Position numbers and translations under genes: made by a program. The notes below the pieces were generated by a model. That model did not search any database, was not told where the DNA came from, and saw nothing but the letters and a program-made list of their open reading frames with translations. DNA of 55,133 bases from Chiloscyllium plagiosum (taxonomy: Eukaryota): NCBI RefSeq assembly GCF_004010195.1, contig NC_057749.1, positions 19,801,946 through 19,857,078 of the forward strand. The letters are read 5' to 3'. This document shows, piece by piece, positions 1 through 55,133 of this stretch. Each line of letters begins with the position of its first letter. Positions within the stretch are counted from its first letter, which is position 1.

Positions 1-29
1 GTCCAAATCATAGACCCGAGCCCACAAAC

Positions 30-711
30 TGTTACGACATGGAGTAAACCCTTCTGCTAATTTAAACCAAGCACACAGAAAAGCTCACCTCACCTTGTAA
101 TCTACTAAAGTATGAGTGACAGAGAAGTACCCAATTTCCACTATTTAAAGAAAAAAATAACAATTTATTATTTAACCCCAAAGAGAACATTAAACAACAA
201 CTACCTACAACTGTAAGCCTCCTTTCTCTCAAAAATTGTATCTACCTCCCACTCTATGACAATATACTAATCAAATAAAGCCAATATAAAATTTATAGCA
301 AATCAATTTTCAAAACCAGTAGTCATCTTCAGGTGTCAAAACTCCTCTGACTGTAGATTTCCCTGGGTCATCTTTGGTCTTCTGCTGCAAAGATGTTTCA
401 TATGAAAAAGGTACCTTTTAGAGAGAGGGTCTGCGGGCAGCCTATTGATCGCAGTAGGTACTCTTTGTCTCCAGCTAACTGTCCAAAATGCCTGCTTTTT
501 ATACCCCAAAACATCGGATTGTCTCATTGGTTTGATGTTGTCAAAACAGTAAAAATCAAATTCGGTTGAGTTTTAGTATCTTGGGGCATAATTTAAACTG
601 ATTGGTTGAATTTGAATTATTGTGAAAACAACTCATTATCTGAATTACATATCGGATGTTACATCTTTAAATCATCCAGTACACTTTGTGCCTGCAGACA
701 GTCATATGACA
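30..711 (-). mobile_element. 5' LTR of a Gypsy/ERV-type LTR retroelement; internal region runs off the left edge
   Basis: TG...CA ends with a short imperfect inverted repeat (tgttac / atgaca). On the minus strand, CCAAT (~526, ~601), TATAAAA (497-503) and AATAAA (164-169) occur in LTR order. The LTR is followed by TGTGGGCTCG, resembling a tRNA-Pro PBS (TGGGGGCTCG). Confidence 0.65.
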
Positions 712-779
712 GGTGTTTGTCAGCTTTTCAACTTTCTAGGGGCTTGTCCACCAGTTCAAGATTCTGGTCTTTGTTTCAG

Positions 780-1011
780 GTGTCAAGCCCCTTACTGGGG
801 GGAATGAAGACATATGAGTTGCTTCATCGCATCACGGGAGAGGGACTGTCTGTGGAGTACTACTTCAACAGGAGGCCATTCAGCCCAGACCACACTATGG
901 TCTCTGTCCAGATGCAGTTCACCAACAATTCAGAAATGGAATTCCGAAATCTCCGTATTGCTGAGCCCAAGCTGCAATCAGGAATGAGATTGCAGGGATT
1001 CAAGGAGATTG
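780..1011 (+). CDS. ap3b2: AP-3 complex subunit beta-2, internal coding exon (232 nt; VSSPLLGGMKTYELLHRITGEGLSVEYYFNRRPFS...LQGFKEI)
   Basis: Acceptor ttgtttcag|G at 779/780 and donor G|gtaaga at 1011/1012. The translation resembles the AP3B ear domain (ELLHR..GEGL.V.Y.F.R.PFS...MVSV...F.N). It ends in phase 1, matching the next exon. Confidence 0.95.
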
Positions 1012-1129
1012 GTAAGAATCTGGGGGAGCATGAAAAATTCTGGAAACATTGAGCAAGTCAAGAAAGACATCAGTGTTTCATAACTTCACCTTGTTGTGTC
1101 CTTGACCTAACCCTATGTCTGTCCTTTTG

Positions 1130-1260
1130 TGGAGTTGTAGCATGTGTATAAAGTCCCTACCTCTGGATGAAAAGCCCCAGGTTCTTATCCCATCTCAGAA
1201 CTTGGTGACCTCAAATGGTGTGTCATAATGTGGTCAAACAGGTCGATTATCAATCTGTAC
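1130..1260 (+). mobile_element. Short tRNA-derived SINE-like element (related copies ~16370-16470, ~38325-38420, tandem pair ~40510-40775)
   Basis: Shared gtccctacctctg...ggttc...gtcataa...aacagg(t)tgatt motif across the copies in this window. Confidence 0.5.
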
Positions 1261-1281
1261 TTTATTGTGATACGCCTAAGG

Positions 1282-1657
1282 TGTTGTGGTTGATAGCACC
1301 TTTTAAAGATGACCAGGAGATACAGAGAATTCCTCAAGATTATAAGCCTTTATTTGCAAACAAAAGCTGTGGCCATCAGAGAAGCTAACTTCGAAAAGTC
1401 CCCGAACAACAAGAGTACTCTAAAGTTATGTTGTTCTGAAAAACCGCACACTATCCCCATTATTTTAGCATAACCAATCGCACTAAGCCTACATTATATC
1501 CCCTTAACCAATCAGACTCTGCCACAATTGTCTTCTGGATTGCAGCCAACCATCACGTTGTGCCATGGTCATCTTTCTTCACCTTTTGTCACGTGACAGG
1601 CTGCAGTCACGCAAGGCTGGCTCGAGCACGCAACCCAGACCTTACACTTACACAACA
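1282..1657 (-). mobile_element. Probable solo LTR (376 bp)
   Basis: Termini TGTTGTG...CACAACA form a 7-bp inverted repeat. Minus-strand AATAAA at 1349-1354 and repeated aaccaatc boxes. No clear TSD. Confidence 0.5.
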
Positions 1658-1685
1658 TCCCAACATGTGTTACTTTGTAGTTATA

Positions 1686-2044
1686 CAATAGCACCTCGAC
1701 TTATGAACTTAATCTGTTCTGGGACCCGGTTCGCGAACCGAAAAGTTCGCGAACTGAATCAATTTTTCCCATTGTTCGGATAGCGTAAGAATGCTTGGAC
1801 GTAGCAACGAGCGATGTTCACAGCACGCGCGCCAAAGACGAACTGAATGAGATCACGCGGTGCCCGAGAGCTTTTGCGTTCAAAGCGCGCATAGCAAAGC
1901 AGAACAATGAAACCACGTGGTCGCACACGGGCTTTTTGCGTTCGTACCTTCATTCGTACCTTGAATTTCGTACATACGTTGAAGCAAACTTTTATGTACA
2001 ATCCTGTTCGTGAACGGGGTCGTTCGTATGTTGAGGGGCTATTG
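1686..2044. mobile_element. Tc1/mariner (Tigger/pogo-like) MITE, 359 bp
   Basis: TA on both sides (1684-85, 2045-46). TIRs caatagcacctcgacttatgaac / gttcgtatgttgaggggctattg match at 19/23. The interior is CpG-rich with repeated gttcg motifs. Confidence 0.85.
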
Positions 2045-2394
2045 TATATTAATATTTACCATAAAGGCAGGTGACAAAATAGAAGAACCGTATGGTACCT
2101 CCTGTGCAATAGCTTCCCCACGTTAAAGATTCTTACCATGAAAAAGTGTCATCCTCATTCTGAGGGACTAAAATGGAAACAAAACTCTATTTAGTCCCTT
2201 GCTTTGATTCCCACACTCACAAAAAAATTCTGTCATGGCCTGCTGGGGAATATTTCCTTTGATATCTTCAGTTACCTCTGTAATGACTGTCCCACCAATT
2301 CTCTGTGGAGATCCTCTATTCAATTCATACTGAGCATTGCTACAGGACATCCACTCTTCAAAAGAACAATAAACCAAACTCTCAGGTAGGCATA

Positions 2395-2600
2395 ATGAAT
2401 CACATAGCATTAGTTTGAAGAAGAATAAGAAGTTCTCCCTAGCATTCTTACAAATATTTATTCCTCATCACAAAAACAAGTCATCTGGTCATTTTCACAT
2501 TGCTCTTATGGGAGGTGGCAGTGCACCAGATGCCCATTGTGTTCTATATATTACCACAGAGTCTGCACTTCACCAAATTACATAATGGTTACAAAACAGA
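2395..2600 (+). mobile_element. DeuSINE (SacSINE1-like) fragment
   Basis: Deu-domain-like text tttgaagaaga...aatatttattcctc...ggtcattttcacattgct...gggagg...tattaccacag. Homologous to 45700-45856. Confidence 0.6.
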
Positions 2601-2743
2601 AAGAGACAATTCAACCATTGTGTATGCACTTTTACTTTGGTTCAACTGCACTTTGCAATGCCACATGAGACCCAACTAAATACAATTTGATTTATTTTCC
2701 TCTTTTGTTTCTTATCCACTCTTCCTCATTTAAATATCACAAG

Positions 2744-2828
2744 CAATTCTCCAGCCAGGTGAGGTCATCGCAGATACATTGGGCATCGATTTCTGTGATT
2801 CCACACAAGCGGCCAACTTCCAGCTGTG
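2744..2828 (+). CDS. ap3b2: ap3b2 coding exon (85 nt; AILQPGEVIADTLGIDFCDSTQAANFQLC)
   Basis: AAG acceptor at 2741-2743 and donor TG|gtgagt. Contains the AP3B motif GI[DN]FCDSTQAANFQLC. Phases 1 and 2 fit the neighbouring exons. Not in the ORF track. Confidence 0.93.
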
Positions 2829-3239
2829 GTGAGTGACTCTCCATGACAGTGGTCAGTATTCTTGGAACTATACATTTGGCCCTCCAAACGTCTTAGTTTA
2901 CATCTTTCTCTGTGGGAATAGCCAAAAGAACTCTCATTTTGAAACTAGGAATGAAGAAAGAATACTCAATGAAAGAATGGAAATGCTTTGAAGAATTTTA
3001 GTTAGAGAGATCACCCAATAATTCTTTAACTCACCCCATTACTTGACTTTGTAAACAATATTAATGCACAGTTCCCAATATGTATAATGTTCACAACTGT
3101 TAACAGGACTCACATAGGCAGCTGTCCAATTGAACATTATACAAAAACACAAAGGTCACAATTATACAATTGCACAGTTATTGGTTGATTCCAAACACAT
3201 TGGAATTAAAAGTCTACTTGCCATGTCCAAAAACAAGCT

Positions 3240-4150
3240 TCCATTTGAATAAGGTATTCAAAATCATGAGGGATCTGAATAATGTAGCTAGGAGAAAGTG
3301 TTCGCACTCATGAAATGATCAAGAACAAAAGAAGCAAAAGTGAATTGAGAAGAAACTTTCGCACACAGCAAGTGGTGAGTGTCTGGAGTGCACTGCTTAA
3401 GTGTGGTTGAGGCAGGTTCAATCAAAGCATTCAAAAGGGATTAGATTGTTATCTGAAAAGGAAAATATGCAGCGCTACAGGACGTAGGCAAAAAATGGCT
3501 CTAAGTGAATTGACCATTCTGAGGCAGAATAACCTTGTTTGCACTGTAACAATTCTGTATTTCATTTATTCACTCACTTCTAGTCTGGAAACACCCTTTC
3601 CAAATCCACCCTGTCAAGATCTCTCAAAACCTTATATGTTTCAATCAAGTCACCTTTTACTGTTCTAAGTCCTAATGGATACAAGCCTAACCTGTCTAAC
3701 ATAAGGAATCCAATACTGTACAAAGTTCTCCAGATGTGGTCTCGCAGTGCCCTGTATAAGGTGTACAATTGAAGTGTAGAAGATTGAGTAGTGCCCTTAT
3801 TGAACCATATAAAATTCTGAATGGACATGACCGAGAATATGATTCTCATTGTGAGGGAACCTAGAACTAAAGGACACAGTTTATAAAGTTGGAGTCTTCC
3901 ATTCAGGTTTTGAGATTACTTTTTTCTCCCTGAGGGTTGTTGATCTTTGGGATTCTCTTTCTCTGAATGCAGTAGAGGGTAGGTCATTGAATATATTCAG
4001 TGTTGAGTCAGACAGATCTTTGATTGAAAAGGAGTCAAGAGTTACTTGTTATCGGCTGGAATGTAGAGTTGAGACGACAACCAGATCAAACATGATCTTG
4101 AATGGCTGAGCAGGCTCATGATGCCAAATAATCTACTTCTGCTTTTAATT
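3240..4150. mobile_element. Cluster of degraded CR1 (HER1-like) 3' fragments in both orientations
   Basis: CR1 ORF2 C-terminal motif GDLIETYKVLRDLDRVDLERVFP (minus ORF 3580-3849) and CR1-type 3' ends. Confidence 0.75.
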
Positions 4151-4247
4151 TTTGTATTTGTGTAGAATGTAATGGCAATGACGTAGTGACTCCCCAACCC
4201 CTTCCCATTTGGTCTTGCTACAGTTATAATGATAAATCACTTAATAG

Positions 4248-4486
4248 GAGAAAGTGAGGACTGCAGATGCTGGAGATCAGGGTTTAAAAATGTGTTGCTG
4301 GAAAAGCGCAGCAGGTCAGGCAGCATCCAAGGAGCAGGAGAATCAATGTTTCGGGCATAAGCCCTTCTTTAGGAATGAAGTCACCCACCTCATTCCTGAA
4401 GAAGGGCTTATGCCCGAAACGTCGATTCTCCTGCTCCTTGGATGCTGCCTGACCTGCTGCGCTTTTCCAGCAACACATTTTTCAGC
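4248..4486. mobile_element. Penelope-derived fold-back element (inverted pLTR arms) with a hammerhead core
   Basis: 15-bp TSD taaatca(c/a)ttaatag at 4233-4247 and 4487-4501. About 95-bp inverted arms with a short loop. Confidence 0.85.
4396..4423 (+). ncRNA. Minimal type I hammerhead ribozyme core (Penelope-type)
   Basis: CTGAAGA-A-GGGC-ttat-GCCC-GAAAC-GTC contains the CUGANGA and GAAA boxes, a 4-bp stem II and a palindromic ACGT stem III. Stem I is weak. Confidence 0.65.
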
Positions 4487-5186
4487 TAAATCAATTAATA
4501 GTCAACCACTCAAAGGAGACAACCCATCTCTGCCGTCCAGTAGTTGGATGTATTATAAGTAGGGACATGAAATACAAAAAGAAGGAAGTCATGGCTAGTT
4601 CAGCCTCAGCTGCAGTACTGTCTAGTTTGGTGCACCACATTTTGGGAAGGATGTGAAAACTTTCGAGAGATGCAGGCAAAATTCACATGTGATAGTCCAG
4701 GAATGAAGAACTTCAATTATGTGGCTTGAAAAGAAGATTGAAGGGAGATTTGATCAAGATGTTCAAAACCATGATGTATCTGGACAGACAGAAACTGTTC
4801 TCACTGGTGGAAGGATTGAGGACCACAGGGCACTGATTTAAGGTGATTAACAAAAGAACTGTTAGTGACTTGTGGAGAAACATTTTTTTACATAGCAATA
4901 TTGATATAGACAATTAATTTTGAGATAGTGCTTTCTCTGTTAGGAAGCTGTAAATAACGTTAGTTCGATATGGCTAACTACAGATGAGCATGTGCTAGTC
5001 TCACTATGGAATATACAATAGCCATCTTTGATATGATAACCATTTACAATCTATATCCTTGACTTCAACTGTAACGTTGCTGACCATCCTGGAGCTGATG
5101 CTAAGACTAACATGGAGTCTACACAGAAACAGTGGGTCACTGAATCTGAGTTGGTCAAGGATGTGGGTTGGAGAAATTCAGGGTTG

Positions 5187-5503
5187 TAGATTAGATTAGA
5201 TTACTTACAGTATGTGGAAACAGGCCCTTCGGCCCAACAAGTCCACACCGCCCCGCCGAAGCGCAACCCACCCACACCCCTACATTTACCCCTTACTGAA
5301 CACTACAGGCAATTTAGTATGGCCAATTCACCTGACCTGACATCTTTGGACTGTGGGAGGAAACTGGAGCACCCGGAGGAAACCCACGCAGACACGGGGA
5401 GAACGTGCAAACTCCACACAGTCAGTCGCCTGAGGCGGGAATTGAACCTGGGTCTCTGGCGCTGTGAGGCAGTAGTGCTAACCACTGTGCCACCGTGCCG
5501 CCC
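5187..5503 (-). mobile_element. HE1-type V-SINE, full length
   Basis: tRNA-like head GGGCGGCACGGTGGCACAGTGGTTAGCAC, V-domain (ctgtgtggagtttgcacgttctccccgtgtctgcgtgggtttcc) and (aatct)n tail. Confidence 0.92.
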
Positions 5504-5662
5504 ACGTGTGGCTTGGTGTTTTGAGGTGTTGGTGGGGGAATGGTCAGGCCCTAACATGGAGATGTTGTGGGAAAGAGGGCTCAGAATGAGTGCTGGGATC
5601 AGGATTACGTTGACCCAACATGATGGAGTGGTGTTTTGTTTTGTTTTCTGGTGCCTTTGCAG

Positions 5663-5760
5663 CTCCCAGACCAGGCAGTTTTACATGTCCATCCAGCCAC
5701 CTGTGGGGGAATTGATGATGCCAGTCTTCATGACTGAGAACACTTTCAAGAAGGAACAGG
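5663..5760 (+). CDS. ap3b2: ap3b2 coding exon (98 nt; [32 protein letters not shown])
   Basis: Acceptor ctttgcag| and donor CAGG|gtgagt. Closely matches the AP3B2 segment [28 protein letters not shown]. Confidence 0.96.
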
Positions 5761-6369
5761 GTGAGTAAAATACTGCACTATATCCATTTTAACACATAAT
5801 AATCTCAGAGGATTATTGAGCAATTCCTACAGTTAAATTCCTACAATCGTGGACATTGTAATCTTTTTAGGATTAGGACACATACTCCCTGTAAGAAACA
5901 TTAATCATGACTTATAATATATTTAAGCTGTGAAACTTGTTAAATTTAAGAGTTGTCTAAAATGTGGAATGTGGAACCTTTTGTCCTATCTAAACCTGGA
6001 ATCTGTCCACTGAGTTTATCTGAAATTCCCAGGCATGAATCACAGGATTGGGCAGAAGGTCAGTTTGCACCCTGTGCAAAATCACTCCCTGTTAATGTTC
6101 TTGGTTTTTTTAACCCCAATATTTGAGTCAGCTAACATGTTTGTTTTCAAATTCAGGTGACTGAACTAAGAATCCAGATACTTTAGGCAGAATCTTATCA
6201 AAGCAATGGGAGTCTCACCTGTCAGTTGGTGTTTTGGTGAGAGACCCATGCTGTCTTCTCCAGAGAAAGGCCCACTGAACCACATCTCAATCAGGCAGTG
6301 GCAAGGCCATTAGGTTGGGAGAGCAGGAAGGATGGATGTTCCACCCAGTGAGAGCTGCACGTCAATCTA

Positions 6370-6480
6370 AAATATTAACTCTGTTTTCTCTCCACAGATG
6401 TTGCCAGACCTGCTGAGCATTTCCAGCAATTTCTGTTTTTGCTTCTGACTTACAGCATCTGCAATTCTTTCCATTTTTAT
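6370..6480 (+). mobile_element. Penelope-associated short repeat (gccagacctgctgag family; other copies ~26330-26430, 37830-37900, 44920-45000, 54860-54960)
   Basis: Recurrent ctctccacagatg.tgccagacctgctgag..t.tccagca.tttctgtttttg.ttc.ga motif. Confidence 0.6.
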
Positions 6481-8759
6481 TTAGGTGATGGTTTTTACTG
6501 GAAGTGCACCTCTGGAGTGTCAGCATCATGGAACAACCCAAGATAATGATCATATTTTTTAATTGGTTGGGGGTGCTTCGTGGCTTGGGGGTCATCAGGG
6601 AAAAGAGGGAGGGGATTTGGAAGGAAAGCCAACCAGCAATCATCCCTGCTCAATGATCACTAATTGCCTTCAATCAAGAAACCAACACCCTTCTTCCCTC
6701 CATTCTTTCTACCCACCCACTCAGTGTGACTAGCTTCCCACAGGGTAGTAGCTATCAGCAACACCATATAGCAACAGGTCCGGCTGCAACTGGATCAATC
6801 CTAGAATCTCAGGATGAGGCTCTTATTTGGTTACACGTGGGCCTCAAGCTGGCATTGGGTCAGGAGGTGTGACCGTGGATCTTCTCACCCCAGATTTGAT
6901 TCTAGAAGTGGTGGGGTTTGGGTACAACACCATTCTGTCTAAGTTTGTGCTGTTCTCACCCCAGCTCAGCACCTCCCAGAGCAGAAGGTTCTCCCCGCTG
7001 AGTTCAAATCTCACCACTACAGTTGGCTAATGCAAATTTGCTGAACTGAGAACTAAACCTAGGAATTAAAAAACGAGTTTGTGTCACCATGAAGTGGCAT
7101 TGCAAGTAAACCCATCTGACAAACCGGTACTTTGTTTCAAGGACAGCCAGAAATGGGAATCAAATGTTTTTCTTGCCCACACAGCTCACATCCTGAGAAT
7201 CATTTAGAAAAATATAAAAGCAGATGCAGAGTTGAAGATATGGGTTATAGTTGGTTTGCTTTGTTGCACCAATTTCATCTCTCAGAAGCTTATCTACATG
7301 CTGCCCTTTGAGCAATGTCATCCAAAAGTTCAGTATTTAGTTTTCATGTTTGCATTGATGACAGCCAGTTCTGATATGCATCTGTCAATCCCTCTATTCA
7401 TAAATTATCAGTCAGCTTTTCCAACATCCAGTACGGGATGAGCAAAGATTTCTGGCAGTTGAATATTGTATAAATGAAGTCATTATTTTCAGTTCCTGCC
7501 ACAAACTTTGTATCCTCACCTTCAACTGCGTCTCTCTTGACCCATATTTTTGCCATCACTAGATCATGTCTTTTTACCTCTGTGACATCACTCAGCTTTG
7601 CTGACTTTTCTCACCTTCTGTGTAATGAGTGTGTTGATTAAATATTCTCTATTTGCTTGGATGCATGCAGCTGTAACACACAGGAAGCTCAATACCATCA
7701 GAACAAGTAAGGGCCACTTGATTGGCATTCCATCAACCAATTTCAATATTTACTCCCTTAACCACTGATAAACAGAGGCAGCAGTCGGGACCATCTAAAA
7801 GATGAACTGCAGCAATTTACTGAGGCTTCCTTTGCTGTTGCTGGGTCAAAATTCTGGAACTCTCTTCCTAACAACACATTGGGTGCCAACTCATCACCAC
7901 CTTCTCAAATCCAAATACTGCTGGTCAATGTTTCTGGACTCACTAATGACACCTACATACTGTGAATGAAAGAAAAGTGTGGAGTATTCACAGGCATGGT
8001 GTATAATAGGCATGTAATTTGACATCACCCATTTACACATTCACCCAATAGTAAAACTAATCCTGTGCTGGTATGTTCTATTTTTGACTTAAAACATTGG
8101 GCCAGGGGCATCATTACAAGTGAGACGGCTTCACCACCACAGAGAGAGACAGATTGGACCAAGCATCAGCCCCAGGTAGTTAATCGGTGATCTGGCAAAC
8201 TACTTAATGGATCACTTTCTAGAATAGCATTTCCCACTCCATCTGAAGATTCTAGACAATCAGAAGCCAGCAGCCACAGAGCAGTGCTGCTTCAAAGTTG
8301 AAAACTGCTGGAAGCACAGCAACACTCAAGACCACGAACAGTGAGAAGGAAGGTATCATTTTGGAGTAGATAGAGTCACAGGTTGAGGCCATTCGTTCCC
8401 CAGTCTCCCAGTCATCCCCAGCTTGGGGCAATTTGAGGGTCTCCTGCTCAAGTTGAAAAGCAAACCTTTCTGTTTACCCAGTTGACTGGGAATCAGGTCA
8501 GTGGCCAGTTAATTAACCACTTATGGCCCTACTTAGTGGCAGATCAGAAAGTCTAACTATAAGTTTTCCTGTCCGGAACTGAATTTCCAAGGTGAGAAGA
8601 GTTGGGCACTGAGGGTGAATGGGTATCTCCCCAGTGCTAACTTGCCTGATTATCTGCTCTTCTTGCCACCTTTCCTGCCACTTCTTGAGAGAGGAAAGTC
8701 GCAGCTGTAGAGTCATTATGATGTCAAGGACAAAGAACACACAGCCTACCCCACCTGCA

Positions 8760-11640
8760 CCAACACATGATGCCTTTCTAAACTAAAAACTTTTTCTCAT
8801 GCACAGTTCACATCCCTCTATTTCCTGCTTTTTAACGTATCTGTCAAGATGCCTCTTAAACATTGCTTTTGTATCTGCTTCTACCACCTCCTCTGGTACT
8901 TACTACTTTCTGTGTAAAAATATTGCCTCTTGCATCTCTTTTAAACTTTCCCCCTTTCACCTTAAACCTATGTCTCCTAGTAATTGACATTTCTACCCTG
9001 GGAAAAGACTCTGACTATCCATTCTATTTGTACCTGTCATAATTTGCAAATTGCTGTCAGGTCACCCCTCAGCCTTTAAGGTTTAAGCGAAAACAAACCA
9101 GGTTTTTCCAATCTTTTCTCAAATCAAATAGCCTTCAAATCATTCTGTACCTTCTTCAAAGCCTTCACATCTTTCTGATACCGTCATGACCAGAACTGTC
9201 TGCAATATTCCAGATATGGCTTAATTAAAATTCTGTACAGCTGCAACATGACTCACCAATTTTCATATGCTATGCCCTAAAATGATGAAGGTGAGCATAC
9301 CATACGCCTTCTTAACCACCTTATCCACGTGTTGCTCATTTCAGAGAACTATGGATCTATATGCCTAGGTGCTTCTATATGTTAATGCTTCTAAGGGTTC
9401 TGCCATTTACTGCCTACTTTATTGTGCAATAGACCTTCCAAAATACATCATCTTGCATTTGCCATTTTACATTCTATCTGCCATTTTTCCATCCAAGTCT
9501 CCAGCCTATCTATATATTGTTGTATCCTCTGGCAATCCTCCCCACTATCCACAACTCCCCAATCTTTGTGTCATCTGCAAACTTACTAATCAGACTACCT
9601 ACCTTCTCATTTATAATTATTAGCACCAGCAGGGGTCCAAGCATTGATCCTAGCAGAACACCACTAGTCACAGATCTCAAGTCAGATGAATACCCTTCCA
9701 CTGCTACTCTGTTTTCTATTACCAAGCCTGTTCTGTAACCATCTTACTAGCTCAATGCGGATCTCATGTGACCTCACCTTTCATGTCAGCCTGCCATGAG
9801 GGACCTTGTCAAAGACCTTACTGGAGTCCATGTAGACAACATTTATCGCACTGCCCTGAATAACCATCTTCATCACTTTCTCAGAAAACTCAATCAAGTT
9901 TGTGAGACAGGACCTTCCCCACACAAAGCCATGCTGCCTATCACTAATAAGGCCGTACTTTTACAAATGTGAGTAAATCCTGTCTCAAAGAGTCTTTTTC
10001 AATAATTTCCCTACCACTGATGTAAGGCATCCGGCCTGTAATTTCTCAGTTTATCCTTGTTGCCCTTCTTAAACAAAGGAACAGCACTGATTATTTTTCA
10101 GTCTTCTGTACCTCTCTTATTACAATAAATTATACAAAGATTTTGTACAAGACATTGTACAATTTTCTCCCTCGCCTCCTTCAATATTCTGGGATAGATG
10201 CCATCAGGTCCTGGAGACTTAACTTCCTTATTGGTTTTCAAAACTCCAACCACCTTTTTTATATTAACATGCCTGGAATGGGTTGCCGATTCGCCACAGC
10301 ACATTCGCCGCCGCCAATTAGCCATTGCTGGTTCGCCACCAGCGTTTCTCCATTGGGGTCGTTTCACCTCTCGAGACTATTCGCCACCGGAAATATATAT
10401 ATGTACTGATTGTTTTCCCTCTTGCCTGTTCTTTCATACTTCTCGGTCCCCTTTATTTATGCAACAACTTAGTACATATTGATAAAAAAATAAGTGAAAT
10501 AAATATCATTTTATTGGTTTATACAGAAACATGAGTTACAAACACTTGCGGTGGTGAATTGTCCTCAGCGGCCAATGGGCGATGGCGAAGCGTCCTCGGC
10601 GGTGAAAGGGCAGTGGCTAATTGGCGGCAGCGAATGGTCCCATCCCGTGCTGGAATATCAATATACTCCTATCTGACTCACCTTTCACCAAGTCCTCCTC
10701 ATTTGGGAACACAAATGCAAATATTTGTTGATAACCTCATGCTAAATCCTGGAACGTTATGCTGCCAGTCTTGTCCCTCTCTCAATCATGTCTCTGTAAT
10801 AGTAACAACATCATAGTTATATGTATTAATCTAAGCTCTAAGTTCATCTGCCTACTCCTCACATTAAAACAGATATACTTCAGACTGCCAGTCCCGCCAT
10901 GTTCAGTAACCTCTTGCTATCTGTTCTTCCTCTTTGCCTTCCTGGCCTTAGTCTCTAACTCCTCAGTCAGTTCACTTGCTGACCTACTGCTCTGGTTTCC
11001 ACCTCCCTGCCACACTAGCTTAAACCCTCCCAACTGACTATAGCAAACCTCCCTGCCAGGATATTGGTGCTCCTCCAATTTAGATGCAACCTGTTCTTCT
11101 TGTATACGACCCACCTGTCCTGGAAGACATTTCAATGATCTACAAACTGAAGCCCTCCCTCCTGCACCAACTCTTTTAGCCCTGTATTTAACTGTACTAT
11201 CTTTCTATTCCTAGCTTCACTGACATGTGGCACAAAGAGTAATCCCAAGATTACAATTTAGGAGATTCTGCTTTGCAGTTTACCACCTTACTGCCAGAAC
11301 TTCCTTTGCGGGACCTCATCACTCTTCCTACCTATGTTGTAGGTACCAATATGTTCCACAATATCTGGCTGCTACCCTCCCTTTTAAGAATGTCCCATGC
11401 TTGCTCAGAGACATCCTTAACCCTGTCACCAGGGAGGCAACACTCCATCCTGGAATCTCTTTTGTGGCCACAGAGACGCTTATCTGTGCTGCTGACTATC
11501 AAGTCCCCTCTTATAACTGCTCTACTGTACTTTGACCCTCTCTGTTGTGCTGTAGTGCCACTGCTGTGGCCCCTGCCATCGCAGTCCCTGATAGGCAATT
11601 CCCCCACAACAGTATCCAAAATACAACTACAGAGTCTGCA
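8760..11640 (-). mobile_element. Large degraded CR1 LINE (ORF1 esterase remnant and ORF2 RT remnants), interrupted by a MITE
   Basis: Minus ORFs with RSVTSGVLLGSMLGPLL..ISKFADDTKIG (RT), KSPGPDGIYPRILKE, and GDLIV..TDKRLCG..RDSRMECCLPG.RVKDVSE (CR1 ORF1 SGNH esterase). Confidence 0.9.
10280..10649. mobile_element. Non-autonomous DNA transposon (MULE-like MITE) with arrays of TTCGCC(A/G)CC subterminal repeats
   Basis: Direct repeat ctggaat on both sides. Inverted cattcgccgccgccaattagcca / tggctaattggcggcagcgaatg, GGG...CCC ends and an AT-rich core. Removing it restores the CR1 sequence. Confidence 0.75.
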
Positions 11641-11809
11641 CAGTGCCCAGGGAATCTGTGACTTTTCAACATTTATTTGGAGTGGATGGGATATTATTTT
11701 TCATGCCAGCTACTGATAGTGTGGACTTCTTTAGGGCAACTTTCATATTGATGAAACCAAAGGTAGCTCCCTTATGGACAGAATTAGGAAAGGAGCATTT
11801 TGCAGTCTC

Positions 11810-12170
11810 TTATTTTTAATTCTTTCATTGGATGTGGGCATCTCTGGCGAGCGCAGCAATTGTTTCCCATTCCGATGTGCCCTTGAACTGAATGGGTTGC
11901 TAATGCATTTCAGAGATGAGTTAATCACATTGTGGTGAGTCTGAAGTCGCAAGCAGGCCAAACCAGGTAAGGATGGCAAATCTCCCTCCCTAACGAGCAA
12001 AAGTGATGCACATAGGTTTGTTTGCAACAGGTTATGATAATTTCATGGTCATAATAAGTTTTAAGTTCCAGGTTTCATTTAAATTTCACATGTGGTCACT
12101 GTGGGATTTGAACCAGTGCCCTCAAAGCATTGGATTACTAACCTAGTAGCATTAACAATATGCCACATCT
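11810..12170 (-). mobile_element. tRNA-derived SINE (family also at ~13870-14030, 17120-17390, 26700-27035, 34030-34345, 50330-50580)
   Basis: Shared motifs ggttcaaatcccac, gttcactaatgtcctttaggga.ggaaa.ctgccatcctta and gggatgggcaataaa.gctggc...cacatccca. Confidence 0.7.
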
Positions 12171-12429
12171 CCCTGGTAGGTAGGGAGATGAGGATTGAGA
12201 ATTTTGGGATGCCAAAGCCAACACCATGGGTAGAATGGCCTCTGTCTGTGCTTAAAGATTCTATGATTCAAAATCATTTTGTTCACAAGAAGTATCTACA
12301 TTCAAGAGGAGATTTTCCCAGGTCTGAGGAAGCATGATCAGTTATCAGTCTGATTCTGTTCTTTGTTTCATTGTTGCTGGATCCAGATGATCCAGTGAGA
12401 ATCAAGCAAAGGCAATATCCATGAACTTC

Positions 12430-13080
12430 TTAAGCTTAACTGTAAACAAATTCTGTTGCCTTGTCACCGCTGTGCTCACTGACCTACAGTGTTTGCTAGT
12501 CAAGTTTGCTGTGACCTGAACATTCTCAACCCTGTTTTAGGGAGATGAAGAGAAATTATTTCTTTGAGAGTCACTGTCTGTGAAATCCTGTTCCTGGAGC
12601 ACAGTGGTGGCTGAGCCTTTGAATATTTTTAAAATCGAATGAGAAATATTATTTTTTGACAAGGCAGTCAAAGGGTATGGCAGTAGACAGAAGAGTAGAG
12701 GTCACAGCCAGGTGCTTCTGCTCCTAATGCATGTTCTTATTTTTTTCAAATGTTTCCATGACCTTGTGCCACCTTATTTCTAGCCCCAGAACTCTCTGAG
12801 CTACCTATAGTCCTGCAATTCTGGCTTCTTGTGGATGCCTAATTGTAGTTACTTCACCATTAGCGACCAAACCTCCGGCTGCCTGGGCCACAAATTCTGG
12901 AATGCCCTCCCTATACCTCTTTACGCTTCAACCTCACTCACTTTCCTGCTTTGATAACCTCCCTAAAATCTACCATTTGAACCAAGCTTTTGGCTACCTG
13001 ACAATATTATCAAACGTGTTTTACAGCGCTCCTGTGAAATGTCTTGGGATGTTTCATTAAGTTAAAGATGCAATATATAT
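12430..13080 (+). mobile_element. L2-like 3' fragment interrupted by a CR1 fragment
   Basis: L2-type tail (gctcactgacctaca..., ctggaatgccctcccta, gaccaagcttttgg, ctcctgtgaaatgtcttgggatgttt) with a CR1 3' piece at ~12540-12740. Confidence 0.5.
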
Positions 13081-13495
13081 TGAAGTTGTTACTGAAAACA
13101 AAAAGATGTTGGAGATCACAGCAGGTCAAGCAGCATCCGTGGAGAGAAAACAACCCTTCCTTGTTGTTAACTGTCCTCTCTCATGGCTATGATACTCTTT
13201 CAATTCTTATAAGTTGAGGAATCAGTCTGTCCATGGGACTTTGACATTTGAGATTTTGTCAAGATTCTCCAAAGTTGACAGACTTTGCCTATTCCTTCTG
13301 GCTGGAACAATGGTTTACACTTATATAGCATCTTTAAAGGAACATAATTAGGTCAAAATGTCAATTTATACCATTTTTCTAGAAGTTTGGTAAAGTTACT
13401 TGTTTTAGATGGTTATTTCCAATGGCATTGATCATAGCAGAGTATGTTTTCCGTCAGAGAATGGGAAGTTTCAGATATGGTTAAGTCGACCTGCC

Positions 13496-13760
13496 GAAGA
13501 ACGGTGGCTCAGTGGTTAGCACGGCTGCCTCACAGCACTTAGGTCCCAGGTTTGATTCCAGCCTCAGGTGAATGTCTGTGTAGAGTTTGCACATTCTCCC
13601 TGTGTCTGCGTGAATTTTCTCCGGGTGCTCCGGTTTCCTCCCGCAGGCCAGGTCAGTTGGCCATGTTAAATTGCCCATAGTGTTAGGTGCATTAGTCTTT
13701 GGAGGGTCGGTTTGGGCTGAAGGGCCTGTTTCCACATTGTAGTGAATCTAATCTAGTCTA
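13496..13760 (+). mobile_element. HE1-type V-SINE (internally deleted)
   Basis: acggtggctcagtggttagcac head, V-domain and aatcta tail. Confidence 0.9.
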
Positions 13761-14084
13761 AACCTGTATCCCCAGCTGTTGTGTGAATATTTGTATCTGC
13801 AAAGGTGTCACAGTAAGGTGATGCCTGCATCAGGAATATGTGTGGTGTATATTTTTAAAATCCACTTGTGGAAACTAGACATCACTGGCAAAGCCAATAT
13901 TTAATGCCATCCCTTGGTGTCCTTGAGAAGTAGGTGCTGAGCCACCTTCTGAATGAATGGGAATTTCTGGAATTTTGTCCCAGTGATAGTGAAGGAACAA
14001 CGTAGATATTCCCAAGTCAGTAATAATGTCTCTGAACATGTTGATTAAGAAATATAGAAATATCAGTAAAGCAAACCCACTGCC

Positions 14085-15060
14085 TGTAACAGGCTTTGCA
14101 TGTGAATATTTAATTGGCGACATGGGTGATTTACTGGTAGTTCATCATAGAATCCCTACAGTGCGGAAGCAGGTTATTTAGCCCAACAAGTCAACACAGA
14201 CCCTCTGAAGAGTACTTCACCCAGATCCATTCTAGAAACCAATATTTCCTGTGACTAATGCACCTAACCTACACATCCCTGGACACTATGGGAAATTTAG
14301 CACAGCCAATTCACCTGAACCTGCACATCTTTGGACTGTGGGAGGAAACTGGAGAACCCGGAGGAAACCCACGCAGACACGGGGAGAATGTACAAACTCC
14401 GCACAGATAGTCGCCCAAGGCTGGAATCAAACCTGGGTCCCTGTGAGGCAGCAGTGCCAACCACTGAGCACTGGTGTGGTGGTTAGTAATTTAAAAAATA
14501 GTCGTGGTGAGTTTGGTTATGTATGATAACACCTCTGGATATATAAAAAAGAGCAGACCCAGGAACACATGATGTCCAATACTCTCAATGTCTCTAGAGA
14601 GATGTGGGCACTGCAGAGTGTGGAATCCTTTATTTCCCCCTCTATTTCCATTTTTATTTAGCCCCTTTCTGTTCTCCATACCTCCCCCTCACCTTTTGAT
14701 AGTTTGCATTGCCCACAACGGGCTTTGCATGTAAATATTCAGTTGGCCAAACAGATGATTTACCGGTGGCGGTTAATAGATGATGAACAAAAAAGAAATG
14801 CTATTGTGATTTGGTGATGAGAAAAAAAGACATTTAGTGTGTGTAAGAGCATTTTTGGCTATGTAAGAAAAGCAGACCCATCCTTTCCAACTCCATTTTG
14901 ATTTAGCTCCTTTCCGCTCTCCCTACCTCTCCCTCCCCTTTGCATTGTCTTTAATGGACTTTGCACGTAATTATTCAACTGGAAGCATGAGTGATTTACT
15001 GATGGTGGTTACAAGATGAAAAAAATACTACAATGATTTGGTAATGGGGAAAAGAATAAA
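14085..15060. repeat. Degenerate ~235-290 bp tandem repeat (about 2.5 units), first unit split by an HE1 SINE
   Basis: Recurring g(g/a)ctttgca(t/c)gt.a.tatt.a..tgg....a...tgatttac.g.tg at ~14092, ~14721 and ~14956, and agcagaccca...tccatttt.atttagc.ccttt twice. Confidence 0.75.
14143..14472 (-). mobile_element. HE1-type V-SINE
   Basis: Reverse complement of the HE1 consensus seen elsewhere in the window. Confidence 0.9.
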
Positions 15061-15189
15061 GCAGAGTCCTGCACCTGAATGCCTGAGTTCAAGATAAAAA
15101 TAAGGTCTTTGTCACAGGCTGGGATTAGCCTGTGTACTCCACGAGTAGTGGCTCTATCTTGGTGTTCAACAATAAATGATTTCCCTTTC

Positions 15190-15945
15190 CAGTCGGGCTT
15201 ACTGAGTTATTACAGAAGGCAAATGCAATGTTAGGATTCATTTTGAGAGGGATAGAATACAAGATTAGGGATGTTCTGCTGAAGTTGTATGAAACTGTGA
15301 TCAGATTGTATTTGGAATATTGTGGGCAGTTTTGGAAATCAGTATTTAAAGAAGGATGTGCTGGCCTTGGGGGAAGTCAAGAAAAGGTTCACAGAATGAT
15401 CCTGGGAATGAAGAACTTGTCATATGAGCAGCAGTTGAGGACTCAGGGTCTGTACTCAATAGAGTTTAGAAGAAAGATGAGAGAGGTCTCATTGAAACTT
15501 AGTGAGATGCCTGGATAATGAATGTGGAGAAGATGCTTCCACTTGTAGATGAGTCTAGGACCCAAGGGCATAATTTGAGTGAGTTGAAACTTTATTGCTG
15601 GAACAGCACAGCAGGTCAGGCAGCATCCAGGGAACAGGAGATTCGACGTTTCGGGCACAGGCCCCATAATTTGAGTGAAGGGATGACCGTTTAGAACTAA
15701 GATGAGAAGGAATTTGTTCAGCCAGAAGGTGGTTAATCTGTAGAGCTCATTGCTGAAAATGCTGTGGAAACCAAGTCATTGAGTGTCTTTAAGACAGAGA
15801 TTGATGGGCCTTTGATTAGTAAGGGGATCAAGGGTCATGGGAGAAGGCAAGAGAATGGAGTTAAGAAACATATCAGCCATGATCAAATGGTGGAACAGAT
15901 CTGATTGACCGAATTGCCTAATACTGCTCCTTTATATTATGGTCT
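15190..15945 (+). mobile_element. CR1 3' fragment containing an 82-bp Penelope pLTR insertion (15583-15664)
   Basis: ORF MLGFILRGIEYK.RDVLLKLY...LEYC.QFW. The insertion is flanked by a 14-bp TSD cataatttgagtga. Confidence 0.88.
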
Positions 15946-17654
15946 AATTAATCCATAAGCAGCAAATTCAGGGTCTCTTCTTGTCACATCAATGCTGGAG
16001 AAGACTGCCTGCTGAATCTTGTTGACCTTACTGTGGGTTTGATGCATTTGGGGAAGTGAATGGGACTCTTCTGCTGAGACAGCTGTTGTCCATGGAGGTG
16101 ACCCCTCATCAGGATAGTCATCTCCATGGCAGCACTCGACCCCTGCCTTAATCAACACATGCCTCACCAGGGCCTACCTAAATTGCCCTAATGATCCTTG
16201 ACCTTGGGGGATAGCAAAAGCAGTTGTATTGATTCTTATGATGCAAATTAAATAAATTCCTTTCAGAAACTAATCATTGGGATATAGTGTGTGAACAAAT
16301 TGAGACATGATGTTTAGTGAACAGGCCTCTTTGGATCAATGGTTCCCAAATCAGAAGGTCTTGTGATCCACAAGGTAGTCTCCCTTTCTCTGAGCCGGAA
16401 GCTCAGGGTTTGAACCTGATTCCAGGGCTTGATAGCCAAGGAAGATGCATTCATAATGTGGCTGATTCTCAACCTACAAAAGTCCTTTTAATATACCAAT
16501 GGTAGGTGATAAGAGCAGGAAAGTTGCCTGGTCAGCCAGAACCATGTGGTATCTGCAGCTAAAGTTAAATGATTCTATGTGCAATGGGCTCAGCAGCAAC
16601 CATTCTCCTCATTTCAGGGGACTTCCAAAAGGAAAAGGCTTCCAAAGCTCTCCCCTGCACGATTCCCTCATCTCATGTCTGGAACTATTTACGTCTCACT
16701 AATAGAGAATGATTGCTTTTATTAAGTAGGAGCTCCAACATCATTATAAAGTGGGCAAACTGTCTGTTATAATGTGAACAAAATCGATGTTTCTGCTCAT
16801 TGACCTGATTTCAGCTGGAACACCAAAAAGCCAATGAATACTGAAGATAAAATTCTGGAGGAATTAGCTGAAGTCACCATCACAAGGGAGCCAATCACAG
16901 CACAAGACAATTCGCTTCTCTCCATTTCAAATATGTACATACATGTTGTACTGTAAGGTTATTTATCCTGAAGGTGTTGTCAGCACTGATTGCTGAAACA
17001 GAACCATCCAACATATCAACAGAAGTATGGGGGGATTCATGGGAGGGGATGGAGAAACATAATTCCTTCAAAGAATCCTTTGAAAATATTCTGAAGAGGA
17101 GTTTTGTTTTGTTTTTCCTTAGTGGGGTGTGGCTGGTTGCTGACAAGACCAGCATTTGATGACCATCTCTAATTGCAATTGAAAGAAGTGGCAGTCAAGA
17201 GTCAATAATATTGCTGTGGGTCTAAAGTCAGACCGGATAAGGATCACAGACTTAATTTCTTAACAAAACTAGTTTTCAATTCCAGATTTTATTAAGTGAA
17301 TTTAAATTTCACCAGCTGCTGTGGTGTGATTTGAAGCCAGAGGAATAGCCTGTGCCTCTGGATTACTAGGACCAGTGATTTTGCCACATCTTCTGAGATT
17401 ACCAAATGTTCCCTGAGTTGGCACTAAATTAACAGGACTTATTTCTTACTCTCCAGTGAGTAGATTCCTATACTGTTCTGAGCTGTTCAGTAAATATTCA
17501 ATTACTATGAGATAAGTTTCACTCTGACATGCAAGTTTTTGCCCTGGCACAGACTCATGTTATTTTAACATGGCAGTAACTGCAGCAGTATTCCTGTTGT
17601 GAGCCTTAAACCGTCACAATCCCTCAGTAAACGGTGGAAAAGAAGGAGCAGGCC

Positions 17655-18325
17655 TGTTGAGCAGGGAAAGGTTGTGGTTGGCCATTGCCCTTCATGGCTT
17701 TATATACCTCTATAAGGTCAGCCCTCAGCCTCTGACGCTCCAGGGAAAACAGCATCTCCCTATAGCTGAAATCCTTCAACCCTGGCAACATCTTTGTAAA
17801 TCTTTTCTGAATGCTTTCAAGTTTCACAACATCCTTCTGATGGGAGGGAGACCAGAATTGCACACAATATTCCAAAAGTGGCTTCACCAGTGCCCTGTAC
17901 AGCTGCAACATGACCTCCCAACTCCTATGGCGAAAGTGAGCACCGCAGATGCTGGAGATCAGAGTCAAGAGTAGAGTGGTGCTGGAAAAGCACAGCAGAT
18001 CAGACAGCATCTGGGAAGCAAGAAAATCGACTTTTGGGCAAAAACCCTTCATCAGGAATGAGGCAGGGAGCCTCCAGGGTGGAGAGATAAATGAGGGCGG
18101 GGTGGATGGGGCTGGGGCTCGGACTCCCAGTTGGGGCTCCCAACTTCTGTACTCTGACCAATATAGGAAAGCATACCAAATGCCTTCTTCACTATCCTAC
18201 CTACCTGCGACTCCACTTTCAAGGAACTATGAACCTGCACCCCAAGGTCTCTTTGTTCAGCAACACTCCCCAGGATCTTACCGTTAAGTGTATAAGTCCT
18301 ACCCTGATTTACCTTTCCAAAATCT
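17655..18325 (-). mobile_element. CR1 fragment with a Penelope pLTR insertion (17929-18136)
   Basis: VMLQLYRALVKPLLEYCVQFWSP and EQRDLGVQVHSSLKVESQV. The insertion is flanked by an imperfect 14-bp duplication ctcccaact(c/t)ct(a/g)t. Confidence 0.88.
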
Positions 18326-18329
18326 TGGA

Positions 18330-18600
18330 GATTTGTGGAGTCAGAGGAGATGACAGAGCTAGATAAGGGTGAAGTCATAGAGGGTTTTGAAGATAAGGAT
18401 GATATTTTAGATGCAAGGTGTGTATTGACCTGGATTCAATGTATGTATGAGGGGAACAGGGCTCAGTCAAGTTAGGGCTTGAGCAACAGTCTCCTGCATG
18501 ATCTTAAGTTTTTGGAGGATAGAATGTAGGAGATCAGCATGGAGTGTGTTGGAACAGTCAAGTCTGGAGGTAACAAAGGCATGAAATCTGATGTGAAACG
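18330..18600 (-). mobile_element. L2 LINE ORF2 C-terminal fragment
   Basis: HAFVTSRLDCSN.L..DL....LQKL..MQ...A..LT is the typical L2 motif. Confidence 0.75.
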
Positions 18601-18627
18601 TTTTGGAGCCAACTGAACTAGATGGAA

Positions 18628-18870
18628 TTCGAAACAAAAACAGAAACTTGCTGGATGACACCTAGCAGGTCTAGCCACATCTGTGGAAGAAGAAACAGAA
18701 TTAATATTTTGAATCCGGTATGAATTGTGTTTCAAAGGAGAGTCCTGCTGGGATACAACATGTTTACTCTGTTTCTCTCTCCACAGGTAATGACGGACCT
18801 GCTGAGTTTCTCTAGCATTCTGTGTTTGTTTCAGATTTCTAGTATCTGCAGTACTTCATTTTTGTGTTAG
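18628..18870. mobile_element. Penelope-associated fold-back element (gccagacctgct family), diverged
   Basis: Inverted arms aaacaaaaacagaa..tgctgga...agcaggtct...tgtgga / tccaca...gacctgct...ctagca.tctgtgtttgtttc. Confidence 0.65.
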
Positions 18871-18967
18871 ATTAGGATTTAGTTTGAAGTACAACTGATC
18901 TTGTCATCATAGTCGTAGCTCAATTTTTTTATCTCATTGCACTTTGTTTTCCCACTTGCTGTCATAG

Positions 18968-18991
18968 AACAACTGTTAAATCCCAGCGCTG
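18968..18991 (+). CDS. ap3b2: Candidate alternatively spliced 24-nt microexon of ap3b2 (adds EQLLNPSA)
   Basis: Pyrimidine tract plus ttgctgtcatag| acceptor and CTG|gtgagt donor. It is 24 nt, phase 1-1 and stop-free in the ap3b2 frame, and lies in non-repetitive sequence. Confidence 0.65.
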
Positions 18992-20515
18992 GTGAGTAGA
19001 TGCACAAAAAGGGCTCAGCGTGTCACCATGTGGATGTAAATCCTGCTGCACATTGTTTCTTGTCCTGCCGCGGCTGTGTTTGTCTGTATTGTCCGTGCTT
19101 TAGCGTGGTAGAGCATCACCTGATCCATGTTTACACTCTTTTGAGAGTCTTCTTTTGTCCGAGTCCAGTGGTGCTTAGTAAACATCCCTCCCCTTCTTCT
19201 TCTGGTTTAGCCTTTGCTCTGGGATTCAGCGGTAACTTTGTTTCTGCATTATGGGAACATTGCAATGCTTGTGCATGTGTTACCATGAGGAAAATGATGC
19301 ATGGCTGTTTGGCTGTTCACACTTCCCAGGTGTAAAGGCAGTCCAGCAACATGAACACAATATGGGAGGCAAAAGGAAAGTATATTGAATATCCCATCAG
19401 CTAGGAAAGGTTCCTAAGGAAAGCAGGTCACCATTTTCACTTTTGCTGTTTCACTTCTATTTTTGGCATCATTCAATTGAATAGCATAACAGGGCTGACT
19501 GGCCTTTTTTTTGACCCCTCTGATCCCCTTCAGAATCATATGATTCACCATACCCATTTCTTTTTTGCCATCTGAAGTCAGATTCTCTCAAACCAAGAAA
19601 AATACAGTGCCAATCCATCAGCTAACTACATTGGTCAGCAGGACTTGACCCAACGGTTACCGGTACAGAAACAAGTGACTACAGTTATGAGATTTCAAAG
19701 ACTGCTCTAGTGCTCAGCCATTGATTCTGTCTCCATCACATGGTTCAGCCAGATGTGATCAGAGGTGAGGGAGTAGTGGCATAGTCAGGTGAAAGGCCTA
19801 GCATTGAGTAATGGATCACAGTCTGAGGCCTGTGGGCTTACTCCCTGGCAAGCCACAGAGGAGGGTGGTTGGCCATGGGAAAGGAAAATCAAGAAGCTGC
19901 AAAGACACAGATCCAATCCCTGGAAGCTACTATCATGCACCTTGCATAGGTGGCATCCAACATTGAGGGTCTCCAAACCATTTCTCTGTCCCATTTCCCA
20001 AGTAGCAGGGCTGTATAACCATTCACTCGGCAGGAAGACTAGTCAAACACATCAAATAAGATCACCTCTTCTGCCCAAAATTGAAAGCAAGAGATTTCCT
20101 GTGTTGCTTTGTTGAAAACCAGGTGCTGTTTGAACTTGGATCTGATCAAGATTCCTATTCTTCATAGTGCAACAGCATTACCACACTAGTTCTTTACAAC
20201 ACTTCCACAGCTAAAGAAGCTTTTCTTGAGAATAACTAGATCATGGTGATTCCCAATCCTGGTTATATTATCAGCTAAGGAATTATACATGACGTGACAG
20301 GTTGAGAAAGAGAGTAGGGGAGACCATGTACATGTCAAAGCAAATGGCCCCTCGATCATTAAGTGTATGGCAAGGAGTTTCAGCTTCATCCAGAACTGCC
20401 TTGAATTTCATTAATTTTGCTTCCTCACAGGGAAATCATCAGTGTTTTGTTCAGAAATGTGTAGGGTAGAGAGACATTCTAAATCTGGTCTAACCTATCT
20501 CTGTCTGTGTCTTAG

Positions 20516-20654
20516 GAAAATTGATGGGAATGAATGAAATCAAGGAGAAACTGACCCTCCCAGAGAAATGCCGGAATGACCAAGCCATTGTCCAGAAGGT
20601 GCTTTCTACAGCCAATCTTGGGCGGGTGCCATGTGGACTGGACAATGAGTATAG
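20516..20654 (+). CDS. ap3b2: ap3b2 coding exon (139 nt; [47 protein letters not shown])
   Basis: Acceptor ctgtgtcttag| and donor AG|gtaaat. Contains the KLMGMNEI and ANLGRVPCG motifs typical of AP3B2. Confidence 0.96.
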
Positions 20655-22027
20655 GTAAATGGAGAGGCCTGGATTGATGAAATATTTCTCCAAGTAAATT
20701 ATTTTAAGTGGACTGAGAGATAATTATTGTCAAATTTAAGATTATCATATCAATTTCTACTGAGGAGATCAGTATACCATTTGGTTGCTACATCATTTTT
20801 GATTGGACATGACGTTGCCATGGAAAAACAGCAGCAAACCAATGTTATTTGTTCAGAGAATGCAAATTCCCAAAAACAATGACAGTCAATTCATTGAGTT
20901 TAGTGACTAGTCCACCACTTAGTCTGTAGAGGGGCACTCTATGGTAATGTGCAGGATTGTTTGCTTTTCTCCACAAGTGCAGGAGGGGTTTGTACTGATG
21001 GCACAGTAGTGGAAGTTGTCTGTGCATGAGCTCTGGCTTTCCCTGAACCCATTTAGCAAGGCCCACTCTCACCATGGTAGTTCAATGCCTGCTCTTTAAC
21101 AGCTGGAGCTTGCTGCAAGGAACTTGTTAATGATGTTCCACGTTACCCATTCCTTGATGCAGACTGTCAGCTGGTGGATCTTATTCAGGAGAGTTGCTCT
21201 ATTTGGGATGCTAAGATGGAAAATGAGTAGGTTGAATAAATCTCCTTGGAGTTGTAAGGATTTGCAGCATGCTTGGTTTCAGCCTCTGGGTTTTTGTCAG
21301 TCAGCAGATGTATGGGGTGTATAGTTGCCAAGAAGCCAGGGATGTGTGGGTAGTGGGTTCCAGTTACTTTGCACAGTGTTGCACTCGGTTGAATATTAAC
21401 AAGATGCATATGTGTGTGATTACCTTTGCTGGACAAATGCACAGTACTCTTTCTGCAGGTTATGTTGCAACAACCAAACAGCACCCTTTTCTCATGGAAC
21501 CCCGTAATTGTTCATGAGCATTTCAAGTTTGGTATTCTTGCATTTGTCCTGATATGTGCAAGAAGAAAAGTTTAAGCAAACTGCCTCTCTTTTGGCAACA
21601 TGAGAGTTTTGTGTTGCCAAGAAACTGGAGAGAAGTATAGTCTTGCTCTCTATCACAGCACTGGCATAGTTATGGTCTACCTAAGTTCAGGTAGTCCTCA
21701 ATAACATTGTGGTTCCTTTTCTGAGCATTGCAGCTTTAAGTGAATCATGGATTCCCATAGGAATTAGTGTTTTAGTCAGAGTTAGATTCCTTTGGACATA
21801 TTCTTGCCCAGAAAAACCAATTCACAAATTGAAATATAGTACTGTGCCTGTGCAGCATTGTGCATTCCTAGCAGTGATAACTTGCAGAATAAAATAAATA
21901 CAGAATATAACAAAAACACTATAAAATTTACATTTATTTGAAAAGTTTATCCAAAGTTTGAGTAGACAGGAGGATGAATTTGTTACCAAGGGTGCAATTC
22001 TGTACCAAAGCTATTTGAATATTCACT

Positions 22028-22410
22028 CACAGAAAACATAAACTAGGAGCAGGGGAGGACATTCAGCTCTTCAAGTCTGCTCCGCCATTCATTATGATCA
22101 CGGCTGAATATCCAATTCAATAGCCTTTTCTTGTTCCCCCCCTCCCTGCCCATATCCTTTGATCTATTTAACCCTAAGAACTATATCTAACTCCTTCTTG
22201 AAATCAAACAATGATTTGGGCTCAACTGCTTCTTGTGGTAACATATTCCACAGGCTCACCACTCACTTTATGAAGAAAGTTCTCCTCATCTCAGTCCTAA
22301 ATGCTTTACTCTGTATCCTTGCATTGTGATTCCTAGTTCTGAACCACCACCCCCACCCCTACCCCTTTCATAGGCTTCATGAGTTCCCCCTCATTCTTCT
22401 AAACTCTGAT
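22028..22410 (-). mobile_element. CR1 3' fragment
   Basis: CR1-type 3' end (aggagcagg...cattcagctcttcaagtctgctccgccattc...ttcctcatctcagtcctaaa). Confidence 0.75.
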
Positions 22411-22411
22411 G

Positions 22412-22840
22412 AATCATAGAATTCCTACAGTGTAGAAACAGGCCCTTTGGCCCAACAAGTCCCCTCCAAAGAGTAACCCACCCAGACCCATTCCCCTACC
22501 CTACAATCATAGAATTCCTACAGTGTAGAAACTGGCCCAACAAGTCCACACTGACCCTCCAAAGAGTAACCCACCCAGACCCATTCCCCTACCCTACATT
22601 ACCCCTTGCTAATGCATCTAACCTACACATCCCTGAACACTATGGGCAATTTAGCATGGGCATTTCACCTAACCTGCACATCTTTAGAGTGTAGGAGGAA
22701 ACTGGAGCACCCGGAGGAAACCCACAAATACATGGGGAGAATGTGCAAACTCCGCATAGACAATCGCCCAAGGGTGGAATCAAACCCAGGTCCCAGGCGC
22801 TGTGAGGCAACAGTGCTAACCACTGAGTCACCATGCCGTC
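22412..22840 (-). mobile_element. HE1-type V-SINE with a tandemly duplicated 3' tail (~94 bp)
   Basis: aatcatagaattcctacagtgtagaaac...ccattcccctaccctaca occurs twice (22412-22505 and 22506-22598) before the SINE body. Confidence 0.88.
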
Positions 22841-22859
22841 CTATGTCCTTATCTATGTT

Positions 22860-23490
22860 GTTTGTAACAATGTGTACCACTGACTAGTGACTGTGCAGTC
22901 TCCCCACCAGAATTTCCTGTAGCTGCTCTGAGACATCCTTGACCCTAGTACCAGGGAAGCAATGTACCATCCTTAAGTCTCGTTTGTATCCACAGAATCG
23001 TCCGTCTATCCTTTTCTAACTGAATCCACTTTATCTATTGCATTCCCACACCTTTTAGCTTTCCCTTGTGCAGCAGAGCCAACTGTAGTGGAATGATATT
23101 TTGCTTGTTGCTGCTTTCCCCTGTAAGGCCAGCCCCTTCAATAGTGTCCAAAGTGTTCTGTTTTGTAGGTGAATAGCCACAGGAGATTCCTGCACTGCTG
23201 CTTAGTCTTCTTGTTCTGCCTGATGATCACCCATTCCCTTACAGCCTGTGGAGGCTTAGCTTGCAGTGTGACTATCTCTCTGTACATGATATTGATGAGA
23301 TTCTCAGCTTTGTGGATGGCCCACAGCAGCCCCAGTTGCTGCTCCATGCCTGAAACCTGGACTTTCAAGAGCTGCATCTGGAGATACATCCTGCACAAAT
23401 GCTGACCCCGGGCACTAGAAATGTTCCTGGCTTCGCACAGGGAACAGGAAGAACACAACACAAATTTGAGCTCTCCAACTGTGACTTACC
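22860..23490 (-). mobile_element. CR1 ORF1 remnant (zinc finger/leucine zipper and esterase start)
   Basis: ORF CSSC.LCE......HLCR..LQ.QLL...V..MEQQL..L..I..AE..I..MYREIVT resembles CR1 ORF1. Confidence 0.75.
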
Positions 23491-24751
23491 CCTTTTAGAA
23501 GATGTTTAATATCACTTACTCTCAGCACTTATTCCCTGGTCCTCGTCATTATAGATTATTGTTCTTAAAACTGTAAACCACAAAAAAGACCTCACAAATT
23601 ATAAACTAGAAAACAAAGGAAAAAGTGAAGCAAAAAGAAGAGATTGATGTAATTTTAACTCCATAAATATAAGATGTTCCCTGACTGTTCCCCTCCTGTT
23701 AAACACTTGTTTAATTGACATTATGTTAAAAATAGCTGGTGAGACTGGTGGGATATCACCATGAACTCTTCTGCATGAGGCCTGGACCATTTTAACATCT
23801 GAGTCTTAATCTACCTGTTAATTAATTTATTGTTTACTACCTGATGCCAGTGCAAACGACTAAAGAACCAGAAATTAGGCTGAGCTTTTCCTGTTGATCC
23901 TCTTGTCTGCGTTTTATAGTCTTGTCACACTCACTCCCTGCTGAGTTAAGATCAGGGGGTTGTAGTCAGGTCCCAGCATCAGATGATTCCATGCACAACC
24001 TAAAACCAGAAATACCAACATAACTCAAAGAAACAGGCTCAAAAAATAAAAATGCCTTTGAAGTGATAATCATGTATGGCAATGTTAAAGAGGACTACCA
24101 GTGGTAAGATCATTCATAGCCAATATGGAAGTCCCATTGGCAAAGACAATTGAATCAAAACACAAACTGTCACAGGAATGTGAGACTGATAATTTAGGAC
24201 TGTTAACAATTTCCACAGCACAAACAGCACAGTCAAATGGCAGGTGTAAATTATTGTCTGTCCTTGAGGGATTCCTGAAGTAAGCTCTGGTCTGTCTAAG
24301 AACTTAGTTCCCTGCCAAACCCAAGTGAAAAGCATTAATTAAGAGAGAGATTTTCTGGATAATATTTGTGCTGAGGCACAAGATATAATTTTGCCAAAGG
24401 GAGTAGTTGAGGCGGTAATCTTAAGGGACAAAATGTCTAAATAGTTATGGTAAAAGGGGACAAGAGGGGCAGTAGGATTAGCTTTACAAAGGGTCAGTAC
24501 AGCCACAGTGCGCTGAATGGCCCTATCTGTGTTCTAAATGACAAAGCCAGGGAATACTAAGAACTATGTGCAGAAGCCAAGATTATTTAAAACCTCAGAC
24601 TTTAATCACTATTGGTAATCTTGTGTTTAAGCATAAATGCAGCATTTTCTAATTGAAGATGTTCAGCTTTGCTGATTTTTTGAGTTTTTTTGATGTGCTA
24701 TCAAACCTCCTTTAAATAAGCTGCCCTGCTTTATCTATTCTTTCCTGGTAG

Positions 24752-24902
24752 GTTCGCTGCTCGAACAAACAGTGGTGGTGCTTTGGTTCTTGTTACCCTG
24801 GTAACCAAAGAAGGCGGAGCTGCTCAGCTAACGATTAACTGTGAGAAGATGGTGATTGGCACGATGATGGTGAAAGACATAATGCAGGCACTGACTCAGT
24901 GA
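24752..24902 (+). CDS. ap3b2: ap3b2 last coding exon ([49 protein letters not shown])
   Basis: Acceptor tttcctggtag| and TGA at 24900-24902. The C-terminus [16 protein letters not shown] fits AP3B2 rather than AP3B1. Confidence 0.96.
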
Positions 24903-25094
24903 TGCAGCTGATTTGTCTCTCCTTCTGACATGGAGGGGTTGGGGTTTGAGAGTCGTCTCTCACTCTGCTCTTACAGCCTCTGCAACCCCTCACAGCGCCT
25001 GGCCACTCAAGAAACCACTGGCTGCAGGAGAAACAGCCCAACTGAAATATAAGGCATTCACTTAGTTACGACTGAAGCTTCTCCAATATCCAAA

Positions 25095-25510
25095 AACGTA
25101 AGGAGCAGGAATAGGCTATTTGGTTTTTTGAGCCGGTTCCATTATTCTCTACAATCATGGCTGATCTGATTGTGTCCTTGACTCCACTTTCCTGTCTCCA
25201 CAATCCCTCCCCACCAACCCTAAAAGGCCTGACCTCCCACTACTCCTTGGAGACAAGAAATCCTAATTTTCAATTTGTGTCCCTTAGTTCTAATCTCCAC
25301 CACATGGGGACAAAATCCATTCAGCATCCACTCTATCAAAGTCCCTCAGAATCCAATTTCAATAAGATCAACTTTCATTCTGCTAAACTCCAATGACTTC
25401 AGGCCTAAATATCTGTCCAATATTTCCTCATAAGACAACTCTTTTATTGCAGGAGTCACTTGAGTGATTCATTTCTTACTGCTTCCAGCACAATGATATT
25501 CTTTCTTAAA
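25095..25510 (-). mobile_element. CR1 3' fragment in the putative ap3b2 3' UTR
   Basis: CR1-type tail (taaggagcaggaataggctatt...atcatggctgatctg...ttcctcataagacaac). Confidence 0.65.
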
Positions 25511-27202
25511 TGTCATGTGTGGTGAGATCCTGATTAACTTGCTGAAGGATGACTGAATTCTTCACAGTGTTGTCTTCTAAAAGTTGAGGAACTAGCTCTT
25601 TGTCCTGCCCCACCCCACCCCACTGAAGAATTTGATACTGCTTCAATTTTTATTGGTTATTAGGGCCCCTGTATCAGAGAATTTCCATTTCTGTGTAAAA
25701 CAACATGAAGTCAATGTTTTACTTGATCAATTTTAATAACTCTTTAATAATTCACTTTTGGAATTCCATCTCTAAACCACTCTGGCTCTCTTACCTCCAG
25801 TAATACCTTCCTCTTTTTACCAGGCTTTTAATGATTCTGTCCCACTGCTTACTTGATCTTCTGCACTGGTTTCACTTTAACAGCGATATTCAGTCTCCTG
25901 GGTTGGTCTCCTATAAAAAATGGTTGCCTATCCAATATATATTAAATTGAACCTAAACCATCAGCAAACAAAAATGCAGCACCTCAGTTTCATAAGACGT
26001 TTTGCTTGACAATCCTAAAATACTGCATGACATTGTAAGAATCAATATTTTCCAGTTTGCTAGTAAAGTTTTTTTTTAGAAATGCTTTTTATAGTAACAA
26101 CTTTTAACAATGTTACTACATTTATGGAGGGCATATTTTTGGAAACCAGTATTTCTCCATTTTTTTCTGGGATTGAGAATTCCTCACTGTTCTCCCCAGG
26201 CAGCAGCCAGTGAAGCAAGCTTCAGGCTTGTACTGGGACAGGAAATGGTGAGATATTGTGGGTACTTGCATTGTCTCTGAAATACTTCCTTGGTTATACT
26301 GGAAGAGTCATACTGGAGACAAAACATTAAGTCTGGTTCTCTCTCCACAATTATGCCAGACCTGCTGAGTTAGCTTGCAGATCTTTGTGTTTGTTTGGGA
26401 TGTCAACATCTGTAGTATTTTGCTTGTATCCTTGATACCTCCTTGAATAGTTGATGGTCAGCAGCCATCTGAACTGCTTTGAAAGAGGAAGGATCCACCC
26501 ATCAAAGTTAGATCTGAGGGAGAGAGCCCAGCATTGAGACAGGACAATAGGAAATGCTCCAAGTGTGAATCTGGAGAATGAAGGAACTAGATATAGAGGA
26601 ATTATGTTTGCGTGGAGACTGTAAGCAATTGTTCCAAATGGCCCTGGACAGGATTTGTGCTTGGACCTGAGAGAGGTCAAAAAGAAGGTGATGACATAGC
26701 GACATTTTAGAACAGTAATTCAGAGACTCAGTCTAATGCTGTGGCATCAAGGGCTCAAATCCCACCACAGCAGCTGGTGAAATTTTAAATTCAATTTTAA
26801 AATCTGGAATTGAAAGCTAGTCACAGTAATGGTGACCATGAAATTAACATTAATTCTTATCAGAACCCAACTGATTCACTAATGTCCTTTAGGGAAGAAA
26901 ATCTGCCATCCTTATGTGATCTGACACACAGTAGTGTGGTTGATTCTCGACTGCTGTCTGAAATGGCCTAAAACACTCACTTCAAGGAAATTTAGAACCA
27001 GTGATGTCCACATCCCAAGAAAGAGTAAAGAAAATAAATCTGAACTATTAGATAATTCATTGGAGACAATTAAGCCACAGTTAAAGGACAATCATGTATG
27101 TGCAACAATTTCATTCCATGAAAGAACTTTTTAAAAAAAGACTAAGGCTTGTAGTAATCACTTTTATTGATAACACAAACAGTCATGTGGCTCCAGTTGG
27201 CC

Positions 27203-27316
27203 AATAAAGTGTTTGGCATGAAGGAGTTAAGGATCATACAATTTTAAAAGCCAAATAGGTTTCCAATGAGAGCTTAATTTATCCAAAAAAATTCCCAAGT
27301 CTATATTTTTAATAAA
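27203..27316 (+). terminator. Candidate polyadenylation signals for ap3b2 (AATAAA at 27203 and 27311; also AATAAA at 27033 and ATTAAA at 25941)
   Basis: Canonical hexamers 1-2.4 kb downstream of the stop codon. The sequence alone cannot show which one is used. Confidence 0.35.
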
Positions 27317-28740
27317 ATAATAGTCAATCACTTCTGATGTTTCACAAAGCTGTCAAAACCTTTAGCTGAAGGTGTAATCTTTAGCTGAAGTGGGCCTACT
27401 GAAAGACATTCATTGGATCAAGTCATTCAGTTCAGTCCTCATTTGAGAGTGATACCCTTTATTCTCTTTTAATCTATACAGTAAATTCATCTGTCTTTGT
27501 AAATGTCACATTGTAATTGGAACTCGCTGAGCTGCAGCCTCCACCCGAGAGAATGTAAATGCAACCTAAGAAACCACAAAGACATCAACTCTATGTTAAA
27601 CTTTGTAACTGCTGTCTCACATGTTATTTTAAAACTCAGAAATGAAATTGGAATGTCCTCACCAGGTATAAATTTGGGCAAAATTTATGGACACCCTGGA
27701 TTGCCCAAGCATCAGGAACTCCTCTTGTCCTTGCTGATTGATCCAAAGGAATATGGGGTGCAGGTTTGGCACTGACTTAGGTATAGGACTTGGTGGAAAG
27801 ATGATGTAATTAGAAGCCTTTGACCTTCATTCCAGGTTTTTTGGTTATGGTTTACAACATTAACTTTCAATCTTGCTGAGGTATCATCCAGGCTGTGGAC
27901 CTATTCTCCCATGTTTGGGAGTTTGGTTCATGAATGCCAGGGTATGTGCTGGAGGGCCTGCACACTGTTGTCCATGCGGGCTAAACTTCCAGGTATCACT
28001 GAAGCTTTAATCTGTGACCATGACTGACCCACTTTCATTGTATCGACACAAGGACCTTCAGCAGAGCATTTGCTGATGGAAACTTTGCCCTAATATGGGG
28101 AGACTTAACACGTTTGGCTCTCCCTTTTGCATTGCTGTTAGCCAGTGGTGTGGGCTGAAAATGAGAAGTAGAGACACGCAAAAAGCGAAAAAAAATTAAC
28201 TCCCACCCACAAACTACACACATGACATCAACCTTTTGGATACTCCTCCATAGACAATTCCCATTGAAAATGTGGATTTATGTAATAATAATTTAGAGAT
28301 AGTTGTGTTTAGAAAACCCGCCACCCCTTTCTGAAAAAACGTTCCCACACTATTCTCATCCATTCTTGGTACAAGACTGAAAATGTTCATTTCTTGCACT
28401 TCTTAAATTACATGTAATTTATGCTGAAACAGAAAACATGCAACCATAATGTCTCTCTGGGTAAAGTTTTTAAGCACTTGACTAATAGGGCTTTCTGGAA
28501 ATTATAAGTTTAACTGCACAAAGCTGATCATTATAAAAACGACTGAAAGTTAAAATGGAGTGTTGGCCACTTGAGATTCCATTTGCAAAGGAAACAAATT
28601 TGTGCTTTGGTTCTCATTCCCAATAATGTGGTACTTATTCTCAGCACAAACTTATTAAGCCTTATCATGGAATCATAGAACAGCACTGCACAGAAACAGA
28701 CCATTCAGCCCATCTGGTTTTCACTGTCTGTCTTGAAGAG

Positions 28741-29369
28741 GGTTGGACAAAGTTAAAAATCAGATAACACCAGGTTATAGTACAACAGGTTTATTTGGAA
28801 GCACTAGCTTTCCAAGCGCTGCTTCTTCATCAGGTGGTTGTGGAGCAGAATCATACGACACAGAATTCAAAGCAACAGAATTGCAGTGTCATGGAATGTA
28901 ATGTTAAACAAATTTAGCTTGAGTCTTTCATCTTTTAGAATGATCATGTTAGTTTTGGTTTCTTCAAATGTAAATCCCAGAACTTTTTTTAAAGTTACAT
29001 TCTCAAGATAACTTTTAACTATAGGTGCCATCTCAGCTCAGACAATGCATTGAAGGTGTGAAGTTAAAGTCTGTCTGTGTCCCAATTTAGGTCAGACTGA
29101 TTCTATTTCTAAAGTGGGATTTACAGAATCTTACATGAATTATGAAGTTTTTGAGCAAAATAAAATGTAATTCTGCAAGTACAAATTCACCCCACAAAGT
29201 TATATATGTGTGTGTGTGCTGTATCGTACGATTTTGCTCCACAACCACCTGATGAAGAAGCAGTGCTATGCAAGCTAATGCCTCCAAAATAAACCTGTTG
29301 GACTATAACCTGGTGTTGTGTGATTTTTAACTTTGTCCACGCCAGTCCAGCACAGCTCCTCCAAATCAG
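28741..29369. mobile_element. Penelope-derived element with inverted pLTR arms (second family)
   Basis: 11-bp TSD gtcttgaagag at 28730-28740 and 29370-29380. About 105-bp inverted arms (28745-28850 / 29235-29339). Confidence 0.85.
28802..28836 (-). ncRNA. Minimal type I hammerhead ribozyme
   Basis: Minus strand reads CAC-CUGAUGA-AG-AAGC-agc-GCUU-G-GAAA-GCUA-GUG: stem I CAC/GUG, stem II AAGC/GCUU, palindromic AGCU stem III and a CUA cleavage triplet. Confidence 0.7.
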
Positions 29370-29764
29370 GTCTTGAAGAGCAATGCAATTTGCACCCTAT
29401 TCCTCCATTTCCCTGATTTATTTTGGTTTCTCAAAAAAACAGAGCAAGATATAAAAGACTTTTTTCAATGACTTCACCATTCAATTTATTTTCCGGCATC
29501 CAGAGTTCTGTATTGAGGGAACAACGTCAGGAAAAGAAGGCAATTCAGTCTCTCAAGCTTGCTGCAACATTGGATCAGATCTATATCACCAACTTTGCTT
29601 TAAAAATTCCTGAGTGCTTTGTCGAACAAAAAACCGAATGCTCTCTGTCTTCAAAATTTCCATCACGCTCAAAATCTACATTGTTCACAGAGGAAGGAAG
29701 TTTCCAATTTCCACCTGTGTGTCTGTCTATGTGAGTGCACGTGTGTGTGTCTACATTTCTGTGT

Positions 29765-29960
29765 GTGTCAGTTAGCTCAGTTGGCTGGTTTGCAATGTAG
29801 AGTATTGCCAACAAGCACAGGTTCAATTCATACACCAGCTGAGTTTACCATAAAGGACTCTCTTTCTCAACATCTCCCTTTGCCTGAGGTGTGGTACCTT
29901 GCAGGTTACGTCACCTCTCTCTCTCTCTCTTTAGTTAGAGAGCAGACTGTGGTGACATTA
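29765..29960 (+). mobile_element. tRNA-derived SINE (second copy ~33565-33770)
   Basis: A box tagctcagttgg, B box ggttcaattc, and shared body gttaccat.aaggactct...ctgaggtgtggtaccct. Confidence 0.65.
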
Positions 29961-31021
29961 CCTTTTATTGTCTGTCTGTCCATGTGGGTGGAAATTGTTT
30001 CTCTGATTTCACTATTTAATGGCATGACTCTAATATTCAGGTTTTGACGTAGAACTAGTAAGGGAAAGTGTGTGTGACTGTATGTGGTGCACACGTGTGT
30101 GTGATTGTCATCCTTCACCTTTCCCTATACTGATGGACAGAGACCATTCAGAAGTCTGTTTTCAAAATGTTATGTATGAGATAACATTGTGGGTGAAAAT
30201 TTCTGCACTTCCCGCCCCCACAAAAATAGGTCAATGTGAGAAATATCAATAGCTGTTCCATTCCTCAACATCATGGTTCCATGTCTGACCTGCCTGAAGA
30301 TTTCACATTTCTCTCTCTTCATGTTGCTCAATGAATTTGGTCAGAACCAGTTTGTTTATAGCAACCCTACTCCTGTTTCCAACACTGCTGGGCTCATGGG
30401 AATTTTGCTCTCGCTTTGTCATTCATTATGTAGGATAAGACAATTGTCCCTGTGCACCATCCCTTCCAAAGATTTCACTCCAACATGCCCTTAGCATTTC
30501 CTGAAATCATGGTTAAAGTTCACTAGAATTACACACTGCAGTGAGATAATGCGAAAATACTGACAGTTATAAAATCCTGATTTCCCCATTTTCCTCTAAG
30601 AGTGAGAGGGAGGCCCGATTCTTATGCAGTTCACTGTGTTTAATTTGTAACTAGTTCTTTGTTGCTTTGCCAGTGGTATCCTTCCAGTGGCAATGTTTAC
30701 TTGTTACATCGCTGTCAACCCCAACTGCTTGGGCAGATTAATTTATTGCACAAAAACGTCAAGTAAAAAGCTGCTGAGAAACTCGAAACCTTGTTCATCT
30801 CTGATGTTTATTCATTGTTGTGGGTTTGTTTCTGTATCTTCAACTATATTTACACAACTGCCCCATAAACCAAGCTGAATCAGATCGCTGCTCTAGTTCA
30901 ACAGTGTGTTATTTACAACTGTGGTTCATTACAAAAGTGGATAGCACGTCAAAAGTACTTGGTCGGCTGAAGGACACCCTGCGATTGTAAAAGTGCTGTT
31001 CAATGCAGCTACTTCCTTGTG

Positions 31022-31528
31022 GAGAAAGTGAGTACTGCAGATGCTGGAGATCAGAGTCGAGTGTGGTGCTGGAAAAGCACAGCAGGTCAGGCAGCATCCG
31101 AGGAGCGGAGGAATCGACATTTCGGGCATAAGCACTTCATCAGGAATGAGGCTTGTGGGCCGGGGATATCTATTGCATTATCAGATACCTTCCCCCCACA
31201 GGCCCATCCCCCTCTCATTTGTCTCTCAGACGCCCGGCCCCTAGTGTTGAGAATGTGGTGTTGGAAAAGCACAGCAGGTCAGGCAGCATCTGAGGAACAG
31301 GAGCATTGACGTTTCGGACATAAGCCCTTCATCAGGAATGAGGCTTGTGGACCGGGGATATCTATTGCATTATCAGATACCTTCCCCCCCCCCAGGCCAT
31401 CCCCCACTCATTTGTCTCTCAGACGCCCGGCCCACAAGCCTCATTCATGATGTCCGAAATGTCAATGCTCCTGCTCCTCGGATGCTGCCTGACCTGCTCT
31501 GCTTTTCCAGCACCACACTCTCAACACT
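31022..31528. mobile_element. Penelope-derived composite: two direct ~192-bp units plus an inverted arm, with tandem hammerhead cores at 31116-31143 and 31308-31335 (minus)
   Basis: 15-bp TSD agctacttcct(t/c)gtg at 31007-31021 and 31529-31543. The direct and inverted repeats can be read in the sequence. Confidence 0.85.
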
Positions 31529-32324
31529 AGCTACTTCCTCGTGTCAAGAGCAAGTTCCATGCCCAAGGTATATCACCAAATTCCAGATCTCAGACCAACC
31601 CGTTGAAAGAAGCTGATTAACCACTAGATGTTGCCTTCAGTAAAAAATATCTGGAGATTTGCTTCTGGAGAATGGGGCTATGGTTGAGGGGCATTGGGGC
31701 TCAGCCTTAATTTGGAATAGGTTTGTCTCTTCAATGTAAATTCAGAAGAGGGAGGCCTGAACTTAACCATCTGAAAGGGGTCATGGTTAAAAATAAGAAG
31801 TCTTCCATTTAAAATGAAGATGAGGAAATTTTTTTTCCATGCTGTGGATGTTTGGAATTATGTACCTCCAGAGAGTGGGGGAAGCTGACTTGTTGATTCT
31901 TTTTAAAGCAGACACAATATGCATCCCAAAAGCATCTACTACTTCTTTCCCATATAATAGCTCTAAATTAAATGTGGCCTTAAGCTAGAGATTCCATATA
32001 CATTTGCAGTGAATTCATTTAGTTCAACAATGTCAACCTTTCCTGGTTCTCAGTCAGCTAAATGTTCCTTGTTGGCAGGTTTGCAACTGTTCTTTGCTGC
32101 CTCCAACACTACCCTCTCTCCCTGCCCCTTGCAGCTTACCATTTGCAGATTCTCTCCCACACCTTGAGTCACTTCATCCCACCTCTCCTGCAACCTCCAT
32201 CTCTCCTGCCTCCCTTTTAGCATCTTTTTTCAGATTGGTGCACTCCACGATTGAATTTTCCAAGTGATTTGGTAGTTTTCAAGGGCAGATTGACATGTTA
32301 CCCCCATGTATTTTTAGTGCTGAT

Positions 32325-32395
32325 AATGCACACACATGCGCATGCAGTCATTCACAAACACATATAAACACACACATGTGCACACACACAAACAC
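32325..32395. repeat. Imperfect (CA)n microsatellite
   Basis: gcacacacatgcgc...acacacacatgtgcacacacacaaacac. Confidence 0.6.
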
Positions 32396-34859
32396 CTTCT
32401 GTTAGCAATGGATACTGAAATAATTTGGAGTACGCCAGAATGGGAATAGTGACTGATGCTGGGATCCTCCTGATCTCTAGACCAGGACTACTTTTACTTG
32501 TTCAACCTTCAACAGAGTATGAAAATGGATATTCATGAAACATAATATAGTTCATTCAGACCTTATCAACATTAAGTACGCATAATGAATAATAAAATTC
32601 TCACATTGTGGATACCTTGTTCCCCTGTAAATCTGATAACGTTTAGTGTAGTTAAGGTGCTGAGTAAAAACTTCTTATTTGCGTTATACAGTTAATTTCC
32701 CAAGATTACTGTAATCTATTGGTGCCTGTAATGTTTTTCTCTTAAACTATCTGAGGTCAAATACAATGCAGATTATCATAAAATTGCTCTTGCCCCCTCT
32801 GCCCACTGTGTATGTGCTGGCCCACTGCAAAAGCAATTCACCAAGAACCACTCGCCTGTCTTCCCAAAACCAAACAGAATATTTTTCGTTGATAATTATC
32901 CAACTCTTTTGGAAATCATGATTGAATGTACCTCCACCACAGTCTCAGGCACACGCTCCAAATCCTAATCACTTGTTGTGCTGCCATGACACTGTTTATT
33001 CATTTGCCAATCACCTTTAATTGGTATCCCCTATTTTCAAATCTTACACTAGATGCAATGCAATGTCTGATTTCCTGTACACTGGGCACTGGTAATGCTA
33101 CCTTTTTATTCTCTGGCATCAAAGAAATGGTCATTTATGACACTCAGTTTACAAACACTGTCCAACTTTCTGTCAGGGGATCTGCAGCTCCTGACTTTTA
33201 AGGACACAAGCCATTCGTTTAAGCAAAATTCCACCATTTGTAGGGGACGGGATTTGTTCTTCGAGAACCTTACAAAATGGCAATCACGTTTATAATGAGA
33301 GACAATCGGGTCAGTTCCAACTATCCAAAAGATTGATACGGTATACAGTAGATGATAAAAAGCAAGAAAGATGAACTACTGAAAACATTGTTTAACAAAA
33401 TAATGAATATATAAAATTTGTCACAGTCACCCTTACCACAAGACTGTACAATAGAATGTGATAATTGTAACAATAATAAATACCCACATGCAAACACTCT
33501 CCAATAACCACACCTAAGGAGACGACACTTATACAATGCATACTTTCTAATCCTGGAGAGGGTTGGCTAGTTCAGTTGGCCCGACTGTTGGCTTGTGATA
33601 CAGAGTGCTGCCAGCACAGGTTCAATTCCCAAACTGATTGAGGTTACCATGAAGGACTCTACTCAACCTTTCCCGTCATCTGAGGTGTGGTACCCTCAGG
33701 TTAAATGACCACTTTCCATAATTAGAGATCAGCTCTAGGGTTTGGTAAGACTATTGTGTGTAAGACTCTACTTCTAGTCCTGGGACATATAGTAATGAGC
33801 ATTATAGACACCTGATGTATCTTAGTTTTGTTAACAATTAAGTGGCACTTTTTCACAGACACTTGCTAATTTTTTTACACTTTCTTCAAATTCCTTTTCC
33901 TGAAAACCACAGACAAGCAGAAATTAGTCCTCAGTGAGCAAAGCATAATGTTTCTTCCTAATAAGCAAATTAAGAAATGGTGTGATCTGCCCTGAGGATC
34001 TGAATTCAGTACTTTAAGGAATGGAGAGATAGTATTGTAGCAGTCATCTCATTCAACTAATAAACCGGAACCTCAAACTAATATTTTGTGGACATGAGTT
34101 GAAATCCCACCATGGCAGATAATGAAATTTAAATTGAATAAGTATCCGGAATTAAAAGATAGCCTAACGGTGACTATATAACCACTCTTGAACATTGTAA
34201 AAATCCAGTTGGTTCACTCATGTTCTTGATTTAGCCGACCTGGGACTCCGGATTCACATCATTACGATTGGTGCTCCATCCCACAAGGTAACTAGGGATG
34301 GACAATAAATGCTAACTGAGCTAGAAATGTTCACATCCCATGAAAGTGTTTTTAAAAAAGTAGGCGTAGGATTGAAATATTTTTCAATAGTGTTGACTTG
34401 ATTAAGCAAATGAGGAATTGATGTATATTCTACTTGATTGTGTTTCACTGTAAAATAGCTTTTGTAAGGAAGAAAGCCATGGCCTACCTCAAAACTAAGA
34501 TCATGGGCTTATAGTTTAATGGCTGTTTTAATGATCGAGGCTAATGTCAAAATGGCTTGAGATAAAAGACTTTTACTCAAAGACACCGCTATATTTTTAA
34601 ATGGTTTAATTTTCTACAAAATATGTAACAGGCCTATGTATATTAATGTTATATGGCTGTTTTGAGCTCTAATTTGTTTCAGACATTGTGGAATCACCCA
34701 TGGTTCTTTGAACTAAAGTATATTGATAGATTTTGGAGAACACATAGATTTATCAGTTGGGACTTTAAGGCATTATTATATACTTGAAGGTGACACTAAA
34801 TATTCAAACAAGCATGAATTGCTTTGATGCCACAGTATCTTGGTAGAGATCTATTAAAT

Positions 34860-35390
34860 TATGGATGTAGCTTTGCTCGCTGAGCTGGAAGGTTTGTTTT
34901 CAGACGTTTTGTCACTATACGAGGTAACATCACCAGTGAGCCTCTGGATGCAGCACAAAAGACATGACCCACTCTCACTAGTATCATTACATACAGATGA
35001 AGAAAGACACCACTTCAACTGGGACAACACATCCATCCTAGGACAAGCCAAACAGAGACACACACAAGAATTCCTAGAAGCATGGCATTCCAACTGGAAC
35101 TCTATCAACAAACACATTGACTTGGATCCCATTTACCACCCCCGAGAAAAAGAACAGGAAATAACATCAGCACCGGAAATGACATCACGGCCGGAAGTGC
35201 CATCACCAACCTGAAGAAACCTAAACACATAAATAGAAAACAGGCTATGCCACCAGTGCTTCATCTGGAGGCTCAGTGATGATATTACCCAGTATGGTGA
35301 CATTAATGTCTGAAAATGAACCTTACAACTCAATGAGCAAACCTACATCCAGAACCTCAACCTGAGCCGCAAATCTTCTCCAAACTCGCT
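34860..35390 (+). mobile_element. 5'-truncated Penelope element (GIY-YIG C-terminus) with an inverted pLTR, third family
   Basis: 11-bp TSD atctattaaat at 34849-34859 and 35391-35401. ORF SLVSLHTDEERHHFNWDNTSILGQAKQRHTQEFLEAWHS. Inverted arms 34863-34948 / 35263-35351 carry decayed hammerhead cores. Confidence 0.85.
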
Positions 35391-35454
35391 ATCTATTAAA
35401 TAAGCTAAGAGGGGCACGCTGTCATAAAAGGGAATGTTTGACATAGCAAGGAAC

Positions 35455-35845
35455 TCTCTGGAATTTAGAAGAATGAGGGGAGATCCAGTTGAGGTATTCA
35501 AGATGATAAAAGTATGGTTAAGTAGACATGGAACAGATGTTTCCTTTTCTGGGGCATTTTAGGATGAGACGTCGTAGTCTTAGGATAAAGGGTAGCAAAT
35601 TTAAAACAGTTGAGGAGAAGCTACTTGAGGTGAATGTATGGAATTCATTACCCCAAAGTGCAGTGGATGCTGGGACAGTGAGTAAATTTAAGGTGGAGTT
35701 AGACAGATTTTTAATTGGTAATGGGTTGTAGGGATATGGAAAGAAAGCAGGAAAATGGGGGTGAAGAGCAAATCAGCCATGATCGAATGGTGGAGCAGAT
35801 TTGATGGGCGGAATTCTACTCCTATGTCTTATGATCTTATGAACT
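35455..35845 (+). mobile_element. CR1 3' fragment
   Basis: EFRRMRGD.VEVFKMIK...VNVWNSLPQSAVDA.TVSKFK.ELDRFL and a (cttatg)n-like tail. Confidence 0.85.
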
Positions 35846-36121
35846 TATACATCAGGCGACAGTAGGAAGTGAGATCAGTAAGATGACCATTACTTTCAAA
35901 GAAGCCAGTTAGGAACTGGGCGTAGACAGTTTAGCCAAACTGAGACTGACTGCATATTATCTGTTATATTATGATAAATATATCATTGTTCCTTTAAGAA
36001 ACATGCTCATTTTATCATCACTGCAACAAACATGGGACTTGAGTGTATAAAAATCTCTCACACCATCTTACCTCAGATCACTTGAAGCATCACAATCTAC
36101 TGGAAGCATGCTCCTCTGTTA

Positions 36122-37770
36122 TAGAACATAGATCATAGAACATAGAACAATACAGCACAGAACAGGCCCTTCGGCCCATGATATTGTGCCGAACATTTGT
36201 CCTAGCTTAAGCACCTATCCATGTACCTATCCAATTGCCGCTTAAAGGTCACCAATGATTCTGACTCTGCCACACTCACAGGCAGTGCATTCCATGCCCC
36301 CACCACTCTCTGGGTAAAGAACCCACCCCTGACATCTTCCCTATACCTTCCACCCTTCACCTTAAATTTATGTCCCCTTGTAACACTCTGTTGTACCTGG
36401 GGAAAAAGTCTCTGTCTATCTATTCCCCTTCGTCGTTCCAATGAGAAAAGGCCTAGCACTCTCAACCTATCCTCGTACGACCTATTCTCCATTCCAGGCA
36501 ACATCCTGGTAAATCTTCTCTGCACCCTCTCCAAAGCTCCCACATCTTTCCTAAAGTGAGGCGACCAGAACAGCACACAGTACTCCAANNNNNNNNNNNN
36601 NNNNNNNNNNNNNNNNNNNNNNNNNNNNNNNNNNNNNNNNNNNNNNNNNNNNNNNNNNNNNNNNNNNNNNNNNNNNNNNNNNNNNNNNNNNNNNNNNNNN
36701 NNNNNNNNNNNNNNNNNNNNNNNNNNNNNNNNNNNNNNNNNNNNNNNNNNNNNNNNNNNNNNNNNNNNNNNNNNNNNNNNNNNNNNNNNNNNNNNNNNNN
36801 NNNNNNNNNNNNNNNNNNNNNNNNNNNNNNNNNNNNNNNNNNNNNNNNNNNNNNNNNNNNNNNNNNNNNNNNNNNNNNNNNNNNNNNNNNNNNNNNNNNN
36901 NNNNNNNNNNNNNNNNNNNNNNNNNNNNNNNNNNNNNNNNNNNNNNNNNNNNNNNNNNNNNNNNNNNNNNNNNNNNNNNNNNNNNNNNNNNNNNNNNNNN
37001 NNNNNNNNNNNNNNNNNNNNNNNNNNNNNNNNNNNNNNNNNNNNNNNNNNNNNNNNNNNNNNNNNNNNNNNNNNNNNNNNNNNNNNNNNNNNNNNNNNNN
37101 NNNNNNNNNNNNNNNNNNNNNNNNNNNNNNNNNNNNNNNNNNNNNNNNNNNNNNNNNNNNNNNNNNNNNNNNNNNNNNNNNNNNNNNNNNNNNNNNNNNN
37201 NNNNNNNNNNNNNNNNNNNNNNNNNNNNNNNNNNNNNNNNNNNNNNNNNNNNNNNNNNNNNNNNNNNNNNNNNNNNNNNNNNNNNNNNNNNNNNNNNNNN
37301 NNNNNNNNNNNNNNNNNNNNNNNNNNNNNNNNNNNNNNNNNNNNNNNNNNNNNNNNNNNNNNNNNNNNNNNNNNNNNNNNNNNNNNNNNNNNNNNNNNNN
37401 NNNNNNNNNNNNNNNNNNNNNNNNNNNNNNNNNNNNNNNNNNNNNNNNNNNNNNNNNNNNNNNNNNNNNNNNNNNNNNNNNNNNNNNNNNNNNNNNNNNN
37501 NNNNNGTCATTCTCATGTTTCTCACATACGCATAAAAGGCCTTGGGGTTATCCTTGATCCTACCCGCCAAAGATTTTTCATGCCCTCTCTTAGCTCTCCT
37601 AATCCCTTTCTTCAGCTCCCTCCTGACTATCCTGTATCCCTCCAACGCTCTGTCTGAACCTTGTTTTCTCAACCTTATGTACGCCTCCTTCTTCCTCTTT
37701 ACTAGACATTCAACCTCCCTTGTCAACCAAGGTTCCCTCACACGACCATCTCTTTCCTGCCTGACAGGTA
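36122..37770 (-). mobile_element. Relatively young CR1 (HER1-like) ORF2 3' part spanning an assembly gap
   Basis: EYCVLFWSPHFRKDVGALERVQRRFTRMLPG and REPWLTREVECLVKRKKEAY...IKDNPKAFYAYV, plus a (catagaa)n tail. Confidence 0.92.
36589..37505. other. Assembly gap (N run)
   Basis: Run of N bases. Confidence 1.
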
Positions 37771-38992
37771 CAGGTTATATATTAAGACTTTGATATTAGC
37801 TCAAATATATATGTGCTAGTGGAATGTGCAGTTTTCTCTCCAGAGATTCTGCCAGACCTGCTGAGTTTCTCCAGCAATCTGTGCTTTTGTTCTAGTTTCT
37901 AATGTTGTGGGAGATAACATAATCTTCGCCACATCAGATAAAAGATATTATTTGAGATATATTCACACCACTGTCCATGTGTTGGCAAGCTAGTTCATGT
38001 TAAGATGAACTGTTCATCTAGCAGGTAGTAGTGGGCAGCCAACAGTTAACTGATGATTCATATTGGACAACTTCAGTCAACAAAACAGCAAAAAGTCATG
38101 TCTAGTCAACCAGAAACAAGAGCTGGTGTTCTAAAGTAGATTGATTGAAAACAATTGTTTTTATTCAGTGTATTTTCTTTACTGTTTGTTTTGATAATCT
38201 TCATATATTCTGCAAAACTAGTGAAAACATACTGGGATTCCTGAAATAGGTCTTATAACTAATCAAAATTAGAAAAGTTTAGATAGATTCTCTCAAACTC
38301 AGTCTATAATTGTAATTGAGACACAATGGTAGTGCCCCTATTCTTGGCCAGGAGGCCTGGGTTCAAGTCCCCCTGCGCCATAGGCATGTCATGAATTTTC
38401 TTTTTTAACAGGTTGATCAGAAGTATCTGTAATTGACAATGAAATTTAAAGTGAACCCCAAATTCAACACAACGGGTGACCCCAAACAGGCTCATAATCT
38501 GGAAACTCTCAATTCTTTATTCAAATTCATGCAACTGAAATTTATTTGAAATTCATTCATGGTATAAATGGCTGGGCCAGCATTTACTGCCCATCCCTAG
38601 TTCTCTTGACAAAGTGATGGTGACCAACTAATGTCCATTCAAATACCTTATCCCCAACCCACTGGTAGTGTCTATGAATTATTAAGTGTGAAGACTTGTT
38701 GTGAAAATGAAACAAACAATCAAAACAGTAATCAAATAACAAGCAGGCTTTGATGCCGTACGGAATTATTGAGCATGTGTAATTTAAATGAGATGGTTAC
38801 TTTGGGAGTTGTAATTCTGTTACATGCCATATAAACTGGTTTTCAATAAAATATGTGACAGCATCACACTATTTATTAAACTAATGGTTGCTTGTGCTCT
38901 TTTTTTCCCCGTTTATGGTATGAGCATCAGTGGCAAAGTTGGCATTTGTTTCCTTAGAAACAGAAGGCCCACGTCAGGTGGATAGACATGTG

Positions 38993-39035
38993 ATGTTTGT
39001 GTGTGTGTGTGTCTGTCTGTGTGTATCTGTGTGTT
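38993..39035. repeat. Imperfect (GT)n microsatellite
   Basis: gtttgtgtgtgtgtgtgtctgtctgtgtgtatctgtgtgt. Confidence 0.75.
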
Positions 39036-39266
39036 TAGGGATTGCAGGCCTCATAGAACCAATGGAGCATCCTGCAACAGTCATAACTCTCCCTTCATCA
39101 TTTCCCCTGCCTCTTAAATTAAGCACCACATCCACCCCAACTTCTTCAAAGCCAGAACCTGGTTAGCTTGGTCCCAACACTTTTTTTCCTCATGTCATCA
39201 TTCCTTCTTTTGCCAATCATTTTACACTGGAGTCCTCTTGTTCTCAAGTGAGAGCCATGTTACTCT

Positions 39267-40156
39267 CGGCGAAAGTGAGAAGCGCAGATGCTGGAGGCTA
39301 GAGACAAGATTAGAGTGGTGCTGGAAAAACACAGCAGGTCAGACAGCATCCAAGGAGCAGGAAAATCGATGTTTCGGGAGTGACTATGGAGGAGATCCAG
39401 GACCTGCATGTCCTCAGCAGAGTGGAGGGGGAGTTGAAATGTTGGGCCATGGGGCGGTGGGGTTGATTGGTGCAGATGTCCTGGAGATGTTCCCTGAAGC
39501 GCTCTGCGAGAAGGTATCCAGTCTCCTTGGATGCTGCCTGGCCTGCTGTGCTTTTCCAGCACCACTCTAACCTTGACTCTAGTCTCCAGCATCTGTGGTC
39601 CTCACGTTCGCCTAGTTGATTATAACCTGACTGTGAATCCTCTTGCAAGGATGCCTATCTTGAAGACGTTCTCCTCCTCTCTCTACAAGGACCTCAGTGA
39701 GTCTCTCTCACACTGTAACCCCCAGGTCATCTCCTCTGCCCTGAAGCTCTTCAATCATGTCCTGAAACAGACTCATTACCACAGCCACATCTGGTTCCTC
39801 AGTATCCACTGTATTCTACTGTGTAGAATTTAAACTTAATTGTCAATTACAGATACTCCGCAACCAGCTAATCCCACATGGACTCCAGACTACAATCAGA
39901 CCAGCACAGTCAATCTTCCTTCCCACCTATCCGCTCCACCCTCCTCTCTGACCTATCACCTTTACCCCTTCCTACATCTACCTATTACAGTTTCAACTAC
40001 CTTCTCCCCAGTCACACCCCCTCCCATTTATCTTCCCCCTCCCCAACCCCAGCTTCCAGCCTCATTCCTGATGAAGGGCTCCTGCCTGAAGCATTGATTT
40101 TCCTGCTCCTCGGATGCTGCCTGGCCTGCTGTGCTTTTACAGCACCACTCTAAACA
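39267..40156. mobile_element. Rearranged Penelope element (pLTRs in both orientations, inverted GIY-YIG piece, 5' ORF piece)
   Basis: Minus ORF ETGYLLAERFREHLQDICTNQPHRPMAQHFNSPS. Imperfect 10-bp TSD atgt(t/c)actct at 39257-39266 and 40157-40166. Confidence 0.85.
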
Positions 40157-40504
40157 ATGTCACTCTGCCAACTGTAGCAAACAATCTCCAATATATAAGT
40201 TGAACAAAATTAAATTTAACAAATTAAAATATAAAGCCCTTCTTGGTGTAAATTACAGACTCTCATTTGTACCCAGGAGTCACAGACAGCCTCAAGTGTA
40301 CCAGTGACTCTGTGTGGCAGGCTCATAGCTGCAGCAGAGATAGGTTGGTAGTCAACCTATCTCTGTTCCTTGCTGCCTGAAGGTGAAGCCTGTTAACTGA
40401 CCCAAGGTGGCTGGTGAGGTAGAAATTAAACCACATGCTTTTTCCTTTATGAAGTTTATTGACTTTGTCAATCTCCAAGTACCCCAATGTCCTGGCTATT
40501 CCCT

Positions 40505-40775
40505 TTCCACACGTGGATATTTTCTAATCATCCCATTCAGAAACGCATTATACTCCTCTGGAGCAGGAGGGACTTGAATTTAGATTTCCTGGCTCAGAGG
40601 TAGGGACACGGACACTGACACTGTGCTACAGGACCCACTTTTCTTTACATGTAGCTATTTTCCTAATCAACCTGTTCAGGGATGTTACTGGACACCTCTG
40701 GAGCAGGTGGGTCTTGAACCCAGGTCTTCTGGCTCAGAAGTAGGGATACTACAACCACATCATTAGAGCCCTCTT
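40505..40775 (-). repeat. Head-to-tail dimer of a ~135-bp tRNA-derived short element
   Basis: Two copies of tatttt.ctaatca....ttcag...cctctggagcagg.ggg.cttgaa...ag.t...ctggctcaga.gtaggga.ac. Confidence 0.75.
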
Positions 40776-43019
40776 TTTTTACATATGAAAAGAAATCCAT
40801 CACTTGTTTTACTTTAACAATATAATTGACAAGGCATTAGCATGACTGGTCAATTTAGCCAGACTGAGAGCAGTAGAAGCATGATTAACATGTATAGAGT
40901 ACATTCATTATTCAGCTAAAGGTCCCTATCACATATTTAGAAAACCAACATCTTTTACTCTTGGTCCTGTTTTGCAACTGTTACATGGAGGTAACAGCCA
41001 TGTCAGAAACTATGAAATGCTGTCAGGACAATTCCAGAAAATGCCTTATGGTAAAATGTCTCTTCAGTTATTATCTATGTGCTCCTTTCTGTTATGCAGT
41101 GCTGCCCGATGGTGAAATGTGAATCAATAAATATTCCCTCGTACCAGCTAAACTCGTTCATGAACTTTCTCACCTCATCATGTGGGATTGATTGAATTGG
41201 ATTGGCTCTGAGATCCACGTCAAGGCTACATCATCTCTTATGTGGTTCAATGAGGTCTTTCTTATTCAGTTCATGCCCTGGATGGTTTGAGTCAAGCCCC
41301 AAATGCAACAACTTGCATTAATATAGTGTCTTTAATGGCGTAAAACATCCCAAGTTGCTTCACAAGAGTATTTGCAAACCAGATTTGACACTGATACGCA
41401 CCATTGTTCTACATCATTTGACTGACCCATTATTATAATCATCCAGTGATCAAGGCATCGACATTTAGGACTAAGATGAGATGAAATTCCTTCAAGCAGA
41501 GCCTGTTGATCTTTGGAATTCACAATCCCAGAGAGCTGTGGATGGTTAGTGTGGGAGAGTGAAGTGGAGATAGAAGATCAGCCATGATCTTATCAAATGG
41601 CTCAGAGGCCAACTCCAGTTCCTATTTCTTTTGTTCCAATAACTATTGATGTCTCTCCAGCTCTGGGCCTGCATCTCTGTGAAAAGGAATGATGTCAGGA
41701 ATCCTTCTACAGCTTGCCTTGGTGGGTATAGTTCTTTGATGAGTTCCTGAGGATTGTATCTCAATGTTGCACGTTGTGGCACTGTGACAATATTGCTGGA
41801 TTAGTTAAGCAACATCTTGGGCAAATACCAGCAGAGCACTTTGAAAACGTGAACTCATTTTACAAGAATTTGTAACTACCATTTCCACTCTGACACAGAA
41901 ATACTCAATGACACCTTCAAATTCTGTCCTCAAGTCTGGCAAAGTGATATAATTGTGCACAGGCTGAGTTATCAAACAAGCAAAAACCAACCAACCACCC
42001 TGGCAACTCAGAGACGGACCTAAATATAGTCTTCTATTGTGTGTAGCCACTGTGTACAATAAGACAGACAGCAGCAGGGTTACTTTAGAAATGCCTGAGT
42101 GACAACACAAGGGCCAGACATCCTTGTATAAGGTAGCCAGCAAACTGGTTGGGTGGAATGTTCCAACATTTAGCTTAATGTCAATTTTGGGAAGTAGCAC
42201 AGAAGGTTTCCTTCTGTTAGCCCTAGCATCTTCGTGGAATTTTACACTGCTCACCTGATTAAGTATGCACTGCACCTCTACAGCACCTCTCCTGCACAAT
42301 CTTGCATGAAACAGCAGAGGAAGTGTTTTCCAGGCCCATACCGTGGTCATGCCACAGGCACTATATTTAAACCCCAGCTTCACACCATTTCAAATACTAG
42401 CAGCTGATCTGAATTAGCTCCCGGGTCAGTGCAGTGTCCCTGATCTGGATGGTGATGTTGCAGGACCCTCTGTGCTCTGCAATGGTAAGTGTCACCATTT
42501 TCACTCTGCTGCCTCATCATTGCTCTAACTCTGACAATCGCACTCACCTCGCAATGAGACAATGACCTACAGTATTTACTATTGTGTGCAGCATCTACCC
42601 TCACACACCCCATCCTGCAAACTATGTACTCCTCCTTCCCTCTGCATTTCTGACTCCCTCAGTTAAGACACCCCAGCACCTTTCCTGACTGCGTGCACCA
42701 ACCCCCCAAATGGCCATAGTCTCCCTTTACTGGACTGTTTCACTTAAACTTGCAGACACAGTCTTTTGGTTGAAGCACGTGCAGTCTATATTTGCTGTGT
42801 TAACTACTGCCACATGCTATAGGTGTAATGTTGATGTAGCCTGGCGTTGTACACCAACAGGTCCTTGTCTGTTCAGTGCTATCACACATGGCAAGCTGCC
42901 TAGCTTTGTGTCTGTACAGAAAGGTATGGCAGAGCTGCTATGAGAACCCAAGTAAGTGCAAGGTGAGTGAACACTAAGAAAATAAGCTAAGATGATCCCT
43001 AGAGGCAGGGCCAGAGGAG

Positions 43020-43475
43020 GTTCACAAGAATGATCCTGGAAATAAAGGACTTGTTGGATGAGGAGTAGTTGAGGACTCTGGGTCTGTGCTCCAAGGAGTT
43101 TCAAAGGATGAGGAGGGAATCTGATCGAAACCTACAAAATACTGAGAGATCTGGGTCGAGTGGGTTTGGAGAAGTTGTTTCCATTTGTGGGAGAGTTTAG
43201 AACCCAAGGGCACAACCTTGGAGTGAAGGGATGACCTTTGAGAATGAAAAAAGGAGGAATTTCTCGGGCTAGAGTTTGGTTAATCTGGGAAACATTGCAG
43301 CAGAAGGCTGCTGAGGTCAAGTCGTTGAGTGTCTTTAAGACAGAGTTAGATAGAATCTTGATTAGAAAGGGGATTGAGGGTTGGGGGGAAGGCAGGAAAA
43401 TGGGGTTGAGAAAACATAATCTGTAATCAAATAATGGAACAGACTCAATGGGCTGAATGGCCTAATTCTGCTCTG
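43020..43475 (+). mobile_element. CR1 3' fragment
   Basis: aggttcacaagaatgatcctgg...LRTLGLCS.EF.RMR..LIETYKIL and KSLSVFKTELDRIL. Confidence 0.85.
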
Positions 43476-43764
43476 ATGCATGAAACAGGTGCCTGTCCCT
43501 GTATACACAATGCGGGCTGGCAGCAGCATTGCAATGTAAGATGTTGGTCAATTCCATAGTGCTATTGAAGTGGTTAACTGTATCATAAGTGATTCCAAGA
43601 TGGGCCTTGATGATGTGGAGAGATAGAGCTTTGCCAATTCCAACCTCCATGGATGAGGGTGTAGATACAAATTGCTGTTGCCCTTGGAATGCCGCCTGAG
43701 GTGTTGGGGAACACTGGCCAACCTGGACTTACAGAGAAAATGCTTGCGAGTGGGAGCCATAAAA

Positions 43765-44900
43765 ACATAAGATGTAGGAGTTGAAACAGGCCATTCAGCC
43801 CATCAAGTCTGCTCTGCCATTTAGTGAGATCATGGCTGAGCTAATAATCCTCAACATTTTCCTGCATCTTCCCCATAATTCTTCATTCCCTTCCTAATTA
43901 AAAATCTGCCTATCTCAGCCTTGAATGTACTTAATGACCCAGTCTTGACAGCCCTCTGTGGTAAAGAATTCCACAGATTCACTACCATTTAAGATGTCTG
44001 TATTTAATGCTTGGTTCCTTATTCTGAGATATGCCCTCAGCTCCTAGGCTCTCCCACAAAGGGAAAGAACCTTTCTGTGTATACCCTGTCAAGCCTCCAA
44101 AGAATCTTGATTGTTTCAATGAAGTCACCTCTCATTCTTTTAAATTCCAAAGAGCACAGGCCCAACTTTTTCTCATAAGACAATCTCTCCATACCTGTTA
44201 TCAGCTGAGTGAACCTTCTCTGGACTGCCTCCAGTGCCGGGATATCTTTCCTAAGATAAGGGACCCAAATAAGGGGAAAGTTCACAGTACTCCAACTGTA
44301 GTCTGACTAATGCCTTGAAAAGTTTGGCAAAGCCTCCTTACTTTTACACTCTATTCCTTTGAAATAAAAGTCAACTTTCCATTTGTTTTCCCTATTCCTG
44401 CCAAACTTGATTGCTTGTTTTTTCATGTTTCATGGACAAATCCTTCTCTTCTGTAGCTTTTGCAGTCTTTCTCCATTTAAATAACAATCAACCCATCTGT
44501 TCTTCCAGCCAAAGTGCATCACCCTACATTATATTCCATCTGCTAAGCTTTGTCCATGTGCTTAACATGTCTATATCTCTCTGCCGACTCCTTGCGTCAC
44601 CCTGACCACAAACCTGGGGATATGCATTCATTTCTGCCATCCCAGTCATTAATATGCACTGTAAATATTTGTGGCCCCGGCACTGATCCCTGTGGCACTC
44701 CGTTAGTAACAGGTTGGCATCCTCAACATTGCGAACACGAGGACTGCAGATGCTGGAAACCAGAGTTTAGATCAGAGCAGTGCTGGAAAAGCACAGCAGG
44801 TCAGGCAGCTTCCGAGGAGCAGGAAAATTGACGTTTCGGGCAAAAGCCGGAATGAACATTGCACCCCCCTTTATCACAACTCTCTGTCTTTTATAAGACA
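43765..44900 (-). mobile_element. CR1 3' fragment with a Penelope pLTR insertion (44733-44854)
   Basis: WVPYLRKDIPALEAVQRRFTQLITGM...RGDFIETIKIL. The insertion is flanked by an 8-bp duplication aacattgc. Confidence 0.88.
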
Positions 44901-45414
44901 AAGACCTGTAAATGATGGAGACCTGAAACAGAAACTGAAATTGGGGTGAAACTTCAGCAGACCTGGCAGCACCTGTGGGAAAAAAAACAGAGTTAAAGGC
45001 TCCAATCCAGTGACTCTTCATCAGATGCTTTTGTCTCTGTCTTCTATTACTCACTGCCAATTAAACTCTCTAACTTTCAAATCTGGAATCGGTGGGATCT
45101 CGTTTCTCACCAGTCCCTGGGAGAATCACAACCTGAATACAAGTAAGGTGAGATTTGGTCATTGTGAGATAATAATACATGTGAATTAGGTCATCACCAC
45201 TCCCTGGCAGGATTCTTATCTAGCTGTTAAAAATTCAGGGGAAAAATCAAACATTTTTATCTCAATGTCAAGATTCTAATGATTTTCATCCTTGTGTATT
45301 TCCCCAACTTTCTCGCTGTTGCCCACATTGTTCAGTGGCTGGGAAAATTACTCCCATTGATTTGTTTGTTACGCTAGACTGACACATAATTTGGTATTTT
45401 ACAGCGCAATACAG

Positions 45415-46190
45415 CTGTGGTCACACTCTTCCTTTAGAGTCAGATGGTTGTGTCCTATCCTAGGACTAAGGCTCAAAGATCCAGGCTGACACTCCAGTGC
45501 ATTACTAATGGAGATCTGCACTGCTGGAGTTGGAAGTTTTGGGTGATATGTTACTGATGAAGGACTTTTGCCCAAAATGCCGATTTTCCTGCTCCTCTTA
45601 TGCTGCTTGACCTGCTGTGCTTTTCCAGCACCACTCTATAACCTTGACTCTAATCTCCAGCATCTGCAGTCCTCACTTTCGCCCTGTTAAACTATGGGCC
45701 AGTGGATGCAAATAATTCTGTGGCACTATTTTGAAGAATGGCAGGGCCAATATTTATCATTCCATCAACATCACAAAAACTGATTAACTGATCATTAACT
45801 TCCAGTTGTCTGTTACAGCTTGCTGTGTGCAAATTGGCTGCTACATCCTACATTACGGGCGGCACGGTGGCACAATGGTTAGCACTGCTGCCTCACAGCG
45901 CTAGAGACCCGGGTTCAATTCCTGCCTTAGGCGACTCTCTGTGTCGAGTTTGCACACTATCCCTGTGTCTGCATGGGTTTCCTCCGGGTGCTCCGGTTTC
46001 CTCCCACAATCCAAAGAAGTGCAGGTTAGGTGAATCAGCCATGCTAAATTGCCTGTAGTGTTAGGTGAATGGGTAAATGTAGGAGAATGGGTCTGGGTGG
46101 ATTGCGCTTCAGCGGGTCGGTGTGGACTTGTTGGGCCGAAGGGCCTGTTCCACACTGTAAGTAATCTAATCTGATTACAACAGTTGCCAC
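45415..46190 (+). mobile_element. DeuSINE (SacSINE1-like) carrying a nested Penelope pLTR (~45553-45684) and an HE1 SINE
   Basis: ggctgacactccagtgca...ggcactattttgaagaa...gccaatatttat...gcttgctgtgtgcaaattggctgc...ctacattac|HE1|aacag. Confidence 0.75.
45857..46172 (+). mobile_element. HE1-type V-SINE, full length
   Basis: Complete head, V-domain and aatct tail, with attac duplicated at both flanks. Confidence 0.93.
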
Positions 46191-46299
46191 TGCCACAACG
46201 GATTTGTTGAGCTCTGGCCCTAATTTTTGTTTCAGATCTCCAACATTGCAGTGCTTTGTATTAAAGAAGACAGAGAGTTGTGATAAGGGAGAGCATTTT

Positions 46300-46622
46300 G
46301 GGCGGCACGGTGGCTCAGTTGTAGGCACTGCTTCTTCACAGCGCCAGCGACCCGGTTCAATTCCAGCCTCGGGTGACTGTCTGTGTGGAGTTTGCACGTT
46401 CTCCCCGTGTCTGCGTGGGGTTCCTCCGGGTGCTCCGGTTTCCCCCACAATCCAAAGATGCGCAGGTCAGGTGAATTGGCCATGGTAAATTGCCTATCGT
46501 CTTAGGTGCATTAGTCAGGGATAAATACAGGGTAGGGGACTGGGTCTGGGTGGGTTGCTTTTCGGGGGGTCGGTGTGGACCTGTTGGGCTGAAGGGCCTG
46601 TTTCCAGACTGTAGGGAATCTA
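46300..46622 (+). mobile_element. HE1-type V-SINE, full length
   Basis: Complete head, V-domain and tail, with atttt(g) duplicated at the flanks. Confidence 0.93.
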
Positions 46623-46770
46623 ATTTTGAAGATGCCAACCTCTAACTAATGGAGAGCCACAGAGGTCAGTGCTGGAGCCACAATTATGGCCACTCTTCAA
46701 AAAATATTCCATTAACTGTAAAGTTCTTTAGACAGCTCGTGGTGGGCATGAAAGATACTTGGGAATGCAA

Positions 46771-47113
46771 GTCATAGAATCCCTTCAGTGTGGAAGCAGG
46801 CTATTCGGTCTGTCGAGTCCACACCAAACCTTCAATGAGCAACCTAAACAGACCCACCCCCTACCCTATCCTTGTAATCCCACATTTCCCATGGCTAACT
46901 CACCTAGTCTCTACATCCCTGGACACTATGAGACAATTTCCCATGGCGAGTCCATCCAATCTGCACATCTTTGGACTGTGGGAGGAAACTGGAGCACCCA
47001 GAGAAAACCCACGCAGACACGGGGAGAGTGTGCAAACACCATACAGACAGTCGTCCAAGGGTGGAATCAAACCCAGGTCCCTGGCATGGCTAACCACTGA
47101 GCCACCTGCCGCC
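46771..47113 (-). mobile_element. HE1-type V-SINE
   Basis: Reverse-complement HE1 consensus. Confidence 0.9.
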
Positions 47114-49134
47114 CTCTCTTTCACTATCATTCTGTAGATAAATCTTGGCATTGTTTCCAAAATTAAATCAAGCTCACAAACATTTCAGTTCCTGCATCCA
47201 TTACATTTTCAAATTCTACAAGCAGAAAATACTGAAACAAAAACAGGAACAATACTTTTTGCCTCAAAAAACGCTCAAAATTCAGATCCCGTCCAAAAGA
47301 TTCCTCTATGTAAATTAAAACATTTAGGAAAATGGTTAGCATCTTATTTATTAGGTATTTCTCTGGTAGTCTCAGAGCCAACAGCTCAGTTGGCATGTTT
47401 ATGAGTGTGAAAGATTCGGTGAAAGTGATACTGGGTCGATCAATTGTAACAGCTTCCAGTTTACCCTGCCACCCATCTCATTGGCTGTGACCATCTCTGC
47501 CCATCTTTCAGCTGAAGCTGATTGGCTTTCATAGACTTCAGCCTGCCCCCCAACTTCCACGATTGGACAGATGCTCCTGCTTTCTGAGTCATCTGGTTGG
47601 GTGATATTTACAACCCTCTCTTCCCCAGGGGGGAGAAGCATTTGAGTTTCTTTAAGATACTTGGTTTGGAACACTGCCTCATCAGCTCAAAGTTACAATG
47701 CTTGACCTCAATGCAGTGGCTTATCTGGAGGACCTCCATAATCTCCTGTTTCCTCTGGACGATGTCTGGGTTTAACCTCATGTCTGAAGGAGGGCACCTC
47801 CAACATTGCAGTACATCCTGGATTTGTGCTCAGGTCTGGGGAGATCCAGTGATCTGGTCACTTCCCTCTCCCCACTCCCTCAGCTGACCAAATATCAGGA
47901 GTGTTTGGCTAAATGTAATTAAAACTTTGAGAAGTAGTCCATTACTTAGTCTATGGTCGTCACTGTAAATGATACAAGGAAAATCCCAAAAATAGCTTAA
48001 CATCAGGAAATGGGAGGGCGGGAAGAAGTCAAGAAAATTACAATCCCCAGGGAAGTAGTACTGAGCAAATAGTTGTAGTTGCAAGCTGATAATCCTCTGG
48101 GTCTTCATGGACTTCATCCTAGGGGGTTAAAAGAAGTAACGAGTGAAACAGTTGACGCATTTTTTTTACTTTTCCAAAATTCCCTAGATTAATGGAAGGT
48201 TCCATGAGATTGTAAAATAGTGAATGTAAGTCCTTTTCAAAAAGCAGAAAACTACAGGCCAGTTTGGTCCACATCTGTCACAGGGAAAAGGTTAGACGCT
48301 ATTATTAAAGACGATGTAGCAAGTCACTTAGAGAAGTTCACGGTATTATTCAGGCAGAAATAACACAGTTTTGTGAAAGGGAAAATCATGCTCAACTAAT
48401 TTATTGGAGTTATTTGAAGAAATAACATTTGCTATGGATAAAAGGAAATTGGTGGTTGTCTTTATCTGGATTTCCAAAAGGTATTTGAGAAGGTGTCTCA
48501 GCTAATGTTATTGTAGACAATAAGACTCTTGGTATGGGGGCAACATATTGACATGGGTAGAAGATTAGCAAATAGAGAGAAAGCAAAAATGGGTCATATT
48601 GTGGTTGGCAAAATTAGTGAATGGTGCACCACAGAAGTCAGTGCTGAAGACTCACTTTTTAAAATTTATATAATTTACTTGGATGAAAAGACCAAAGGTA
48701 TGGTTGCTAAATTTGCTAATGACACAGAAATAGGTGGGAAAGTGTATTGTGAAGATGATGCAAATAAACTACAAAAAAAATTAGTTAACAAAAATCCAGC
48801 CAATGGGGTATGATGTGATGCAATGTGAAATTGTCCATTTGGCAGCATATTATCAAAATAGTGAGGACATTTTATCTAAATACAGAGCCCTGTGATGCAG
48901 GAGGATCTGGGTAGCCTCATGCATCATTTGTAAAAGATTAGTGTGCTGGAACAGCAAGCAAGTAGGAAAGCTGATAGAATGTTTATTTTGAGGCGAGCTG
49001 AATAAAAATATGGAGGTTAAACAGGGAGTTGGTGAGACCACATCTGGAGTACTGTGTATGGCATTAATCTCCGTATTTAAGGAAAAACATAAATGCAGTT
49101 CAGAGAAGGTGTACCAGACTGATACCTGGAATGG

Positions 49135-49566
49135 GACACTTCCATATCCGCCACAAATTCACCTGCACCTCCACACACATCATTTATTGCATCCGCTGCA
49201 CCCAATGTGGCCTCCTCTATATTGGGGAGACAGGCCGCCTACTTGCAGAACGTTTCAGAGAACACCTCTGGGACACCCGCACCAACCAACCCAACCACCC
49301 CGTGGCTCAACACTTTAACTCCCCCTCCCACTCCACCAAGGACATGCAGGTCCTTGGACTCCTCCATCACCAGACCATNNNNNNNNNNNNNNNNNNNNNN
49401 NNNNNNNNNNNNNNNNNNNNNNNNNNNNNNNNNNNNNNNNNNNNNNNNNNNNNNNNNNNNNNNNNNNNNNNNNNNNNNNNNNNNNNNNNNNNNNNNNNNN
49501 NNNNATTCTCCTGTTCCTTGGATGCTGCCTGACCTGCTGCGCTTTTCCAGCAACACATTTTCAGCT
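49135..49566 (+). mobile_element. Young 5'-truncated Penelope element: GIY-YIG endonuclease segment and pLTR
   Basis: FTCTSTHIIYCIRCTQCGLLYIGETGRLLAERFREH (GIY-YIG with Cys/His motif). Perfect 16-bp TSD ctgatacctggaatgg at 49119-49134 and 49567-49582. Confidence 0.93.
49379..49504. other. Assembly gap (N run)
   Basis: Run of N bases. Confidence 1.
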
Positions 49567-50954
49567 CTGATACCTGGAATGGATGGATTGTCTTGTGAGA
49601 TAAGTTTGGACAAAAAGATTGAGCTTAGAAGAGTAATGGGTAATTCGATTGAAATATGCATGATCCTGAAGAGTCTTGACAGGGTGGATGTTGTGAAGAT
49701 GTTTCCTCTTATGGGAATATTAGAACCTCGGGTCACTGTTTAAAAATAAGACATTGCCCATTCAAAACAGAGATGAAGTGAAATGATTTTCTTTCAGAGG
49801 GTTGTGAGTCTTTGGAATTTTCTTCTGTAAAAAGTAGTGGAAGCACAATCCTTGAATATTTTTAAGGCAGAGATAAAAACAGACATTTAATAAGTTAAGC
49901 GTTGAAAGGTCATCAAGGTTAAGTGCAAGTGAGGAGTAATCAGATTAATTTTGATCTTATTGAATGATAGAACAGACTCAAAGGGCTATATTGAAGCCAA
50001 TTCCTTCTCTTGCCCTGAATTGAAAGGTTTCCCTGATTTTACTTCCAATTTGTAGCCTCCTCTACCTCTTATATGGTACAGTGTAAAACTACTGACTCCT
50101 CCTTGTACCTCAACAAGATCTGGACAGTATCCAGTCTCGAGCTGACAAGTAGTAATTCACACCTTGGAAAATGGCAAGCAATGACCATCTCCAATAAGAG
50201 ATTATCCAACCAGCACCCCTTGACATTCAGTAGTGCTATCATCACTCAATCCTCCACTATCAACACCCTTGACAAGAAATTCAACTGGACCTGTCACATA
50301 AACACATTGGCTACAAGAGGCAGGTCAGAGGTTAGAAATGCCTCATGGGAACCTGGGTTGGAATAAAACTCTGGAATTAAGCGTCTGCTGATGACCATGA
50401 ATCTTTTGTTGATTATGAGGAAAAAAGCCCACCTGGGTCACTAATGTCCTTTAGGGAAAGGAAACTGCCATCCTTACCTGTTCAGGCCTACTCCAGACCC
50501 ACACACTTAACTGCCCTCTAGGCCATTAGGGATGGGCAATAAACGCTGGCCTGACCAGCAACACTCAAGTACATTAATTTTTTTAAAATGCAAGGGTACA
50601 CTACCACTAGCAAGTTCCCCTCCATGCCAGTCACCATCCTGACTTGTAAATATATCACCGTTCCTTCACTGTTACACTTGGGTTCAAAATTCTGGAGTTC
50701 CCTCCCTAACAGCATTGTGGATCAACCCACAGTGCCGTTGGACTGTAGCAATTCAAGAAGGCAGCTCACCATCACATCTTCTCTGGTGGTGGCCAGCCAA
50801 CCACACCTATATTTCATGAGTGAATTAAAAAAAACTATGCTTCGTCAAACACTGCTTCTTGTAAGGACAATGTTCCATTCACCCAGTTCCTCCGTCCTCC
50901 TTGCAACTATCCAGATGATTCAATCTTCTTGACCAGTACTTCCAAATGCTTCCA

Positions 50955-53200
50955 ACATCCCACCCCATGCGGAAATGAAGAGCGCACTTAACGAAATATA
51001 CACCACTACAAATAGCCTTGAGACAGACCATCCAAGGCCTTGTTCATCATAGCCAGTGACTTCAACCAGGCCAACCACAAGAGTATGCTACCAAGATACC
51101 ACCAACACATCTCCTGTCCCACCACAGGCCCAATAACCCTGGGGCATTTCTACACAACCATCAAAGATGTCCACTGCTCCATTTCCCGTCTGCAGTTTGG
51201 TAAATCAGACCATAAGGCTGTGCTCCTTCTCCCAGCTTACAAGTGGAAACTGATGTGTGAGGAACCAGTACAGAAAGTCGTACAGTGCTGATCTGAGGTA
51301 ACGGATGAGTTCCTAGGTGACTGCTTGGGGTCAGTGGACGTGTAGAGGACTGCATGCCAAAGAAGTTGATTCCAGTGTTCCCCAACCAGAAACCATGGAT
51401 AAACTTGGAGACCAACTCCCTACTGGTCAGTCAGGACTGAGGCGTTCAAGTCCAGTGATCCTGACCTGTACAAGAAATCTAGGTACAATCTTTGCAAAGC
51501 CCTCATGGATGTCAAGAGACAATACAAAACTAAACTACAGTTCCAGACTAACCACACAAACACACGTCGACTGGGGCAAAACTTATACGCTATAACGGGC
51601 TACAGAGTGAGGTTGAGTAGAATCACTGACAACAATGCATCCCTCACCGGTGAGCTCAATGCATTCTATGCTGCTTTTGACTAGAAGGTCAGTGAAATTA
51701 TATGACCTGCCCCGACAACCACGGGTGCTCCTGTACCCACAGTCTACACCACAGATGTCAGATCGGTCTTCTTGAGGGTGAACCCACGAAAGCGACTCGC
51801 CTGGATGGAGGTCCCAGCCGTATACTCAGATCCTGCATGGACCAGTTGTGGGAGTATTCTCAGACATCTCTAACCTCTCCTTATTACAGTGAGGTTCCCA
51901 ATTCCTTCAAGAAGACCACTATCATCCCAGTACCAAAGAAAATTCAGGCAAAGTGCCTTAATGACTACTGCCCAGTGGCTCTGACATGCATCATTATGAA
52001 GTGCTTCAAGAGGTTAGTAATAGTCCACATCAACTCCAGCCTCCCAGATTGCCCTTATCCATTATGATTTGCCTACCATTGCAACAGATCCACAGCAGAC
52101 ACTGTCTCCCTGGCACTACGCTCACCGGTGAAACATTCGACTGTCAAGGACATCCACATCAGACTCCTATTTATTGACTTGAGCTCTGCCTTCAACAGGA
52201 TAACTATGACCAAACTCATCTCCAAAATCTGAGACCTAGTACTCTGCTTCTCAGTCTATAACTGGATCCTTGATTTCCTGACCCACAGACTGCAATCTGT
52301 AAGGATAGGCAACAACTGCTCCTCCACAATAACCTTAACACCAGTACTCCTGCAAGGCTGTGTACTCATCCCCTTATTGTATTCCTTACACACTCACAAC
52401 TGTGTGGTCAAATTCAGCTGTAACTCCATTTACAAGTTTGCTAATGACACTATCATAGTGGGTCAGATCTCAAACCATGACAAGAGAGTGTACAGGAAAG
52501 AGAGAGCTTAGTGGGACGATGGAAAGACAACAATCTTGTCAGCGAAACAAAGGAGCTGGTCATTAACTTCAGAAAGCAGAGTAGAGTTCACCCCCCCCCC
52601 CCCTCCCCCCGGTCTGCATCAATGGTGCTGAGGTGGAGATGGTCGAGAGCTTCAAGTTCCTAGAAGTAAACATCACCAACAATCTCTCCTGGACCATCCA
52701 CATTGACACTATAGTCAAGAAAGCACACAAACGCCCTTACTTCCTGAGAACGCTAAAGAAATCCAGCACGTCCACAATGACTCTTACCAATGTTTATAGC
52801 TGTCCCATTAAAAGCATCCTATCTGGATGCACCACAGCTTCATATGGCAACTGCTCTGGTCAAGATTGTAAGAAATTGCAGACAATTGTGAACGCAGTCC
52901 AGCCCATCACACAAACCAGCCTTCCATCCATTGACTTCATCTATATTTCCCACTGCTTTGGAAAAAACAGCCAACATAATCAAAGACCCCCTCCCACCCC
53001 ACATATACTCTCTTTCACCCTCTTCCATTGGGCAGAAGATACAGAAATTTGAAAACAGGTCCCAACAGATTTAAGAACAGCTTCTTCCTCGCTGTTATTA
53101 GAATTATGAACGGACCTTTCGCATATTAGAATTGGTTTTCCTCTGCGCCTCCTCTGTAGCTGTAACACCATATTCTGTATTCTGTTCTATTATACTGATG
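50955..53200 (+). mobile_element. Degraded Rex1/Babar-type LINE (APE and RT remnants)
   Basis: FIIASDFNQAN...GKSDH.AVLLLPAYK; VP.SFKKTTIIPVPKK....CLNDY.PVALT.IIMKCF.RLV; VESFKFL.VNITNNLSW..HID..VKKA..R.YFLR.LKK. Confidence 0.88.
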
Positions 53201-53211
53201 CACTTATGTAA

Positions 53212-53335
53212 AATTAAAAATCACACAACACCAAGTTATAGTTCAACTGGTTTATTTGGAAGCATGAGCTTTCGAAATGCTACTTCTTCATCAGGTGGTT
53301 CAACCCCAGTCCGACACCATCTCCTCCAAATCATG
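53212..53335 (-). mobile_element. Penelope pLTR fragment (second family) with a hammerhead core at 53266-53294
   Basis: 12-bp TSD gcactta(t/c)gtaa. Minus strand reads CUGAUGA-A-GAAGU-agc-AUUUC-GAAA-GCUC. Confidence 0.75.
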
Positions 53336-53539
53336 GCACTTACGTAAGTTATTATTTGTCAGTAAAAACAATACTTCTCACAGTCTTGTGCTACACATGA
53401 CAATAATTAATCAAATCAAATCAGTCTTCATTTCTCCCCAATGGGCACTCCTTTGATCCCCTTTATTTATTGTGTCCAGTCTATTTCCACAATGTGTGTA
53501 TTCACTCCTTTCCCTCCTGCTCAGATTTGTGATAACATT

Positions 53540-53756
53540 CACAAACAAAAACAGATGTTGCTGGAAAAGCTCAGCAGGTCTGGCAGCATCAGTGAAGAGA
53601 AATCAGAGTTGACGTTTCAGGTCCGGTTCTCAGGGTCACCTGACCCAAAATGTTAACTCTGATTCTGTTCACAGATACTGCCAGACCTGCTGGGCTTTTC
53701 CAGCAGCTTCTGTTTTTGTTTCTGATGTACAGCATCCGCAGTTCTTTCAGTTTTTA
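53540..53756. mobile_element. Penelope-associated fold-back element (gccagacctgct family)
   Basis: About 75-bp inverted arms, imperfect flanking duplication ttgtg(a/g)taac and a decayed gggtca-cc-tgaccc-aaaa stem. Confidence 0.75.
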
Positions 53757-53926
53757 TTGTGGTAACGCTTCCCTTGTCCTCAGCTCCTGGTCCACCAGTC
53801 TCCGCATTCAATATTCATAATTGTGCAAATCTTTTGTTATTTTATCCTGTCAATTGTAATGATTGTCTGTAACAATGTTATAAGTTTGATTCTGAATAAG
53901 GGTTCAATGGACCTGAAACATCAACT

Positions 53927-54862
53927 GCGAGAGGACGGATGCTGTGAAATTTGAAAGGGTTCAGAAAAGATTTACAAGGATGTTGCCAGGATTGAAGAGT
54001 GGGGTGCTGGAAAAGCACAGCCGGTCAGGCAGCATTCGAGGGGCAGGAGAATCGACATTTCAGGCATGAGCTCTTCATCAGGTATGAGGCTGGTGGGCCA
54101 AGGGGGCTGAGAGATAAATGGGGGGTGGGACTGGGAGGAAAGTAGCTGGGAATGCTATTGGTAGATGAAGACGTGGGAGGTGATAGGTCAGACAGGAGGG
54201 TGAAGCGGATAGGTGGGAAGGAAGATGGTCAGGTAGGACCATTCAGGAGGGGCAGTGCCAATTTGGAAGGTTGGATCTGGTATAAGGTGGAGGGAAGGGA
54301 ATGAGGAAACTGGTGAAATCCACATTGATCCTGTATGCTTGGAGGGTCCCAAGGCGAAGATGAGGTGTTTTTCCTACAGGTGTTGCAGGCATTGCAGGAA
54401 TGGAGAGTTCAATCTACAGGGAGAGGCTGAATGGGCTGGGGCTGTTTTCTCTGGAGTGTCAGAGGCCAAGGGGAGACCTTATAGAGGTTTAGAAAATCAT
54501 GAGGGGCATGGATAGGATAAATAGACAAGGTTGTTTCCCTGGTGTAGGGTAGTCCAAACCCAAAGGACATAGGTTTAATGTGAGAGGGGACAAGATTTAA
54601 AAGGGACCTAAGGGGCAACTTTTTCACACAGACAGTGGTGCGTGTATGGAACGTGCTGCCAGAGGAAGTGGTGGAGGCTGGAACAATTACAATATTTAAA
54701 AGGCACCTGAATGGGTATATGAATAGGGAAGGGTTTAGAGGGATTTGGGCCAAATGCTGGAAAATGGGACGAGATTTATTTTGGATATCTTGTCGGAATG
54801 GATGAGTTGGACAGAATGGTGTGTTTCTTTACTGTACATCTCAATGTTTGTGACTCTATGAC
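53927..54862 (+). mobile_element. CR1 3' fragment interrupted by a minus-strand Penelope 3' end (~54001-54391)
   Basis: FERVQKRFTRMLPG...RGDLIEV..IMRG...RGNFFTQTVVRVWNVLP. The Penelope pLTR motif tgctggaaaagcacagc lies inside. Confidence 0.85.
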
Positions 54863-55133
54863 TCTGATTTCTTCCAGCTGCTGCAGACCCACTGAGATTT
54901 TCCAGCAATTTCTGTTTTTGTTTCAGATTTGCAGCATCCGCGGTTTTTCGGTTTTTATTCGTTATTGTTGAGCTGTTACCCACCTATATAGTTCACATTG
55001 CTCCCAAGAAGCCTCCCTCCCTGTCCATCTCCTTCCCTCTCCATACTGCTTACCCTTCCACCTCCTCCTACCATGCTCTCCTTCTATTACATCTTTTCCC
55101 CTTCCCGTTCCCTCCCCTCCCCCCCCCTTGTCC

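Follow-up and report, generated by a model that had tools for sequence, protein, structure and literature searches.

Neural microexons that depend on SRRM3 and SRRM4 (the eMIC-dependent class) were reportedly described as a class by Irimia et al. in 2014. As set out in the accessible part of one study, SRRM3/4-dependent microexons pair a strong donor with a branch point and pyrimidine tract that lie far from the acceptor AG, and they carry a UCUC..UGC enhancer; about three quarters of them have a UGC between branch point and AG (10.1101/2024.09.17.613571). Retina microexons, too, are responsive to SRRM3/4 and show an enrichment of UGC upstream, according to the accessible text of Ciampi et al. 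[quoted passage not shown] The accessible chicken sheet of retina-enriched microexons in Dataset S1 of that paper includes an AP3B2 exon of 24 nt, GgaEX0002615 (chr10:1821532-1821555, galGal6), whose mean PSI is highest in retina (20.62; other tissues 3.23, neural samples 1.32) (PMC9303857).

We analysed a 55,133-nt stretch of DNA from the shark Chiloscyllium plagiosum (the window), in which ap3b2, encoding the neuronal AP-3 subunit beta3B, contains a 24-nt exon comparable to these systems. The exon codes for a split E codon, QLLNPSA and the first base of the next Gly codon, and thereby inserts EQLLNPSA between ...FKKEQ and GKLMG... of AP3B2, within an intron that measures 14,755 nt in the skipping form (5761-20515). 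Its acceptor reads ...ctttgttttcccacttgctgtcatag, and its donor agrees with the consensus, as we know it, at eight of nine positions, which marks a strong 5′ splice site. The length within the 27-nt limit, the AG and GT borders, the preserved frame and the lack of a stop codon place the interval within the definition of a microexon. To see how singular these signals are, we screened the intron for AG..GT intervals of 3-51 nt that preserve the frame and are stop-free: one of 389 frame-preserving candidates, 18968-18991, combined a GTRAGT donor with at least 14 pyrimidines in the 20 nt upstream. All that the preliminary description had reported for the exon itself (24 nt, phase 1-1, no stop codon, AG and GTGAGT borders) is found in the DNA, as are the proximal UGC and the two downstream TGCATG motifs on which it had built a regulatory code. 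Judged by these signals and by the public isoforms described below, 18968-18991 is a genuine alternative microexon of ap3b2.

Table 1 Positions of the ap3b2 microexon, its neighbouring exons and its candidate splicing motifs, counted from the first letter of the window
Feature	Positions	Strand	Details	Basis
Constitutive ap3b2 exon, upstream	5663..5760	+	ends ...FKKEQ + G	sequence
Five YCAY (Nova-type), upstream	18904..18965	+	18904, 18907, 18934, 18952, 18962	sequence
UCUC	18932..18935	+	21 nt before proximal UGC; fits bipartite UCUC..UGC enhancer pattern	pattern from 10.1101/2024.09.17.613571 (accessible part)
Second UGC	18938..18940	+		sequence
Pyrimidine-rich acceptor region	18941..18967	+	AG at 18966-67; 15 of 20 bases before AG are pyrimidines	
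Proximal UGC	18957..18959	+	11 nt before exon; typical SRRM3/4-responsive position	sequence; role from 10.1101/2024.09.17.613571 (accessible part)
Alternative microexon	18968..18991	+	24 nt, phase 1-1, stop-free	sequence; same peptide in RefSeq isoforms P0005, P0008, P0009
Donor GTGAGT	18992..18997	+	CTG before it	sequence
Two TGCATG (RBFOX-type)	19272..19303	+	19272-77 (+281 from donor), 19298-303 (+307)	sequence
Constitutive ap3b2 exon, downstream	20516..20654	+	GA then KLMGMNE..., ends ...NEY + AG	sequence
Final coding exon of ap3b2	24752..24902	+	stop codon 24900-24902	sequence

Comparison with public gene models showed that the exon is already annotated. Searched against proteins, the downstream exon matched AP-3 complex subunit beta-2, with 100% identity in C. 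plagiosum. RefSeq isoform X3 of this species (XP_043536478.1, 1103 aa) carries EQLLNPSA at the same junction, and isoform X6 (XP_043536482.1, 1095 aa) differs from X3 solely by the missing EQLLNPSA; peptide, junction and flanking exon are identical to ours, and the microexon is the same object as that in X3. It is also very probably the chicken event GgaEX0002615 of VastDB. The preliminary description had presented the exon as a candidate; it is no new discovery, as XP_043536478.1 contains it and VastDB lists a 24-nt chicken AP3B2 exon. C. punctatum likewise has predicted isoforms that differ by the eight residues alone, and Stegostoma and chicken have isoforms with and without the insert; for all four species this is evidence from gene models rather than from reads. 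The exon is one of the conserved vertebrate microexons, a well-known class, and is an ordinary, known feature; its discovery in the window adds little, because public gene models already contain it and a splicing database lists it. In the main-text literature on AP3B2 with microexon, SRRM4, retina or photoreceptor we found no description of the exon, and we found no ap3b2 splicing entry in the supplements of PMC12626424 and PMC13281805, in about 10 of the 27 supplementary files of PMC5630039, in 12 of the 19 of PMC7935315 (which gave gene-expression rows only) or in files 13 and 15 of PMC9303857.

Public AP3B2 isoforms vary at other places as well. Sharks have isoforms of about 1134-1143 aa beside those of 1095-1103 aa, a difference that indicates one more alternative block, of about 31-40 residues. 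Bird, lizard and sturgeon isoforms show recurrent hinge blocks (for example of 12, 19, 20 and 29 residues) around residues 650-760, as well as a NAGNAG-like difference of one Q around residue 295.

The distribution of the insert was assessed in 226 AP3B2 proteins, each scored for residues between FKKEQ and G(K/Q/H)L.GM. Sixty carried an insert and 154 did not; the remaining 12, fragments or odd models, fell outside the flank pattern. The insert is exactly eight residues long in 57 of the 60 and occurs in 22 distinct versions, of which 21 have E at position 1 and 21 have L at position 3. It is found in public models of C. plagiosum and four other sharks, reading EQLLNPSA in two Chiloscyllium, Stegostoma and Rhincodon, and a sixth shark, the catshark Scyliorhinus torazame, has QLLNPSA in an independent, non-RefSeq and mis-built model (P0014). 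Four rays (Mobula, Hemitrygon, Narcine and Leucoraja) have EQLLNPST, EQLLNTSA or EQLLNTST. These protein models of four other sharks and four rays bear out the conservation of frame and junction that the preliminary description had expected of a real exon. Beyond cartilaginous fishes the insert reads EQLIKLSM in sturgeon, EKLLRSNT in bowfin, EQLLKMGV, EQLLKMGM or EQLIRMGV in lizards and a gecko, EHLLRTAV in a snake, EQLLRMGV in crocodilians, and EHLARPGE and variants of it in many birds. Among the matches listed (the best 120 each), no mammalian protein contained the insert, in agreement with its absence from human AP3B2 as given in the preliminary description; this hints at a loss in mammals, as a suggestion rather than a proof. 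Shared length, shared junction and the E-x-L start, traced through protein models from cartilaginous fishes to birds, show the microexon to be evolutionarily old.

At this junction the models of two teleosts have inserts of fewer than eight residues, ETLLH in the catfish Ameiurus melas (P0130; 15 nt) and ERCR in the smelt Osmerus mordax (P0131; 12 nt), which suggests either a shortening of the exon in teleosts or a mis-called acceptor. In a distant AP-3 beta homologue (P0327), an insert of about 19 residues falls precisely on the FKKEQ^G junction; this may be an intron left unspliced in the model, in which case the intron position would be much older than vertebrates.

The intronic flanks of the exon resemble those described for SRRM3/4 targets. 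Like the eMIC microexons as portrayed in the accessible parts of the sources above, the shark exon lies within 3-27 nt, preserves the frame, has UGC near its acceptor and UCUC upstream, ends in a strong donor, is deeply conserved in vertebrates and belongs to a trafficking gene. Candidate branch points picked by eye at 18931 and 18936 would lie 31-36 nt from the AG, with the UGC between branch point and AG and UCUC upstream, as at SRRM3/4-type exons; the count of UGC is itself within chance, as 14% of window positions have two in the 40 nt upstream. In its sequence layout, an SRRM3/4-type architecture is present at the shark exon. Of the motifs described for retina-enriched microexons (RetMICs), the UGC is present and the five upstream YCAY within 65 nt fall in the top 1.45% of 65-nt windows; the 200 nt before the exon lack TGCATG, and downstream UAG (Musashi-type) is not enriched, with one in 100 nt, a count equalled by 63% of positions. 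TGCATG is rarer than expected across the whole window (29 found, 47.7 expected), and two or more of it, as in the 350 nt downstream of the exon, occur in 0.6% of 350-nt windows.

The preliminary description had placed the exon in a unique island of a repeat-filled intron. Within the window, the scope of the comparison, this picture finds partial support: 18871-19600 has no second copy there, and 18631-18870 and several other intron stretches have further copies elsewhere in it. The AT skew is strongly negative at 18700-19300, between -0.26 and -0.31 with T exceeding A on the + strand, a stretch that includes both exon flanks, and much weaker in the adjoining intron, which fits U-rich regulatory flanks. 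In the last ap3b2 intron, a 93-nt unit is repeated twice in tandem at 22412-22598 with 87% matches, and 87% of 22500-23000 is covered by intra-window repeats. At 18769-18792, a pyrimidine tract followed by CAG/GTAATG (AG at 18785-86, GT at 18787-88), which lies 181 nt before the microexon, resembles a zero-length recursive splice site. This site at 18786/18787 was dropped: it lies inside a dispersed repeat (18757-18870) with copies at 6369-6484 and 37831-37901, and it is probably a chance resemblance.

AP3B2 itself is largely neuron-specific, so a comparison of brain with non-neural tissue is confounded by expression of the gene, and the informative contrast is that between retina and brain regions. 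For the chicken exon, PSI values for retina and for neural samples exist. Chicken isoforms X1 and X2 carry EHLARRGE at the junction used in the shark, and in three of the four bird isoform sets compared (Cinclus, Passerculus, Sylvia and Falco cherrug) the insert is the sole eight-residue difference. Because the gene, the 24-nt length and this unique isoform difference agree, we take GgaEX0002615 as the likely orthologue of the shark exon, an assignment made from those three properties rather than from coordinates. The two exons share gene, length and the position of an eight-residue insert; they differ in the residues after E-x-L, and the tissue profile comes from chicken alone. The accessible human, mouse and zebrafish retina-microexon sheets of Dataset S1 have no ap3b2 row, so the retina bias is documented in chicken alone (PMC9303857).

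At the protein level, the insert corresponds to residues 1000-1007 of isoform X3, inside the Pfam domain AP3B1_C_2, which together with AP3B1_C matches the ear. It is flanked by blocks conserved in distant homologues (...PVGEL..P..MSE..F..EQ before it and GKL.GMNE... after it, with G1012 invariant). AlphaFold2 predicted the insert-free ear from a 92-sequence alignment with a pLDDT of 95.4, placing the junction near the end of a helix (132-142) that is followed by a strand (147-153). In the AlphaFold model of the full-length, insert-bearing protein, the helix spans 992-1003 and the strand 1015-1021, EQLL replaces GKL in the last helix turn, the loop 1005-1011 has a pLDDT below 50 and all other elements are unchanged. 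Modelling of both isoforms, which the preliminary description had proposed, thus predicts that the fold is kept and that the helix-to-strand loop of the platform lobe is lengthened. By these models the insert would sit at the C-terminal end of the first platform-lobe helix, where its first four residues extend the helix and the rest lengthen the loop to the strand.

We found no sequence-level PDB match for the beta3B ear. A Foldseek search with the predicted ear returned the AP-2 beta2 appendage as best match (1e42_A, E 3.3e-13, TM 0.70), with alpha appendages and COPI appendages also among the top matches. In the model a beta-sandwich lobe is followed by an alpha/beta platform lobe, as in a beta2-type appendage. 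The predicted beta3B ear would therefore share the two-lobed sandwich-plus-platform fold of the AP-2 beta2-adaptin appendage (1e42, 2iv9), at 14% sequence identity, and to our knowledge beta2 has no insertion at the corresponding helix-strand junction. Speculatively, and on the strength of the models, the longer loop may tune AP-3B partner binding or contacts between ear and core. We know of no well-defined ligands of the beta3B ear; because the ear also has no solved structure among PDB matches, two natural isoforms that differ in a single surface loop would offer a convenient way to find its ligands.

Taken together, we consider it probable that this is an old and genuine ap3b2 microexon, already annotated, that is recognized in the eMIC manner, is partially included with a bias towards a subset of neurons and gives the ear a longer loop. 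So short an exon would need an eMIC-type (SRRM3/4) activator, acting through the UGC at -11, the UCUC and the strong donor; from the sequence elements, we lean towards such an activator being required. The preliminary description went further and read the flanks as a joint code in which SRRM3/4 (UGC), RBFOX (downstream UGCAUG) and NOVA (YCAY) activate a pan-neuronal, brain-included exon. We regard that reading as rather unlikely. The UGC at -11 and the strong donor speak for it, as does the locally unusual TGCATG pair at +281 and +307, since downstream Rbfox and Nova motifs enhance neural microexons in the accessible text of PMC9303857. The NOVA part of the code does not stand: the YCAY cluster lies upstream, the position at which the same text expects lower inclusion (PMC9303857), and downstream YCAY is at background, with 6 where about 7 would be expected in 350 nt. 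The neural and retinal PSI of the 24-nt chicken exon also argue against inclusion across the brain, and in being barely included in neural samples the likely orthologue is unlike SRRM3/4 neural microexons. Mixed flanks, with YCAY upstream (repressive) and TGCATG about 300 nt downstream (enhancing), together with the chicken profile suggest inclusion in a neuronal subset. By analogy with the chicken exon, inclusion may be partial and, instead of extending to all neurons, may favour retina, photoreceptors or some other set of neurons, a proposal for which we put the chances at about even; the upstream YCAY cluster may keep inclusion low in ordinary neurons. Against a pattern confined to retina, the two TGCATG downstream would promote inclusion in ordinary neurons that express RBFOX.

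Two further explanations would strip the exon of regulation or of existence. It could be a neutral minor splice variant, a tolerated loop insertion that persists at low level and has neither a regulator of its own nor a role: chicken inclusion reaches at most about 21% in any tissue, the residues beyond E-x-L vary widely, the modelled loop is of low confidence, and mammals, among the matches listed, appear to manage without the insert. We hold this improbable, given that the 24-nt length, frame, position and E-x-L start are kept from sharks to birds and that the splice signals come close to the consensus and have no equal in the intron. Still further down the scale, and very improbable in our judgement, is an annotation artefact, in which the exon entered the gene models through transfer of proteins from other species and is never used in splicing. 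The carriers seen were all predicted proteins (XP_ or model entries), and among 25 matches 73-2000 aa long there was no transcript-derived (Logan) protein with the insert. The insert sequence, on the other side, diverges with phylogeny rather than being copied, the independent catshark model includes it, and the 24-nt chicken AP3B2 exon has PSI values based on RNA-seq.

What the analysis adds to the annotated microexon is its age, established in sharks, rays, ray-finned fishes, reptiles and birds and not in the mammals listed; a single measured, likely orthologue that is retina-biased rather than brain-wide; and a position for the insert within a predicted appendage fold, where it falls at a helix-to-strand junction of the platform lobe. 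A more far-reaching idea, which we advance tentatively and think possible rather than probable, is that the exon is an ancient jawed-vertebrate switch in the AP-3 ear platform lobe, biased to photoreceptors or retina and lost in mammals, that would give sensory neurons a specific partner preference. In people, loss of AP3B2 is accompanied by optic atrophy and a negative electroretinogram, according to the accessible part of PMC12697691. Though the exon seems absent in mammals, such a switch, if it exists, could bear on why that loss affects vision.

Follow-up and report, generated by a model that had tools for sequence, protein, structure and literature searches.

The 55,133-nt window (the whole stretch of DNA that was analysed) contains an exon at 786-1010 that is 100% identical to the bamboo-shark AP3B2 protein, in keeping with the initial annotation, which had taken the DNA to be from a shark. 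The last AP3B2 codons lie at 24750-24899 on the + strand (tblastn), coding ends at 24899, and the last exon runs on into a long 3′ UTR (Table 1). The UTR was traced with contigs of run X16, from a related organism (organism C), which was taken as RNA on the tool's guess, backed by a contig that starts at the splice acceptor. These contigs have a depth of 28-105 over 24749-30703, compared with 3 for the intron and 5.7 for the stretch 31500-31960. In this related shark the AP3B2 3′ UTR appears to be at least 5.8 kb long and to carry several repeat insertions. Neither AATAAA nor ATTAAA was found between 29288 and 31967 in the window. Approximately 320 nt beyond the traced UTR lies a 507-bp insert (31022-31528).

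The insert is enclosed by 15-bp direct repeats, identical at 14/15 positions (chance expectation ~3e-6, with 49 offset pairs allowed). Tandem Repeats Finder reported a repeat of period 192 at 31062-31433, with 1.9 copies and 91% matches. A tail, three arms (A1, A2 and A3) and two spacers (S1 and S2) make up the insert, with two minus-strand hammerhead cores 192 nt apart and no intact core on its + strand. Arm A1 is 91-93% identical to its best copies elsewhere in the genome. The inverted-repeat match of arm A3 extends over 31426-31530, and a core remnant within it (31447-31463) has lost 11 nt between two ATG triplets and carries a C3-to-A change. The target-site duplication (TSD), the two direct units of ~192 bp, the core in each and the inverted arm with its deleted core had all been described in the initial annotation, and each was recovered here.

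Table 1. Features of the studied locus (positions in the window) and of two further tandem loci (positions in the fetched loci).
Feature	Position	Strand	Basis or location
Last exon and long 3′ UTR of AP3B2	24752..30703	+	tblastn, run X16 contigs
Left target-site duplication, 15 bp	31007..31021	+	direct-repeat comparison, chance estimate
PLE 'tail', 37 nt, confined to arm A1	31022..31058	-	arm start positions in family
Arm A1, PLE pseudo-LTR (pLTR) end; element sense is the minus strand	31059..31164	-	
Hammerhead core 1, minimal type I	31116..31143	-	
Inversion junction and spacer S1 (element's own 3′-UTR piece, orientation opposite to A1)	31165..31240	+	
Arm A2, probable reverse-complement copy of arm A3	31241..31356	-	shared derived columns
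Hammerhead core 2, minimal	31308..31335	-	
Spacer S2, second copy of inversion junction and sense 3′-UTR piece	31357..31433	+	
Arm A3, inverted pLTR arm that lacks the tail and runs on from S2	31426..31528	+	
Right target-site duplication, 1 mismatch	31529..31543	+	direct-repeat comparison
L067 tandem	L067:233-516		contig C1
L068 tandem	L068:254-583		contig C1

Over its first 145 nt the insert is a member of a very large repeat family. The arm was matched by BLAST at ~12 other places within the window, and one 28-nt core pattern had 38,917 exact matches in the genome against 0 for a reversed control. In other family copies the arm is followed on one strand by a pyrimidine-rich UTR and, beyond it, by the C-terminus of a GIY-YIG endonuclease. 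Three of four decayed family fragments were matched by Pfam (RVT_1, E=1.4e-6; GIY-YIG, E=4e-4), both domains scoring below the gathering score. By these features the insert is the 3′ end of a Penelope-like element (PLE), from a truncated EN+ copy. The Penelope-type minimal hammerheads invoked in the initial annotation are likewise borne out. Other copies of the family are contiguous with a C-terminal GIY-YIG and a reverse transcriptase (RT). A CxCxxCxxC stretch before the GIY-YIG domain in the L010 frame matches the CX2-5CxxC linker motif of PMC8557442 and suggests the Neptune clade. A full-length autonomous copy of the family was not found, the protein search returning two shark proteins. A GIY-YIG endonuclease fragment of a PLE also lies within the window, at 49068-49532 (-), beside an assembly gap.

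Among 110 arm matches in 225 kb, a sample biased by having been chosen by family matches, 59 start at family position 1-5 and 31 at 36-42. These two start positions, 37 nt apart, correspond to the PLE 'tail', an optional stretch of 30-40 nt at one end of the pLTR described in PMC3846280, PMC8557442 and PMC11167929, the last of which attributes it to two internal RT start sites. TAG or AG was seen by eye directly before the tail end in many of the loci L001-L030, and several tail-less arms end by TAG; either an endonuclease target preference or a longer element end is possible. Among the first 100 exact core matches listed on contig C1, 15 head-to-head pairs no more than 300 nt apart were counted by eye, against 0 co-oriented pairs within 1 kb. 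The head-to-head inverted pair is the usual multi-arm form of this shark PLE family, a layout that fits the descriptions in PMC3846280 and PMC8557442. Of the marks of PLE insertions, the studied locus has both an adjacent inverted 5′-truncated copy and a TSD.

On the minus strand, core 1 reads CUGAUGA-A-GUGC-UUAU-GCCC-GAA-AUGU-C (31143-31116) and core 2 CUGAUGA-A-GGGC-UUAU-GUCC-GAA-ACGU-C (31335-31308). Rfam recognised no hammerhead at these cores when the window was scanned, even at E<=10, as may be expected of a minimal variant. The features of the minimal hammerhead (min-HHR), namely the core boxes, an extra nucleotide after A9, a G10.1-C11.1 pair and a palindromic loop 3, are present in core 2 and in the family. 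In core 1 the loop-3 palindrome ACGU has decayed to AUGU, and there is a U.C mismatch at pair 2 of stem II. Stem II of core 2 is intact, with one G-U, and a G-to-A change at position 1.1 breaks its first stem I pair. Helix I of the min-HHR is set at 4-5 bp (2 bp in D. virilis); that of the family consists of 2 bp, a conserved U.U mismatch and 1 bp, with a third pair in 0/28 intact cores, and A2 is without pair 1.1.

The core pattern was unmatched in 33 of 61 aligned family copies. Exact copies number 471 for a stem II variant with the compensating change and 684 for the left-side change without it, in a comparison that covered these two classes. The motif family is a real hammerhead lineage, and the subfamily with the compensatory G-C to A-U change in stem II is apparently older. 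CUGAAGA, not CUGAUGA, is present in ~94 of 100 listed exact cores (for example at 4396-4431, +, in the window). A second family of minimal hammerheads, with a longer stem II and an AGCU loop-3 palindrome, is found at 28797-28833 and 53258-53294 (-) in the window, the former copy lying antisense within the traced AP3B2 3′ UTR.

In a double hammerhead formed by the two units, the expected cleavage sites are after 31116 for core 2 and after 31308 for core 1, and both must be cut to release a monomer. Stem III of such a dimer is fully pairable (A-U, C-G, G-U, U-A). In the dimer, core 2 has its intact stem II and a 2-bp stem I, and core 1 combines the U.C mismatch in stem II with a C.A first pair of stem I; the change in A2 permits an alternative stem I of 4 bp, which is shifted and leaves a C bulged out. 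When the minus-strand RNA of the whole insert was folded, the complement of A3, which is the first arm to appear in an RNA that enters from the right, was predicted to pair with A2 over ~105 bp, locking core 2, with P<=0.03 for stem II of core 2 and P=0.000 for stem III of the dimer. With the inverted arm omitted, stem II of core 2 was predicted at P 0.99, but the CUGAUG box was paired and stem III was still absent. Forcing the double hammerhead cost 22-58 kcal/mol, a range calculated with no known active dimer as control and with tertiary contacts ignored. The constrained-fold penalty was also large at two other tandem loci (57.5 kcal/mol at L067 and 45.4 kcal/mol at L068) and therefore does not single out the studied locus. 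Sequence and predicted folding together argue against the release of a 192-nt monomer. In the published work, dimers of minimal PLE hammerheads have low in vitro activity (PMC4209133), dimer cleavage was recorded in 1/9 tested (bioRxiv 10.64898/2026.07.22.740005), and a PLE hammerhead cuts only with PLE protein and is dispensable for insertion in vitro (PMC11167929).

Each 192-bp unit consists of an antisense pLTR arm joined, at an inversion point, to a sense spacer of ~75 nt that is the family's own 3′ UTR. The unit, which the initial annotation had not recognised as an inversion chimera, is not contiguous element sequence. Among 28 other loci fetched with the spacer, none has it inverted next to an arm, and the adjoining arms there are native and on the same strand. 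A search of the genome for the same unit and junction elsewhere had been proposed in the initial annotation; the inversion junction that it named occurs exactly twice, both times in this insert, and the sole other match at <=3 mismatches differs in the junction bases. The junction between unit 1 and unit 2 occurs once in the 3.56 Gb genome at <=3 mismatches, and a DNA search with the whole insert gave no tandem in the 40 scored of 10,669 candidates, which by itself is weak evidence. Confinement of the tandem unit to this locus was one of the two refuting conditions set in the initial annotation, and the junction counts bear it out. Inversion points vary among family copies, with gaps from -3 to ~990 nt, and so are formed anew at each insertion; the duplication of the inversion junction is therefore younger than the junction itself. 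One candidate sibling, L002, has the arm, the inversion and the same resumption point, yet shares none of the derived bases of the spacer (by eye) and was rejected as an independent insertion. The point in the UTR at which its hairpin insertion (L002:1464-1798) resumes the sense strand is close to that in the studied insert, and the two suggest a preferred inversion point.

Comparison of the arms revealed an unequal relationship, also missing from the initial annotation. Substitutions amount to 14.0% between A2 and A1 and 11.7% between A1 and A3 (end region included in both), against 7.6% between A2 and the reverse complement of A3, which differ by 8 substitutions and the 11-nt deletion. The two spacers differ by 2 substitutions and 2 gap events (2.7%). 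In 7 alignment columns A2 and A3 agree against A1 and the family majority, although several of these shared states are CpG-type or junction columns and all but one occur somewhere among the 61 aligned family copies. A1 and A3 are grouped by a single column, which is a CpG site, and A1 and A2 by two, both of which are the inversion junction itself. Three internal A2/A3 changes coincide at 3 places genome-wide, two of which lie in this insert, compared with 73,985 occurrences of the common form; the third carrier (L066) is an ordinary copy with a tail, and no tandem was seen in the 420 nt inspected. Moreover, the first two bases of A2 are the complement of 31529-31530, where the right TSD begins. 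These shared bases point to A2 being derived from A3 and not from A1, an ancestry that gene conversion between A2 and A3 could mimic.

The reading that we favour, at a probability of about 0.72, is that the locus is the result of one DNA-level template-switch duplication after insertion, and is an ordinary relic rather than a self-cutting mobile RNA family. The product of the duplication is seen directly, and from it we infer the template-switch mechanism. The process would have begun with a simple hairpin insertion of the form tail-A1-S-A3, which is common in the family, and the two inverted arms of ~105 bp would then have aged. A single replication or repair event with two template switches would have followed. 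At the first switch the nascent + strand would have quit its template at the end of S and copied the right arm backwards, beginning two bases inside the TSD, to give A2. At the second it would have re-annealed at A1 by arm homology, after which S, A3 and the flank would have been recopied, for a net gain of 192 bp that put two cores in tandem by accident. All three cores would have decayed afterwards, and the decay itself is seen. No microhomology of more than ~1 nt is visible at the first switch, which counts against this path. In DUP-TRP/INV-DUP rearrangements, the switch other than the one inside the inverted-repeat pair reportedly falls at a junction without homology. A one-off template-switch duplication had been offered in the initial annotation as an alternative origin, and the private junctions and the apparent copying of A2 from A3 speak in its favour.

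Timing of these events is soft, with 7.6% between A2 and A3 but only 2.7% between S1 and S2. A contig of organism B enters the left end of the insert with 31 differences in 1,282 nt, and a contig of organism C covers the right end with 13 differences in 456 nt. Both organisms are ~2-4% diverged, and since their contigs reach into the ends of the insert, the insertion predates those splits; the contigs bear on the insertion and not on the duplication.

The AP3B2 3′ UTR is the sole transcript seen near the insert. Read-through RNA from AP3B2 would be of the + strand, that is, without an intact core. A search of sequencing runs listed no RNA run with the sequence, a result that argues neither way. 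In run X21, a poly(A) library sampled at ~2% of the run and a depth of <2, the few reads in unique bins are all of one orientation, consistent with a + transcript. No minus-strand reads were seen in the unique flanks, and no reads of either orientation at 31709-32500, which is weak evidence at this depth of <2 and in a poly(A) library, which would miss small circles. Most of the reads placed within the insert stem from other copies of the family (98% of X21 reads continue unlike the locus) and are uninformative on the locus.

Co-oriented core pairs were also sought by eye in a second list of 100 consecutive exact cores on contig C1, where 2 were found, 145 and 165 nt apart; the frequency of tandems given here is based on these two lists of 100. 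Both, L067 and L068, are private duplications of a hairpin stump. The L067 unit (spacing 139-145) includes apparent host flank, and the L068 unit (spacing 165) includes the start of its own TSD. Their duplications are 99% identical internally, so that they are either young or assembly errors. Three loci with three different units speak for hairpin-prone DNA duplication and not for one mobile unit. Such pairs may number in the hundreds in this genome, an extrapolation from 2 events with a wide range. Other co-oriented arm neighbours, with different junctions, were noted at L047:1565-1801, L046:696-1081 and L051:1426-1680, some of them starting at or near the hammerhead.

Duplication after insertion has to be weighed against assembly of the whole direct-direct-inverted structure at integration, by a PLE reverse transcriptase jumping on its own cDNA ends, which would still leave a one-off, inert locus. 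Complex tandem and inverted PLE insertions are known (PMC8557442, PMC3846280), a purified PLE protein can cut both strands of the target and extend them (PMC11167929), the start of A2 coincides with the edge of the TSD, which is the expected nick position, and the divergence of A2 from A3 (7.6%) is not far under that of A1 from A3 (11.7%, end region included). However, arms copied from one template should begin identical, and three internal substitutions are common to A2 and A3 but missing from A1; we regard this origin as unlikely. Quite unlikely, too, is a doubling of A1 and S by slippage or unequal crossover, with A2 later gene-converted by A3. The plain tandem duplications of hairpin stumps at L067 and L068 provide a precedent, and A2 and A3, ~70 nt apart, are able to pair, but the match between them ends exactly at the unit boundary and takes in two bases of the TSD, and a conversion tract would have to stop just there.

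The initial annotation had proposed a non-autonomous, non-LTR retrozyme, in which a minus-strand dimer would form a double hammerhead, yield a 192-nt monomer or circle and be integrated whole by PLE enzymes. Within one TSD pair there are indeed two type I cores, co-oriented and 192 nt apart, the unit size is within the 170-400 nt of PMC7229834, and stem III of the dimer can pair. As judged from its core boxes, the locus may fit the operational definition in bioRxiv 10.64898/2026.07.22.740005, a hammerhead motif in two consecutive tandem units. Against this, the unit is a single-copy inversion chimera with junctions unique to the locus, and one of its copies derives from the inverted arm and the TSD, which would be absent from an RNA intermediate. 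The damage to stem II and stem I of core 1 in the dimer, the lack of minus-strand reads in the unique flanks of X21 (~2% of the run, depth <2) and the cleavage of a single dimer in the nine of that preprint weigh in the same direction, and mobilisation as a retrozyme unit is highly improbable. An assembly artefact, a mis-joined hairpin written twice, is barely credible: the assembly has 101,977 contigs, there are gaps in the window and the insert is not bridged by any contig listed for an independent run, but the copies of A2/A3 and S1/S2 differ by substitutions, a deletion and gaps, which a mis-join would not produce. The locus is real and ordinary, and most likely inert, neither mobile nor a source of 192-nt RNA.

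As such it is of little importance, a single case among tens of thousands of PLE stumps that also carries a local duplication. What modest value it has is that of a readable fossil, the order of events being preserved in its three arms. Taken with L067 and L068, the locus shows that pipelines looking for 'tandem repeat plus hammerhead' in sharks will score private duplications of hairpins as active retrozymes. A derivation of animal retrozymes from PLE pLTRs has already been proposed in bioRxiv 10.64898/2026.07.22.740005, and if duplications seed real retrozymes, sharks would be good for catching that transition. The stronger proposition, that hairpin PLE stumps are duplication-prone as the birth step of animal non-LTR retrozymes, at perhaps hundreds of loci in this genome (2 pairs per 100 listed cores, 38,917 cores), and that this locus is a newborn still able to release a chimeric 192-nt RNA with the aid of PLE protein, we consider very unlikely. 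A literature search gave no paper on the hammerheads of this shark PLE family, although the preprint may list this shark or the family in its supplements.

Of the known systems, the closest are EN+ PLE insertions (Arkhipova et al. 2013, PMC3846280; Craig et al. 2021, PMC8557442; Frangieh et al. 2024, PMC11167929), which share the 37-nt tail on one arm, the head-to-head inverted arm, the TSD, the hammerhead in the pLTR and, in longer family copies, RT with a C-terminal GIY-YIG. In the published layout an ORF or passenger lies between direct pLTRs, whereas here the space is taken up by 3′-UTR sequence of the element itself, inverted and doubled along with its junction, and the inverted arm is the source of the middle one. 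The cores resemble the minimal PLE hammerhead in their CUGANGA and GAAA boxes, the extra nucleotide between 9 and 10.1, the G10.1-C11.1 pair and a palindromic loop 3 suited to dimer folding. Unlike it, stem II here has only 4 bp and stem I 2 bp and a U.U, and both cores are further damaged. The 6-bp helix I and loop-loop contacts of the canonical type I hammerhead, in the sense of PMC7229834, are absent from the cores of the locus. Metazoan non-LTR retrozymes (Cervera and de la Pena 2020, PMC7229834; Li, Clavereau and Pollet 2026, bioRxiv 10.64898/2026.07.22.740005) are alike in a type I core per tandem unit of 170-400 nt, a PLE pLTR origin and a long TSD, and the locus does have two consecutive units each with a type I motif, the core boxes intact and the stems damaged. 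The preprint also reports tandem hammerhead repeats in the one chondrichthyan genome that it covers, with a mean consensus of 363 bp. In contrast to these retrozymes, there is one locus here and no family, and half of the unit is antisense to the element. The DUP-TRP/INV-DUP rearrangements of Grochowski et al. 2024 (PMC11293582) share with the locus a switch within a pair of inverted repeats and an additional, inverted copy flanked by direct ones. They extend over kilobases to megabases, whereas the present event involves 200 bp in a shark retroelement stump, and the likeness is one of analogy and not of membership.
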